Source: Deltaproteobacteria bacterium (GTDB lineage Bacteria; Desulfobacterota; Syntrophobacteria; BM002). From it: a stretch of DNA of 55,762 nucleotides. The stretch is from NCBI GenBank assembly GCA_037384945.1, contig JARRNM010000019.1:1-55762 (forward strand). The letters are read 5' to 3'. The notes below the pieces were generated by a model, which worked only from the letters and a program-made list of their open reading frames with translations, did not search any database and was not told where the DNA came from. The position numbers and the translations under genes were made by a program. This document shows, in pieces, positions 1 to 55,762 of this stretch. Position 1 is the stretch's first letter. Each line of letters starts with the position of its first letter.

Positions 1-211
1 CCGGCCACTTACCCTCCTCCTTCAGCTTCTCGTGGAGCTCCCGGATTCTTAGGTAGTGTTCGTTCTCATCTTTGGCGATGGATTGAAACATCAACTTACC
101 GAAAGAGTTGCTGGTTCTCTCTGCATGCTTCAGATAGAAATCTCTCTCCCTCGACTCGTTGTTAAGGGCTACCTCCAAGGCTTTTATCCGCTTTTCTGTC
201 GAACTACTCAT
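1..211 (-). CDS. Rubrerythrin/ferritin-like family protein, N-terminal part (runs off the window edge)
   Basis: Not in the ORF track. Manual translation from ATG 211 (RBS AAGGAG): MSSSTEKRIKALEVALNNESRERDFYLKHAERTSNSFGKLMFQSIAKDENEHYLRI. This has the E-x6-Y and E-x2-H diiron pattern. Confidence 0.8.
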   Translation of the reverse strand, partial: MSSSTEKRIKALEVALNNESRERDFYLKHAERTSNSFGKLMFQSIAKDENEHYLRIRELHEKLKEEGKWP

Positions 212-423
212 CTCTTCTCCTTTCAAGAGAAATTTCTTAAACCCGGGTGCATTCCTGTCTCCTCCCTGGTAGTTGGGACGACTTAATAGGTGAGTGACCT
301 GCAAGCCACGATTTGTTGTTGCCTCGAGGAAGATCAGTCGGCGTCTTGCTTCACGCAATGCTTCGCAAAGCCTTACAAGCAGCGTCACCACTCTTAGGAT
401 CAATCTTCACTTATCTTCGGCGC

Positions 424-852
424 TTAGTTGGATTTGGGAAATCTGAGAGTAACTGTCTCACCATGCTCGTCCCGCTCAACCTTGATACCGATTTCAAGAT
501 TGTCATTGCGAACGCCGAGAGCGAGAGGACCCTTGCCTTCATCCCCTTCAAAATGAGTTATTCTGCGTATGGCCTCAACGATGTTCCGGCCAATCTCTTT
601 ACCCGGCGACGGAAGTTCTGCCACCCGATATTTCGCCTGCACAGTTGTCGTACCATCGGGTGCCGTTCTGAGTGAGATCTTTTTGGCATTGAAGTTGATG
701 CCGTGCAGAACCGCCAAGGCCATCCATTTCAAGGCAGCCTGATCTTTGTCTGTGTCCCCGGTAATCTCGGACATCTCTTTGAGTGGATCTGTATTGGCAA
801 AACAGTCAATATGTTCTTGTACCTCGAGGTGCAAATTACGCTTATCTTTCAT
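424..852 (-). CDS. Hypothetical protein
   Basis: Globular-looking ORF. ATG 852 is preceded by GGAGAGGAG. No recognised motif. Confidence 0.7.
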   Translation of the reverse strand: MKDKRNLHLEVQEHIDCFANTDPLKEMSEITGDTDKDQAALKWMALAVLHGINFNAKKISLRTAPDGTTTVQAKYRVAELPSPGKEIGRNIVEAIRRITHFEGDEGKGPLALGVRNDNLEIGIKVERDEHGETVTLRFPKSN

Positions 853-1014
853 TGCTTCTCCTCCTCTCCACATGGGTGAAAGCTGTCACTTGTTTGAAAT
901 TCAAAAATCAATCTAAAGATAAGCACAAATTTGCACCAGGCAAGAATATTCAGCTTAAATCTTATGAGAACCTTAGAAAGAGTCGAAAGTCAAAGATCCG
1001 TAATTAAAGTCCCC

Positions 1015-1482
1015 TTAGTTCCCTTGAGGATGGTGCTTCCACGCCAGCCAAATTGATCGACTGGACATGAGTAAGCCTGTACCTACAGCCGCGTATATCA
1101 GGCCGAGGAGAGAATAGGGTATACCTGCACCACGGAGTATTCGACCCATTGCCATCATTAAAACTACCAGGGCCCAGGCTCGTAAAGAATAAAAACTCGC
1201 CAGACATCGACCCTCACCCCTGAACTCGATACGCTTTACAATCTTTTTAGCCACCCGATCTAAAATCAGAATAGACTTGCCAACCCCTAGACTCAGAGAA
1301 ATTGCCAGCAAGCTTATAAGGTGACTGGATCTGCTCGCCAACCAGTAAGTGCCTACGCAAATCAAGCCTGTGCCCACGATGCTCCAGGTACCCCCTGCCA
1401 GCAAGAGTTGCAGTCGGCTTGAGGCGACTGGTTTATATGATTCAAACCAAGATGACCTCGAGTTCCATCTCGTAGCTTTCAT
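1015..1482 (-). CDS. Hypothetical membrane protein (about 4 TM)
   Basis: Four hydrophobic segments; RBS GAAGG upstream. Confidence 0.75.
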   Translation of the reverse strand: MKATRWNSRSSWFESYKPVASSRLQLLLAGGTWSIVGTGLICVGTYWLASRSSHLISLLAISLSLGVGKSILILDRVAKKIVKRIEFRGEGRCLASFYSLRAWALVVLMMAMGRILRGAGIPYSLLGLIYAAVGTGLLMSSRSIWLAWKHHPQGN

Positions 1483-1624
1483 TCTACCTTCTGTTCAGGA
1501 GATAAACAGGATTATTCCCTTACACCCTTTCAAATCCGAATGTTCAAAATCCGAAATTCCAAACAACTGAGTCCAAAATTTTATAGTATATCTACCAATC
1601 TGGTGCCTAAGGCTCCGATTCTTC

Positions 1625-2578
1625 TCAGGCGTGGTTTCTGAGCTTAAGCTCCATGGGATGAGGGTTCAAATACAGCTGCTGCTTCAAATAGGGCTGGTCG
1701 TACTTGCGAACATAGTGCTTGATCAGCGTAATAGGCACGATCAGGGGGACGTATTCATTTCGATATTGATCTATGGTTTCTAAAAGTTCTCGTTTTTCGT
1801 CAGCTGAAAGCTGCTTTTTGAAATAGCCCATCATGTGTTGCAGCACATTGATGTTCTTCTTGATAGTCGTCTTGAGTCGGAGCGCCTCCGTAATAATAAG
1901 CTGATATTTGGAATAGAGGTGTTCAGCAGGAATGTTTTTGGCTTCTGCCACCAGTTTACCCAAAATGCTTGAGTGTTTCTGGCTGTGAGACATGATGAGC
2001 AGCTTGTGCTCCGTGTGGAAGCCGACCAGCTTTCCCCTGCTCTGGTGCTGATTTAGGAGTTCCCGCCATCTTTTGAGAACAAAAATACGTTCGATGAAAT
2101 TCTCCCGTAGCCTGATGTCATGTAGACGCCCATCCTCTTCAACTGGAATGAGTGGGAAATGATCCATAAAGGCCCGAGCAAACAGGCCAATCCCTGTTTT
2201 TTGAGCCATTCCATGTTCTTTATAGACCTTAACCCTCTCCATTCCCGAACTTGGAGAGTTACTCTTGAAAATAAAGCCGCAAAGGTTTTCCTTTGCCAAC
2301 TCCCTCACACGTTTTCTTGCCCAGTTCACCATTCTTTCGGTGTGATCAATCTTTGTGCGGGTGGTTACCAGCCTGGGTGACTCTGGGTCTCCCGCCAGAT
2401 GCATGGATTCGCGAGGCACCGGCAACCCACACTCCACTTCGGGACAGACCGGAACAAACTCGACGAAACGTCCAAGTGTGTCGGTGATGAAGCGATCACG
2501 TTTATGCCCGCCATCATAACGAACATTCTCGCCGAGTAGGCAGGTGCTTATGCCTAGGCGGATTTTCTCTTGTTCCAC
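1625..2578 (-). CDS. DUF523 (2-thiouracil desulfurase-like) / DUF1722 (YbgA) fusion protein
   Basis: SxCLLGENVRYDGG, CPEVECG and KSNSPSSG motifs, followed by a YbgA-like C-terminus (HMMGYFK ... YLNPHP). Confidence 0.9.
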   Translation of the reverse strand: MEQEKIRLGISTCLLGENVRYDGGHKRDRFITDTLGRFVEFVPVCPEVECGLPVPRESMHLAGDPESPRLVTTRTKIDHTERMVNWARKRVRELAKENLCGFIFKSNSPSSGMERVKVYKEHGMAQKTGIGLFARAFMDHFPLIPVEEDGRLHDIRLRENFIERIFVLKRWRELLNQHQSRGKLVGFHTEHKLLIMSHSQKHSSILGKLVAEAKNIPAEHLYSKYQLIITEALRLKTTIKKNINVLQHMMGYFKKQLSADEKRELLETIDQYRNEYVPLIVPITLIKHYVRKYDQPYLKQQLYLNPHPMELKLRNHA

Positions 2579-2606
2579 AGGTAAACCTCAAGGGTCGTGA
2601 ACGCCA

Positions 2607-2795
2607 TTGAAGTCGTTGAAATCGTAGAAGACGTAGAAACCGTAAAAACCACTGAAACCGTTCAAACCGTTGAAATGGTTCAAACTCTCAAGTCGTAGAA
2701 GTCGTCACGGGAGACACGGGGACAGATCTTCCGAATAACAAATAACCAATAACGGATAACTAAACTGCCTGTTGCCAGCTGTTCGCTGCTTGCTC
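2607..2795. repeat. Intergenic mosaic of degenerate 9-bp (GAAACCGTT-like) and 7-bp (AATAACN, GCTGTTC) tandem repeats
   Basis: gaagtcgtt gaaatcgta gaagacgta gaaaccgta ... then aataac-type repeats. Confidence 0.75.
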
Positions 2796-2839
2796 TATTT
2801 CCCTGGGCCCCCTACCTCGTGCGCAGGCCCTTCTTCACT

Positions 2840-4783
2840 CTACCCGCTCTGCGATAGCTCCTCTTTCACAGCATTGAGGGTCCCCCCCGCCAGTAGAGCC
2901 TGACGCTGACGCTGGGACACATCCAGAAAAGTGACGATCTGCTGGCCGTTAACTTCAATGGGTATTTCAGTATCCCCGTTTTCAATACGTTTTCTTATCT
3001 CGCGGAAGACCGCCTTGGTTCCTTTAGTTAATCTCTGGTAGTCTTCCGGGTTCTTAAAAGTGAGAGGTAGGATACCGAAGTTGCATAAATTTGCCTTGTG
3101 TATCCTGGCAAAACTCTTGGTAACTTTGGCTCTCACCCCCAGATATCGAGGAGCTAGTGCTGCGTGCTCCCGGCTGGACCCCTGTCCGTAGTTCTCGCCA
3201 CCAATAATCATCACAGCCCCGATCTCCTTGGCTTCACTATGAAAATTTGGGGCAATCTGGTAGTAGACGAATTCGCTTATGGCCTCGATATTGGAGCGGA
3301 GAGGCAAGACCATATTGCCTGCGGGCATGATTGTATCAGTGGAAATGTTATCCTCCACCTTGAGTAATATTTCCGCTTGCAACATCTCAGGAAGGGGTGT
3401 CATTTCAGGAAAAGGTTTGATGTTGGGACCACGGACAACCTCGGTTCTGTATCCCTCCTCTGAAGGAAAAATAATCGAGGATTCGTCAACAACGTATTTT
3501 TCAGGATCTTTAATCCTCGGATATTCCATCTCTTTACCAAGATCACGGGGATCGGTGATGACCCCTTTCAAGGCCGCTGCCGCAGCAGTTTCGGGAGAGC
3601 AAAGATAGACCTGGTCGTCCTTCGTTCCCGACCGTCCGGGGAAATTTCTGGGAAAGGTGCGGAGACTTACTTGCCCGGTACCCGGCGCCTGCCCCATGCC
3701 GATGCATCCCAGACATCCAGACTGATGGATACGGGCACCTGCCATGAGCAAATTCATAACCCCGCCCTGAGCGGCCACATTCTCCAGAACCTGCCTGCTT
3801 CCCGGGTTTATGTGAAAGGAAGTGTCCGAATGGGCAATCCTCTCTTCAACAATTTTGGCTACCACCATTAGGTCTCTGAAGGAGGAGTTTACGCTGCTGC
3901 CGACAATGGTTTGATGCACCTTGATTCCAGCCACTTCGCGGACGGGGACTACATTGCCAGGAGATGAAGGACAGGCAATCAGCGGTTCCAAAGTAGTAAG
4001 GTCGATTTCCTCGTACTCATCATACTCTGCCCCTTCATCGGCAGTCAGGTCAATCCAGGCTTTACCCCGTCCCTGCGCCTCCAGATAGGCACGGGTGTTC
4101 TCGTCCGACGGGAAAACAGTGGTGGTGGCACCAAGCTCGGTGCCCATGTTGCCTATGGTCTCCCTGTCTGTGGCCGAGAGGCTCTTTACCCCCGGCCCAT
4201 AGTATTCAATGATCTTCCCCACACAACCCTTGACGTCATACCGCCTCAGCATCTCGAGGATCACGTCTTTGGCGCTAACCCAGTCCGGAAGTTCGCCGGT
4301 GAGTTTTACCCCCAGTATTTTGGGGCAGGGGAAATAATAAGGCCGACCTGCCATAGCCAATGCCACATCGAGTCCACCGGCACCCATCGCTAGCATTGAC
4401 ACGCCTGCAGCCCCTGGTGTGTGACTATCCGCCCCCAGCATGGTTTTGCCGGGAACTCCGAAGCGTTCCATGTGAACTTGGTGAGAAATTCCATTACCGG
4501 GACGGCTGAAATGAATTCCGTACCGAGCACAAGCGGTTTGCAGATAAATGTGGTCATCAGCGTTCTTGTTGTCAGTTTGCAGGAGGTTGTGGTCCACATA
4601 CTGGGCTGAAAGCTCGGCCCTAATCCGGTCCAGACCCAGAGCCTCGAATTCCAGCATACCCATAGTTCCTGTGGCATCCTGCAATAGCGTGTGGTCGATA
4701 GTTATTCCTATCTCCTCACCAGGAACGAGACGCCCTTCTACCAAGTGTGCTTCCAGAATTTTCTGTGCAAGGTTCTTTGCCAT
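2840..4783 (-). CDS. Aconitate hydratase (single chain, about 650 aa)
   Basis: QDATG, DHN, GADSHT, CLGCIGMG and NYGQGSSREHAALAP motifs. ATG 4783 has an RBS; an alternative GTG lies at 4792. Confidence 0.93.
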   Translation of the reverse strand: MAKNLAQKILEAHLVEGRLVPGEEIGITIDHTLLQDATGTMGMLEFEALGLDRIRAELSAQYVDHNLLQTDNKNADDHIYLQTACARYGIHFSRPGNGISHQVHMERFGVPGKTMLGADSHTPGAAGVSMLAMGAGGLDVALAMAGRPYYFPCPKILGVKLTGELPDWVSAKDVILEMLRRYDVKGCVGKIIEYYGPGVKSLSATDRETIGNMGTELGATTTVFPSDENTRAYLEAQGRGKAWIDLTADEGAEYDEYEEIDLTTLEPLIACPSSPGNVVPVREVAGIKVHQTIVGSSVNSSFRDLMVVAKIVEERIAHSDTSFHINPGSRQVLENVAAQGGVMNLLMAGARIHQSGCLGCIGMGQAPGTGQVSLRTFPRNFPGRSGTKDDQVYLCSPETAAAAALKGVITDPRDLGKEMEYPRIKDPEKYVVDESSIIFPSEEGYRTEVVRGPNIKPFPEMTPLPEMLQAEILLKVEDNISTDTIMPAGNMVLPLRSNIEAISEFVYYQIAPNFHSEAKEIGAVMIIGGENYGQGSSREHAALAPRYLGVRAKVTKSFARIHKANLCNFGILPLTFKNPEDYQRLTKGTKAVFREIRKRIENGDTEIPIEVNGQQIVTFLDVSQRQRQALLAGGTLNAVKEELSQSG

Positions 4784-4898
4784 CTCTGCCACCCCTTTCT
4801 TCAGACATTGAATGAGGAAGATTTATAAATATACCAAAAAAGATAACTCTCGACCAATTTATCCCAAGCAAAGCTTACTTCTAAAAGAATCCTAATAT

Positions 4899-5048
4899 TT
4901 AGTGTCCATCCGGAAACTCAGCATTGTCATTCTGAGCGCAGCGAAGAATCTCCCGCAACCCCAATAGCCACGAGATTCTTCGTCGTCCCGCTGTTAGCGG
5001 GACTCCTCAGAATGACAACCGAAAACAGAGCTTCCGAATGGATACTAA
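4899..5048. mobile_element. MITE/REP-like family A, copy 1 (minimal, about 150 bp)
   Basis: TIR TAGTGTCCATCCGGAA...TTCCGAATGGATACTA around an inner GTCATTCTGAG...CTCAGAATGAC palindrome. Three further copies in the window. Confidence 0.85.
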
Positions 5049-5130
5049 TTGATGCATGTTATGTGGGAACAACCTTCCATCCCGACCGTATCCCTTATGG
5101 GCCGATTTGCCCTTGATTGGTAGAGACTAC

Positions 5131-5976
5131 TTAAGCGAAAAACCGATAGTAAAAAGAAGAAGATACCGCCCAAGCCAGGACGGCCACCGTGAAAACAACA
5201 CAGATAGCCCCCAGGCTCTTATGAATTAAATTCTCTCTTTTTCTCTCCTCATAACTCAATAGGTATCCGATTATAATACCGGCCACAAGTCCACCGCCGT
5301 GACCCCAGTTATTAATACCAGGGACCAGAAAGCCAAAAAGGAAAATCGCCAGTACCCATCCACCGATGTGTTTGAAAACCGCCTGTCCGTAGCTACCGCC
5401 CCTGCTTTTACCATAGTAAAGGCTGGCACCTATGAGACCACAAATTGCCGCAGAAGCCCCCAAGGTTAGCCGCACCCCAGCGAAATATGACACGAGGAAA
5501 CCAATGATCCCACCCAGAGTGTAAATGATTGTAAATCTGCCAACATTGTATTCCTGGAGAGTCAACGGACCGATCTGATACAAAGCAATCATGTTGAAAA
5601 GAATATGGAGAAGATTGGCGTGGAGATAGTTGGCCGAGATAAGGGTCCACCAGCGGTGCATCTGGTCAATGGGAATTGTTCCCGTAGATCCCAGCAATAT
5701 AAGCGCATTGTTTGAGGGTGATAGGAAGGTTAATGGATTGGCGGACAAACCCATTCTCGTCGGATTCATTAAAATTGAGATTAAGAACATCCCCACATTA
5801 GCATAAATAATGGTCTTGATAATTCGGTCGCCGCTGAAAAGACCCTTGCTTAGCGGTAAGGACTTCCACCAAACACCAGGACGGGACACACCACAATAGG
5901 GACAAACCTTCTCATCAGCACTGATCAGCTTGCTGCAATTGGGGCAAAGAAATGATTTTCTAGGATTTTTCGTCAT
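5131..5976 (-). CDS. Rhomboid family intramembrane serine protease with N-terminal zinc ribbon
   Basis: CPNC...CPYC, WW...HxxxxHILFNM, GASAA (catalytic Ser) and GHGGG (catalytic His). Confidence 0.92.
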   Translation of the reverse strand: MTKNPRKSFLCPNCSKLISADEKVCPYCGVSRPGVWWKSLPLSKGLFSGDRIIKTIIYANVGMFLISILMNPTRMGLSANPLTFLSPSNNALILLGSTGTIPIDQMHRWWTLISANYLHANLLHILFNMIALYQIGPLTLQEYNVGRFTIIYTLGGIIGFLVSYFAGVRLTLGASAAICGLIGASLYYGKSRGGSYGQAVFKHIGGWVLAIFLFGFLVPGINNWGHGGGLVAGIIIGYLLSYEERKRENLIHKSLGAICVVFTVAVLAWAVSSSFYYRFFA

Positions 5977-6105
5977 CTCAGGGTCTTAGGTATCGGGTTT
6001 CCCCGCTGCCGCTTCGCTGCAGACGGGATCTTCGACAGGTGTCAGATCTCACAAAAGAAAATAGTAATCATCACCATCAGCTACCACAACTGTTTCATGG
6101 CAATA

Positions 6106-6929
6106 CTAGACAGAAAAATGGGGCATAAATCCGTATTTTTCGTAAATACCCTGTGCCCTGGAAGACTTGATGAACTGCAGAAATTTTGCCCCGTTTTCCG
6201 GATTAGCTGAATTTTTTAACGGGCAAATGTAGTAGTTTATCTTTTCTCTCTGATCCAGATGTTCATCCGGCTCGACCACATCCACAGGCAGGTTCTGCTG
6301 CCGGGCATGCTTAATCTCAGTGGACCACACCGGGCCAACATCCACCTCTCTTTGTATTATCCTGAGGGGAGTTTCCCTATGATGAACGGTGGTCAGGAGC
6401 GTGGTTCCCTCAGCTCTTTTTTCCTTCATTATACGGTGAACCAGAGTCTCACCCCCTGCATCACGGTACATATCCATGATGTGGAAAGCGATGTCTTCGA
6501 ATTCCGGATTAGGTTGGGAAATTCGCACATCTGAGCGGCCAAGGTCCTGGACTGAACTGATCTTGGCCGGATTTCCTTCGGGGACCATTAATACTATTCG
6601 GTTGTGCAGATAGAGGAAATATTTCTCAGCAGAGATGAGTTTTTTTGCTTCTAGCTCCTTCATAGCCGCCTCGGATACAGATGCGTACACATCTGGCCGC
6701 ACATCTATGATTTTGTCGGTGAAAAGCGCCCCCCCTGCGAGGATCTGCTTCAGTTCAAGTCCGGGTGGCAGAGTTTCATAAAAAATTTTTTTTCTTCCAT
6801 TACCATGAACTGGTTGCCGGCCACAAAAAGCACCAGATCCGCAGAATCGGCAAATTTCAGGTTGTGCAGGTCGTCTCCCCTCTCTGCAGGAATGACGGGA
6901 TAGGCTAAGTCTGTCTTGTTTGCGGTCAT
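6106..6929 (-). pseudogene. Molybdate/tungstate-type substrate-binding protein, frameshifted at 6780-6793
   Basis: The 5' part ...LFVAGNQFMVMEE continues in the -1 frame as KIFYETLPPGLELKQ...PDVYAS...GNPAKI...KYGF. The shift falls in an A8T6 run. Confidence 0.75.
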
Positions 6930-6945
6930 TTGTTTCTCTCCCAGG

Positions 6946-7192
6946 AAGTCGTTCAAACCCATTGAAACCGTTGAAGTCGTTGAAACCGTAAAAATCGTAG
7001 AAATCGTCAATTCAGCTTAGAGCTGATAGCTCACTGGCAATTCGTCAATGAGAAAATTAGTTTTCAAATGCACTAATTCCCCAATTTTCTAATTCTCTAA
7101 TTTCCCAATTAACTTGCCGTCGTCTGTCCTCTGACCTTTTTCCCGTCTCGCTCGACCTCACCTCTCGCTCGTCTCGCTTTCCTCTATGCCCT
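6946..7192. repeat. Microsatellite mosaic (9-, 8- and 7-mers); its end overlaps the sixA 3' end
   Basis: 7119-7190 is nearly identical to 36769-36860 (gtcgtctgtcctctg...cgtctcgctcgacctc...ctcgctcgtctcgctttcctctatgccc). Confidence 0.75.
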
Positions 7193-7676
7193 CCGCAATA
7201 AGTTCCAGCTGTGCCGGAGTCAGGTACCAGCGAAGTTTGCCTTCATGGGTGGGAAGTTTGTCCACATCGATCCTGCCTAGGCCACCTCTTTCGAACTGAA
7301 TTGTAGCCTTTGATCCTGAGGTTAGCAGATTCGAACCTATCTCAGCTAAAGATGGCAGATGCCCGGCAATGAAGATAGACTTTTGGTCATTATACTGCTC
7401 TAGGTAAGCAATGGTCTCCTCGGCTGGGGTCATAGCCTTGACCTTTGCCGTCTCCACTATCCTTTCACTGGGAAACCCCACAGCCTCGGCAACTATTTCC
7501 GCAGTCTGTTGGGAACGCTTCTTCGGGCTGGCAATAATTACATCGAATTGAAGCCCCATTCTTTTTATAGCCTCGGCTGCCTTTAAGATCTGTCTTTTCC
7601 CATCTGGGCTGAGAGGCTCTTCAGGGTCCTCGTCCTTCGAAAGATTGGGCCCGTGTTGCATCAGATAAATTTCCAT
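7158..7676 (-). CDS. sixA: Phosphohistidine phosphatase SixA-like
   Basis: IYLMQHG, SPKKRSQQTA and GHLPSL motifs; RBS AAGGAGGT. Confidence 0.85.
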   Translation of the reverse strand: MEIYLMQHGPNLSKDEDPEEPLSPDGKRQILKAAEAIKRMGLQFDVIIASPKKRSQQTAEIVAEAVGFPSERIVETAKVKAMTPAEETIAYLEQYNDQKSIFIAGHLPSLAEIGSNLLTSGSKATIQFERGGLGRIDVDKLPTHEGKLRWYLTPAQLELIAEGIEESETSER

Positions 7677-7706
7677 AGCTGTCACCTCCTTGTCCACCAG
7701 ATTTCA

Positions 7707-8046
7707 CTAGCCCGGATGTTTCATGAATTGCTGTCGCGAGACCGTGAAGATGGTAGTTCCTGCCCGCCATCGCTAGCCTGCTCGCTCAGGCGAGGCAGGC
7801 GGGCCACCGGGAAACCGTCCCGCGGTGTCGCGGGATTGGATCCGAACCGTACCTGAACGGTGCGTCGCAGGGTGCGCTTGTCCTGAGCTTGTCGAAGGAA
7901 CACCCGAGGACGCCCGGCTTCCGGCTCGACTCCGTCCCGTTGGGGACTACGCCCCGGAGGGTAGAACCTACAGCTCGGAGAGAAGGACGGCCATATCCAC
8001 GGTCGCAGTCACGCCAAGGCGTGAATTCATGAAACATCCGGGCTAA
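7707..8046. mobile_element. MITE family B, copy 1 (expanded, about 340 bp)
   Basis: TIR TAGCCCGGATGTTTCATGAATT...AATTCATGAAACATCCGGGCTA; core shared with the copies at 21793 and 44738. Confidence 0.88.
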
Positions 8047-8237
8047 GCATGATATTCAGCCAAAATCCCTGTTCTTGCTAACAAACTGAGTTTTCAACAG
8101 CCTGCCAGTGGTTTTCTCGTCGGTGTCGATTTGCAAGTCGGGCTTTAGCCTGAAAGCTGAATCTGTTATACATATTATACATAATACTATACGATTATCG
8201 GACCGTGGAGTAGACGTGGCCGGGGGTACATGTTGAT

Positions 8238-9350
8238 ATGAAGCTGAACAAGATTTCTGATTTATTGCATCTCTTGTCGAGTAAGCTAGGTGATCTACCA
8301 TTTTCTCTGCTTATGGTTTTGGCGGCCATAGGGTTTGGCCTTCTTGTGCACGGGATAATTACCTTTTTGCTGAAACGCTGGCACCTTCGTAAAGGTCTGA
8401 CTCTGATAGATGCCAAGCTTCCTGTTCATTATTTAAAAAATCCACTGCGCGCCCTAATTCCCGCCTTCTGTCTTGTTCTGGTTTTGCCTCTCCTGAGGAT
8501 TCCCGAGCATATAGATACCTTAACCAAACACCTCCTTGTCCTGTGGATCATTGCCTCTATCGCCTGGCTGTCTATCAAAATCGTCTCCATGATTCGAGAT
8601 CTGGTGCTGAGTCGCTATCATCTTGACGTCAAAGACAATCTTGAGGCCCGCCGCATGTACACTCAGATACGGGTTGTTGAGCGGGTGTTGACCGTGGTGA
8701 TTCTCCTTATTGCCTTCTCCGCAATGTTGATGACCTTTCACAAGGTGCGACAGGTTGGCATCAGCCTTCTCGCCTCTGCTGGGGTTCTTGGCATCATATT
8801 GGGCCTCGCTGCGCAGCGAACCCTGGGAAATCTCATCGCCGGTATTCAAATTGCCATAGCACAACCGATAAGGCTGGATGACGTGGTGATTGTCGAGAAC
8901 GAGTGGGGTTGGATTGAGGAAATCACCCTGACCTATGTGGTGATCAGGATTTGGGATCTCCGCCGGTTGATTGTTCCCATCGCCTATTTCATCGAGAAGC
9001 CATTTCAGAACTGGACCCGGATCTCGGCAAATTTACTGGGGACTGTGTTCATCTACGCAGATTACACCATTCCGGTTCAGGAAATTCGTGAAGAATTTCA
9101 GAGAATCCTGGAGAATACCGACCTCTGGGATAGGAAGGCTTCTGTACTGCAGGTGACCGATGCCAGCAAAGAGGTGATCGAAATGCGCGCTCTCATGAGC
9201 GCGGCGGATTCGCCAACCGCCTGGAACCTGCGGTGCCTCGTTCGTGAGAAACTCATTGAATTCATGCAGCAGCGTTTTCCGGAATCTCTGCCACGGGTGC
9301 GGCTGGAAATGGAAAAAGATCGCAGCATATCAGACACAGTCCCTGCCTAG
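8238..9350 (+). CDS. Small-conductance mechanosensitive channel (MscS family)
   Basis: LASAGVLGIILGLAAQRTLGNLIAG, PIRLDD and G-x-IEEITLTY motifs. Confidence 0.93.
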   Translation: MKLNKISDLLHLLSSKLGDLPFSLLMVLAAIGFGLLVHGIITFLLKRWHLRKGLTLIDAKLPVHYLKNPLRALIPAFCLVLVLPLLRIPEHIDTLTKHLLVLWIIASIAWLSIKIVSMIRDLVLSRYHLDVKDNLEARRMYTQIRVVERVLTVVILLIAFSAMLMTFHKVRQVGISLLASAGVLGIILGLAAQRTLGNLIAGIQIAIAQPIRLDDVVIVENEWGWIEEITLTYVVIRIWDLRRLIVPIAYFIEKPFQNWTRISANLLGTVFIYADYTIPVQEIREEFQRILENTDLWDRKASVLQVTDASKEVIEMRALMSAADSPTAWNLRCLVREKLIEFMQQRFPESLPRVRLEMEKDRSISDTVPA

Positions 9351-9466
9351 AGCGGTCCTATAGGGGCAGGACCCAGGTATTAGGGAGAACCAGAGAATTT
9401 ACCGGCGCTGAATCCGTGCCGGGAACTCATGCTAAGGGAGGAATGAAAATAAATATAATATGCTAG

Positions 9467-10678
9467 CTACTTAGCAATCGTGATGCTGGGCGCTCCAACA
9501 CCGGCAATGCTCTGGACTGTACTCTGGAAGAGCTGGCACAAAAGTTTGAAGACCTCCCTGTCCCACGGTTTATCTTGAACCGCATAGGTATGACCACCGG
9601 CGGATACCTCGATTCCGCTTGGCGGTGTGGGCTGATCGACAAGAATGGTCAGAAGGGGCTGAGGCTCGGGGATACTTTTTTCACCAACCGATGATACTGG
9701 TTCATCGGATTTGGTGTGGTCAAGAATGCCTGCAGCGATAAATTCCAGAATCACATTCAAACTGCGAAGCTTTAGGGCGCCGAACAATGGAAACTCTCCT
9801 CCAGGAAAACCGGGACGGAGGTCCAAGAGAACGAAATTGTTCGGGTTTGCACCTGCAAGCCCATTTAAAGCCTGTTTCTCAACGTTGGTTAAAGTTCTCG
9901 GATCATAATTAGTCACAGTAACCCGGCCTGTTTTGGCTTTAGTCAGTTCATAGAGGTCGTCTTCTCCAATCCGCTCCCAGTGGTACCCTGACTGGATTGC
10001 CTCGGTGAAAAACCCTGATGAAGCAGCATTGTCTGGCAGCCGAGCACGCTGTGACTCCTCAAACTCAAGTCTGCCGACGAACAACTGTCGGTTGAAATTC
10101 AATTGAGACAGACGAGAAGCGATCTTAAGAAACTCCTCGTACTCCCCGGGCCGACTCGGCCAGTTCAGAATGAATCTTTTAAAGGTACCGTTGGCATTTT
10201 GCACCTCAATTCCATCTGCCATGAGTCGCATCACCATGTCCAGGGCTGCGCCCTGGAATACCAGAAAAAGAAATTTGCTTTCATCGAGGGGGGTCAGAAT
10301 GCGAGAGGTAAACTCTTCTCCCTGCATGGGCACGATGCTAAGCGTTGGATTCTCGGCTACTGTGGCGCCCAGATTAAACCCGTAAGAATTAAGGCCGGAA
10401 TTACTGCTATAGAGAGTTCCCAGGATGCCGGCGGTTGTCTGGTAGTCAAATGTTGCTGCAATGTTTGATGTTAGGGTGAAATGCTGCGGTACGTGCTCCC
10501 GGCTGCGGACAATGTTGAGCAACAACATCTCCCTGTTAACACGGCTGATGGCTTCATCATAGCCCATGACAGCTTTTTGAAGTGATACGGGCCCCAGGCA
10601 TCCACTTTGGCATATGACCAAAGGCAGCACTAGGAGTGGCCAGAGTCGAACAGGGAAATGCTTTCCCAAACAAAACAT
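9467..10678 (-). CDS. Hypothetical lipoprotein
   Basis: Signal peptide with lipobox-like QSGC; ATG 10678 follows AGGAAGGA. Confidence 0.75.
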   Translation of the reverse strand: MFCLGKHFPVRLWPLLVLPLVICQSGCLGPVSLQKAVMGYDEAISRVNREMLLLNIVRSREHVPQHFTLTSNIAATFDYQTTAGILGTLYSSNSGLNSYGFNLGATVAENPTLSIVPMQGEEFTSRILTPLDESKFLFLVFQGAALDMVMRLMADGIEVQNANGTFKRFILNWPSRPGEYEEFLKIASRLSQLNFNRQLFVGRLEFEESQRARLPDNAASSGFFTEAIQSGYHWERIGEDDLYELTKAKTGRVTVTNYDPRTLTNVEKQALNGLAGANPNNFVLLDLRPGFPGGEFPLFGALKLRSLNVILEFIAAGILDHTKSDEPVSSVGEKSIPEPQPLLTILVDQPTPPSGIEVSAGGHTYAVQDKPWDREVFKLLCQLFQSTVQSIAGVGAPSITIAK

Positions 10679-11090
10679 TTTCTGTTCCTTCCTATACACG
10701 GCCGTCAGAATGTACTTCTACGCTTCGTTAACATTCTGGAGAGAAAAGAGAATTGAAAAGAGAGGAACGTGCTTTCTAATAGCAGGAGGATAACAAAGAA
10801 CCTAATTCTGTGTCAATAAACAAAAAATCAGCCGACATCCAAGCAAAAATAAAGAGCACCTTGAAAATACCTCCTTTGTCATGGTGGAATACCTGATGCA
10901 CCTTATTTACTTCCAGATTGGTCACGCCCATAGTAGATGAATGGGAATGTTTTTTGTATGAAAATCATCATCCGGGAATTTTCTCTGGTTCCCGTCTCTG
11001 CAAATATCCATGGCTTCTTAATGCTCCGTTATTGTCCCAAGGAGGAAGACTCCCGTCGACTTGGAGGATTTCATGGGAGAGGAGAGCAAA

Positions 11091-11408
11091 ATGAAACTAT
11101 CAACAGTCTCGATGTTTTCCTTGTTAGCCCTGTTGCTGGTCTGGTCTCCCGCCTGGGCAGCCGGAGATGCAGCCATGGGCAAATTTCTTTTTGATAACCC
11201 TGCCTTCGCCGGTGGCACCGCAGGGAAGTCCTGCAGTTCATGCCATCCTGACGGCAAGGGCGCAGCAAAGGCAGCCGACAAAAAAGACATCAGGAAGACG
11301 ATTAATTCATGCATTGTAAACGCTCTTCACGGCAAGGCAATTGATCCACAATCTTCGGAAATGGACGACATGGTCGCTTACTTGAAGTCTGTAAAAGAGA
11401 ACAAGTAA
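11091..11408 (+). CDS. Monoheme c-type cytochrome
   Basis: Sec-pathway signal peptide (AWA-A) and a CSSCH heme motif. The distal INSCI is reminiscent of Cys-ligated cytochromes. Confidence 0.88.
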   Translation: MKLSTVSMFSLLALLLVWSPAWAAGDAAMGKFLFDNPAFAGGTAGKSCSSCHPDGKGAAKAADKKDIRKTINSCIVNALHGKAIDPQSSEMDDMVAYLKSVKENK

Positions 11409-11589
11409 ACAGATCGGGTGAATCCCTGGATGGGGTACACTGTCTAGTACGTGGTACCTAGTGTCTAATGCATAGTGTCCAGTAAAACTAAAAGTAATCC
11501 CTGTCTAGGCTTAGAAGGTATCTAGATTCTGAAAGAAATCAATACCTAGTCTAGATAGAAGCTTGGCCAACAACAAACTAGATTTAGTC

Positions 11590-12291
11590 TTAGACAGTAC
11601 CTGAAAGGGATGCCATGATATCGGCAACCTCTTCCTCCCTTACATCAGACCATTTCAGGTAGGCCTCAGCCACGGCAAAGCTCAATCCGCCCCTGATATT
11701 AGCACAGTAGAGGGTATCCACCTCGCCAGCTATCCTTTCTATCGACGTCTCATGACCAGTGGGCACTGCCACATTTAGGCTACCTACACCTGTACTCTTC
11801 AGGGCTTCAATTGCCACACTCATGGTAAAACCGGAAGCGAGACCATCGTCTACCACTATGGCCTGCTGTCCAGAAAAATCTGTTAAGCTTCCTATGCCTC
11901 GAAGTGTTTTCACCCGGTTTTCAACTTTTCTCAAGGTCTTATCTATTCCCTGTTGAATCTGTTCTTTCGTAAGTCTCAAACGTGCCACCAGATTATCATT
12001 CAACCGCACAGTTCCATCATAGGCCACAGCCCCATAGCCCACCTCGGTATTCCACGGCAAAGTGATCTTGCTCACTACCGCTAGGCCCAGGGGAAGGTGC
12101 AATCGTTCCGCCATGACCTTTGCCACCGGCACTCCTCCCGCCGGTATGGCCATGATTGTAGCGTCGCCATCAGCAAATTCTGTCAGCATCCTGGCAAGTA
12201 TTTTACCCCCATGATCACGGTCCCGGAAAACAGCTATCCGGTCGCGGAGTTCAGGCAGGTCCACAACATTCCTGGCTAATGAAGCAACCAT
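11590..12291 (-). CDS. Type I phosphoribosyltransferase family protein
   Basis: FRDR..GG, IPAGGVPVA and the PRPP-binding loop IVVDDGLASGFT. Confidence 0.9.
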   Translation of the reverse strand: MVASLARNVVDLPELRDRIAVFRDRDHGGKILARMLTEFADGDATIMAIPAGGVPVAKVMAERLHLPLGLAVVSKITLPWNTEVGYGAVAYDGTVRLNDNLVARLRLTKEQIQQGIDKTLRKVENRVKTLRGIGSLTDFSGQQAIVVDDGLASGFTMSVAIEALKSTGVGSLNVAVPTGHETSIERIAGEVDTLYCANIRGGLSFAVAEAYLKWSDVREEEVADIMASLSGTV

Positions 12292-12350
12292 GTCTTTGTT
12301 TTTGCAGCCGAGTACGCTGGCCACCAGCGGGCAGTCTCAGTGATGGATGG

Positions 12351-12549
12351 TTAGCGTCCATCCGGAAACTCCCCAATGTCATTCTGAGCCCTTCGCCGAG
12401 ACCTGTCGACGAGCTCAGGTCGAGTCGCTCAGGACAAGCTCCGCGAAGAATCCCTGCGGCCGCGCTAACCATGAGATTCTTCGTCGTCCCGCTGTTAGTG
12501 GGACTCCTCAGAATGACATCCAGAAGCATGGTTCCCGGATGGACACTGG
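12351..12549. mobile_element. MITE/REP-like family A, copy 2
   Basis: Same TIR and inner palindrome; near-identical reverse complement of 42981-43185. Confidence 0.88.
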
Positions 12550-12697
12550 TTAATAGTTAGATTAATCTGTTGCCTATGTTTATACAAGGGGTGATTTAGT
12601 AACTACCTTGCATGAATAACTTACATGGGGTAGAAAGTATTTGGCCAAAACTTCAACACTTCAGTAAGCCGGCAATCTAAGCTAGAGAGGCAAGAGC

Positions 12698-13186
12698 ATG
12701 AATTCAAACAGAATCCCCATACCTATCCTTGAAGGTCACGACTGTTTCGCCTGTGGCACCAATAATCCCATTGGCTTGAAGCTAAATTTCTATCGACAGG
12801 ATAACTATATCTGCTCAGATGTTACTTTGACCCGGAACCACGTTGGTTGGCAAAATATGGCCCACGGAGGAATCATCTCAACCCTTCTGGATGAAGTTAT
12901 GTCTTGGACTGTAATCTACTTCAAGAAGTGTTTTTCCGTGACCCGGCGGATGGGGGTGCGATACTTGAGGCCCGTGCCGGTGGAAGTTCCTCTAACTGTC
13001 AAGGGTATGCTAACCTCAGATGAAGGACAGCGGAGGTGCCAGGCCCAGGCTCTGCTTCTAGATGACAAGGAGAACGTCCTGGCCAGGGGAGAAGCTGACT
13101 TTGCTATTTTGAGTGCAGACAGACTCAAGGACTTCCCGGAAAAGTTCAAGATGCAAATGATGGACCTCTTCAAGAGGTACGAATAG
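12698..13186 (+). CDS. PaaI-family (hot-dog) thioesterase
   Basis: CFACG..NPIGL and HGGIISTLLDEVM motifs. Confidence 0.9.
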   Translation: MNSNRIPIPILEGHDCFACGTNNPIGLKLNFYRQDNYICSDVTLTRNHVGWQNMAHGGIISTLLDEVMSWTVIYFKKCFSVTRRMGVRYLRPVPVEVPLTVKGMLTSDEGQRRCQAQALLLDDKENVLARGEADFAILSADRLKDFPEKFKMQMMDLFKRYE

Positions 13187-13188
13187 CC

Positions 13189-13809
13189 ATGATCGAAGAA
13201 CCGGTATTCTTTGAGTCAGCAGATATCAAGATCGAGGGGCTCCTTTGCTCGATGCCGGGAGACCGGGGTGTGGTAATTACCCACCCCCACCCACTTTATG
13301 GCGGGAACATGTACAACAATGTAGTGGAATCCCTGGTTCGCATCTATCAACTTGCCGGGTATACTACCTTAAGGTTCAATTTCCGCAGCGTCGGCTCTAG
13401 CGATGGAGAATACGATAATGGTGGGGGGGAGCGGGAAGACGTGAAGGCTGCCCTGCATTTTCTTAGAGAGAAAGGGAAAAAAGTCCTAGACCTGGCGGGG
13501 TATTCTTTCGGTTCTTGGGTGAATGCTCTGGCTATCTCCGAGGTGAACAATGTCGACCGGATGGTAATGATTTCACCACCGGTGGCCTTCATGGACTTTA
13601 ACTCCCTTGAGCTGACTCCACAAATCCAAGTTGTCGTCGCTGGTAATCAAGACCAGATAGCACCACCAGAATTGATCAAAAACCTGCTCCCTACCTGGAA
13701 TCCCGGAGCGCACCTGGAAGTAATCGATGGTGCCGATCACTTCTATATGGGATACACGGGAAAGCTTGAGTCTCTATTGACCGCCTATCTGAAAGATCAT
13801 GGGGCCTAG
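13189..13809 (+). CDS. Alpha/beta hydrolase
   Basis: HPHPLYGG, GYSFG nucleophile elbow, D and GADHF. Confidence 0.92.
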   Translation: MIEEPVFFESADIKIEGLLCSMPGDRGVVITHPHPLYGGNMYNNVVESLVRIYQLAGYTTLRFNFRSVGSSDGEYDNGGGEREDVKAALHFLREKGKKVLDLAGYSFGSWVNALAISEVNNVDRMVMISPPVAFMDFNSLELTPQIQVVVAGNQDQIAPPELIKNLLPTWNPGAHLEVIDGADHFYMGYTGKLESLLTAYLKDHGA

Positions 13810-13812
13810 AGG

Positions 13813-14001
13813 CTATTCAACCTCTTCTTCGGAAAAACTGATGGCCCCGTGGGGACAGACCGGAATGCACATGCCATCGAAATCACATTTGGCATCATCT
13901 ACCATGGCAGTGCCATCAACTAGGGAAATTGCCTCTCGAGGACAAACTTTGACGCATTCGCCCGAACCGCGGCACCTATCTCGATCTACAAGGATTTTCA
14001 T
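13813..14001 (-). CDS. Dicluster-type ferredoxin (62 aa) with non-Cys second ligands
   Basis: CRGSGECVKVCP and CDFDGMCIPVCP motifs; ATG at 14001. Confidence 0.85.
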   Translation of the reverse strand: MKILVDRDRCRGSGECVKVCPREAISLVDGTAMVDDAKCDFDGMCIPVCPHGAISFSEEEVE

Positions 14002-14085
14002 CTTCCGGCACCTGTATTTTGATCTGAGAAGAAAGAGTCTGTCTATCCTAATCAATAGCAATGGGAGGGTCAAGCTTGCCTGTTT

Positions 14086-14602
14086 CAGGAGTTTCCCCAA
14101 AAATATTTCAGAAACATCGGCCACGGGGAAGCTACTCCACAACGCGCATGATTCGCGCCATCAATTGGCAGGATTCCTGTTTAGTGAGCACCATATCTTC
14201 ATGCAGACCCTCGCAAGGCTGAGAGAGTGAAGATCGGTTGCTCAGATGCTCGTTGTTTCGCAGCTTCCCCTTTTGGCCTCTGCTGATGTCTCTTTTGAGT
14301 AACCTGCCCTGTTGAATCCCACCTTCGGTGGGTCCGCGTAGCGGAATTCAACAGGGCTGACGGGAGGTCCGTGTCACTTCCCCGGCTGTGGTTGGGGGGA
14401 GCCCCTGGCCCCGTTCCGCAGGAACGGGGAACAGGGACGGGGTGCCTTCCCCCGGCCACAGCTGGGCTAGAAGTGACCAGACCGTGAGCCCTGGAACGAC
14501 AGAAGAGACATCAGCTGGGCCACTTTCACTTCTGCACAAATGTAAACTCGCTACTGAACAGAGGTTACAAGAATGGTCCACTTATTTTTGGTAAAACTTC
14601 TG
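14086..14602. mobile_element. MITE family C, copy 1
   Basis: TIR CAGGAGTTTCCCCAAAAAT...ATTTTTGGTAAAACTTCTG; core of about 200 bp shared (inverted) with the copies at 26977 and 52600. Confidence 0.85.
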
Positions 14603-14728
14603 TGCCTGTTTGACTTGACAAAGGTTGAAACAGTTGTTCTATTGTCGATCGGAAGATATGCATAGATTAAATCTCCACAGGGTCAACAACAACATCCAAC
14701 TTCGCCGAAATCCAGGGAGGGACTGTCC

Positions 14729-15313
14729 ATGTTAAAAGAGTTCGAGAAATTAATCTATTTGTTAATCGTCTTGGTCATTTGTTGGAGCCTGTCACTTTCT
14801 CCGGCTCTGGCCGCAGAGGAACCCCCAGCCGTAGGAAGCACTTTGCCGCCAATCAAACTCTTGGTGCCTGACAATCCTCAGGCCAAGAAATACCTGGGGT
14901 TATCTGTGGGGAAGTATTTTACTATCCCGGATATTAAAGCAGAGGTGGTTATCATTGAAATCTTCAACATGTACTGACCATTTTGTCAGAGAGAAGCGTT
15001 CCGGGTGAACGAATTGTACCAGGCTATTGAAAAGCGGAAAGACCTTAAGGATAAAATGAAAATCATCGGTATTGGTACTGGCAACACTAATTTCGAGGTA
15101 GACTTTTTCCGCAAGAAATACGAGGTCCCCTTTCCCCTCTTTTCTGATGAGGGCTACACTATCCATAAGACAATGGGCGAGGTAAGGACCCCATATTTCA
15201 TTGGTGTGAGACTAAAGGGTGATGGGAGCACTGAGGTTTTCTATTCCAAGCTAGGAGGCTTCAGCGATCCAAAGGAGTTTCTAAATTCGATGGTCAAATT
15301 GTCCGGGATATAG
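14729..15313 (+). CDS. Selenocysteine-containing TlpA/redoxin (thioredoxin fold, UxxC)
   Basis: ORFs 14729-14977 and 15005-15313 are in frame across TGA 14975-14977, giving IIEIFNMY-U-PFC-QRE. A SECIS-like hairpin follows. Confidence 0.9.
14997..15011 (+). promoter_or_regulatory. Bacterial SECIS hairpin
   Basis: CGTTC-CGGGT-GAACG; the loop begins 25 nt after the UGA. Confidence 0.75.
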
Positions 15314-15328
15314 GCGGGAGGAAAAACC

Positions 15329-15949
15329 ATGACAACAACGAAACATTTTTCACTAAAATGGATGCTGGGATTATTGGTGATTTTTATCTGGGTTTCAGCA
15401 GCAAGCGGCCAATCTCCTGATTTCAAGGAAAATATCTATCCAGTGGGAAAACTGAAGCCCAGAGACAGCGTACTGAAAGTGAAGGTGGGTGAACTGGCTC
15501 CAGACTTTACTCTGCCGGCGGTCAGAGGAGGCAAAGTGACTTTGAGTCAGTATCGGGGCAAGAAAAATGTAGTGTTATCTTTCGTCCCAGCTGCCTGGAC
15601 GCCTGTCTGTTCGGGCCAGTGGCCGGGATACAATATAGCCCAGGAGTTCTTCGATCAAAATGACGCCATTCTCTTGGGCATAAGTGTGGATAACATTCCC
15701 ACCTTGTATGCTTGGACAAGGCAGATGTGCATGGGTGGTGGAAAGCTGTGGTTTCCCGTTCTTTCGGACTTTTGGCCCCATGGGGGGGTAGCTCAAAAGT
15801 ACGGGATCTTGCGCTCCGACGGAGTCAGCGAGAGAGCTCTTTTTGTCATCGACAAGAAGGGGATCATCCGCTATATAGACGTGCACGATATCAATGAGAG
15901 ACCGCGATTGGAGGTTTTAGTAGGGGAGTTAGAGAAATTGAACAAGTAA
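15329..15949 (+). CDS. Peroxiredoxin (AhpC/TSA, AhpE-like) with signal peptide
   Basis: APDFTL, PAAWTPVC, LSDFWPHG and SERALFVIDKKG motifs. Confidence 0.92.
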   Translation: MTTTKHFSLKWMLGLLVIFIWVSAASGQSPDFKENIYPVGKLKPRDSVLKVKVGELAPDFTLPAVRGGKVTLSQYRGKKNVVLSFVPAAWTPVCSGQWPGYNIAQEFFDQNDAILLGISVDNIPTLYAWTRQMCMGGGKLWFPVLSDFWPHGGVAQKYGILRSDGVSERALFVIDKKGIIRYIDVHDINERPRLEVLVGELEKLNK

Positions 15950-15951
15950 TG

Positions 15952-16052
15952 ACGATTTTAGATTGCTGATTGCAGAATGTAGATTGTAGATGCCGGAGTC
16001 TTGCATCTGCAATATAGGTCAATCTGAAATCTCAAATCATAAATCTGCAATC
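15952..16052. repeat. Self-complementary heptamer array (AGATTGY arm / RCAATCT arm)
   Basis: gattttagattgctgattgcagaatgtagattgtagat ... aatctgaaatctcaaatcataaatctgcaatc, between convergent genes. Confidence 0.7.
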
Positions 16053-16073
16053 GCCAGAGCTTCAGCGATGGCT

Positions 16074-16958
16074 TCAGATTCCCCAAAGGCGAGGAGCCTT
16101 GCGCTGATAACCCTCCTTTTCCGCCAGCAGGTCAAGATGGGCTGTGACCACATCATCCACCGCCAAGGCTTTGGGATCACCACCTTTTCGGGTATCTACC
16201 ACTTTTAAATAACCCTTACACTGTTCGCAGACCTGCACCGTGTATAGGTCATCACCTTCAGCGAAGAAGTAACGAAGATCTGCTTGTTTGTCCGTACCGC
16301 AAAACGGACAACTCAAGCGGAGCAAATTCCAAAGGTGCCCACAGAATGAACAGAGCCCTACCCTCTTTCCCTCCTCACCAATTAGGGCAGCAATTGCCGG
16401 TAATCCTCCGCAGATGGGGCAGTAGCCGTATCGCCACCTATCCAAATCAGTGGCCCTCGTCAAACTGGCGACAGTGACCAGCAAGGAAGGCTGTATACTG
16501 AGTTTCGTCAAAGTTTGAACAACTGGTAACGATATCTCTAAATCCTCGGCACATCTCTCCATGGTCTCAGCATTGTTCTGCAGCACCGCCGCGCTCAGCT
16601 CCGCAGCTTCAAGTTTACCAGAGTCCATTGCCTCGAGGAGTGCCTTACCGGCTGAAGCCAGAACTGGATTCTCCTCCTTGGAGAGTTGGCAAAGCCTTCG
16701 AAATAGACTCTCTGAAGAGTCTTTGTCCACGGAGAAATTAGCCGAGTCGATCAGAGGAAAGCCCTCCTCGATCTTCACTTCGATTTGTTCTGCCGACAGG
16801 TCAATCTCCGGTATTGGTGTTTCTTCTTGCGCTTCATGCTGGGCGGTCAAAACTTTGTCGTAAAAAGCTGCAATTTCCTCAAGGCCCTTTCTGTCCTTCC
16901 TGCATTGCCCGAGCCTGTTTTTCATCCGCTGATAGAAATCATCCAATTCTGCAAACAT
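16074..16958 (-). CDS. fdhE: Formate dehydrogenase accessory protein FdhE
   Basis: CPICG, CSFC, CPFCG and CEQCKGYLK motifs; lies downstream of fdhAB. Confidence 0.93.
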   Translation of the reverse strand: MFAELDDFYQRMKNRLGQCRKDRKGLEEIAAFYDKVLTAQHEAQEETPIPEIDLSAEQIEVKIEEGFPLIDSANFSVDKDSSESLFRRLCQLSKEENPVLASAGKALLEAMDSGKLEAAELSAAVLQNNAETMERCAEDLEISLPVVQTLTKLSIQPSLLVTVASLTRATDLDRWRYGYCPICGGLPAIAALIGEEGKRVGLCSFCGHLWNLLRLSCPFCGTDKQADLRYFFAEGDDLYTVQVCEQCKGYLKVVDTRKGGDPKALAVDDVVTAHLDLLAEKEGYQRKAPRLWGI

Positions 16959-17187
16959 CAAATTAGTCTCCTTGTAACTGATCAAAAACTGCTTTCCTCT
17001 GATACCTTTCGCCAGGATCCAGATCCCGTAGCACCAGACGGTTTTGATAGTTAATTATTCTCAGATTGCATTTTAACCACGGAGAGCACAGAGAGGGCAA
17101 AGTGATTGTGGTCGCCAGCATGTGCACATTTGTCTCTGAGCCCTCTGTGGCTAGATCACTGTTGGTCATCAGTCTGCAAATTAACAC

Positions 17188-17218
17188 AAAAAAGGGAGGG
17201 ACTAAAGTCCCTCCCCTT
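17188..17218 (-). terminator. Rho-independent terminator after fdhB
   Basis: GGGAGGGAC-TTTA-GTCCCTCCC followed by TTTTTT on the minus strand. Confidence 0.8.
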
Positions 17219-17256
17219 GCCTGGGCGATCTTGATTAGATCGCATGGTTTCTCTTA

Positions 17257-18000
17257 CTACTTGGTCATACCTGTAATCAGGCCAGCGGCAGGCCGGAAGA
17301 GTTTACGCAAAGCCAGCTTACGACTGATGCCAACATCATTCTGCGCCACCGCAAATTTGTAGTAGATCATAGGATCGTCCACCACAAGAAAAATCGTGCG
17401 GATAGAACTGGCATCCAGAAGTTGTGCTTTCTTGTAACCCTTCTTCTTGAGTTCTTCCACCCTGGTATTGGCCATATCCACCATTATGTCCCGATCGCCG
17501 AAGTTCATGGTACCGGTGGGACACACCTTGACACAGGCGGGAAGCAGGCCGTTTTGAACCCGGTCAATGCACATGGTGCACTTGGAAACCAGGCCCGTGG
17601 CGGCGTTCCGCCGGGGAATGTTATACGGGCATGACTGCCGCACTTCCTCGAAGGCGTCAAAACTGAGTTCTCGGGTTTTTGCCGTATAGATCACGGCGCC
17701 ACTGGGTTCATCAATAATGATCGCTCCCTGAACATATCCTTCAGCCGTATCCTTGCACGGTGGTTCCAGGCAGTGGCGGCACTGGTCCGGGAAAAAATAC
17801 CAGTGCAGCTTACCCCCTGACATCACCTCCCGAAACCGTACCAGCTTGAAGGTACTGAAGGACAGATCCGCTGGATTCTGGAAGCTCCCCCAGTTAAAGG
17901 TCTTGGTGGCCGGAAGCTGGTTCCACTGCTTACAGGCAACCTGGCAACCCCGGCAGGCCGTGCACTTGGTGGTGTCGATGAAAAAAGTTTTGCCAGCCAT
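17257..18000 (-). CDS. fdhB: Formate dehydrogenase beta (4Fe-4S) subunit
   Basis: CTACRGCQVACK, CRHCLEPPC, CPY and CTMC...PACVKVCPTG motifs. Confidence 0.93.
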   Translation of the reverse strand: MAGKTFFIDTTKCTACRGCQVACKQWNQLPATKTFNWGSFQNPADLSFSTFKLVRFREVMSGGKLHWYFFPDQCRHCLEPPCKDTAEGYVQGAIIIDEPSGAVIYTAKTRELSFDAFEEVRQSCPYNIPRRNAATGLVSKCTMCIDRVQNGLLPACVKVCPTGTMNFGDRDIMVDMANTRVEELKKKGYKKAQLLDASSIRTIFLVVDDPMIYYKFAVAQNDVGISRKLALRKLFRPAAGLITGMTK

Positions 18001-18017
18001 GTAGATCACACCTCCTT

Positions 18018-21000
18018 TTAGGCCTTACGCACATTCACCATGAAGGCCTTGGTTTCCGGAATCACGGTGTTGGGATCACCCACAGAGGGCGTGAGCAGGT
18101 TGGAGCTGTCACCGCCATTCTTGGGAGTGAACCAACCGAAGCACCACGGCATACCAACCTGATGTACTGTGGTACCGGCGACCTTGAATGGCCTGAACCG
18201 CTTGGTCACAATGGCCACCGCCCATACTTTGCCCCGCGCGGATTCCACAATCACCTTTTCCCCGTTCTTGATACCCCTGAGTTCTGCCAACTCTTCGCTC
18301 ATCTCACAGAACATCTGGGGCATGGCCTCAAGCAGCCAGGGCTGGTTGCGGGTCATGCAACCGGTCTGCCAGTGCACCGTCACCCGGTAGGTGCTGGCGA
18401 CTATGGGGTAGCGAGGATCGCAGGTAGCCCGAAAGTCGGCAGCGCCCTCGAATACCTGGACGATCGGATTGATGAACTGGCTGCTCATGGGGTTGTTGGG
18501 AATGGGGCATTCCAAAGGCTCGTAATGCTCAGGGAAGGGGCCGTCCTTGAGACCCGGCCCGAACACATGGGCATGGCCCTCGGGCTTCATGATGAAGGGG
18601 TATTTGGTTTTCGGGTTCAGCTTGCCGTCTGCAGTGAGCATGGGTGGCCAGCCGCCATCCGGCACATCGCCCACCCATTTTTCACCGTTCCAGCTAATCA
18701 CCGGCCGCTTCGCATTCCACGGGTTACCGTAGCGATCCACCGAAGCCCGGTTATAGATGATCCTCCGGTTCACCGGCCAGCACCAGGACCACCCGGAGTA
18801 GAGGCCGATGCCGGATTTATCAACGGTGTTGCGGCGAGCGCCCATATTGCCTTTCTCGGTGTAGCTATTACAATAGAGCCAGTTTGCCGATGAAGTAGTG
18901 CCGTCGGCCTGCAGAAAGGCGAAACTAGGAACAAGACTCCCCGCCTTGTACGTTTTACCCTTGATGGTTACGTCCTTTTGGAAATAGCCGTTGATCTCTT
19001 TGGCCATCTTGTGGGAATCAAACTTGCCGTTGGTGGTGTAGTCCCACTTGAGGTTCTTGATGGGCTCGGGAAAGGCACCGGGCTCTTTTTGATAGAGCTC
19101 ACGAATTTTCGTAAAGAGCTCCATCATCATGTCACCGTCTGGACGAGCATCCCCCGGCGGCTCCGCCGCCTTGTAGCGCCACTGCATCCAGCGGCCGCTG
19201 TTGGTGATGGAACCTTCTTTTTCCATGGAGGCGGCGCAGGGCAGAAAGAAGACCTCGGTCTTGATAGTCTTCGGATCCACGCCCGGACCTCTCCAGAACG
19301 AACCGGTTTCGTTATCGAAGAGATTGACGTTTACCATCCAGTCAAGCTTGCCAAGTGCTTCTCGGTTCTTCCCCGCATTGGCACCGGAGCAAGCCGGATT
19401 TTGGCCCCAGGCAAAGAACCCGGTGAAATCACCGTTGTACATGGCATCAAAGAGGTACAGCCAGGAGTAGTTCTTGCCATTATCCGCCTTCGGCAGCCAC
19501 TGGTAGCCGAACTCGTTCCAAGGCTGGGCCGCGTCACCGAACATGGACTTGAGGAAGCTTACCGAGTACTTCGGATAGTTGCCCCACCAGTTGGCGCTCA
19601 GGGGATCGTGGGTTACAGGAGTGTACTTCTTGTTGTAGACCTCCAGGCTAGTATCAGAGGCCCTGGGTGTTTTCAGGTATCCGGGCCAGATGTGCCAGAG
19701 CAAACAGTGGTCCGTTGAACCCTGGACGTTGGATTCACCCCTCAGGGCGTTGACGCCCCCGCCCGCCATGCCGATGTTGCCCAGCAGCAGCTGGATAATG
19801 GACATGGTCCTAATGTTCTGAACGCCGACGGTGTGCTGGGTCCATCCCATGGCGTACATGATGGTACCAACTCTGTCCGGCGTGCCCGTGGATCCATACA
19901 TCTCGTAGACCTTGCGCAGGTCCTCTTTGGGGGTGCCGGTTATCTCGGAGACCTTGTCGTAGGTGTAGCGGGAGAAATGCTTCTTCAACTGCTGGAACAC
20001 ACAGCGGGGATTCTTCAGGCTGTGGTCCCTCTTGGGGATCCCTTCGCTGTCCACCTCAAAGGCCCAATAAGACTTGTCGTAAGTCCTCGTCTTCGGGTTA
20101 TAGCCGGAAAAAAGCCCGTCGCTGAAACCGTACTTCGGGCCCAGAATAAAACTGGCGTTGGTATAGTAAGCCAGATACTCTTCGTGGTAAAGCTTCTGTT
20201 CAATGATGTAGTTGATCATTCCGCCCAGGAAAGCGATGTCGGTCCCTGAACGCAAGGCAGTATAGAAATCGGCCTTGGAGGAGGTCCTGGTAAAGCGGGG
20301 ATCAACACTAATAAGGGTAGCTCCCTTCTCCTTCGCCTTATTGATCCACTTGAAGGAGATGGGGTGGTTGTCGGCAGCGTTGCTTCCCATGACCAGAACG
20401 CAATCGCTGTTACCGATATCATTCCAATGGTTGGTCATCGCGCCGCGTCCGAACGACTCTGCCAGAGCCGCAACTGTGGCGCTGTGTCAGATACGGGCCT
20501 GATGCTCGATGTAAACCAGACCAAGGGCCCTCATCATGGCCTGCAACGGCCAGCACTCCTCATTGTCCAAGGCAGCGCTTCCAACCGAAGCTATGCCGTT
20601 GGTGCGGTTAACCACCTGGCCCTTATCGTTTTTGGCGGTAAAGCTGGCATCACGGCTGCCTTTCACCCGTTTGGCAATCTCGGTCAAGGCCACATCCCAG
20701 GAGATCTCCTTCCAGCGATCGCTGTATGGAGCTCGGTAGAGCGGCGTGGTCACCCGCTTGTCGTTGATGGCCAGCTGATAAAGAGCTGCTCCCTTGGCAC
20801 AGAGCGTTCCCTGGTTGATGGGATGATCTGGATCACCCTCAGTGTTGATCACCTTGCCCGATCCATCTCTGGCGGTGTGGACAATGATCCCACAGCCGAC
20901 GGCGCAGTAGGGGCAAATAGTGGTTGTTTCCTTGGCCCAGCGGATTCTAAGCTCCTGGGCGTAGGCCGTCACCGGCGCCAGGTTAAAACCCAACCCACCG

Positions 21001-21062
21001 AGTGCAAGGCCACCTACTGCGGCACCAGAGATTTTCATGAAATCTCTTCTTGTGATCTGCAT
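18018..21062 (-). CDS. fdhA: Formate dehydrogenase alpha subunit, selenocysteine-containing, Tat-exported (FdnG type)
   Basis: TRRDFMK Tat motif and CPYCAVGC. The in-frame TGA at 20487-20489 gives EHQARI-U-HSATV...GAMTNHW. LRGESNVQG is present. Confidence 0.95.
20453..20471 (-). promoter_or_regulatory. SECIS hairpin of fdhA
   Basis: GCGGCTC-TGGCA-GAGTCGT starting 16 nt after the UGA; loop GG at +24/+25. Confidence 0.75.
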
Positions 21063-21792
21063 GGGTCTAATTAGCCCTCCTTTCACGAAATATCGGTGCT
21101 CTTCGATCATGTTTCAGCCTGGTTCTATGCACCTCCCTTCCTTGTTTAGAGGCTCACGACCCGCCTCTATCAGATTTGAGTTACTCACGAACCTTTAACA
21201 AGTTACTGAACACCAGTCGCCGGAATATTTTCTCCGGGGCCTATCAAGCGGTTTAATCCTTTTGCCCTTAGTGGTGATAACGCTCCTGCAAAAATGAACA
21301 ATTTAGTCTTGCTGATAAGACGTTACGAGAAACCAGAGGTGATGAAATGTAGGCTTTACCTCACGATTGTTGAAGGATCTCAGCATCTCTCAAATAGGAT
21401 AAGAAAGCGAAATACTTGAAAAGCTTTGCTATATTTTTCACACCATAACACATTAGAAAAGGCTGTCAAGAACAATCAGTTATGTCAATTATGACATAAT
21501 TGTTTCACTGTATGTATTACACTGAACTAACAATCTTCAACTATACAAATGGCATCGCCACAATTGTTGTTTTAGTAAACTACTAGAAATCAGCTTCCCG
21601 AATAACCATCGGGAACAACAACCAGAAGGAGAAATTAATTTCCCAATAGGGATTAGGAAATGCCAGGTCGGGATGATTTTAATATCGATTTCAAAACGAA
21701 AAATTACTGAAAGAGACTCAAGAAGGGAAAGCATTAGAATTGCATCAGCAGGGACTCCGACTCCATGAAGTGGACACCTAGCTCGGGCCCGA

Positions 21793-22012
21793 CTAGCCCG
21801 TATATTTCATGAATCACTTACTGCGATCGTGGATATGGCCTCCCTTCCGGGCGTCCTCGGGTGTTCCTTCGGCAGGCTCAGGACAAGCTCACTCTGCGAC
21901 GTACCGTTCAGGTACGCCTCAGGGCCAATCCCGCGGTACCGCGGGACGGTTGCCCGGTGGCACTCCCATCTTCACGGTCTCGCGACAGCAATTCATGAAA
22001 CATCCGAGCTAG
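21793..22012. mobile_element. MITE family B, copy 2
   Basis: CTAGCCCGTATATTTCATGAAT...AATTCATGAAACATCCGAGCTAG. Confidence 0.88.
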
Positions 22013-22319
22013 AGCAAAAATCATTGGCAGCGGAAGGGTCGACAAGCTAAAATACGAGCTTATCTTCTGAGGGGACAACCATGAGCAAAAAGTTCGGTTT
22101 TGAACCGCCCATATGCAGCTATAAACAAAGGGAACGGTACAAGGTACAGGGCGCAGGGCACAAGGCCAACCCCACATTAAACTTATATTTTTCTTATGCC
22201 TAAAGCCTTATGCCTTAATTTCGTCTGCCATAAGCCACTGAGGCCCGACCCCAGCAAAGCGGGGTCTCTAATTGACAGAGACATGCTGATTTTCCTGATT
22301 GAATAGTTTGGAGGACCTG

Positions 22320-25192
22320 ATGAAAATCGTCCACGGCTTCGAACCCATCAGACAGCAGCCTATTCCTGAACTGAACACCGCAGCCGAACTTTATCGCCAC
22401 GAGAAAACAGGAGCGCAACTGCTCTCCCTTATTAATAAAGACGAAAATAAGGTTTTTGGCGTCACCTTTCGTACGCCTCCCACTGATTCAACCGGCGTAC
22501 CGCACATTTTGGAACACTCGGTGCTCTGCGGCTCCCGCAAGTATCCAGTAAAAGAACCCTTTGTCGAGCTGATGAAAGGCTCCCTGCAAACCTTTCTCAA
22601 CGCTTTTACCTATCCAGACAAGACCTGTTATCCAGTAGCAAGCCAAAATCTGAGAGACTTTTACAACCTCATAGATGTTTATCTGGATGCGGTCCTCTAC
22701 CCCCGGCTGACCCCATTCACTCTCAAACAAGAGGGGTGGCACTTCGAGGTGGAAGCACCGGATGAACCACTTGTTTATAAAGGGGTCGTCTTCAACGAAA
22801 TGAAAGGCGCCTATTCATCCCCTGACAGGGTTATGGCCCAATACAGCCAGCAGTCACTTTTCCCTCACAATCCTTACGGTTTCGATTCTGGAGGAATACC
22901 TGAACACATCCCCAACCTCACCTTTGAACAGTTTCAAGCATTTCACCAAAAGTACTACCATCCTTCCAATGCCCGCATCTTCTTTCACGGCGACGATGAC
23001 CCGGAACAACGACTCCGCTTAGTGAATGATTATCTCAAAGACTTTGACCGGCAGGACATCGATTCGACCATTTCTCTCCAGCCTTTATTTGATGGACCCC
23101 AGCGGATTGTCCGGTCTTTCGCTGCCGGATCGGACGGTGACAGCAAATGGCAGAGACAAATATCCTTTTGAGAATACTCAACTACATCCTGCTCGGCATG
23201 CCAGGTTCTCCTTTGCGCAAAGCGCTGATTGACTCCGGGTTGGGCGAGGATCTAGCTGGCGTTGGCCTCGAGGATGAACTGCGTCAGATGTATTTTTCAA
23301 CCGGACTCAAAGGTATAGAAACAGCAAATGGTGAGCGTATCGAAGAACTTATTCTGCAAACATTAGATAAATTGGCAAGAGATGGCATTGAAGGGGCAAC
23401 CGTGGACGCGGCCCTGAATACGTTAGAATTTCGCCTCAGGGAGAATAACTCCAGAGGTTATCCCCAAGGTCTGTTGCTCATGCTACGCAGTCTGACTACC
23501 TGGCTCTACGACGGTGATCCCTTGGCTTTACTCGCCTTCGAGACTCCCCTGACGAAAGTGAAATCTCAGTTGGCCAGTAATCCTTCCCTATTTGAGACCA
23601 TAATCGAGCGATATTTTTTGAGCAACCCTCACCGGGTCACCCTGGTCTTGGAGCCGGACCCAGCCCTTGCCGAAAAAGAAGAGGCCAAAGAGCGGGAACG
23701 ATTGGCGGAAATCCGTTCGACCATGGACCGGGAAGAACTGCAAAGGGCGATTGGGCAGACCAATGAACTCAAACTAGTCCAACAGATTCTGGACCCACCA
23801 GAGGCCTTAAAGGCAATTCCGACTCTGCAGCTCAGCGATCTGGAACGGAAAAACAGGACTATCCCCCTGGAAATCTCAGAAGAGCAGCAAACCAAGATCC
23901 ATTTTCACAACTTGGCCACCCGTTCCATTGCCTACTTGGATGTGGGCTTTGACTTGCGGGCAGTCGAACAGGAATACTTGCCTTATGTATCGCTTTTTGG
24001 CCGCTCTCTGGTTGAGCTGGGCACAGAGCAGGAAGACTTTGTGTCGCTGACGCAACGCATTGGCAGCGAGACAGGAGGCATTTATTCTCAATCCTTCTCT
24101 TCAGCTGTGAGAGGGCAACAGGGAACCGCATGTTGGCTCTTTCTACGTGGCAAAGCCATGGTGGTCAAAAGTCAAAAGCTCTTGAGCATCTTAAGAGACA
24201 TTCTCCTATCCGTTAAATTGGACAATAAAGAGCGTTTTCAGCAGATGGTAATGGAGGAAAAAGCCCGACAAGAACAGAGGCTTGTTCCGGAAGGGCACCA
24301 GGTGGTCAATTTGCGCTTGCGCTCCCATTTCAGTGAGGCCGACTGGGCTGCAGAGCAGATGAGAGGGGTGAGTTATCTGTTCTTTCTTAAAGAGCTCAGC
24401 CGAAAAATCGATGCAGACTGGCCTGGTGTACTCGCCACTTTACAACACCTAAAAAGAACTCTGGTTAACCGGCAAAACATGTTAGTGAACATTACCTGCG
24501 ACGGTCATGATTGGGCCCAACTTAAGCCGCTCCTCAGCGGCTTTTTGGAGGAGTTGCCCTCTACCCCTGTCCATATATTCCAGTGGTCCCCTACACAAAT
24601 AGCACCTTTTGAAGGAATGATAATCCCCTCACAGGTGAACTATGTGGGCAAGGGGGCCAATCTCTACCAGCTTGGCTATCACCTGCACGGCTCGGTTCAG
24701 GTGATCTCTCGTTATATTAAGACAGGCTGGTTATGGGACCAAGTTCGTGTTCAGGGAGGAGCCTACGGTGCCTTCTCTGTCTTTAACTACCTTTCCGGCA
24801 CCTTCACCTTCCTTTCTTACCGGGACCCCAATCTCACGAAGACAATCGATGTGTTCGACGAAACGGCTAAATTCCTCCGGTCAGGCAACTTGACTAGTGA
24901 AGAGATCACCAAGAGTATAATCGGTACAATCGGCGACCTAGATATGCATCTTCTTCCTGATGCCAAGGGATATACTTCAATGGTGCGCTATCTCACCAAT
25001 GACAGCGAAGAGAATCGACAAGTATTCAGAGAAGAAGTGCTCAATACCTCAGCGGGAGACTTCGAAAATTTTGCCCATGCTTTAGCTGCGTTGAAGGACA
25101 ACGGATTGGTGAAGGTAATGGGCTCAGCCAGTGCTATGGAGAGTGCGGCTGCTCAAAAGGAGGGGTGGCTGGAGGTTTTTAGGGTGTTATAG
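22320..25192 (+). pseudogene. Insulinase/presequence protease (peptidase M16C, PreP-like), split by a frameshift near 23147
   Basis: The N-terminal part has HILEH and LNAFTYPDKTCYP. The C-terminal part (23147-25192) has VRVQGGAYG and SYRDPNL. The two frames differ at GACAGCAAATGGCAGAG. Confidence 0.82.
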
Positions 25193-25193
25193 A

Positions 25194-25670
25194 TTAAAGC
25201 ACCGGCCCTGAGCCCTTCTTGATCAGAATGTGATACCCCTTCAATCTGTCTTCGGGGGGTAGATTACGAAGGTCATCGAGTACGAGAAGGATTCCACCGT
25301 CTCGCAGCAATTCCTCGTTGTCGAGCATCTTTAGGGTGTAGTCCCGGATCATCCCGTGATAAGGCTCTTCAAGATCGACGAACTTTATACCTGCCACATG
25401 GTATCCTGCCTCCCCGCCCTGCTCATCTTCGTCAGTGCGAGAATACAATACTTCTCCAGCCAGCTGGATTGAATTGAGAGTGCCCGGCAAGAGAAACTCC
25501 AGGTTTACCCTCTCTCCAGGGTGCAGCGGCTCGGCCGACTTGATAAAAATTCCCTCGGTACCGAGGTTTATAATTTTTGCCTTAAGCGTGGACCCGTCAG
25601 CCAGATCAAAGCGTACGTCCAGATTGACCGGCACCCTCAAACTCTTTCTCTTGCTTCTATCCCCTTCCAT
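25194..25670 (-). CDS. PilZ domain protein
   Basis: KRKSLR and NLGTEGIF motifs, plus GIKF. Confidence 0.85.
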   Translation of the reverse strand: MEGDRSKRKSLRVPVNLDVRFDLADGSTLKAKIINLGTEGIFIKSAEPLHPGERVNLEFLLPGTLNSIQLAGEVLYSRTDEDEQGGEAGYHVAGIKFVDLEEPYHGMIRDYTLKMLDNEELLRDGGILLVLDDLRNLPPEDRLKGYHILIKKGSGPVL

Positions 25671-25705
25671 GACCTCTTTTTCCCTTTTGTGCCAATTTTA
25701 TCAGC

Positions 25706-26563
25706 TCAACTCTTCTGGGCCCAATCTTCTATCTCCGAAGCCTCATACTCTTCCTGCTTCAGGGCCAGGTCAAGTGATAACAGAAGGCCAGCGTGTTTCT
25801 GGGTTTCACTCTCTCCCTGGAACTTAAGGTGTTTCTCCCGCGCTGCTCGCACATCCTCAAGTCCCTTTTGAAGAGCAGCTTGAACAGATTCGTTCTTTTC
25901 TAATCCGCTTGCCTCAAAGCGAGGCGTGATGCCGTTTTCAGCCGCTTGCTCGGCCAGATGAGCAAGCTGCTTCATCTTGGTCATGGCAAAATCCATCATT
26001 TGCCAGCCAAGCATGCCTTCCTTCTGAAAAACCCAGGAACCACGAATGTGCTGTAACATCTCAGTGTATTTGCTTGCCACCAGTGCCTGCAAACGCTCCA
26101 CAAATCCCTCCGGGAGTTCGTTCTCCTCTCCCGGAAGCCCCTCAGCTAGATCGGGTGTCAGCTTATCGAGAATTCGCTGAAACTTTTTCGCATGGTACTC
26201 GGATTCCCAAGCCTCCCTCTGCAAGACCCTCTTGATGTGACGATCGTCCACTTTATCAGCCTCACCCATATAATGAGGTATCAGCTTCAGTTCATAATCA
26301 ACATATGATTTAAAAATGGCGGCCCGATTCTTGGGGTTAAAGGGGTAAGGAGCGGGCGTCAGGTTGGGTTCCCCTCCCAGATTCCCGACAATCATACCCA
26401 ACCAGTGCATGTGCCACATTTCTTCTCTGGCTCGTGAGAGCAAGCTGGCGCCCAGGGGTGTGTCCTCCCCCTCCAGATAGCCGTGAACCACATAACGCAG
26501 GATGGCTGCGTGCTCATCAGCCATGTCTTTATTCAACATTGCAATCAGTTCTTCTTTGTTCAT
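25706..26563 (-). CDS. Tandem ferritin-like (bacterioferritin-like) domain protein
   Basis: DEHAAILRY, EEMWH and ESEYH in domain 1; the second domain is a degenerate repeat. RBS GGAGG. Confidence 0.82.
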   Translation of the reverse strand: MNKEELIAMLNKDMADEHAAILRYVVHGYLEGEDTPLGASLLSRAREEMWHMHWLGMIVGNLGGEPNLTPAPYPFNPKNRAAIFKSYVDYELKLIPHYMGEADKVDDRHIKRVLQREAWESEYHAKKFQRILDKLTPDLAEGLPGEENELPEGFVERLQALVASKYTEMLQHIRGSWVFQKEGMLGWQMMDFAMTKMKQLAHLAEQAAENGITPRFEASGLEKNESVQAALQKGLEDVRAAREKHLKFQGESETQKHAGLLLSLDLALKQEEYEASEIEDWAQKS

Positions 26564-26682
26564 GCCTAACCTCCACCTGTTGTCTACAGTGAAATATCCA
26601 GAATAAGCAGAAAATCCGCGTCCCAAAGACTTAGCCAGCCCCAGAGGGGGTTTCCATAGTTTTTCTCTTATGTGACAGTAGG

Positions 26683-26830
26683 CTGGAGTGATGGAGTCCA
26701 GCGATTTTAGATCTTAGAATTCAGATTTCAGATTTAAGAATTCAGAACCCAGTGGCGAGGAATCGATTTATCCTCGATCTGCAATCAGCAATCTGAAATC
26801 ATAAATAATAGTTCCTCCAATACTCCAGTA
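26683..26830. repeat. Composite palindromic 8-mer/7-mer element (family D)
   Basis: ctggagtgatggagtc..gattttagat ... aatctgaaat..ctccaatactccag; same architecture at 51443-51567. Confidence 0.65.
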
Positions 26831-26976
26831 GCACTGGTCGTCGTGACCAGCGAAACCATTTAAACTCGACCTTGCCCAGCCTCCGGCCCCTAGGACCTAC
26901 GGCCCGGAGGGAGGACCAGGTTTTCTGTAATCAAATAATAGTTTTTCCATTCAGAACTAGTCAAGACTTATTAAGC

Positions 26977-27289
26977 CAGGAGTTTCCCCAAAAATCAGTG
27001 GCTCAGACCTTCCGTCAGCCCTGTTGAATTCCGCTACGCGGACCCACCGAAGGTGGGATTCAACAGGGCAGGTCACTCTGAAGAGACATCAGCAAAGGCC
27101 AAAAGGGGAAGCTGCGAAACAACGAGCATCTGAGCAATCGATCTTCACTGTCTCAGCCTCGAGAGGGTCTGCATGAAGATATGGTGCTCACTAAACAGTA
27201 ATCCTGCCAATTGATGGCGCGAATCATGTTCGTTGTGGAGTAGCTTCCCCCTGGCCTGTGTCTCTAAAATATTTTTGGTGAAACTCCTA
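26977..27289. mobile_element. MITE family C, copy 2 (shortest)
   Basis: AGGAGTTTCCCCAAAAA...TTTTTGGTGAAACTCCT. Confidence 0.88.
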
Positions 27290-27389
27290 TTTTAAGCCCT
27301 AAAGAGCAAGAGCCAGCTCTCAGGAGAGACTGGCTTTAGCTGCTTGCCTGCAACCATAGGCTAATCATACTTACGGCCACAAGGCCGCT

Positions 27390-27764
27390 TTAGCTGAGAC
27401 CCAGTTTCTTGCCAATCCAGCCTTTAAGCTCTTCACTAATCCCATATGTACCCTTCCTGCCGCCCCAGGATGCAACTTCCCTCGCGAGAAGCTCAGGCGG
27501 CACTTCCACTTCGCCCAGAATTTCATCTTCCGCCATGCTCTGCCTAACCAGAACTATCTTTGCCGGAGTCTTCCATGCATCAAGGGTGAAATAGCAGCTA
27601 ACATCGCTGGCAGACCGGGCAAAGTCCCTGCCATGGGCCCAAGAGGACCCCCATTCCAGATAAAGGGACACCGCTTTCTCCGGACTCATCTCCAAATTCA
27701 GGCAGCCCATAATTTCACCGTTTTTCCTGATATCTTCCATACTAAGCATTGACTGGCTCCTCAT
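27390..27764 (-). CDS. DVU0772-like protein
   Basis: MSPEKAVSLYLEWG and YFTLDAW motifs resemble the Desulfovibrio DVU0772 family; adjacent to rubrerythrin. Confidence 0.7.
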   Translation of the reverse strand: MRSQSMLSMEDIRKNGEIMGCLNLEMSPEKAVSLYLEWGSSWAHGRDFARSASDVSCYFTLDAWKTPAKIVLVRQSMAEDEILGEVEVPPELLAREVASWGGRKGTYGISEELKGWIGKKLGLS

Positions 27765-27867
27765 CTAAGGCTACTGGAAGCGGCAGGCACAATAAACATG
27801 ATTAGTTTGTTTGCACCCAGGGAATGAATCCACCGGGTTAATCTTTCTCTTAAGTGGTTTTCAACCC

Positions 27868-28362
27868 CTAGTCTACTTTGAAAAAGGCGCTGGCCTTGGC
27901 ACCACATACCGGACATCTATCCGGCGGTTCATTCTCAACTGTCATACCGCATACACTGCAGACATAGTAGTCAGCCTCTTCGAGGCTGTCCAGATTGTCT
28001 AAGGCCTTCTGATAAAGCTCGGCATGAATCTTCTCCACCTCATTGGCAAAGGTGAAGCTTCTCTCCGCTGTTTTGTTGCCCTCCTCTTTGGCTTCCTCAA
28101 TCATTACAGGATACATGTTTTTGAACTCGTGGGTTTCACCAGCCACTGCCACTTTGAGGTTATCGGTGGTGGAACCAATCTCCCCAAGAGCCTTCAAGTG
28201 CGCGTGGGCATGGACGGTTTCGGCCTCAGCCGCGGCGCGAAAAAGTTTGGCAACCTGAGAATATCCATCCCTCTCGGCCTTCTTGGCGAAAGCAAGATAC
28301 TTGCGATTAGCTTGAGACTCCCCGGCAAATGCATCCCTCAAATTTTGCTCTGACTTAGACAT
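27868..28362 (-). CDS. rbr: Rubrerythrin
   Basis: AFAGESQANRKY, EAETVHA, GETHE and EKIHA motifs with a C-terminal CSVCG...CPVCG. Confidence 0.95.
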   Translation of the reverse strand: MSKSEQNLRDAFAGESQANRKYLAFAKKAERDGYSQVAKLFRAAAEAETVHAHAHLKALGEIGSTTDNLKVAVAGETHEFKNMYPVMIEEAKEEGNKTAERSFTFANEVEKIHAELYQKALDNLDSLEEADYYVCSVCGMTVENEPPDRCPVCGAKASAFFKVD

Positions 28363-29191
28363 CAAATTCCTCCTTTTTTAATGATATTAGATTTTCTGTC
28401 AGTTTTTCTGCTACAAAGGTCAAACCTTCAAGATCCAAATATTCCAAGGCAGACTCATCAAAAAGAACCTTGGTCTGCGAATCAAACCCTTCTTCCTTAT
28501 CTTCATCCCAAAAGAGCAGGAGAAGCGGTATTTTAGGTAACGGTTGAAACCGATAGGCAAGATCTGCATTATGACCATCCGCCACCGGAGAACCGCCCAG
28601 TTTTCCACATGCTGCGTCCAGTTCCCTTTGCGCTCCGGCAAAGACCTGGTTAATCCGACGGTGACATCCCTCTTCAAGGGCGACCCGCTTGGATAGGGAA
28701 TTGGGGAAACTCTCCAGTCCCACCCACCTGCCGCTCAATGGTTTTGAGCCGGAGAAAAAGATGTAATTATAGAGCAGCACCTCATCCCAGGGATCGAATT
28801 CTTCGTCCTTATCTCTCATTATACCGGTATGTCTCACGGTGACGACTCGACCAAAGTAAGGAATTATTAGACCTTCTACCCCATCGTTTACCGAATAGCC
28901 GACCTCAAGCCCTGAATGAATTGCCTCGAAATCGTGGTTCCTGATTTTCTCTTTCAAGTACTCCCGGGTTATTTTGTGGTTCTCTTTCTTGACGTAAACA
29001 CCTTTTTCTCTCTGTCTCTTGAGGGCCTCCTCTATTTCTTTGCGAGCAGCCTCTTCCAGGTGCGGACAGTCTTTTACTTCATAACCATAGCCCACCACCT
29101 GGGCGGCAAAGGCTAGACAAGAGGGCTGACCACAATCACCACAGTTTGTCGCCGGCAATCTTTTGTAAAGATCAACAGGTCCCAATCGCAT
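28355..29191 (-). CDS. Putative Fe-S domain plus DUF3786 protein
   Basis: LPATNCGDCGQPSCLAFA...CPH N-terminal domain; PLPKIP...WDED...VLFD...YLD C-terminal domain. Confidence 0.85.
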   Translation of the reverse strand: MRLGPVDLYKRLPATNCGDCGQPSCLAFAAQVVGYGYEVKDCPHLEEAARKEIEEALKRQREKGVYVKKENHKITREYLKEKIRNHDFEAIHSGLEVGYSVNDGVEGLIIPYFGRVVTVRHTGIMRDKDEEFDPWDEVLLYNYIFFSGSKPLSGRWVGLESFPNSLSKRVALEEGCHRRINQVFAGAQRELDAACGKLGGSPVADGHNADLAYRFQPLPKIPLLLLFWDEDKEEGFDSQTKVLFDESALEYLDLEGLTFVAEKLTENLISLKKEEFDV

Positions 29192-29209
29192 CAAATCTCT
29201 CCGTTACTC

Positions 29210-29317
29210 CTATTCTTTCTTCTCAAAGGTCTTTTTTTCGCCGCACTCCGGACACTTTTGCGGTTTGCATCTTCCCTCTTTTTCATGACCACAGGTTTTA
29301 CATTTAAAAGTAGCCAT
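29210..29317 (-). CDS. RCKP-type rubredoxin-like mini-protein (35 aa)
   Basis: Not in the ORF track. MATFKCKTCGHEKEGRCKPQKCPECGEKKTFEKKE; RBS GGAGGTG; TGATG overlap with the upstream gene. Confidence 0.85.
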   Translation of the reverse strand: MATFKCKTCGHEKEGRCKPQKCPECGEKKTFEKKE

Positions 29318-29571
29318 CATTTCACCTCCCTTATCTCTTCTCCCCACCAGCCTTTCTTGACATGAGCCTCCCGCTCCGCCTCGGCCAGTTTCTTTATTTT
29401 ATAGGCCGAATCCCGCAAAACAGCGTAGAGTATGCCGCAGCCCACATCTTCGCGCACAGCATCACCCTCGTCGGCAAGTTTCAGCATCCTTTGCACTATA
29501 TCAAGCGTTCTCTCTATGGTTTCGCTGCAAGCTCTCAAAACGGTTCGCTTTCTTGTCAGGGTGCCCACCAC
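29317..29571 (-). CDS. Small helical hypothetical protein
   Basis: LADEGDAVREDVGCGILYAVLRDSAY segment; tightly operonic. Start position uncertain. Confidence 0.75.
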   Translation of the reverse strand: MVGTLTRKRTVLRACSETIERTLDIVQRMLKLADEGDAVREDVGCGILYAVLRDSAYKIKKLAEAEREAHVKKGWWGEEIREVK

Positions 29572-29577
29572 CCAGCT

Positions 29578-29787
29578 TTAAGATTCATCTTCGGCAACCG
29601 AACCAGGCCCCCTGAGGGGTTTGAACATCTTCTTTCCAGCACCACAGGCAGGACATTTCCACTCCTCGGGTAAATCAGCAAAATTCGTCCCTTTGGGTAT
29701 CTTTCCCCGTCTGTCTCCCCGGTCCGGATCGTACAGACAACCGCAGTTAGTCATCTGACACTGAAACATTTCTTCCGGCTTGGCCAT
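29578..29787 (-). CDS. Rubredoxin (C-x4-C variant)
   Basis: CQMTNCG.LYDP..GD...IPKGT.F.DLPEEWKCPACG. Confidence 0.92.
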   Translation of the reverse strand: MAKPEEMFQCQMTNCGCLYDPDRGDRRGKIPKGTNFADLPEEWKCPACGAGKKMFKPLRGPGSVAEDES

Positions 29788-29819
29788 GTCAGCTCCTTTA
29801 ATGTCCTAATATCCCGCTT

Positions 29820-30020
29820 TTAAAGATGACACCCTTCAGCATACTCAGGGCAGACTGATGTAATATTGGCTCTGTGCACCTCCATGCACTCAGGACAGTT
29901 GATCTCGAGATTGTCCCCGTCAACTGTCCTAGCCTTTAACTCTTCAGCGCTCATATCCGAAACCGTACCGCTGGCGCAATGTGGACATGCTCCCCTGACT
30001 TCATATCTCCTTTTACTCAT
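29820..30020 (-). CDS. Small Cys-rich metal-ribbon protein
   Basis: CPHC...CPEC plus two further Cys; first gene of the operon. Confidence 0.7.
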   Translation of the reverse strand: MSKRRYEVRGACPHCASGTVSDMSAEELKARTVDGDNLEINCPECMEVHRANITSVCPEYAEGCHL

Positions 30021-30100
30021 TTTCCCTTCCAACTTTGTCCAAGCCCTCTAGTTGTAAAGGCGAATGATCCTCCTGGCAAAAACACTTTTAGTTTTTATAG

Positions 30101-30116
30101 ACCAAGATCCGTGCCA
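30101..30116 (-). promoter_or_regulatory. Putative sigma54 -24/-12 promoter
   Basis: TGGCACG-GATC-TTGGT, which deviates from TTGC at the -12 element. It lies about 80 bp upstream of the operon, next to a bEBP gene. Confidence 0.6.
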
Positions 30117-30215
30117 ACCTAAGACAAAGTAATAAATACTGGATTAAATATAATTATATTCATAGGTTATGACATAGTGAAAAGTGCGGACCTTGCCTTC
30201 ACCGTGGGATTTTCA

Positions 30216-30360
30216 TGAGACATTTGTGAGACACTTTTGAAGTGGATAAGGTTGGTTGTGGATAAGTATTTGTATTTTATAAGTATCTAATCCAAGGTAA
30301 TTTGACAGACCGATTAATTGTATCAAATTGATTATTGAGACACAACTGTCTCATGAGACA
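30216..30360. promoter_or_regulatory. Candidate enhancer (UAS): five TGAGACA heptamers
   Basis: Direct pair at 30216 and 30227; TGAGACA-CAAC-TGTCTCA-TGAGACA at 30336-30360. Confidence 0.55.
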
Positions 30361-31675
30361 TGGAAAAGTCTTCCAAAAAACGATAGAGGGTGGCACGGCC
30401 GACACCCAAATATCTGGCCGCCTTTGCCTTGTTGCCGCCCGTCACTCTTAGGGCTTCCCGGACCATCTCCGGGTTGAGTTTCCGAACTGGACCCCGGCGG
30501 GATCTACTTTCCTTCAGTTCCAGCGGCAGATCTTCAGCCCGGATCAGCTTACCTTTGCACTTGAAAAGAGAGTAGTGTATGGCATTTTGTAACTCTCGCA
30601 CATTCCCAGGCCAAGGATAGTCGAGCATTACGCCAAGGGCTTGTTTGGAGAGACCGGTAGTTTTCTGCCCCTGTTCACTCGCCTGACGCAAAAACTCTTC
30701 GGCCAGCAGGGGAATATCATTCTTGCGCTCACGGAGCGGCGGCAACTCAATGGGCACTACATTGAGTCTGTAGAAGAGATCTTCGCGGAAGTTCTTTCTT
30801 TCCACCTCTTTTTTCAAGTGGCGATTAGCGGCGCTGATCAACCGTACATCTACCTCGATTGTCTTTTCCCCGCCCACACGTTCAAAGGTTCCCTCCTGGA
30901 GGACACGAAGGAGATTCACCTGCATGCTCTTGGTAAGATCCACCACCTCATCCAGAAAGATGGTCCCCCCATTTGCCAGTTCAAAGCGTCCTTTCTTGTC
31001 ACGAATTGCCCCCGAAAATGCGCCCTTGACGTGTCCGAAAAGCTCGCTCTCCAATACACCTTCCGGCAGGGCACCACAGTTTATGGGAACGAAGGGTCCC
31101 CCACCCCGCTGACTCTCGTTATGGATTGCCGCCGCCACCAGCTCTTTACCAGTGCCAGTTTCTCCGGTAATGTGCACAGGGTAATCATTGGTAGCTAATT
31201 CCCTTATTTGTTCAAAGACCTGGAGCATTTTGTGGTCTTGGCCAATGATCCCGGAGAAGCTGGTGATTTTCCCTAACCTGATTTGCAGCCCAACCAGATC
31301 GGTTACGTCGCGAAAAGCTGCAAGTACACCGGTGAAACAACCGCTGTCATCGGTCATGCCAGTAACCGACATCTCAATACGTCGGGGATCGCCATCCTTA
31401 GTGAGAATGTTGAGGGGATAGTCAACACTGGTCCAAGAATTAGGCGGTTCACCGCAGAAAGAGCAACGCCCTCCGCAGAAGGGTGCTCCGAAGGCCTCGT
31501 GACAGTCCTTTCCCAGAATCTCCCTCCGGTCATATCCGGTAATCTGCTCAGCAGCCCGATTTATGATGTGGATTTTCCTTTCTATATCGTGAGCGATGAT
31601 TCCTTCCATAAGGCTGTCGAGGATTCGTTCCAGATTGGTCTTGTCGGCTAGAAGATTTTCCAGTTTAACGTCCAT
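30332..31675 (-). CDS. PAS-domain sigma54-dependent activator (OrpR-like Cys motif)
   Basis: PAS domain with C-x8-C-x3-C-x2-C, GETGTGKE, GAFSGA, WPGNVREL and a Fis-type HTH. Confidence 0.93.
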   Translation of the reverse strand: MDVKLENLLADKTNLERILDSLMEGIIAHDIERKIHIINRAAEQITGYDRREILGKDCHEAFGAPFCGGRCSFCGEPPNSWTSVDYPLNILTKDGDPRRIEMSVTGMTDDSGCFTGVLAAFRDVTDLVGLQIRLGKITSFSGIIGQDHKMLQVFEQIRELATNDYPVHITGETGTGKELVAAAIHNESQRGGGPFVPINCGALPEGVLESELFGHVKGAFSGAIRDKKGRFELANGGTIFLDEVVDLTKSMQVNLLRVLQEGTFERVGGEKTIEVDVRLISAANRHLKKEVERKNFREDLFYRLNVVPIELPPLRERKNDIPLLAEEFLRQASEQGQKTTGLSKQALGVMLDYPWPGNVRELQNAIHYSLFKCKGKLIRAEDLPLELKESRSRRGPVRKLNPEMVREALRVTGGNKAKAARYLGVGRATLYRFLEDFSMSHETVVSQ

Positions 31676-31850
31676 TGAATCTTGTACTCTCCTCCCACGT
31701 GGAACTGCTTTCGCCGTAAGCGCCCGGGCTGGTTATTTCGGTGTAGCCGATTATAACAGTGTAATCACTCTCGGGTTGACTTTCACCTTATCTTTTTGCC
31801 TTAATGGCAAAGAGAAATCAAGCCAGTATCAGGCAAAGGGGATACCAGCC

Positions 31851-32357
31851 ATGAACACTCTCCTTACCGGTCCGCCCCGATCCGGAAAATCCACTTTGAT
31901 CCAAATGGTGGTCACGAAGATCAAAAGACCAGCGACCGGATTCTTCACTCGAGAATTAAGAAAGAAAGGTAATCGGGTTGGTTTCCTGATAGAAACACTT
32001 GACGGAAAAACAGGGTTGTTGGCCCATCAAAATATCAAAAGCAATTACCGGGTGGGTAAATATGGCGTAAATCTCGAAGATATTGACCAGATTGCAGTTC
32101 CGGCCATGATCCCCTTCGCGGCCGATCAGGTAGTGGTGATTGACGAGATTGGCAAAATGGAGTGTTTCTCTCGCCTGTTCAAGGAAACCCTTCTCAAGAC
32201 ACTTTCTGCAGAAAACCAGGTCATTGGTTCCATTGCCATAAAGGGTGATCGTTTTATCCAAGCCATAAAAGATAGAGATGATGTTACCCTGGTTTCTATA
32301 ACAGAAGACACTCGGGATTTGGCTCTGGAACTTTTCTTGGAAAAAATACAAGGATAA
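31851..32357 (+). CDS. NTPase_1 (THEP1-like) nucleoside triphosphatase
   Basis: GPPRSGKST, GFFTRE, VGKYGV and IDEIGKME motifs. Confidence 0.92.
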   Translation: MNTLLTGPPRSGKSTLIQMVVTKIKRPATGFFTRELRKKGNRVGFLIETLDGKTGLLAHQNIKSNYRVGKYGVNLEDIDQIAVPAMIPFAADQVVVIDEIGKMECFSRLFKETLLKTLSAENQVIGSIAIKGDRFIQAIKDRDDVTLVSITEDTRDLALELFLEKIQG

Positions 32358-32483
32358 GATGGAGTAGTGGAGTGTTGGAGTAATGGGGAAGTGGAACGGC
32401 TAAGACTTTAAAGTTTAGGCGTCAGATTTTACCCTCTTTTTTTCCTGACACCTGACACCCGAAACCTGAAACCCGACACCTGA
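32358..32483. repeat. 8-mer (GGAGTRNT) and 7-mer (CCTGACA/CCGAAA) tandem repeats
   Basis: ggagtagtggagtgttggagtaatggg and cctgacacctgacacccgaaacctgaaacccgacacctga. Confidence 0.7.
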
Positions 32484-32502
32484 TATTTTTTAGAGGAAGA
32501 CC

Positions 32503-33648
32503 GTGACCGGTATTGGTAAATTACTATTTAGAGCTCCCTTGGGCTCTTGCCGACACTGCGGCAAAAGCGGCCCAATCATCTCTAGGGTAATAGGCTTCTG
32601 TGCAGATTGTATCCGGGCGCACTTTGATGAAGTCTGGCCTGAGATCAAGAAGGTCCATTCTCGTACTCGTAAACCTTACGGTCTTCCGGAAGATCCTCCC
32701 CAAGCTGAGGCCGGACTTAGCTGCCGCCTCTGTCTGCACCAATGTAAAATCCCCGAGGGAGGCCTTGGTTTTTGTGGACTCCGTCGAGTTGTAGACGGCA
32801 AGATAATTGGAGGGCGCCCCCACGAGGGGAATCTTTCTTATTATTATGACCCCCTCCCAACAAACTGTGTGGCTAATTTTGTTTGTCCCGGTGGTACGGG
32901 CTGTGGTTATCCTAAATATGCTGTTGCAAACGGTCCTGAACATGGCCGTAACAACCTGGCTGTCTTCCATCACGCCTGTTCCTTCAATTGTCTTTACTGT
33001 CAGAATCACCAGTTCAGAGATCGCACTCGCTCATCTCGACTCATAGCCGCCAAGCAATTGGCTGGGGCAGTGAAAGGTAATACCACCTGCATTTGTTATT
33101 TTGGGGGAGATCCCACCCCACAAATTCTCCATGCCCTTAAAACATCCAAACTTGCCCTGCAGGAAGCCTCTGGACGTGTCCTCAGGATTTGCTGGGAGAC
33201 CAATGGTGCCATGCAAGAGCCCTTCCTGAGTATGATGGCAAGGTTATCCTATGACTCCGGAGGATTGATAAAAATTGATCTCAAGGCATGGAATGAAAGT
33301 GTTCATCATGCTCTCTGCGGGGTGAGCAATCGAAAGACCCTAGAGAATTTCAAAATGTTGAGCGAACTTGACCAACGGAGGCCGGAGGAGCCACCTTTCC
33401 TGATTGCCAGCACCCTCTTGGTGCCGGGCTATGTAGACGAGGTGGAAGTCGCAGGGATCGCAGGCTATCTGGCTGAACTTAACCCTGAAATTCCCTACAG
33501 TCTCCTCGCCTTCTATCCCCATTTTCACCTGCAAGATCTTCCTACCACCTCCCGCAACCATGCCCTCCGTTGCCGGGAGATCGCCGAGAACGTCGGCCTG
33601 AAACAAGTCCATATCGGCAATCTTCACCTCTTAGGGAGGGATTACTAA
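32503..33648 (+). CDS. Radical SAM protein (PFL-activase/AmmeMemoRadiSam-like)
   Basis: CSFNCLYCQN, GGDPTP, ETNG and IDLK motifs; extra N-terminal Cys clusters. Confidence 0.9.
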   Translation: MTGIGKLLFRAPLGSCRHCGKSGPIISRVIGFCADCIRAHFDEVWPEIKKVHSRTRKPYGLPEDPPQAEAGLSCRLCLHQCKIPEGGLGFCGLRRVVDGKIIGGRPHEGNLSYYYDPLPTNCVANFVCPGGTGCGYPKYAVANGPEHGRNNLAVFHHACSFNCLYCQNHQFRDRTRSSRLIAAKQLAGAVKGNTTCICYFGGDPTPQILHALKTSKLALQEASGRVLRICWETNGAMQEPFLSMMARLSYDSGGLIKIDLKAWNESVHHALCGVSNRKTLENFKMLSELDQRRPEEPPFLIASTLLVPGYVDEVEVAGIAGYLAELNPEIPYSLLAFYPHFHLQDLPTTSRNHALRCREIAENVGLKQVHIGNLHLLGRDY

Positions 33649-33659
33649 TGAATTGCGGA

Positions 33660-34000
33660 AGGCATAGAGCATAGGGCATAGGGCATGGAGCATAGGGAAA
33701 GACATCTAGCAGCGGACAGCAGGCAGCTAGCAGCAAGAGGTCAGAAGTCAGAGGTCAGAAGTCAGAGGTCAGAAGTCAGAAGTCAGAGGTCGGAGATCGG
33801 ATGTCAACGAGTTACAGGCTGAGCTTATGCGTATAACGTATAACCTATAACTAATAACATCTCGTACGGTTTACCACTCACCGTTTACTGCTGGTCGCAG
33901 GCTATTGGCCCCTTGAGCCTATATGACTTCTACGATTTCTACGAGTTGACTAATTCCTTAATTCCCTAATTCCCCATTTCTCTAATCAACTAATTGACAA
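33660..34000. repeat. Ordered microsatellite mosaic
   Basis: (GCATAGG)n, (GCAGCNA)n, (GAGGTCA/GAAGTCA)n, (TATAACN)n, CCGTTTAC, 9-mers and (CTAATTCC)n. Confidence 0.8.
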
Positions 34001-34045
34001 CTTGGGCCAAAACTTCTAGATTCACAGTTGCTAATATGCTGCCGT

Positions 34046-34133
34046 GCCTGGGTGATGGAACTGGTAGACATAAGGGACTTAAAATCCCTTGCTCCTAGTG
34101 GGCGTGCGGGTTCGACTCCCGCCCCAGGCACCA
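34046..34133 (+). tRNA. tRNA-Leu(TAA)
   Basis: Acceptor stem GCCTGGG/CCCAGGC, anticodon arm AGGGA-CTTAAAA-TCCCT, long variable arm, GGTTCGACTCCC T-arm, encoded CCA. Confidence 0.95.
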
Positions 34134-34310
34134 GCAATCTAAAGCTCCCAGCAGCCCCGGTCCCGCGACCCCCCTTTCGTTCCCAAAAGCTTCAGTGAAC
34201 CTTCGCCGGACTACTGACAAGCTTGCTTTAAAGTTGTCAGACTTTCGACAGCTGTCGCCTACTTTTTTCCCTCTACCCAAGGAATTATATCTTTTTTGCT
34301 AGAGGAGCTC

Positions 34311-34326
34311 TGGCATATTTCCTGCA
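34311..34326 (+). promoter_or_regulatory. Putative sigma54 promoter
   Basis: TGGCATATTTCCTGCA (GG-N10-GC), 46 bp upstream of a PilZ gene. Confidence 0.55.
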
Positions 34327-34372
34327 GTTTTGCTCGAGTCTAAGGGGTGATCCTCAAAGGGGGAGGCAGAAA

Positions 34373-34753
34373 ATGTTTAAAGATGAGCAACGGGTAGCTC
34401 CCAGAGCAAAAATTCAATGGCCGGTCATAGTTCAGAAGTCCACGGGTGTAATAGAAGGCGTGACCTTAAATATAAGTTCCACTGGTGTTTTCATAGGATG
34501 CAGAAGACCCCTGAGATTAAACGAGGTCTTTGAGATGGTCATAACTGCGCCGGGGCAGGATATTGGAGCCCAGGCTGAAGTGGTCTGGTCGAATAAATAC
34601 GGACCGGACGATACCATTACCCCTAGAGGGATGGGGGTTCGTTTCCTGAACATCTCTGAAGACAACCAAAGATTCATTGCCAATGCTGTGAGCCAACACA
34701 ACGCACAAGACCAAAGAAATGAAAATCTATTACTGAACTTGCAGGAAAATTAA
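34373..34753 (+). CDS. PilZ domain protein
   Basis: RVAPR and NISSTG c-di-GMP motifs; GMGVRF. Confidence 0.9.
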   Translation: MFKDEQRVAPRAKIQWPVIVQKSTGVIEGVTLNISSTGVFIGCRRPLRLNEVFEMVITAPGQDIGAQAEVVWSNKYGPDDTITPRGMGVRFLNISEDNQRFIANAVSQHNAQDQRNENLLLNLQEN

Positions 34754-35019
34754 CTGGTGTCCATCCGGAAACTTGCTTTTCGGTTGTCATTCTGAGGAGT
34801 CCCGCTAACAGCGGGACGAGGAAGAATCTCGAGATCCTTCGCGGAGTTTATCCGGAGCGACTCGACCTGAGGACTTCGAGTGAGCCTCCGATCGGCCCGA
34901 GCCTTTCGGCAGTGAGCTCAAGGCCGAACTGCTCCCGGCCGAGGGCAGTCGAACTCCTCGCCGACAGGTCTTGCCGAAGGGTTCAGAATGACAATATCAA
35001 GTTTCCAGATGAACACTAA
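34754..35019. mobile_element. MITE/REP-like family A, copy 3 (most expanded)
   Basis: GTGTCCATCCGGAAAC...GTTTCCAGATGAACAC ends with extra nested modules inside. Confidence 0.85.
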
Positions 35020-35041
35020 CTAATATTTTCTGGAGACAGTT

Positions 35042-35293
35042 ATGAAAAGATTGATGCTGCTGTTCTCTATCCTGGTGGCAGCGGCTTGCGTCCACGGACC
35101 GGAGCACTCCTTTCCCAATCCACCACAGTTTACAACCATCTCAGGGCAACGCTGTTCGATCGAGTGCCGCCAGAAAGACTATGACTGTAAAATGGCGTGC
35201 CAAGGCAGCGAAAGTGAACAGATTGCCTGTGTTTCAGAGTGCAACAGAGGGCTTGGCAAATGCTATGGCCTCTGCACTGAGCTCTTCGAGTAG
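35042..35293 (+). CDS. Small Cys-rich lipoprotein
   Basis: Lipobox AAAC; two C-x3-C-x6-C-x3-C units; RBS GGAG. Confidence 0.75.
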   Translation: MKRLMLLFSILVAAACVHGPEHSFPNPPQFTTISGQRCSIECRQKDYDCKMACQGSESEQIACVSECNRGLGKCYGLCTELFE

Positions 35294-35657
35294 TATGGAC
35301 TATTGACTTTCGACTGACAATTTCCTGGTTATCAAATCCTTCGACTCAGGACCGAATGGAAAATCGAATATTTGTTTGGTTGAAAAAAGTTCAGGTGCTC
35401 AAGATTAATCAGGGAGATTGAGTCCAAAAGGTGGCTAATTTTTTGCATAATCGATTACAACAAGTCATGTCGAGAGGTAGAATATGCCGCCGGCATACAC
35501 TCTTACACAAAGATAACTCTTTGGGATTACTTTTAAATTCCTATCTTCTTAAAAGTCACTTGTAGGAAAACTTGGCTCAATATTGGCATGCCTTTTCGGC
35601 ACTAACTGACGGATTTCGTCACTTACCAATCAAAGGAAGAGTAAAAGGAGATTTGAG

Positions 35658-36020
35658 GTGCGAGCATTTCGAATTGGCGAGCAGAGACGTTTATCTTTTA
35701 GAATAAAAGTTGAGTGGCCTGTGCGTTTGAAGACGAAAAATGGCTTGATGGAGGGGAAAACCAGAGATATCAGTGCCGGCGGTGCCCACATACGCTGTGA
35801 GGAGTATTTGGACCTTAACGAGCCGGTTCAGATGATTATCGAAGCCCCCGAGCGGAAGCCCATGGAGTTGGCAGCAGTGGTCGTATGGTCAGATAGCAAA
35901 GACGAGTCAAATCGGCCACGCATCATCGGGGTTAAATTCTCTAAAATATCAAACTCAGATCGACAGTATTTGGAACAGGTCGCCTTGGAAAAATTTAAGG
36001 CCAGACTACCTGCAGCATGA
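35658..36020 (+). CDS. PilZ domain protein
   Basis: RLSFR and DISAGG motifs; RBS AAGGAG. Confidence 0.88.
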   Translation: MRAFRIGEQRRLSFRIKVEWPVRLKTKNGLMEGKTRDISAGGAHIRCEEYLDLNEPVQMIIEAPERKPMELAAVVVWSDSKDESNRPRIIGVKFSKISNSDRQYLEQVALEKFKARLPAA

Positions 36021-36077
36021 ATCCTTTTTCTCTTGGTTTGACAGAGACTGGCTCTTCCTCCTTTGGTGATTTGAAGA

Positions 36078-36503
36078 TCATTTATCTGCCATGCAGTCCT
36101 CGTAATGCATAAGGAAGCAACGAAGGATATCAGTTTCCGTCACCATGCCAACCAGACGTTTATCCTCCACAACAGGCAGACAACCAAATTTTCTATCCAA
36201 CATCATCCTTCCCGCTTCGAGGATATTCGTATCCGGCGTGACGGTGATCACATTTTTTACCATAGCATCTCTTATAGAAACAGTCTTGAGGTGGTCCCGG
36301 GTCTCGGCATAGCCGTAACCCATCACTGAAGCCAAAGAGGCCCTGAATAGGTCGCGCTGACTGATAATTCCCACCAAGGTTTCTCCCTCTAATATGGGAA
36401 GATGGCGGATTCTGGCCAAATTCATTATGTCGCTCGCCAAAGATAACTCTTCGTCAACATGCAGGGTCACCAATTCCGTCACCATGATTTCTCGAACCTT
36501 CAT
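36078..36503 (-). CDS. CBS-pair protein
   Basis: IRHLPI..LVGIISQRD and FGCLPVV..LVGMVTETD. Confidence 0.92.
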   Translation of the reverse strand: MKVREIMVTELVTLHVDEELSLASDIMNLARIRHLPILEGETLVGIISQRDLFRASLASVMGYGYAETRDHLKTVSIRDAMVKNVITVTPDTNILEAGRMMLDRKFGCLPVVEDKRLVGMVTETDILRCFLMHYEDCMADK

Positions 36504-36615
36504 CTAAACCCCCTTGTGTCTTTTTTTACCCTGTTACCCGGCACCTCAAGAATCACGAAAAATCTATTATCTTTCATAAGTACTTCAATAGTTGTTCCAC
36601 TGTCAATGCAAGTTT

Positions 36616-36875
36616 AGCGCAAAGCGCAGAGCGCCAATTAGTCAATTAGACAATTAGTTGATTCGTCGATTCGTCAAATGGTCAAATGGTCAAACCGTCA
36701 AGCGGTAAACAGTGAACGGTATTTCGCATCCCACATCCCACATCCGAAATTCGCATGCTGAAATTCTGTCGTCTGTCCTCTGTCCTCTGACTTCGGACCT
36801 CTGGCCTTCGTCCCCGTCTCGCTCGACCTCTCGTCTCGCTCGTCTCGCTTTCCTCTATGCCCCATGCTCCATGCC
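36616..36875. repeat. Ordered microsatellite mosaic (inverse of the 33660-34000 module order)
   Basis: (CAATTAGT)n, (TCAAATGG)n, GTAAACAGTGAACGG, (CACATCC)n, (TCCTCTG)n, (CGTCTCG)n, CTATGCCCCATGCTCCATGCC. Confidence 0.8.
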
Positions 36876-36934
36876 TTATTGTTTACTTAAACAAACGGAG
36901 AGGCTATAGTAGATGCACTGAAGGAGAGTTTATT

Positions 36935-38266
36935 ATGGAAAACGGAAAATATCGACACACGGTAAGGCGGCTTTACGACTTTATCCAGTCTAACCTCTAC
37001 TTCACCCGTCCTGATATCCACCTAGGCGGAGAACGATTCAATTCTACCCTCCTCTTCACCCTGATCACTGCTCTAACTGGCGGTAAGGCCCTGATTATGG
37101 GCGAACCCGGTCTCGGGAAAACCACTGCTGCGGAATATGTTGGCTCCCTGGTGTATCAACTCCCTGTAGGCACCGTTTGGGCAAGCGAGGTATCAGGACA
37201 TCCCGAACAAACGGAAGAGAAGATAATCGGCAGACCCGATCTTGGCAAACTGAATAGGGGGCAGGAAGAAGTTGTCTGGTCATATTTTGTCCAACTTCCG
37301 GTCAAAATCGTTGACGAAATCAACCGGCTGCCCGAGACCAAGCAGAGCATGATACTCGATGGGGTTGACCGGGGGAACTGGGAATATCTAAATGAGATGG
37401 TTCTCAACGCCGAGTACTGTCTGTTTGCCACCGCTAATTACCAGGATCAGGGAACCAACACCATCATTGCACCATTGTTGGACCGCTTTGATATCTTGGT
37501 TGAGTCGAGGTATCCCGGTCCCAGCTATGCCTTCATGATCAGCCAGAAACAGGAAAAGGAAAAACTGTTGCGCCACCCCGAGCTGGAATCGAAACTCCAA
37601 GAGGGTTTAAAGAAGCAACAAGCGCTTAGGGAGAAGGAGTCTCACCTCACCGCCATTTCTAATGAATTCGCTGCCCATTTAAAAGAATCCCTGCAACTTG
37701 ATACTCTGGACCGTTCCAGCAGGAAAGAAGTTCGCCAAGAAATTTCTGCCATGGAGTTAGACCAGGACGCAAACGCTTATACCAGGATGCTTCTTGCTGA
37801 ACTCTCTTTCTGCGATCGTCACGGGCAAAAACGTTCAAACGAAGTGTGTGAAGAGGGCTGCCACTACACGGGGTATCTCTGTCATCGGCTGCGCAACTGC
37901 GCCTCCAACCGGTTACCCGTCTCCCTGGCAAACTACGCTAAGGCCTTGGCCTGGTTCACTGAAGCCTCCTCAGTCGGAATTGAGCAAATGCGTGCCGTTG
38001 GCCCCTACTGTTTGGCCCACAGGGCTCAATGGACGGATACACATCTGTCGTTGCTGGAGAAAGACCGCCGCAACGACCCCCTGCAGATCCATCTGGCCCG
38101 CCAGGCAACCAACGAGGTTTTTCAGCGATACAGCGAGCAGGCTGAGCATGTAAAAGCTGCTCTGGCCACGGCATACCGCATCTTCCGGGGAGAATCTCTG
38201 GAACCAGTGGCCGGCGACCACCCCATCTATTTTGAGATCCGTAAGGATCTGAACCTGGAGGGCTAA
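36935..38266 (+). CDS. MoxR-like AAA+ ATPase with a C-terminal Cys cluster
   Basis: GEPGLGKT, IVDEINR, FATAN and LLDRF motifs; RBS AAGGAG. Confidence 0.88.
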   Translation: MENGKYRHTVRRLYDFIQSNLYFTRPDIHLGGERFNSTLLFTLITALTGGKALIMGEPGLGKTTAAEYVGSLVYQLPVGTVWASEVSGHPEQTEEKIIGRPDLGKLNRGQEEVVWSYFVQLPVKIVDEINRLPETKQSMILDGVDRGNWEYLNEMVLNAEYCLFATANYQDQGTNTIIAPLLDRFDILVESRYPGPSYAFMISQKQEKEKLLRHPELESKLQEGLKKQQALREKESHLTAISNEFAAHLKESLQLDTLDRSSRKEVRQEISAMELDQDANAYTRMLLAELSFCDRHGQKRSNEVCEEGCHYTGYLCHRLRNCASNRLPVSLANYAKALAWFTEASSVGIEQMRAVGPYCLAHRAQWTDTHLSLLEKDRRNDPLQIHLARQATNEVFQRYSEQAEHVKAALATAYRIFRGESLEPVAGDHPIYFEIRKDLNLEG

Positions 38267-38950
38267 GTGTTTAACCCATTTGAAGATTTCAAAGATTTTC
38301 TTTCGAAAACAAGAGGTTTGCCTCTGGACCGACTGGCAGCCGCCCATGATCAAATCATCGGGGAACTAACAGGGGGCTATGGAAAGCTAGTGGAACAGGA
38401 GCTCAAAAGCCTTGTCTGGTTCGTGGAGCATAATAGAGTAATCGAGGCCTACAAGACAGCCAGCGAAGTAATCCGGGATATAGACTATGACGCCCACAGC
38501 ATTGAAGATTTCTGTTACGCCCTGGACAGCGGGGCTGACATTCCCTATCTGATTTCCGGGCCAGCAGGAATATATGTGGCTGCTTTGTGCAATCACACCC
38601 CTGAAGACCAGATTGTCCTTAGATTGGGAGAAATGCAGCGAACTTTACATTTTCTCGGTTATCGCTTGCCCTATGGAAAATCTTTACGCCTTGAAGGTGA
38701 TGCCGGTAACTTCACCGGTTCAGCCCTGCAAGGTGGCGAGATCAGCATAACCGGCTCTACAGGAGATTGGACCGGTGCGGGAATGACAGACGGTAAGGTC
38801 ACCATAAACCAGCATTGCGGCCGCAATACTGGTGAGTGGATGCAGGGCGGAGAGATTTGGGTTGGCGGCCGCATCCGGGGTCTGGGGCGCATGACTGCCG
38901 GTTGCATCTATCAAGGCGGTGAAGCGGTGGCTGGGGACGCACTCCGTTAG
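38267..38950 (+). CDS. GXGXG (FwdC/GltB C-terminal-like) beta-helix domain protein
   Basis: Repeats GDAGNFTGSALQGGEI / GSTGDWTGAGMTDGKV / GRNTGEWMQGGEI. The GTG directly abuts the AAA gene's stop. Confidence 0.8.
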   Translation: MFNPFEDFKDFLSKTRGLPLDRLAAAHDQIIGELTGGYGKLVEQELKSLVWFVEHNRVIEAYKTASEVIRDIDYDAHSIEDFCYALDSGADIPYLISGPAGIYVAALCNHTPEDQIVLRLGEMQRTLHFLGYRLPYGKSLRLEGDAGNFTGSALQGGEISITGSTGDWTGAGMTDGKVTINQHCGRNTGEWMQGGEIWVGGRIRGLGRMTAGCIYQGGEAVAGDALR

Positions 38951-38970
38951 AAGTCGGGTAAACTGGAGAG

Positions 38971-40557
38971 ATGACAATTTTGGCAGGGCAAGAAAAAATG
39001 GAGAAACAGCTGAAGGAGCTGCAACAATTGCTGGAACAGCTCTGGCCTGAAGTCCGTCGTAGACATCTCTTTCCAGAAATCCCCCCGCCCCGGTTCGACA
39101 GCAATAACTCCACCGTGGCCATGGAGATGCGCAACAAACAGATTATCCTCAACCCTGAATATGTCAGGACGATGTCCCGCACTCTTCCGGCGAATGCGGT
39201 TCTTGAAGCGCTGCTCGACCACGGTATTAGCCATTACACCTGTTGTCCCTGGGACCTCTCCACCCATCTAAGATTTTACGCCCGCGCCAAAGAAATCCTT
39301 GGCGAAGGAGACCTGGCCCGCAAGGCCACGGACCTGTTCATGGACGTAGTGGCCGACACCCACGCGGTAAAAGAGAGGCAGAGCTCCTTACCCCTGCTTT
39401 ACAAAAGCGGCATCCGGACAGAACTTGAAGAGATAATTTGCTCTCTCTATGAGAGGATCTGGGGAGTAGACCTGGGTTGCTCAAAAGAGGACGAAACAGT
39501 AAGCCGGCTGGCAACTATTCCCTACCTTGACAAAGGTCGATGGATGGCAAGTCTGAGCCGCTTTATCCGCGGCATCCGTCCGCACCTCGAGGAATCTGCT
39601 TCCCATATTGCCGATGAACATACCCGCATGGGGAAGCATGGATTCCAGCAATATGCGCCAGAGGATATAGAACAAGCCTTGCGAGAGTTCGCGGTAGAGG
39701 CCGATTCACCCGAACAATTCGCCGATATATTTGAGGATCTGCAAAGCCAGCTCCAAGAGGTCGATGGGGATGTAGACGAGGGGATGGGACACGGTGCGGG
39801 CAGCCCAGTGGATGCCAACCGGCTGTATTATATGAAATTGGCTGAAAATTATGCCTTACCCTTACGGCGAAAGGATATGAAAGGCTCAGGACACCTGCAC
39901 CCCCACTCCCATCGACCCTGGGAGGTATGTCAACCCTTTCAGGATTTGGACCCTTGGTGTAGTTTCGGTAAGTACCTTCCCGGTATTACGCAAATTTGGC
40001 AAAGAAAGGAGGGACAGATATACGGCAGAAAGGAGAAAACCCCCTCTTGCTTAGTGATAATCGACTCTTCCGGCAGTATGGTTGATCCCCGCACTCATCT
40101 GTCATACGCTGTGCTAGGAGGAGGTTGTGCGGCAGATACCTATCTACGTCATGACGCCGAGGTGGCAGTCTATAACTTTAGTGATGCTCTCGCCGGGGGA
40201 AAGGAATATCTCCCATTCACTCGCAGCCGCTCGCTGATTTACCGGGTGCTGTGCCGATATTTCGGTGGTGGCACAGCTCTTGATCTCGACGAAATCACCG
40301 GCGTGGCTGAGACGAGTGAAGCTGATATTTTTCTGATTACCGATATGCAAATTACCAACTTAGATCAAACCATCTCCAGGCTTTCTCGCCTGCGCAACCG
40401 GGTGACTGCAGTCCACGTTGGCAAAAAGAGCGGCGCCCTGCGATTTGTCAAGGCCTCAGTGAAAAACAAAAATATCTCAGTATTTGGGGTAAACAGCAGC
40501 AACGATATCCCGAGGATTGTCTTGGGCAGCGCCCGCAACTATCTTGCACCTGAATAG
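38971..40557 (+). CDS. vWA domain protein with an N-terminal degenerate metallopeptidase-like domain
   Basis: MIDAS DSSGS, GGGT and LITD; N-terminal HGISH..CP. Confidence 0.85.
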   Translation: MTILAGQEKMEKQLKELQQLLEQLWPEVRRRHLFPEIPPPRFDSNNSTVAMEMRNKQIILNPEYVRTMSRTLPANAVLEALLDHGISHYTCCPWDLSTHLRFYARAKEILGEGDLARKATDLFMDVVADTHAVKERQSSLPLLYKSGIRTELEEIICSLYERIWGVDLGCSKEDETVSRLATIPYLDKGRWMASLSRFIRGIRPHLEESASHIADEHTRMGKHGFQQYAPEDIEQALREFAVEADSPEQFADIFEDLQSQLQEVDGDVDEGMGHGAGSPVDANRLYYMKLAENYALPLRRKDMKGSGHLHPHSHRPWEVCQPFQDLDPWCSFGKYLPGITQIWQRKEGQIYGRKEKTPSCLVIIDSSGSMVDPRTHLSYAVLGGGCAADTYLRHDAEVAVYNFSDALAGGKEYLPFTRSRSLIYRVLCRYFGGGTALDLDEITGVAETSEADIFLITDMQITNLDQTISRLSRLRNRVTAVHVGKKSGALRFVKASVKNKNISVFGVNSSNDIPRIVLGSARNYLAPE

Positions 40558-40659
40558 CTATTTGAGGGACAGCGAATTTCGACTTGTGGATTGCTGAATG
40601 CAGAGATACCGACTCCCATAGGCTCTTCGCCAGCACCCAGTATCTGGAATAGTGTTACC

Positions 40660-41406
40660 ATGAGAATCGCGATCATCTCCGATGTACATGCAAACCTCGA
40701 GGCTCTCACGGCCGTAGTCGATGCAATAGACAAAGAAAGCATATCGCCTGTGGTAAATCTCGGTGATTTGGTTGGTTATAATGCCAGCCCCAATGAATGC
40801 GTGGAACTGGTCCAGCAACGGCAGATTACAAGTATCCTGGGGAATCATGACCGCGCTGTTACGGAACTGAAATTTGCCGAGATATTCAATATTTTGGCCT
40901 ATCAGGCCGTGGTCTGGTCTGCCAAGACCCTAACTCCCGAGCATAAGCAGTTCCTGCAAAAACTGGAGCACACCAGGGTGCTCTGGGATAAATACCTCTT
41001 CTTTCACGGTGGTCCTGGAAATCCTGACGCTTATCTCTCCTATCTCTTTCAGGCCAAAAAGGCCTTCAATTATATGCGTAAGAAAACACCTGGAGTGCGG
41101 ATCGGTTTTTTTGGTCACACCCACCATCGTGCTGTGTGGCAGAGGGATGTGCGGGGGAAGGTATCAAGTCTTGAACCCGGCGAAAACGACCTGCTGCTGG
41201 ATCCGGAACATATGTACTTAATCAATCCCGGTAGTGTTGGCCAGCCTCGTAATGGGCAATGGAAAGCCTCATACCTCATTTTTGCCAATGAGCCTGAGAG
41301 CATCCTCTTTAGATCTGTTGCTTACGATCTGCACTCGGCACAAGCCAAAATCCGTGAGGCTCGTTTGCCAGAATACCTGGCCGAGAGGCTGGCAACGGGC
41401 GTGTAA
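40660..41406 (+). CDS. Calcineurin-like metallophosphoesterase
   Basis: DVHAN, GDLVGY, GNHD, GHTH and NPGSVGQPR motifs. Confidence 0.93.
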   Translation: MRIAIISDVHANLEALTAVVDAIDKESISPVVNLGDLVGYNASPNECVELVQQRQITSILGNHDRAVTELKFAEIFNILAYQAVVWSAKTLTPEHKQFLQKLEHTRVLWDKYLFFHGGPGNPDAYLSYLFQAKKAFNYMRKKTPGVRIGFFGHTHHRAVWQRDVRGKVSSLEPGENDLLLDPEHMYLINPGSVGQPRNGQWKASYLIFANEPESILFRSVAYDLHSAQAKIREARLPEYLAERLATGV

Positions 41407-41432
41407 CTTGTATCCGTCCAGGGGGAGGAGTC

Positions 41433-41987
41433 ATGTCGAACACTTTCCAGAAAGAGTGCAAATTAAAGGACGGCACCGTTGTTCTTCTCCGGCCCTTAGT
41501 GGCTGAGGACCGTCAAGCCCTCATCAAGTTTTTTCAGTCACTGCCTGAAGAGCTGCGTCTTTATCTGCGCCATGATGTTACTGATGAAAAAGTCATTGAC
41601 TCGTGGACCCAAAACATCGATTATAAACGGGCCTTCCCTATTATTGCCCACGTAGGTGAACGTATTGTTGGCGATGTTTCCCTCCACCGTATTCCCTACG
41701 GCTGGAAGCGACACATCGGCACCGTTCGGATAGTAGTGGCGCCGGAGTATCATGCCAAAGGCCTCGGAACCCTTCTGATACACGAGATCGTGGAACTGGC
41801 CGCCGAATTTGGTCTAGAAAAGCTGTGGGCTGAACTTCCCCTCACTGTTCCGGCGGCTATAGCCGTTTTCAGAAAGGCCGGGTTTTCCAGCAAAGCTGTC
41901 ATTGAGGACCTGGTAAAAGACCTTCGCGGCCGCAATACGGATGTGGTTTTGATGGTATGCGATATAGGCGCCCTGTATACCTTTTAG
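41433..41987 (+). CDS. GNAT family N-acetyltransferase
   Basis: LKDGTVVLLRPL, VAPEYHAKGLGT and FRKAGF motifs. Confidence 0.9.
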   Translation: MSNTFQKECKLKDGTVVLLRPLVAEDRQALIKFFQSLPEELRLYLRHDVTDEKVIDSWTQNIDYKRAFPIIAHVGERIVGDVSLHRIPYGWKRHIGTVRIVVAPEYHAKGLGTLLIHEIVELAAEFGLEKLWAELPLTVPAAIAVFRKAGFSSKAVIEDLVKDLRGRNTDVVLMVCDIGALYTF

Positions 41988-42048
41988 TTCCACCTCACTT
42001 CCGGCTGGCTCAAGAAAGCAAAGGTATTCTAAAGAATGGGTCTCGCAG

Positions 42049-42771
42049 CTACTGATCCTGGCCTTTTTTCCGTGGAGCCGGCAAGCTCAGCCTAAAGATT
42101 CCCACAAACAGTAGACCAATTATACCGACAAGACCCATACGATGCACGTCTTCGAGTCTGAAGGTCCCATAGAAATAGCGAAGTATGGCGAAGCGGGGAT
42201 CCAGTTCATAGGACTTTTTAAAGTCAGCTTCAGCCAAATCCTCTTTTCCGAGCTGCTGGTAGGTCTTGGCACGGGTTGAATAGGCATTGGCTAGCGCCCG
42301 CAAATCTCCTCCCTTGAGGTTGATCGCCCTACTAGCATCGCGGATGGCCCTTTCCTTCATTCCTTTGAGACGATAGGCCTCCGCCCGATAACTGTAAGCG
42401 CTCACCAATTTGGGGTCCAGTTCAAGAGCATGATCAAAATCGCTGATCGCCAAGTCAAACTCTCCCTTTTTGAGGAAAGCCATGCCCCTAATGCGGTAAG
42501 CCTCCAGATTATCTGGCCATAGGGCGAGGACACGGGTGTAGTCTTCAATGGCCCGCTCATATCGACGCTGAAAGTAGTAGAGAATTGCCCGCTTCTCGTA
42601 AGCTTCCACCAGATTTGGGTTCAGCTGCAAGGCTTTGTTGAAGTAGTCAATTTTTCTGGAATCTATAGAACTCTTTTCGCCAAGATTATAGTAATGTAAA
42701 GCGTCATTGCCCCAGGCCGTCGCCGTACCCAGCCAGAAACACAACAATATTCCAAGGGTCTTTATTTTCAT
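42049..42771 (-). CDS. TPR-repeat protein, exported, with a C-terminal TM anchor
   Basis: Signal peptide, about 5 TPR repeats, hydrophobic tail followed by basic residues. Confidence 0.9.
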   Translation of the reverse strand: MKIKTLGILLCFWLGTATAWGNDALHYYNLGEKSSIDSRKIDYFNKALQLNPNLVEAYEKRAILYYFQRRYERAIEDYTRVLALWPDNLEAYRIRGMAFLKKGEFDLAISDFDHALELDPKLVSAYSYRAEAYRLKGMKERAIRDASRAINLKGGDLRALANAYSTRAKTYQQLGKEDLAEADFKKSYELDPRFAILRYFYGTFRLEDVHRMGLVGIIGLLFVGIFRLSLPAPRKKGQDQ

Positions 42772-42872
42772 AACTCACTGTCTTTCTGCAAAAGCCCAAA
42801 AGGGCTGCCTCTCAGATTGTTTTTTGTCTTCCGGTATAAAAGCCTGCTCTAGTCGTTATACTTGACAGAGTT

Positions 42873-42888
42873 CGCAAAATTCCTGCCA
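42873..42888 (-). promoter_or_regulatory. Putative sigma54 promoter
   Basis: TGGCAGG-AATT-TTGCG, about 100 bp upstream of the TPR gene. Confidence 0.6.
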
Positions 42889-42980
42889 GCATATCAGTCA
42901 TAAACTTAATCTTAAGCATCGCAGTTCACGGGTGCCATAGCCAGAGCAAAAAATAAACTGGGACAGGTCTTGCATTTATC

Positions 42981-43185
42981 TAATGAGTGCCCATCCGGAA
43001 ACCATGTTTCTGGATGTCATTCTGAGGAGTCCCGCTAACAGCGGGACGACGAAGAATCTCATGGCTAGCCCGACCGCAGAGATTCTTCGCGGAGCTTGTC
43101 CTGAGCGACTCGACCTGAGCTCGTCGACAGGTCTCGGCGAAGGGCTCAGAATGACATTAAGGAATTTCCGGATGGACACTCATTA
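42981..43185. mobile_element. MITE/REP-like family A, copy 4
   Basis: TAATGAGTGCCCATCCGGAAA...TTTCCGGATGGACACTCATTA. Confidence 0.88.
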
Positions 43186-43323
43186 AAGGCGAAAAAGGGT
43201 CGATGCGGTAGCCTGTTAGCTCAAACTCTGGTTATAATAGTGCCTAGTTTTGCAATTCTCAGCCTGATTGTGCTTCCCAAAACATCTGGTAGCAAGGACA
43301 GTGGAGTACGAGGAATCAAAGAT

Positions 43324-43668
43324 ATGAAGTTGAGCAGTACAAAAATTCGTAACATTCTCCTGATCTTACTTCTTGTCCCCCTGATTCTTCTGGTGGGTGT
43401 CTGGGGAGGATGGTTTGGCCCGCTGGAGTTGGCCACCTGTACAGCCAGGGGAGGTCAAATCGTCGGGGATTACGGCTCGGGTGATGTCTGAGGTCTGGTT
43501 TACTGCAATGAGCCCCGGGTAGGGCTCTTTAGGTATCTGGTCACCGAGGGTTTCGATCGGCTCCTCGGAAATGAGTCTAGCCCTCCAGAAAGGATTCGCC
43601 CACAACCCTCGCCAGCTCAGCTGGACAGAGCCGACGGGGATAAATCCCCCCCTCCCCTTGCCTTATAG
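43324..43668 (+). CDS. Candidate novel membrane-anchored selenoprotein (114 aa, Sec56)
   Basis: TGA 43489-43491 read through gives ...CTARGG...GDV-U-GLVYC-NEPRVGLFRYL...; SECIS-like hairpin at 43510-43527; RBS GAGGA. Confidence 0.65.
43510..43527 (+). promoter_or_regulatory. Candidate SECIS hairpin
   Basis: GAGCCC-CGGGTA-GGGCTC; loop starts at +25 from the UGA. Confidence 0.65.
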
Positions 43669-43774
43669 CAGAGAAAACGGTTGTGAGTGGATAGGACGGA
43701 TATCCCACTCAGGGTTGCAGGGTGACCATGATGGTCCTTACTTGGAAGGTATCAAAAGGACCGAGAGGCGATAC

Positions 43775-44077
43775 ATGCGACCAGTAACCGGAGTTCCTTT
43801 GCCCAGATGCCAAACCACTCTGGCCGCAACCGATGTCGGCAGCAACCAGGAGGACACTGCAGCCAGAAATCTCTTCGGATTCTTTCTCCTATTGCTGTTG
43901 CTGGTGGGAATTGGTACGCTGATGTTTTTTACTTCAGGATTTGATGCGAGGAGTACTCATCGAAACTCCTGGGCTTCGCATTTGGGTTTAGTCCCTGGTC
44001 AGTTTTTTCAGCTCCCAGCATTACCCCTTCTCATACAAGTAAAGCCACATATTGACACCCGGCATCTATGCTGCTAG
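43775..44077 (+). CDS. Possible small single-TM hypothetical protein
   Basis: ATG after GAGAGG; one hydrophobic stretch; no recognised family. Confidence 0.3.
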   Translation: MRPVTGVPLPRCQTTLAATDVGSNQEDTAARNLFGFFLLLLLLVGIGTLMFFTSGFDARSTHRNSWASHLGLVPGQFFQLPALPLLIQVKPHIDTRHLCC

Positions 44078-44114
44078 GGTGCCTCCGTATCTAAACCAAC
44101 CTTAACAGACAGCC

Positions 44115-44741
44115 ATGCTTCTGACCAAGTTTACCATTCCTGAAATTATCTACTATTGCGTGGGCATCCTTTTTGCCATCACCGCCCAAGGTGCCGTCCA
44201 GGGGTTGACTCTTGATCTCTTTGGCCTTACCCCGGAGGGGCAGGAGGAAGAGAAACCTAAAGTTAACTTGAATTTTTTCGCTCACCTGGACCCCATTGCC
44301 ATACTGGTTTTCTTTCTCGACGGTTTCGGCTGGGCAAAGGTGATAAAGGTTGATGACAGCCAGTTGAAGCATCCCAGGATTGCCTGGCTGGTAACTGCTT
44401 ACATGAGCGCCTTTACCAACCTCCTGGTTGCGGTCTCCATCTCCACTGTCAGTGACATCCTCTGGACCTCTCGGGCATTCTACGTGGTTATGGCGCTGAA
44501 CGCCAACGTCTTCGTTTATAATCTGCTGGTACCCAACCCACCCCTCGCCGCCTCCAGGATCCTCTATGCCTTCGTCCCACCACGACACCATGCGCTGTGG
44601 CGCTGGTATGCCAGGCTCGGCCCTTTCATCCTGCTGACCATCGCCGCCCTGGCACGGTTCACGGATGTGGCAATCCTTCATCCCATCACCCAACCACTTT
44701 ATGGAGCGATTATGCGATTTTGCGCCAGCTCATCCTTCTAG
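44115..44741 (+). CDS. Site-2 protease (M50)-like membrane protein, catalytically degenerate
   Basis: AHLDPIA, GFGWAK and NLLVPNPPLAASRIL resemble M50, but HExxH and PxxPLDG are absent. Confidence 0.75.
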   Translation: MLLTKFTIPEIIYYCVGILFAITAQGAVQGLTLDLFGLTPEGQEEEKPKVNLNFFAHLDPIAILVFFLDGFGWAKVIKVDDSQLKHPRIAWLVTAYMSAFTNLLVAVSISTVSDILWTSRAFYVVMALNANVFVYNLLVPNPPLAASRILYAFVPPRHHALWRWYARLGPFILLTIAALARFTDVAILHPITQPLYGAIMRFCASSSF

Positions 44742-44944
44742 CCCGGATATTTCATGAATTGCCGTCGCGAGACCAGGAAGACGGCCGTGCCACCTGACAA
44801 CCGTCCCGCGGTACCGCGGGATTGGTTCCGAGGCGTACCTGAACGGTACGTCGCAGGAGCCGACATTCGAGGACGGCAGGAAGGACGGCCATATCCATGG
44901 TCGTAGTCACGCCAGGGCGTGAATTCATGAAATATCCGGGCTAG
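44738..44944. mobile_element. MITE family B, copy 3 (minimal)
   Basis: Perfect CTAGCCCGGATATTTCATGAATT inverted ends; the left CTAG contains the upstream gene's TAG stop. Confidence 0.9.
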
Positions 44945-44961
44945 ACCTTCACCAGGCAAGA

Positions 44962-46653
44962 TCAGCTTTTGGACGGTAGCCTATCGCCAAAGTGGGGAAA
45001 CTTCTCCAGGAGGGAGGCTTTCAGTTCGCCTGCGTCAGCAAACCGCTCTTTGATATTTTTCGTCAGACATTTCAAAATGATGCTTTCGAGCTCCACGGGA
45101 ATTTCGGGCTCAATTTTTCTGGGCGGTTCCGGTTCGCCAGAAAGGATGATATCCATCAGGACTTTCTCGTTTTCGTGATAGAAGGGAAGGTATTCTGTAT
45201 AGACGGCGTAGATTATCACTCCCAGTGCCCAGACATCGCTGGCGATCTGACTCTCACCCATAATCTGCTCTGGTGCCATGAAGGGCCTGGAGCCCACCAT
45301 GGTGCTGCTCATGTCCTGATCCTTCAGCTCTTTGGCCACTCCGTAATCCAAAAGCTTCACCAAACCATCTCTCTTGATCAGGATATTCTCCGGCTTGATG
45401 TCCCGGTGCATAATCCGCTGCTCATGAGCATAGGCCACAATGTCAACTAACTGAATAACGATGCTCTCCTTCTGAGCTTCACTCAAAGAAGATTCCATGA
45501 ATTCTTTGAGCGATCGGCCCCGTACAAATTCTTGCACCAGTACCACCCGGCCCCTCTCTTCCACAACGTCGATGAGTTTGACCGCATTGGGATGGCCCGC
45601 CAGCTTCTGGCAAATATGTGCTTCTTTGCGAAACTGATTATTGAGTTTTTTACTTCTCGGGATCTTGGCCACATAAAAAGGGGCCCGGCCTTGCCGGTAG
45701 ATATCCCGTACCTTCCAAACTTCACCGAAACTTCCCAGACCTAAGCGCTTAATCTTTTCGTAGCGCTCGCCAATCAGTTCGGTCATCTTCATCAAAGAGA
45801 AAAAATCACCACCGAAAGGTATAACTTTCGGAACCAGATGCTTGAGGAATCTGCCGAGAAACCGCTGTGTATCCGGACGTAGGGGCAACGATTCCGTGGT
45901 TTCGGCCCGGTCCGATATGTCCATACTATCACCCTGGTAGCCAATTATTTTCCCCTTTTCGTCGCGGACCACCTGGCCGTCGAGCAGCATGGTGATCCTC
46001 TGGCCATCTTTACGCTTGAAATTTACCTTGAAATTCTTAATGTAGCCCTGGGTCTCAATGATCTGCTGAAAGCGTTCGCGATCTTTTGCATCCCAGTAGA
46101 TATCCTCCTTGATGTCTACTTTCAGCAGCTCATCTCTGCTCTCGTAACCCAGTAGCTTCACCAGGTTCTGATTCACATCCAGAAATCGCCCCTCTGGCGT
46201 ACTTAGAAACAGTCCGTGTTGTTCACCATCGAAGAATCCCTTATACCTTTCGAGGACCTCCCGCTGGCTCTTCTCCTTCAGGAGGACCCTGGCCAACACC
46301 CCAACCCGCCGCAGGACTATCTCCCGAATAAAAGGCTTCACCAGGTACTCCGCTGCCCCCATCTGCAGCCCCTGAGCCACGTATTCCTCGTCGAATTTTT
46401 CCAGTAGAACAATAACGGGCAGAGAGGCAGTAGTGCCTCTTTTCTTCAAACGCCGGAGGACCTCGAGCCCTTTGAGATCGGGGCTCTGGATCTCAAGAAG
46501 AATGACCTCAGGGAGTTGTTGTTCTGCCAAGCTGACGGCTTCGTCGCCGTTGACCGCGACCATCACTTGATAGCCACCCTCCTCCAGCATTTGATTCAAT
46601 TCCCCAGTTGGTTCCTTCGGAGAAGCAATGATTAGGGCCTTTCTCTTGTCCAT
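44962..46653 (-). CDS. Receiver-PAS-Ser/Thr protein kinase
   Basis: REC (PEVILLE, YLVKPF), PAS, then kinase motifs GLGSFGEV, VAK, HRDIKPEN, DYG, APE and DVWALG. Confidence 0.92.
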   Translation of the reverse strand: MDKRKALIIASPKEPTGELNQMLEEGGYQVMVAVNGDEAVSLAEQQLPEVILLEIQSPDLKGLEVLRRLKKRGTTASLPVIVLLEKFDEEYVAQGLQMGAAEYLVKPFIREIVLRRVGVLARVLLKEKSQREVLERYKGFFDGEQHGLFLSTPEGRFLDVNQNLVKLLGYESRDELLKVDIKEDIYWDAKDRERFQQIIETQGYIKNFKVNFKRKDGQRITMLLDGQVVRDEKGKIIGYQGDSMDISDRAETTESLPLRPDTQRFLGRFLKHLVPKVIPFGGDFFSLMKMTELIGERYEKIKRLGLGSFGEVWKVRDIYRQGRAPFYVAKIPRSKKLNNQFRKEAHICQKLAGHPNAVKLIDVVEERGRVVLVQEFVRGRSLKEFMESSLSEAQKESIVIQLVDIVAYAHEQRIMHRDIKPENILIKRDGLVKLLDYGVAKELKDQDMSSTMVGSRPFMAPEQIMGESQIASDVWALGVIIYAVYTEYLPFYHENEKVLMDIILSGEPEPPRKIEPEIPVELESIILKCLTKNIKERFADAGELKASLLEKFPHFGDRLPSKS

Positions 46654-46821
46654 CGACTACCCCCCACCGCTATTTCATCTGACACCAATTGACAGCATCA
46701 GCTCTTTTTCTGTATTGTAGCATAACTCAACCAGTTGAACGCAGCCGTGCCTTCTAGCCCGGATACCTGTGGTGCACTTCCGGCCGCTGCCTCATTCACT
46801 CGAGAAAGGGAAATATTTACT

Positions 46822-47097
46822 ATGCATTACAGAGTCAAAGGCCAAAGGGTATTGATCAATCAGACAGAACTTGTTGAATACATGGAAAAAAAGGTCCTGG
46901 ATCTCAGTTCGATGGCCGGAGACCTTATCATATCGTTGATTATTGTCAGCGCGGTGGTATTTCTCAATTACATGCTCGTGCCTTACTACTTCCTGTTCCT
47001 CCTGATTCTCGTACCCCTCCTCTCCAGAGGATTCGTCCACTCCAAGGTCGAGTCCTGGATGCGCAGGTTTTTTAGCGAGCTGCTGGAAATGGGTTAA
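46822..47097 (+). CDS. Small hypothetical membrane protein (2 TM)
   Basis: ATG after AAAGGG; two hydrophobic segments. Confidence 0.65.
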   Translation: MHYRVKGQRVLINQTELVEYMEKKVLDLSSMAGDLIISLIIVSAVVFLNYMLVPYYFLFLLILVPLLSRGFVHSKVESWMRRFFSELLEMG

Positions 47098-48322
47098 AAA
47101 AATCCACTGCAAAGCGATGGCATCTTTCCCCTCGCCCCTCCCTCTGGCAAACCTGCACCCGTTCCCCCAAAAAATCCCTGATTCGACCGCCCAGTTTGGG
47201 CATGAAGGCACCCAGGGCCCAGCCGACAAAGACAATCGCATAGTTCATGCCGAAGTTCTTCAGGCCGTAGAAGTCGCCGCAGTAAGAGGGCATCAGGGAG
47301 AGACCTCCGCCGTACACCCAGTAGGCGATACCGCAGGCCACAAAGGCGAGAACCAGGCTCTTGGAGTTGATGATCGCCGGCAAGGCGAACATACAGATGG
47401 CCGCCGCTGCGGCGTTCACTATGTAAGCCCTGTCTCTACCGATGACATCGGAGTATTTGCCGGTGCCGATACGACCACAGGCGTTCAGCAGACCACCAAA
47501 GGCAACCAGGATGTAACCGGAGGCCAGCATGGGTTTAACCATCTTGGCGGCATGGCCGATGATGAGAATTCCCGCCTGGGTGTTCAAGCAGAACAAGGCA
47601 ATCAGGGCATAAACTTGCCAGGTCTTGAGAATTTCACTCGGCGCCCAGTCAATTGAGGTAGCCTTGGCCCCGGCTTCCGCCATTTTTGCCTTCACCTCTT
47701 CAGGTATGGGCACCACGTAACCGGGCTCCGGCCAGGCCAGCAACATACCGGCCGCGAAGATAATGATGCCGTAAGCGATACCCAGCACCACAAATGAGGT
47801 GGTAATGCCATAGGCGGTAATTAACCAACGAGCCAGGGGCGCCACATAGAACGCTGCACCGCCGTAGCCGCTCACCACTAGTCCGGCAATCAGACCGCGG
47901 CGATGGGGACCGAACCACTTCAGCGCCGCCGGGGTCGGTGCCGCGTAACCAACACCCATGCCGATGCCGCCGCCAATGCCATAGCCGATGACGATGCCGG
48001 CATAGTTCTTGGCCACCCCGGCGACGATCAGACCCAGGCACATAAAGATGGCGCTAATGGCAGCAGCCACCTTCGGACCCATCTTGTCCTGAATTCGACC
48101 GCCAGGAAACATCATCAAACCGAAAATGAGCATGCACAGGGAGGCGGGATTTGCTGCTTGCTCCGCCGTGAGGACTGTCCAACCATGGGCCGCCATATAG
48201 TCGGCGTCGGTGAGATACTTCAACCAAACACTCCAAGCATAGAGGCATCCCAGACAAAGGTTGATGGTCGTTCCCGCAAAGACGACACGCCATGCGGTGG
48301 AGGGTTCTTTTGCTTCTGCCAT
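47072..48322 (-). pseudogene. OFA (oxalate/formate antiporter-like) MFS transporter lacking its last TM helix
   Basis: GCLYAWSV, GGRIQDKMGP, KWFGPHRRGL and YGLKNFGMNY motifs. Homology ends at GGRIRD (about 47174), after which a hydrophilic tail overlaps the convergent gene. Confidence 0.7.
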
Positions 48323-49128
48323 AATGTTTCCTCCTTACATTTTATGAGTCCATTTTCATCTCTGGTACAATCCCCTCATCCCTTTTCGCGGTGGTAGCTC
48401 CATTTCTCGCCCTGTGTCTGGTATTAACTTCCTGCGCCTCACAGATGAATTGAATTGAAGCCAGGAATAAAACCATTTTGGGGTAAGGAAGAAGATAGGC
48501 TCATGGAAGACCAGGGTATGGCTCACAAAGCATCCGCGAGACCACATAGACCGATCGGGCCTATCGCTTCGCGGTGTCTTCTTCCATGGCCTAGCGAACC
48601 CAGCCTGAGGCTCGACCCGCCATTAACGATATCTCATAATGATTGTAAAAGACCAGTTTAAGAAGCGAGATCTGTTTCCGCTACCTCTCGAGCAAATAAG
48701 CTGGAACCTCGTAGAGGAGATAGCACCAAGCGACCGGCAGCCCAAAAATGGCCGCCTGCTCTTGACGGACCTTATTATCACCTCCTCTCGCTGCAATTAT
48801 GTTAGCGCCGATTTAGCGCTTGCGCCCTATTAAGAGTAGGATACTCCGCCTGAGTCGGTATACCATTTCTTCCAAACTCACCGAATGTTAAAAAGACCAA
48901 TAAACGTTTATGAGGAAGTTGTACAGAACTCTAAGAAAAGACATTTTTAAACGGGCGCATATTGTCTCTGTATTTCATAAACAACCGCTAAAGTCAAGGA
49001 GAAAAACCTTTATTTTCAGCTTGTCAATATTTTAACAAAGTCTCTATCCTGCCGGATAACTTACAGTTCCACGGGAAGATTATGGTCAGCTTTCTCCGAC
49101 CCATTGCTCCAATTTCTGCTAGTATTAT

Positions 49129-49521
49129 CTACTTTTGTTCCAAATGAAGATGCTCTATACCCGGTTTGAGAAAGAAAGTGGACTCCCCGACTTTTTTGTC
49201 CAAAGTAGAAAAGGTGATAACCCATTTCTCCTTCGCATCCAAGGCTTCCAGGCTTTTAACTGCTCTGAGTTCCACTACCGAGCCGATGGCAAAAGCGCAT
49301 TTTACCCTAGCTTCTGAGTCAACTCCGATTAGATCGAGAAATCCGTCCCGCATCCTAGGAGGTTTAAAATCCGGGATTGGCCAGAGATCGGCCTCTTTGA
49401 CCATAGTGTACAGAAAACATTTGATTGTTTGATGAATTACCGGCCCATATCGAAAGGGCTTGGGAATCTTGGTCAGTTCCGATTCCAGTGCTTTTTTTAG
49501 ACTGCTTTTCAAGGATTCCAT
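49129..49521 (-). CDS. Hypothetical protein
   Basis: ATG 49521 after AGGGAG; in the same orientation as the amidohydrolase. Confidence 0.7.
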   Translation of the reverse strand: MESLKSSLKKALESELTKIPKPFRYGPVIHQTIKCFLYTMVKEADLWPIPDFKPPRMRDGFLDLIGVDSEARVKCAFAIGSVVELRAVKSLEALDAKEKWVITFSTLDKKVGESTFFLKPGIEHLHLEQK

Positions 49522-49658
49522 TGAGTTTATCTCCCTTAAATATCCCGGCAAATCACTTCGCGAGTCTGATCAGCTTTCAAAGGCAAACCAACTCATTTCC
49601 GTGCAATTCTTAACAACGGAGTAACCAAAAATGGTGTTGGATTATTTATGGATGGACC

Positions 49659-50507
49659 CTAATCGTCTCGAAGATTAAGCCATTTGCCAGCTGAACGCCC
49701 TTTGATCCAGACTTGATCCTCTTCGCTCAAACCTGCGGCGGTCATCTCTTCAAAATAGCGTTCAGGCAGAATAAGGGGATAGTCGCTTCCAAACAGTACT
49801 CTTTGGGCACCAACGATCTTCACGGCAACATGGTAAATTGTGGGATCATAAAGGAATGGGGAGGCTGCAGTATCGTAGGCAACTTGTGCCAGAACCTCAC
49901 GTGCTTCTCTCTTCAGGAGTTCGTAAAAGAAAAGGCCTCCGCCCCAATGACAGAGAATGAATCGATTCTGAGGAAAACCGCGGATTATTTCGTAGATAAC
50001 CTTTAGGGACGCTTCCGACTTCCCTGGGTACCAATGCCCCACCCTCTCGTTGGTGTGAATCATCAGGGGAACCCCGTATTGGCGAGAGCTAGAGGCAATG
50101 GGCCGTAAAACTTCCACCACACTGGCATCCAGAACCTCCGTGTAAAAGGCCAACTCGCCCACCCCTCTCATGCCTGCGGCCAAACAGCGCTCCACCTCCT
50201 CTGCTGCTTGAGCGACTTTGGGATTCACGCACACAAAAGGCAGCAGTCTATCCGGAAAACGGCTTGCAGCCTCTCCGACATAGTCATTATGGCGTCGCAT
50301 GAGTTCCGGATCATTCCAGGGGAATCCAAAGACAACAGTCTTGTCCACCTTAGAGCGATCCATCTGCTCAACCAAGGCAGCAGCACCAACCAACTTTGCC
50401 TTAGCAGAATCATAGAGTAATCGAAATGCCGGATCTGCCTTGATCAGAGGTTCACGATTATCGCGCATGGAAGGTGGGAAAATATGGGTATGACAGTCGA
50501 TAATCAT
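49659..50507 (-). CDS. Amidohydrolase family protein (amidohydro_2)
   Basis: IIDCHTH, GVGEL, IHT, HWGGG and LFGSDYP motifs. Confidence 0.92.
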   Translation of the reverse strand: MIIDCHTHIFPPSMRDNREPLIKADPAFRLLYDSAKAKLVGAAALVEQMDRSKVDKTVVFGFPWNDPELMRRHNDYVGEAASRFPDRLLPFVCVNPKVAQAAEEVERCLAAGMRGVGELAFYTEVLDASVVEVLRPIASSSRQYGVPLMIHTNERVGHWYPGKSEASLKVIYEIIRGFPQNRFILCHWGGGLFFYELLKREAREVLAQVAYDTAASPFLYDPTIYHVAVKIVGAQRVLFGSDYPLILPERYFEEMTAAGLSEEDQVWIKGRSAGKWLNLRDD

Positions 50508-50528
50508 TGTAGGAGTCCCGCCACCCCC

Positions 50529-51044
50529 TCAGGCTGAATGATAAAAGAGATAGTTGCGCCACAAATCTGGTGTATTGGAAATTCTTAGGGTTATCATTAA
50601 CATGGGATGCCAGCTTGGTCTCTTGGCCTGACCAATCAAACTCATCCTTGCCTGGGCCGGCGTACGCCCCCCCTTTTTCTTGTTGCATGGCAGACAGCAA
50701 GTCACGATGTTCTCCCAGGCCGTTTTGCCTCCCATCGCCTTGGGTATGACATGGTCGTAAGTGAGATCACGGGCGTCCTTTTTCCCGCCACAATATTGGC
50801 ATTTGTATCTGTCCCGAATATATATGTTTTCCCTAGAAAAACGGATCGTATGTTTCCGGAAGCGAACCAGGTTCAAGAGCCTAACCACAGCTGGCAGTCT
50901 GATAGCCAGGGTCACGGACCTTACCTCACGATCATAGGTCTCGAGAACCTCTACTTTGTCCAAAGTGAGAAGAGTTATCGCCCTTTTCCAGGAGATTACT
51001 CTAAGGGGTTCATAGGTGGCATTGAGCAGGAGAACTCTCTCCAT
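50529..51044 (-). CDS. HNH endonuclease (McrA-like)
   Basis: VLLLNATYEP, RDRYKCQYCG, DHVIP and WENIVTCCLPCNKKKG motifs. Confidence 0.93.
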   Translation of the reverse strand: MERVLLLNATYEPLRVISWKRAITLLTLDKVEVLETYDREVRSVTLAIRLPAVVRLLNLVRFRKHTIRFSRENIYIRDRYKCQYCGGKKDARDLTYDHVIPKAMGGKTAWENIVTCCLPCNKKKGGRTPAQARMSLIGQAKRPSWHPMLMITLRISNTPDLWRNYLFYHSA

Positions 51045-51442
51045 AAATCAGCCTGTGCGCTTCCATTCTAACGAGATAAGTGAATAATTCTATAGTCTTC
51101 CTACCATGAGAACTCAGCTATCCATTTCTCGGGGCATGGGAATTTTTACAAAAGGAACACCCCCTTTTCGAGCATGTCTTCCTCTGATTCCGTGTTTACT
51201 CCCCTAATGCTGCGTTCTTCTCCGTGGCCTAATCTCTCCGCAGCTAGGACAAGCGATCTGTCCCTGCGCCAACTGACTTTCCACGTCACCAAATCTTGTC
51301 CAGCCAACCTTCGAATCGATGATCTTCCCTGCATCGTAGATCAAATACAATCATGGCCGATTAAATCCCTCCACCCAGTGGCAGAACTCTACCACATTAT
51401 TTTGGAATAGATCAAGATCATTGAACATTTACACTTGAAGGA

Positions 51443-51567
51443 ATGGTGTGGTGGAGTCAAGCAATTTTAGATTGAAGATTTGAGATTTTAGATCTAACTA
51501 AGTTGAGAGTATTAGGTCCTAAAATCCGCAATCTACAATCTGAAATATGGGAGCTCCAGTACTCCAA
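51443..51567. repeat. Composite palindromic 8-mer/7-mer element (family D)
   Basis: ggtggagtcaagcaattttagatt ... aatctacaatctgaaat..ctccagtactcca. Confidence 0.65.
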
Positions 51568-51755
51568 GACAGCCCGTCAGCCTTACCTGTGAAGCCATGG
51601 AAGGCTGGCCTGACCGCGTGACCTTATTTCCTAGCTTAGAATGAAAAGGTTTGTCAACTTGAGCGTCCTAAAGTAGTATGCTGCCCACCAATATCTAGAT
51701 CGGTTGTTTAACTTAGCCAGTACCTGTGGTGAAATATCCGGATTAGGGGGAAATC

Positions 51756-52568
51756 ATGAAGAAGGAACTGGTGGAAACGGCTGTAAAATGCGTAAGAGAG
51801 GCCGGTGCTGTTCTTCTCGATTATCACAGAAATCTTGATAGGCTACAGGTAAGAGCAAAGGGTAAGTTCGACTACGTCACTGAGGCTGACTTGGCAGCAC
51901 AGGAAGTCATTGTCAAGCTCATCCACAGCCGTCATCCTGATCATGACATACTGGCCGAAGAGGACAAGAGGAGTCCAAGCCGGAATCTGTTCCGCTGGCT
52001 GGTAGACCCACTGGACGGCACCACAAACTTCATCCACGGTTTCCCCGTGTTTGCAGTGAGCGTGGCCGTGGAATATAGAAAATCTATCGTCCTGGCCGCG
52101 GTTTACGATCCATGCCGCGAAGAGCTGTTCTTCGCTCAGGAAGGCCAAGGTGCCAGCCTCAACGGAAGATCTATTCGAGTCTCTTCCCGCCGGACTAGAA
52201 CTGAGGCCCTGGTGGCCACAGCTTTTCCCTGGAGGGAGAGAGCTCTTTTATCACGTTATCTGGAAGCATTCACTCATGTATTTACCAACGTAAGCGATAT
52301 CCGTCGAGGTGGCTCGGCAGCCCTCGATCTGGCTTATGTGGCCTGCGGCCGCTGCGAGGGCTTTTGGGAAATTGGCCTTAGCCCCTGGGATATCGCCGCT
52401 GGTCACCTCTTGGTAAAGGAAGCTGGAGGACATATCACTGATTTCAGCGGTGGGGAAAATCACATCTGGGTTGGAGACGTGATTGCTGGAAATCCGTCTA
52501 TACACGGTTTTTTGCTTGGAATTATCCAAGAGGTGTTTGGGGGAAATGTGTCTGCCCTAAAGGTCTAG
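51756..52568 (+). CDS. suhB: Inositol monophosphatase family protein
   Basis: DYVTEAD, AEE, DPLDGTTNF, GSAALDL and WDIAAG motifs. Confidence 0.92.
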   Translation: MKKELVETAVKCVREAGAVLLDYHRNLDRLQVRAKGKFDYVTEADLAAQEVIVKLIHSRHPDHDILAEEDKRSPSRNLFRWLVDPLDGTTNFIHGFPVFAVSVAVEYRKSIVLAAVYDPCREELFFAQEGQGASLNGRSIRVSSRRTRTEALVATAFPWRERALLSRYLEAFTHVFTNVSDIRRGGSAALDLAYVACGRCEGFWEIGLSPWDIAAGHLLVKEAGGHITDFSGGENHIWVGDVIAGNPSIHGFLLGIIQEVFGGNVSALKV

Positions 52569-52599
52569 TACTCCCCCGCTGCCGGCAGACATAAGTATA

Positions 52600-53046
52600 C
52601 AGGAGTTCCCCCAATAATAAGCAGACCATTCTTATACTCTCTGTTCAGTTGGCAGTGTGCACTTGTGAGTAAATGAAAATGGCCTTTGCTAATGTCTCTT
52701 CTGTCGTTCACTCCGGGGCGTAGGCCCCTATGGGCCGGAGGCCGGGGCTCACTTCTAGCCCGGGTGTACCCAGCCGCCTTTGCCCTAAGACAGGGAAAGC
52801 TCTTCTGCAGAGTTCCCCCTGTCACCTCCTCGTTAGGAATAGACATCAGCAAAGCCCAAAAGGGGAAGCTGCGAAACAACGAACATCTGAGCAACCGATC
52901 TTCACTCTCTCAGCCTAACGAGGGTCTGCATGAAGATATGGTGCTCACTGAGCAGGAACCCTGCCAATAGATGGAGCGAATCATGTCCGTTGTGGAGTAG
53001 CTTCCCCGTGGCCTATGTCTCTAGAACATTTTTAGGGAAAGTCCTG
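52600..53046. mobile_element. MITE family C, copy 3
   Basis: CAGGAGTTCCCCCAATAAT...ATTTTTAGGGAAAGTCCTG ends; shared core at about 52840-53030. Confidence 0.85.
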
Positions 53047-53126
53047 ATAAGTATACCATTGCCCAGCCACGGCCATGTATATAGAATAAACGGTTAGAGA
53101 CCAAAGACTCAAGGAGATTTACGACG

Positions 53127-53495
53127 ATGATCAACTTGCCAGAAGGACTGTACGAGGTTGACCAGGCTTACCTGGTGGATGCTGATACGAACTCCAGCCG
53201 GTTGCCGCTCAGAGATGCCACTTTCGAAGTGTGGTCGGATAAAAAAAGGAAAAAACAGATAAGGGGACGAGCTTTTATTAGAAACCTACAATTTGCTGAG
53301 ATGTTGGCTGAAACCGAAAGTGTAGATTTGCTAATTTGTTTTTTCGAGGACTACTTCCTTTGGCTCAGAGATCCAGTGATCCAGGTGGGTAAAGTATTCG
53401 AACCCAATACAGAGTCATCGCTGATATTTAGTATCGGTGAAGCAGTCTCATTAATCTCCAAAGAGAAATTCCTCCAGCTCACGGGCCTTGGATAA
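53127..53495 (+). CDS. Hypothetical protein
   Basis: RBS AAGGAG; globular-looking ORF. Confidence 0.7.
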   Translation: MINLPEGLYEVDQAYLVDADTNSSRLPLRDATFEVWSDKKRKKQIRGRAFIRNLQFAEMLAETESVDLLICFFEDYFLWLRDPVIQVGKVFEPNTESSLIFSIGEAVSLISKEKFLQLTGLG

Positions 53496-53509
53496 GTAGG
53501 CACTAAGCA

Positions 53510-54046
53510 CTAGGCACCGAGGATCTTCTTTGCAGTCTCCTCGAAAATCTTCAGCGACTCCTCGCCCCAGAGGCAAAAAACTACTTCTTCCAGGGAGGTC
53601 TCCTCTTCTTTCAGGGTTGCAACCACAGTTGTCAGCATGATCCTGGCGCAGCGCTCTTTGGGAAAACCAAATATTCCCGTGCTAATTGCCGGGAAGGCTA
53701 TGCTCGACAATCCCTTCTCTTTGGCGATATTCAAACTATTCCGGGTAGCATCCGCTAATTTCTTATCCTCATCACCTTCCCCCATACGTGGACCTACTGC
53801 GTGGATCACGAAGCTCGCCTTAAGGTTTCCTCCGGTGGTTATCGCAGCTCCCCCCACCGCAGCACCACCTATGAGGTTACATTGCTCCTGAATGCTGGGG
53901 CCGCCCTTGTGGCGTATAGCTCCAGCCACACCTGCACCCAGAACCAGATTCTGGTTGGCCGCGTTAACTATGGCATCTGTATCCATCTCGGTAATATCAC
54001 CCTGCAAGAGTATTAGCTCCCTGCCCTCTATAGTCCACTTCATCAT
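53510..54046 (-). CDS. Macro domain protein (O-acetyl-ADP-ribose deacetylase-like)
   Basis: GDIT, DAIVNAAN, GAGVAGAI, IHAVGP and FPAISTGIFGFP motifs. Confidence 0.93.
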   Translation of the reverse strand: MMKWTIEGRELILLQGDITEMDTDAIVNAANQNLVLGAGVAGAIRHKGGPSIQEQCNLIGGAAVGGAAITTGGNLKASFVIHAVGPRMGEGDEDKKLADATRNSLNIAKEKGLSSIAFPAISTGIFGFPKERCARIMLTTVVATLKEEETSLEEVVFCLWGEESLKIFEETAKKILGA

Positions 54047-54131
54047 TGCCTCCTAATTGCAACCATTTCGGCCTAGCCGCTTGAGTTGCTCATTGGATAT
54101 ATCCCCTGGAAATACACGAGGCCATGGAATC

Positions 54132-54713
54132 TCAGAAGGGAAAAAATACCTGTACTAATAAGCTTATAATAACAGAAATCGTGAGCAATGCACCTATAAC
54201 TACCAGCAGAGCCTGTCCAATGCTGGTTTTATGAACAATGCTCAGTCCCAGAGCAGAGAGGTAAATTTCGTAGCACTGAAAGAGGAGAATCACCAGGAAA
54301 GCCGGAATCCAGGCGAAAAGGTTGACTGCACTAGCATAGCAGATCACCCTGAAAGTAGCCTCGTATGTCCCACCAGAGCGCAACAATTTGGTGAAAAGGA
54401 AGTTAAGAACTGCAGCACTGACAAAGGGCATCCATATCGCCACAAACATCACCAACAAAACCCAGGGAGAAATACCCCCTGCCATGGCCAGGGTAAGGCA
54501 AATGGAGATAACAAATGAAAGGGTGCTGCAGAAAAGGAAAAAGACATAGGGTCCTACCAGGCCACCCTCCACCGGCATGCTCGGGAAGAATTTACGAGGG
54601 CTCAAAAGTATTGCCTTTGCTGTCTCCAGGAACCCCTTTAATAATCCCCTCGCCGAAAGCTCGGGTTGGACGGGGTCCGGCAGGCCAGGGTCAAAGGACC
54701 CGTCGTTTTCCAT
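54132..54713 (-). CDS. Yip1-domain membrane protein
   Basis: LLSPRKFF and GTYEATFRVICY motifs, about 5 TM. The true start is ATG 54713; the longer ORF overlaps a tRNA. Confidence 0.8.
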   Translation of the reverse strand: MENDGSFDPGLPDPVQPELSARGLLKGFLETAKAILLSPRKFFPSMPVEGGLVGPYVFFLFCSTLSFVISICLTLAMAGGISPWVLLVMFVAIWMPFVSAAVLNFLFTKLLRSGGTYEATFRVICYASAVNLFAWIPAFLVILLFQCYEIYLSALGLSIVHKTSIGQALLVVIGALLTISVIISLLVQVFFPF

Positions 54714-54768
54714 TGTTCGCCCTTCTGACGCCACAAATCTGCAGCCAACCAAGGTAGTATCTAGTGAA

Positions 54769-54800
54769 AAGGGGTTAGGTTCTAGCTTACCTAACCCCTT
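54769..54800 (-). terminator. Terminator hairpin after tRNA-Cys
   Basis: AAGGGGTTAGGT...ACCTAACCCCTT. Confidence 0.75.
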
Positions 54801-54808
54801 GAGTTCAT

Positions 54809-54884
54809 TGGAGGCGGCACCCGGATTCGAACCGGGGAATAACGGTTTTGCAGACCGTTGCCTTAGCCACTTGGCCATGCCGCC
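54809..54884 (-). tRNA. tRNA-Cys(GCA)
   Basis: GGCGGCA acceptor, ACGGT-CTGCAAA-ACCGT anticodon arm, TTCGAAT T-loop, CCA. Confidence 0.96.
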
Positions 54885-55129
54885 TTTTCAATCATTACTA
54901 ACAGTTAGCTGATTCACTGTCAAGATCTTTTGCGGTTGCAAGAAGCAGGACGGATAGGCCAGAGCCCCTTCAAAGTAAACCACAGAGAAATAAAATTGCA
55001 GATTGCAGCTTTCGTCAATCTACAATCTTAATTCTAAAATCTCCAATTTCTCTGTGGTTTCCACCCGCCATTTCGTTATTGATCTGACGCTTGCTGCCGT
55101 GCTATAAGATGGCTCTACAATATAGCAAG

Positions 55130-55205
55130 GCGGGAGTAGCTCAATTGGCAGAGCATCAGCCTTCCAAGCTGAGGGTTGCGGGTTCGAAACCCGTCTCCCG
55201 CTCCA
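55130..55205 (+). tRNA. tRNA-Gly(TCC)
   Basis: GCGGGAG acceptor, TCAGC-CTTCCAA-GCTGA anticodon arm, TTCGAAA T-loop, CCA. Confidence 0.96.
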
Positions 55206-55213
55206 GCGAATCC

Positions 55214-55249
55214 AGGGACTTAGAGGCTACATCTAAGTCCCTTTCTTTT
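55214..55249 (+). terminator. Terminator after tRNA-Gly
   Basis: AGGGACTTAGA...TCTAAGTCCCT followed by a T-rich tail. Confidence 0.78.
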
Positions 55250-55299
55250 CTGCCTATGGCCCATCATTGAAAGAGTTCAATGTATAGCAGGGGGAAAGG

Positions 55300-55762
55300 T
55301 TGACTCGGAAGTCTGATCCCTTGAATAAGGCATTAAGGTACCGCTGGCTTATCTTCTGGATTCTTGCATTCAGCTATGTCTTGGTTTATTTCCACCGTCT
55401 CTGCCCTGCGGTAGTAGCCGTGGACATGATGGATGACCTCCAGGCCTCCGGCGCCCTCCTCGGTCTGCTGAGTTCGGCCTATTTTTATCCCTATGCCCTG
55501 ATGCAACTTCCCGCCGGTCTTCTCTCGGATTCATGGGGCCCCAGACGCTCCATTTCTCTGTTTTTCATTGTGGCCTTTATCGGCTCCGTTATGCTAGGCA
55601 TGGCTCAATCTGTGCCCTTGGCCCTGGCTGGCCGCACCCTTGTAGGACTGGGCGTCGCCATGCTTTTCGTGCCTACCATGAAAATACTGGCAGAGTGGTT
55701 TCGGATTAAGGAGTTCGCCACTATGACCGCCATTCTCATGGTCATGGGCGGACTTGGTTCCC
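55300..55762 (+). CDS. MFS transporter, N-terminal part (runs off the window edge)
   Basis: Not in the ORF track. YRWLIFWILAFSYVLVYFHR...YFYPYALMQLPAGLLSDSWGPRR (MFS motif A). TTG start is uncertain. Confidence 0.88.
   Translation, partial: MTRKSDPLNKALRYRWLIFWILAFSYVLVYFHRLCPAVVAVDMMDDLQASGALLGLLSSAYFYPYALMQLPAGLLSDSWGPRRSISLFFIVAFIGSVMLGMAQSVPLALAGRTLVGLGVAMLFVPTMKILAEWFRIKEFATMTAILMVMGGLGS

Follow-up and report, generated by a model that had tools for sequence, protein, structure and literature searches.

The locus considered here raises the question of whether an in-frame TGA marks the end of a short membrane peptide or a selenocysteine (Sec) codon inside a longer gene. The window, that is, the whole stretch of DNA that was analysed (55,762 nt), carries on its plus strand an ATG at 43324, followed by 55 sense codons, a TGA at 43489–43491, a further 58 sense codons, and a TAG at 43666–43668. 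Translation with table 11 returns only the shortened ORF, which ends at 43491. A sequence-only reading of the window had proposed that translation continues through the TGA; retranslation confirmed the layout of the frame, and every statement of that reading about the sequence itself holds. Our analysis makes it very likely that 43324–43668 (plus strand; 114 codons with UGA56 as Sec, then TAG) is a genuine gene and that its product is a 114-residue selenoprotein belonging to a hitherto undescribed family.

The window taken by itself provides limited information. Sixteen of its 123 mechanical TGA-ended ORFs of at least 50 codons also continue for at least 58 codons past the TGA, and strict bacterial SECIS (bSECIS) rules were passed by three of these 16: this gene, fdhA, and one at 14350 on the minus strand. 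The UxxC redoxin at 14975 failed the strict version. Taken alone, this sequence gives a signal that exceeds chance only modestly, and the argument therefore has to be made from related sequences.

The alignment of homologs extended from residue 1 to about residue 103 and kept the TGA in register. In other genomes, four relatives (73, 65, 45, and 38% identity) each contained one in-frame TGA, and the match spanned both sides of it. The TGA was located at the same codon in all 16 independent records, 11 of them from metagenomes, and the 16 records represented 11 distinct 60-nt contexts. Homologs ending with TAA or TAG had been considered as an outcome that would speak against read-through, and neither codon was found at codon 56 among the 16 records with DNA. 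A scan of the phylum also gave weak matches (E 6.5e-5 to 6.4e-3) in G155, G089, and G438, which were set aside: they cover only profile positions 8–58, contain no stop, and are located in open frames of 70–1040 residues. Two repeat proteins, P0013 and P0014, were also set aside.

Conservation at the protein level was found past the TGA. In each of the 15 records not truncated by a contig end, 36 codons or more followed the TGA without a stop. Residues G25, G28, L36, T38, C39, R42, G43, and G44 before the TGA and C61, V66, G67, Y71, and G76 after it were invariant in 12 of 12 sequences, and these residues span lineages that are only 26–38% identical. The Nei-Gojobori dN/dS ratio was 0.12–0.34 on the 5′ side of the UGA (10 pairs with a defined value) and 0.14–0.79 on the 3′ side (13 pairs); within lineage A, the 3′ value was 0.49–0.71, indicating a constraint weaker than that upstream. 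None of ATG, GTG, and TTG occurs among the 58 downstream codons of the window, so that an independent start there is impossible. The Pro-rich 3′ tail was unconserved and overlapped an indel polymorphism.

The expectation that standard gene callers would truncate such a protein was borne out. In 41 of 45 database clusters (90% identity), the protein stops exactly one residue before the site, 16 residues past the conserved Cys, and among 1.84 billion representatives, six of 10 matches end at the same place; database entries are almost only stubs of 53–55 residues. Only three of the 45 clusters are full-length. Two of them, P0008 and P0017, have Cys at the site, which provides the alignment of Cys with TGA at position 56 that had been anticipated, while P0016 has Gly. 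P0018, from the same sublineage as the Cys forms, ends exactly before the site.

A perfect hairpin, a candidate bSECIS element, lies at 43510–43527 (plus strand) and consists of GAGCCC (43510–43515), the apical loop CGGGTA (43516–43521; CGGGUA in the RNA), and GGGCTC (43522–43527). Its loop begins 25 nt past the A of the TGA, as had been read from the sequence, leaving 24 nt between the UGA and the loop. The bSECIS model requires a loop of 3–9 nt, a stem of 4–16 bp, a G in the first two loop positions, a distance of 16–37 nt from the UGA, and a minimum free energy of −7.5 kcal/mol or lower (PMC13188914, section 5). The hairpin of the window satisfies this model with a 6-nt loop, a 6-bp stem, G at loop position 2 followed by another G, a spacing of 24 nt, and a stem energy of −11.3 kcal/mol when evaluated in its 60-nt context (−10.1 kcal/mol for the hairpin alone). 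The minimum-energy fold of the window sequence suggests a possible extended element (43501–43535, plus strand), with a lower 4-bp stem formed by 43501–43504 and 43532–43535 around the hairpin. Thermodynamically, the hairpin is not unusual: the 60-nt fold gave z = −0.60, with 53 of 200 shuffles folding at least as well, and the 50-nt fold gave z = −0.08.

Comparison among lineages showed that a hairpin persists at this position, with pairing in 90.9% of cells across 11 distinct sequences. Two of the six stem pairs showed a compensatory change, in one lineage each (C-G to G-C in lineage B; G-C to A-U in lineage D), and 32 of 500 shuffles reached the observed values, so that the support from covariation is modest. 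The lineage B hairpin (−9.3 kcal/mol) satisfied the published loop, stem, spacing, and energy constraints, as in lineage A, and that of lineage D (−6.6 kcal/mol) was borderline against the limit of −7.5 kcal/mol. In lineage C, the strict register contained an A·C mismatch in six of 11 sequences and reached only −3.5 to −3.9 kcal/mol; the model was passed only in a bulged register (−7.4 to −9.5 kcal/mol). RNAalifold favoured a different, overlapping stem (alignment columns 29–35 with 44–50), which is about as well paired (87%) and has zero compensatory changes. The candidate SECIS stem overlaps conserved codons.

The genome carries Sec machinery, in line with the earlier claim that this organism uses Sec. 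SelB (385.9 bits against a cut-off of 242.25) and tRNA-Sec (75.2 bits against 47) were detected; selA was not found in the assembly, which is 83% complete. Classical Sec genes were represented by fdhA, with a U-H-S-A motif and an in-frame TGA, and by the UxxC redoxin. The TGA of the redoxin (14975–14977) is followed by CGTTC-CGGGT-GAACG, with the loop from 15002, and direct comparison confirmed that its loop letters and offset equal those of the candidate. The minimum-energy fold past the UGA of fdhA (minus strand, first base 20489) placed the apical loop GGC at +24 to +26, in agreement with the earlier reading; the loop letters and offset of the candidate are close to these as well.

These observations bear on two explanations that dispense with selenocysteine. 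If the TGA were an ordinary stop, the product would be a 55-residue membrane peptide, and the downstream region would be an RNA element, the leader of a next gene, or a decaying remnant. This is exactly the product given by gene callers for most clusters, the hairpin, with its ordinary energy, could be regulatory or terminator-like, and the 3′ tail is unconserved and overlaps the indel polymorphism. Nevertheless, an open frame with invariant residues past the TGA across such distant lineages, dN/dS below 1 in 13 of 13 defined pairs, full-length relatives that carry a sense codon (Cys in two, Gly in one) before the same downstream protein, the retention of TGA to the exclusion of TAA and TAG, and the lack of a T-run terminator past the hairpin all argue against termination, and we regard it as very unlikely. 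That the UGA is read by a standard tRNA (a near-cognate for Trp, Cys, or Gly) or has been reassigned would agree with the Gly of P0016; it is opposed by the Sec machinery and classical Sec genes of the genome, by the Cys alternative in two of the three full-length clusters, and by a model-compliant hairpin at SECIS distance. The 123 mechanical ORFs of the window that end in TGA, a sign that UGA closes many ordinary ORFs here, also speak against it. This explanation is extremely improbable. The TGA in every relative, the conserved protein past it, and the Cys forms together make it very likely that TGA56 is decoded as selenocysteine. By the established bacterial mechanism, SelB with Sec-tRNA(Sec) would bind the hairpin at 43510–43527 and insert Sec at the UGA, and translation would run to the TAG at 43666.

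The gene is preceded by a purine-rich, Shine-Dalgarno-like GAGGAA (43310–43315, plus strand) 8 nt 5′ of the ATG, and a purine-rich stretch is located 5′ of the start codon in five of five lineage representatives. On the sequence, the product is predicted to comprise about nine N-terminal residues, one anchor (residues ~10–31), a small domain, and the unconserved Pro-rich tail. The transmembrane helix proposed earlier corresponds to a hydrophobic block of 22 residues (10–31; 43351–43416, plus strand), present in 12 of 12 aligned sequences and taken as a single membrane anchor, with the invariant Gly25 and Gly28 inside it. The domain contains invariant Cys39 (43438–43440), Sec/Cys56 (43489–43491), and Cys61 (43504–43506; all plus strand), forming C-x16-U-x4-C, and then V-G-L-x2-Y-L. 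The Cys39 codon is part of a T-C-x-A-R-G-G block that was found in 44 of the 45 database clusters, the remaining one being a C-terminal fragment. The protein may be extracytoplasmic, as claimed earlier: flanking charges favour an N-in/C-out orientation in the lineage of the window, but for lineage C and the Cys forms they give no clear direction.

The region 3′ of the gene is variable. The inverted repeat reported past the read-through stop (TAG, 43666–43668, plus strand) is present and imperfect, and no T-run terminator was found 3′ of the TAG. A segment at 43659–44037, which overlaps the last codons, is present in the window and missing from some population variants: DNA contigs from runs X1 and X11 join 43658 to 44038/44041 with approximately 37–40 other letters between, and in comparison with L034/L035, positions 43629–44048 of the window stand in place of 111 nt. 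No second copy of this segment occurs in the genome, which rules out a repeated element. An RNA-library contig from run X19, about 93% identical, spans 43245–43543 with the TGA unchanged; because DNA may be present in such libraries, RNA-library contigs, whose shares were small (0.10 and 0.06), were not counted as proof of transcription.

The gene is patchily distributed: within a single order of uncultured Deltaproteobacteria from sediment, it was found in only five of 22 genomes. Directly downstream of it in lineages C and D are a response regulator of the OmpR type, a HAMP histidine kinase with a short loop, a secreted MsrAB, and a small HMA-like ORF containing a TGA. This neighbourhood thus occurs in two of the four lineages with DNA context, and lineages A and B have other surroundings; in the window's own genome, the response regulator–kinase–MsrAB cluster is located on other contigs. 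For the neighbour kinase of lineages C and D, the top-scoring models were those of BaeS and heavy-metal sensor kinases, none of which reached its cut-off, and the HMA-like ORF gave weak matches, likewise under the cut-off, to models of metal-binding (seleno)proteins (NF041115, E 1e-6). Since the HMA-like selenoprotein candidate occurs in four of five genomes with the gene and in nine of 17 without it, there is no association between the two.

Several other partners or roles were considered and rejected. Lineage C has an ECF sigma gene 95 nt upstream of the candidate, and no sigma-factor gene was seen among the scanned neighbour ORFs in lineages A, B, and D. The protein is not considered an anti-sigma factor, as only 5–9 residues precede the hydrophobic segment, no zf-HC2/RskA-type match was obtained, and the lineage C gene has its own sigma-70-like promoter. 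A functional pairing with the downstream 208-residue membrane protein (44115–44741) was dismissed because the two are adjacent only in lineage A and the latter lies elsewhere in G014 and G018. A likeness of this membrane protein to a site-2 protease was also considered; Pfam gave nothing at E up to 0.001, and NCBIfam gave a chance-level match only (E 0.035, 13.2 bits). A complex prediction with the N-terminal 53 residues (code 11) of the lineage C protein and two copies of residues 1–145 of the adjacent kinase gave no answer (score 0.00) and provides no evidence either way.

We tentatively propose, as a possibility that falls short of being probable, that the protein acts as a switch or relay at the membrane. 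In such a membrane-tethered chalcogen switch or relay, Sec56 would act as the reactive nucleophile, with either Cys61 or Cys39 as its partner in a selenenylsulfide. The site would probably lie on the outer side of the cytoplasmic membrane, and the role may lie in envelope oxidative or soft-metal stress. A broader proposal is more doubtful still: the protein might be the first known part of an envelope stress module based on selenium. At the outer membrane face, it would detect damage by oxidants or soft metals, or pass on electrons, in concert with the short-loop kinase, the secreted MsrA-MsrB, and an HMA-like protein that would be a second secreted selenoprotein.

Two alternatives accept the selenoprotein and assign its residues differently. 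Cys39, Sec56, and Cys61, joined by Cys52 in some lineages, may be the ligands of a soft-metal site (Cu(I), Hg, Cd, or Zn) in a membrane-tethered metal sensor or chaperone rather than a redox switch. Three invariant or near-invariant chalcogen ligands, a fourth Cys that lineage B and the Cys forms carry four residues ahead of the Sec/Cys site, the leaning of the lineage C/D kinase toward BaeS and heavy-metal sensors, and the HMA-like ORF at the end of the cluster, with its weak NF041115 match, are consistent with such a site. However, the protein itself matches no metal-binding family, lineages A, C, and D have Ser or Pro in place of the fourth Cys, and the adjoining MsrAB points to repair of oxidative damage; we consider a soft-metal site conceivable and rather unlikely. 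The protein could also be a lipoprotein whose hydrophobic N-terminus is a cleaved signal peptide and whose first, lipidated residue is Cys39, which would leave U-x4-C as the sole redox pair. Cys39 is indeed invariant after L-x-T (L-[AGVI]-T-C), directly past the hydrophobic stretch and in a lipobox-like position. The usual lipobox allows Gly, Ala, or Ser at position −1, whereas this position is Thr in 12 of 12 sequences; moreover, a 22-residue hydrophobic stretch with the Cys at residue 35–39 is late for a lipoprotein signal, and invariant Gly25 and Gly28 would be unexpected in a discarded signal peptide. A lipoprotein is thus improbable, and among functional readings we continue to favor, tentatively, the membrane-tethered chalcogen switch or relay.

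This study provides a well-supported addition to the bacterial selenoproteome, without detectable relatives, and a concrete case of UGA truncation hiding small selenoproteins. Its architecture, one membrane anchor with a Cys...Sec-x4-Cys domain of about 60 residues, is absent from the rows of Table 1 in PMC13188914. If the link to MsrAB and the two-component system is functional, it would show that anaerobic sediment bacteria employ selenium chemistry in their cell envelope, whether to sense or to repair, and if the envelope stress module is true, the protein would be the first selenoprotein sensor or relay with a single-pass membrane anchor to be described from bacteria. The immediate impact is limited by the narrow distribution in uncultured lineages.

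The sequence-only reading had recognised no family, and our searches agreed: no relative was found in Pfam, NCBIfam, PDB sequences, Foldseek, or the ESM Atlas. Scans of the window protein against Pfam and NCBIfam at E up to 10 returned no match in either, so that no selenoprotein model of these collections matches. When four other members were compared with NCBIfam (E up to 1), the only rows obtained were two for P0008, with chance-level E values of 0.086 and 0.093, and neither is a selenoprotein family. A profile search of PDB sequences gave one chance-level match (E 0.081), the top score in the ESM Atlas was 0.78, under the lead threshold, and a search of viral contigs with P0008 gave no relative. 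AlphaFold2 modelling of the window protein with 12 sequences was unusable (mean pLDDT 54.8), the anchor being modelled as one long helix with low confidence. For the Cys form P0008, the best model reached pLDDT 76.2 and the other four at most 56.2; this one confident model of five predicts a domain of about 60 residues with a beta-hairpin and short helices. Foldseek of this model against the PDB gave a best E of 2.2, and no fold was assigned.

Among known systems, the eukaryotic SELENOK and SELENOS are alike in outline only, each having a single Sec, a single transmembrane helix, and a short soluble part that is rich in Pro/Gly and partly disordered. However, the Sec of the present protein is in the middle of the domain between two invariant Cys residues and not near the C-terminus, its SECIS is bacterial and in-frame, and the Pfam scan (E up to 10) indicated no sequence relation. 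MerT/MerP, CopZ-type HMA proteins, and the “metal-binding (seleno)protein” NF041115 similarly have clustered chalcogen ligands near the membrane, but none of their models matches, and a CxxC or UxxU motif is absent here. The thioredoxin-fold UxxC/CxxU selenoproteins (Prx-like, DsbA/DsbG-like, and TlpA-like) also pair Sec with a nearby Cys, and redox chemistry is therefore likely for our protein. It differs from them in its U-x4-C spacing in place of UxxC, and neither a thioredoxin-family match nor a PDB fold match was obtained; a thioredoxin-fold redox protein was rejected on these grounds.

The 2026 catalogue lists 119 selenoprotein families (PMC13188914, Table 1), and none of the rows of that table has the C-x16-U-x4-C motif or describes a small single-pass membrane protein. 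Families of Haft and Tolstoy (2025) were compared only through their NCBIfam models, and no match was obtained. The nearest counterparts are the small uncharacterised families identified by Sec/Cys-pair genomics in Table 1 of PMC13188914, such as “dual CXXC motif small protein OS_HP3”, the “CC/Se motif family”, and the hypothetical proteins DG/DW/DF. Our protein is distinguished from these families by C-x16-U-x4-C behind a single hydrophobic anchor, and none of their NCBIfam models matches it. On the other hand, like them, it is short, lacks a known domain, and comes from selenoprotein-rich anaerobes of the Deltaproteobacteria type, and it shares the same four criteria by which the families of PMC13188914 are recognised: a conserved in-frame TGA, orthologs with TGA, homologs with Cys, and a bSECIS-like hairpin.

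The candidate gene lies on the forward strand. An ATG at 43324, with GAGGAA 8 nt ahead of it, is followed by 55 sense codons, a TGA (43489-43491), 58 more sense codons and a TAG (43666-43668). The table 11 ORF listing of the locus contains a sole product, which ends at 43491. Since ATG, GTG and TTG are absent from all 58 codons 3' of the TGA, independent initiation of that part is impossible. The hairpin GAGCCC / CGGGTA / GGGCTC (43510-43527, forward strand) has its loop starting 25 nt after the A of the TGA. CGTTC / CGGGT / GAACG, a SECIS-like hairpin with loop letters and offset equal to the candidate's, comes after the UxxC redoxin TGA (14975-14977), and at fdhA (UGA at 20489, minus strand) an apical loop GGC lies at +24 to +26. 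The ORF, the read-through, the hairpin and the loop offsets at redoxin and fdhA had all been described correctly in the sequence-only reading, as re-reading of the sequence confirmed. The redoxin (14666-15313, forward strand) carries Y-U-P-F-C and a signal-like N-terminus, and matches ResA-type thiol-disulfide oxidoreductases weakly (34.7 bits, below the cut-off). Directly 3' of the candidate gene, an indel polymorphism (43659-44037) affects no more of the ORF than its last codons: about 380 nt are skipped in DNA contigs of two runs, and relatives of the window's own lineage, lineage A, have 111 nt in place of the window's 420. No second copy of this segment was found across the window's genome.

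The candidate's single sequence is suggestive, no more, and hardly beyond chance. Sixteen of the 123 mechanical ORFs of at least 50 codons that end in TGA in the window extend at least 58 codons further, and three of these 16 (the candidate, fdhA and one at 14350 on the minus strand) have a hairpin that passes a strict filter of our own, based on the published bSECIS constraints (PMC13188914: a 3-9 nt loop with G within its first two positions, a 4-16 bp stem, a distance of 16-37 nt to the UGA and an MFE no higher than -7.5 kcal/mol). The known redoxin (TGA 14975) fails the same filter. Folding of the 60 nt after the candidate UGA gave z = -0.60, with 53 of 200 shuffles folding at least as well, and folding of 50 nt gave z = -0.08. 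The ORF near 14350, on the strand opposite the nearby redoxin gene, has 71 sense codons beyond its TGA and a hairpin CCCACC-GAA-GGUGGG of -8.8 kcal/mol; it is probably due to chance.

The selenoprotein case was decided by the relatives, not by the single sequence. A six-frame search of 61 related genomes revealed four strong matches besides the window (73, 65, 45 and 38% identity), each covering both sides of the site with exactly one in-frame TGA; the remaining rows (E of 0.009 or worse) were treated as noise. A metagenome scan yielded 11 further records of the gene, and scanning genome contigs led back to the same four genomes, whose titles read Syntrophobacterales or Deltaproteobacteria MAGs. 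The aligned codon is TGA in 16/16 independent records, with 11 distinct 60-nt contexts. Relatives known at the DNA level form four lineages, named A (to which the window belongs), B, C and D. In a 12-sequence alignment, in which lineages share 26-38% identity, G25, G28, L36, T38, C39, R42, G43 and G44 are invariant before the site, and C61, V66, G67, Y71 and G76 after it. Over the 33 codons that follow the UGA, Nei-Gojobori dN/dS was 0.14-0.79 for the 13 pairs in which it is defined; upstream, 10 defined pairs gave 0.12-0.34. Lineage-A pairs gave 0.49-0.71 after the UGA, and the lineage-A records L001 and L002 showed a dS of 0.36 there versus 1.34 upstream. Such a low downstream dS in lineage A would fit an RNA constraint overlapping the codons.

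The window's hairpin lies within all bSECIS constraints (-11.3 kcal/mol), and its counterparts fold at -9.0 kcal/mol in the lineage-A records L002 and L003, -9.3 in lineage B and -6.6 in lineage D. In lineage C, the strict register contains an A.C mismatch (-3.5 to -3.9 kcal/mol), and the hairpin passes only in a bulged register (-7.4 to -9.5 kcal/mol). The 6-bp stem is paired at 90.9% over 11 distinct sequences, and in two stem pairs both bases have changed, from C-G to G-C in lineage B and from G-C to A-U in lineage D; values at least as high arise in 32 of 500 shuffles. RNAalifold favours another, overlapping stem, 87% paired and with no compensatory change. A SECIS element is plausible in every lineage, with two overlapping hairpins as candidates.

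Cys homologs and truncated gene calls were also found. Among 1.84 billion representatives, a profile search found 10 matches: six N-terminal fragments halting exactly before the Sec site, one C-terminal fragment, the full-length P0008 (97 residues) with Cys at the site, and two repeat proteins, which were discarded. A search with P0008 added three relatives, the full-length P0017 with Cys at the site, P0016, and P0018, which is of the same sublineage and halts exactly before the site. P0016, a full-length metagenome cluster seen as protein only, has Gly at this position; over its first 52 residues it is identical to P0018 residues 2-53, where P0018 stops. The Gly, an exception to the Sec/Cys pattern, could reflect a change from TGA to GGA, an error in sequencing or a dead allele. 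A profile search of 90% clusters gave 45 proteins, 41 of which end exactly 16 residues past the conserved Cys, the others being three full-length forms and a C-terminal fragment. Thus, the four features by which the field recognises selenoproteins (passages of PMC13188914 and PMC12013277) were all found: conservation of the TGA, orthologs that bear it, homologs with Cys, and a hairpin resembling a SECIS.

SelB (385.9 bits) and tRNA-Sec (75.2 bits) are both encoded in the window's genome, an assembly that is 83% complete and in which no selA was found. The family is predicted to use the ordinary bacterial Sec mechanism. Its distribution is narrow and patchy: 5/22 genomes of the order, 5/122 of the class, and two real matches in a 401-genome sample of the phylum. 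The metagenome runs whose DNA includes the window's stretch carry marsh, salt-marsh and marine sediment labels.

The protein begins with a short N-terminus containing two or three basic residues in most Sec forms and one in lineage D, followed by a 22-residue hydrophobic block, P-L-x-L-x-T-C-x-A-R-G-G and 11 variable residues. Next come U or C, four residues, C and x2-[PA]-x-V-G-L-x2-Y-L, and the C-terminal tail is Pro-rich and unconserved. An extra Cys, four residues ahead of the Sec/Cys site, is present in lineage B and the Cys forms. In lineage A the flanking charges point to N-in/C-out; in lineage C and the Cys forms they are ambiguous. The P0008 model, the only partly confident one, places Sec/Cys in a beta-hairpin loop with short helices after it, and no look-alike was found in the PDB.

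In lineages C and D, the four genes 3' of the candidate encode an OmpR-type regulator, a HAMP kinase with an outer loop of only about 33 residues, MsrA-MsrB with a signal-like N-terminus, and a small HMA-like ORF that itself contains an in-frame TGA (F-Y-V-S-U-[YF]-D-V-G). Lineage C has an ECF sigma gene 95 nt upstream, although the candidate gene has its own sigma-70-like promoter. The window's genome has the response regulator-histidine kinase-MsrAB-HMA cluster on other contigs, without the candidate gene, and the neighbours in lineages A and B are unrelated. Given this context, we only tentatively propose that the protein could be a membrane-tethered selenol/thiol switch or relay for envelope oxidative or soft-metal stress; the main functional rival is that its Cys/Sec residues form a soft-metal site. 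With regard to the switch or relay, CusRS/HprRS-type kinases of E. coli are tied to periplasmic methionine sulfoxide repair under copper or HOCl stress, and one idea is that kinases with short loops rely on accessory membrane proteins.

Several other genes were observed. The small ORF directly after MsrAB (L037:7807-8109, L031:6451-6765 and, in the window's genome, contig C153:7825-8112, L055, minus strand) is a second selenoprotein candidate, with a signal-like N-terminus ahead of the F-Y-V-S-U-[YF]-D-V-G motif and an HMA-like remainder. It has one in-frame TGA in 14/14 matches from 13/22 genomes of the order, no Pfam match, and weak matches below cut-offs to NF041383 and NF041115. In the window's genome, MsrA-MsrB is divided between two contig ends (MsrA C109:22815-23363, MsrB C153:8136-8663), and the two contigs are probably adjacent. 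Window 44115-44741 (forward strand) encodes a 208-residue multi-pass membrane protein. Its conservation is 55-56% among lineage-A relatives and 33-34% in other relatives, every genome searched also has a paralog, and family scans gave nothing in Pfam (E up to 0.001) and only a chance-level NCBIfam match (E 0.035). Window 44962-46653 (minus strand) encodes a 563-residue fusion of response-regulator receiver, PAS and Ser/Thr protein kinase.

The novelty suggested in the sequence-only reading withstood comparison with Pfam, NCBIfam, the 119-family table and the literature, none of which gave evidence of a known family. The window's protein had no match in Pfam or NCBIfam (June 2026 release) at E up to 10, and an NCBIfam scan of four other members gave two chance-level rows, both for P0008. 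BSepDB is described as built from known families. No such family was found in the published literature searched, an unnamed entry in a paper's supplement being possible. Comparison of the related sequences makes it very probable that the candidate represents a genuine, previously uncatalogued selenoprotein family. Table 1 of PMC13188914, which covers 119 selenoprotein families and subfamilies, has no row with a U-x4-C motif behind a single anchor; TsoB (UxxxxU) and TsoA (LULAxC), whose NCBIfam models give no match, are nearest in spelling to the candidate motif.
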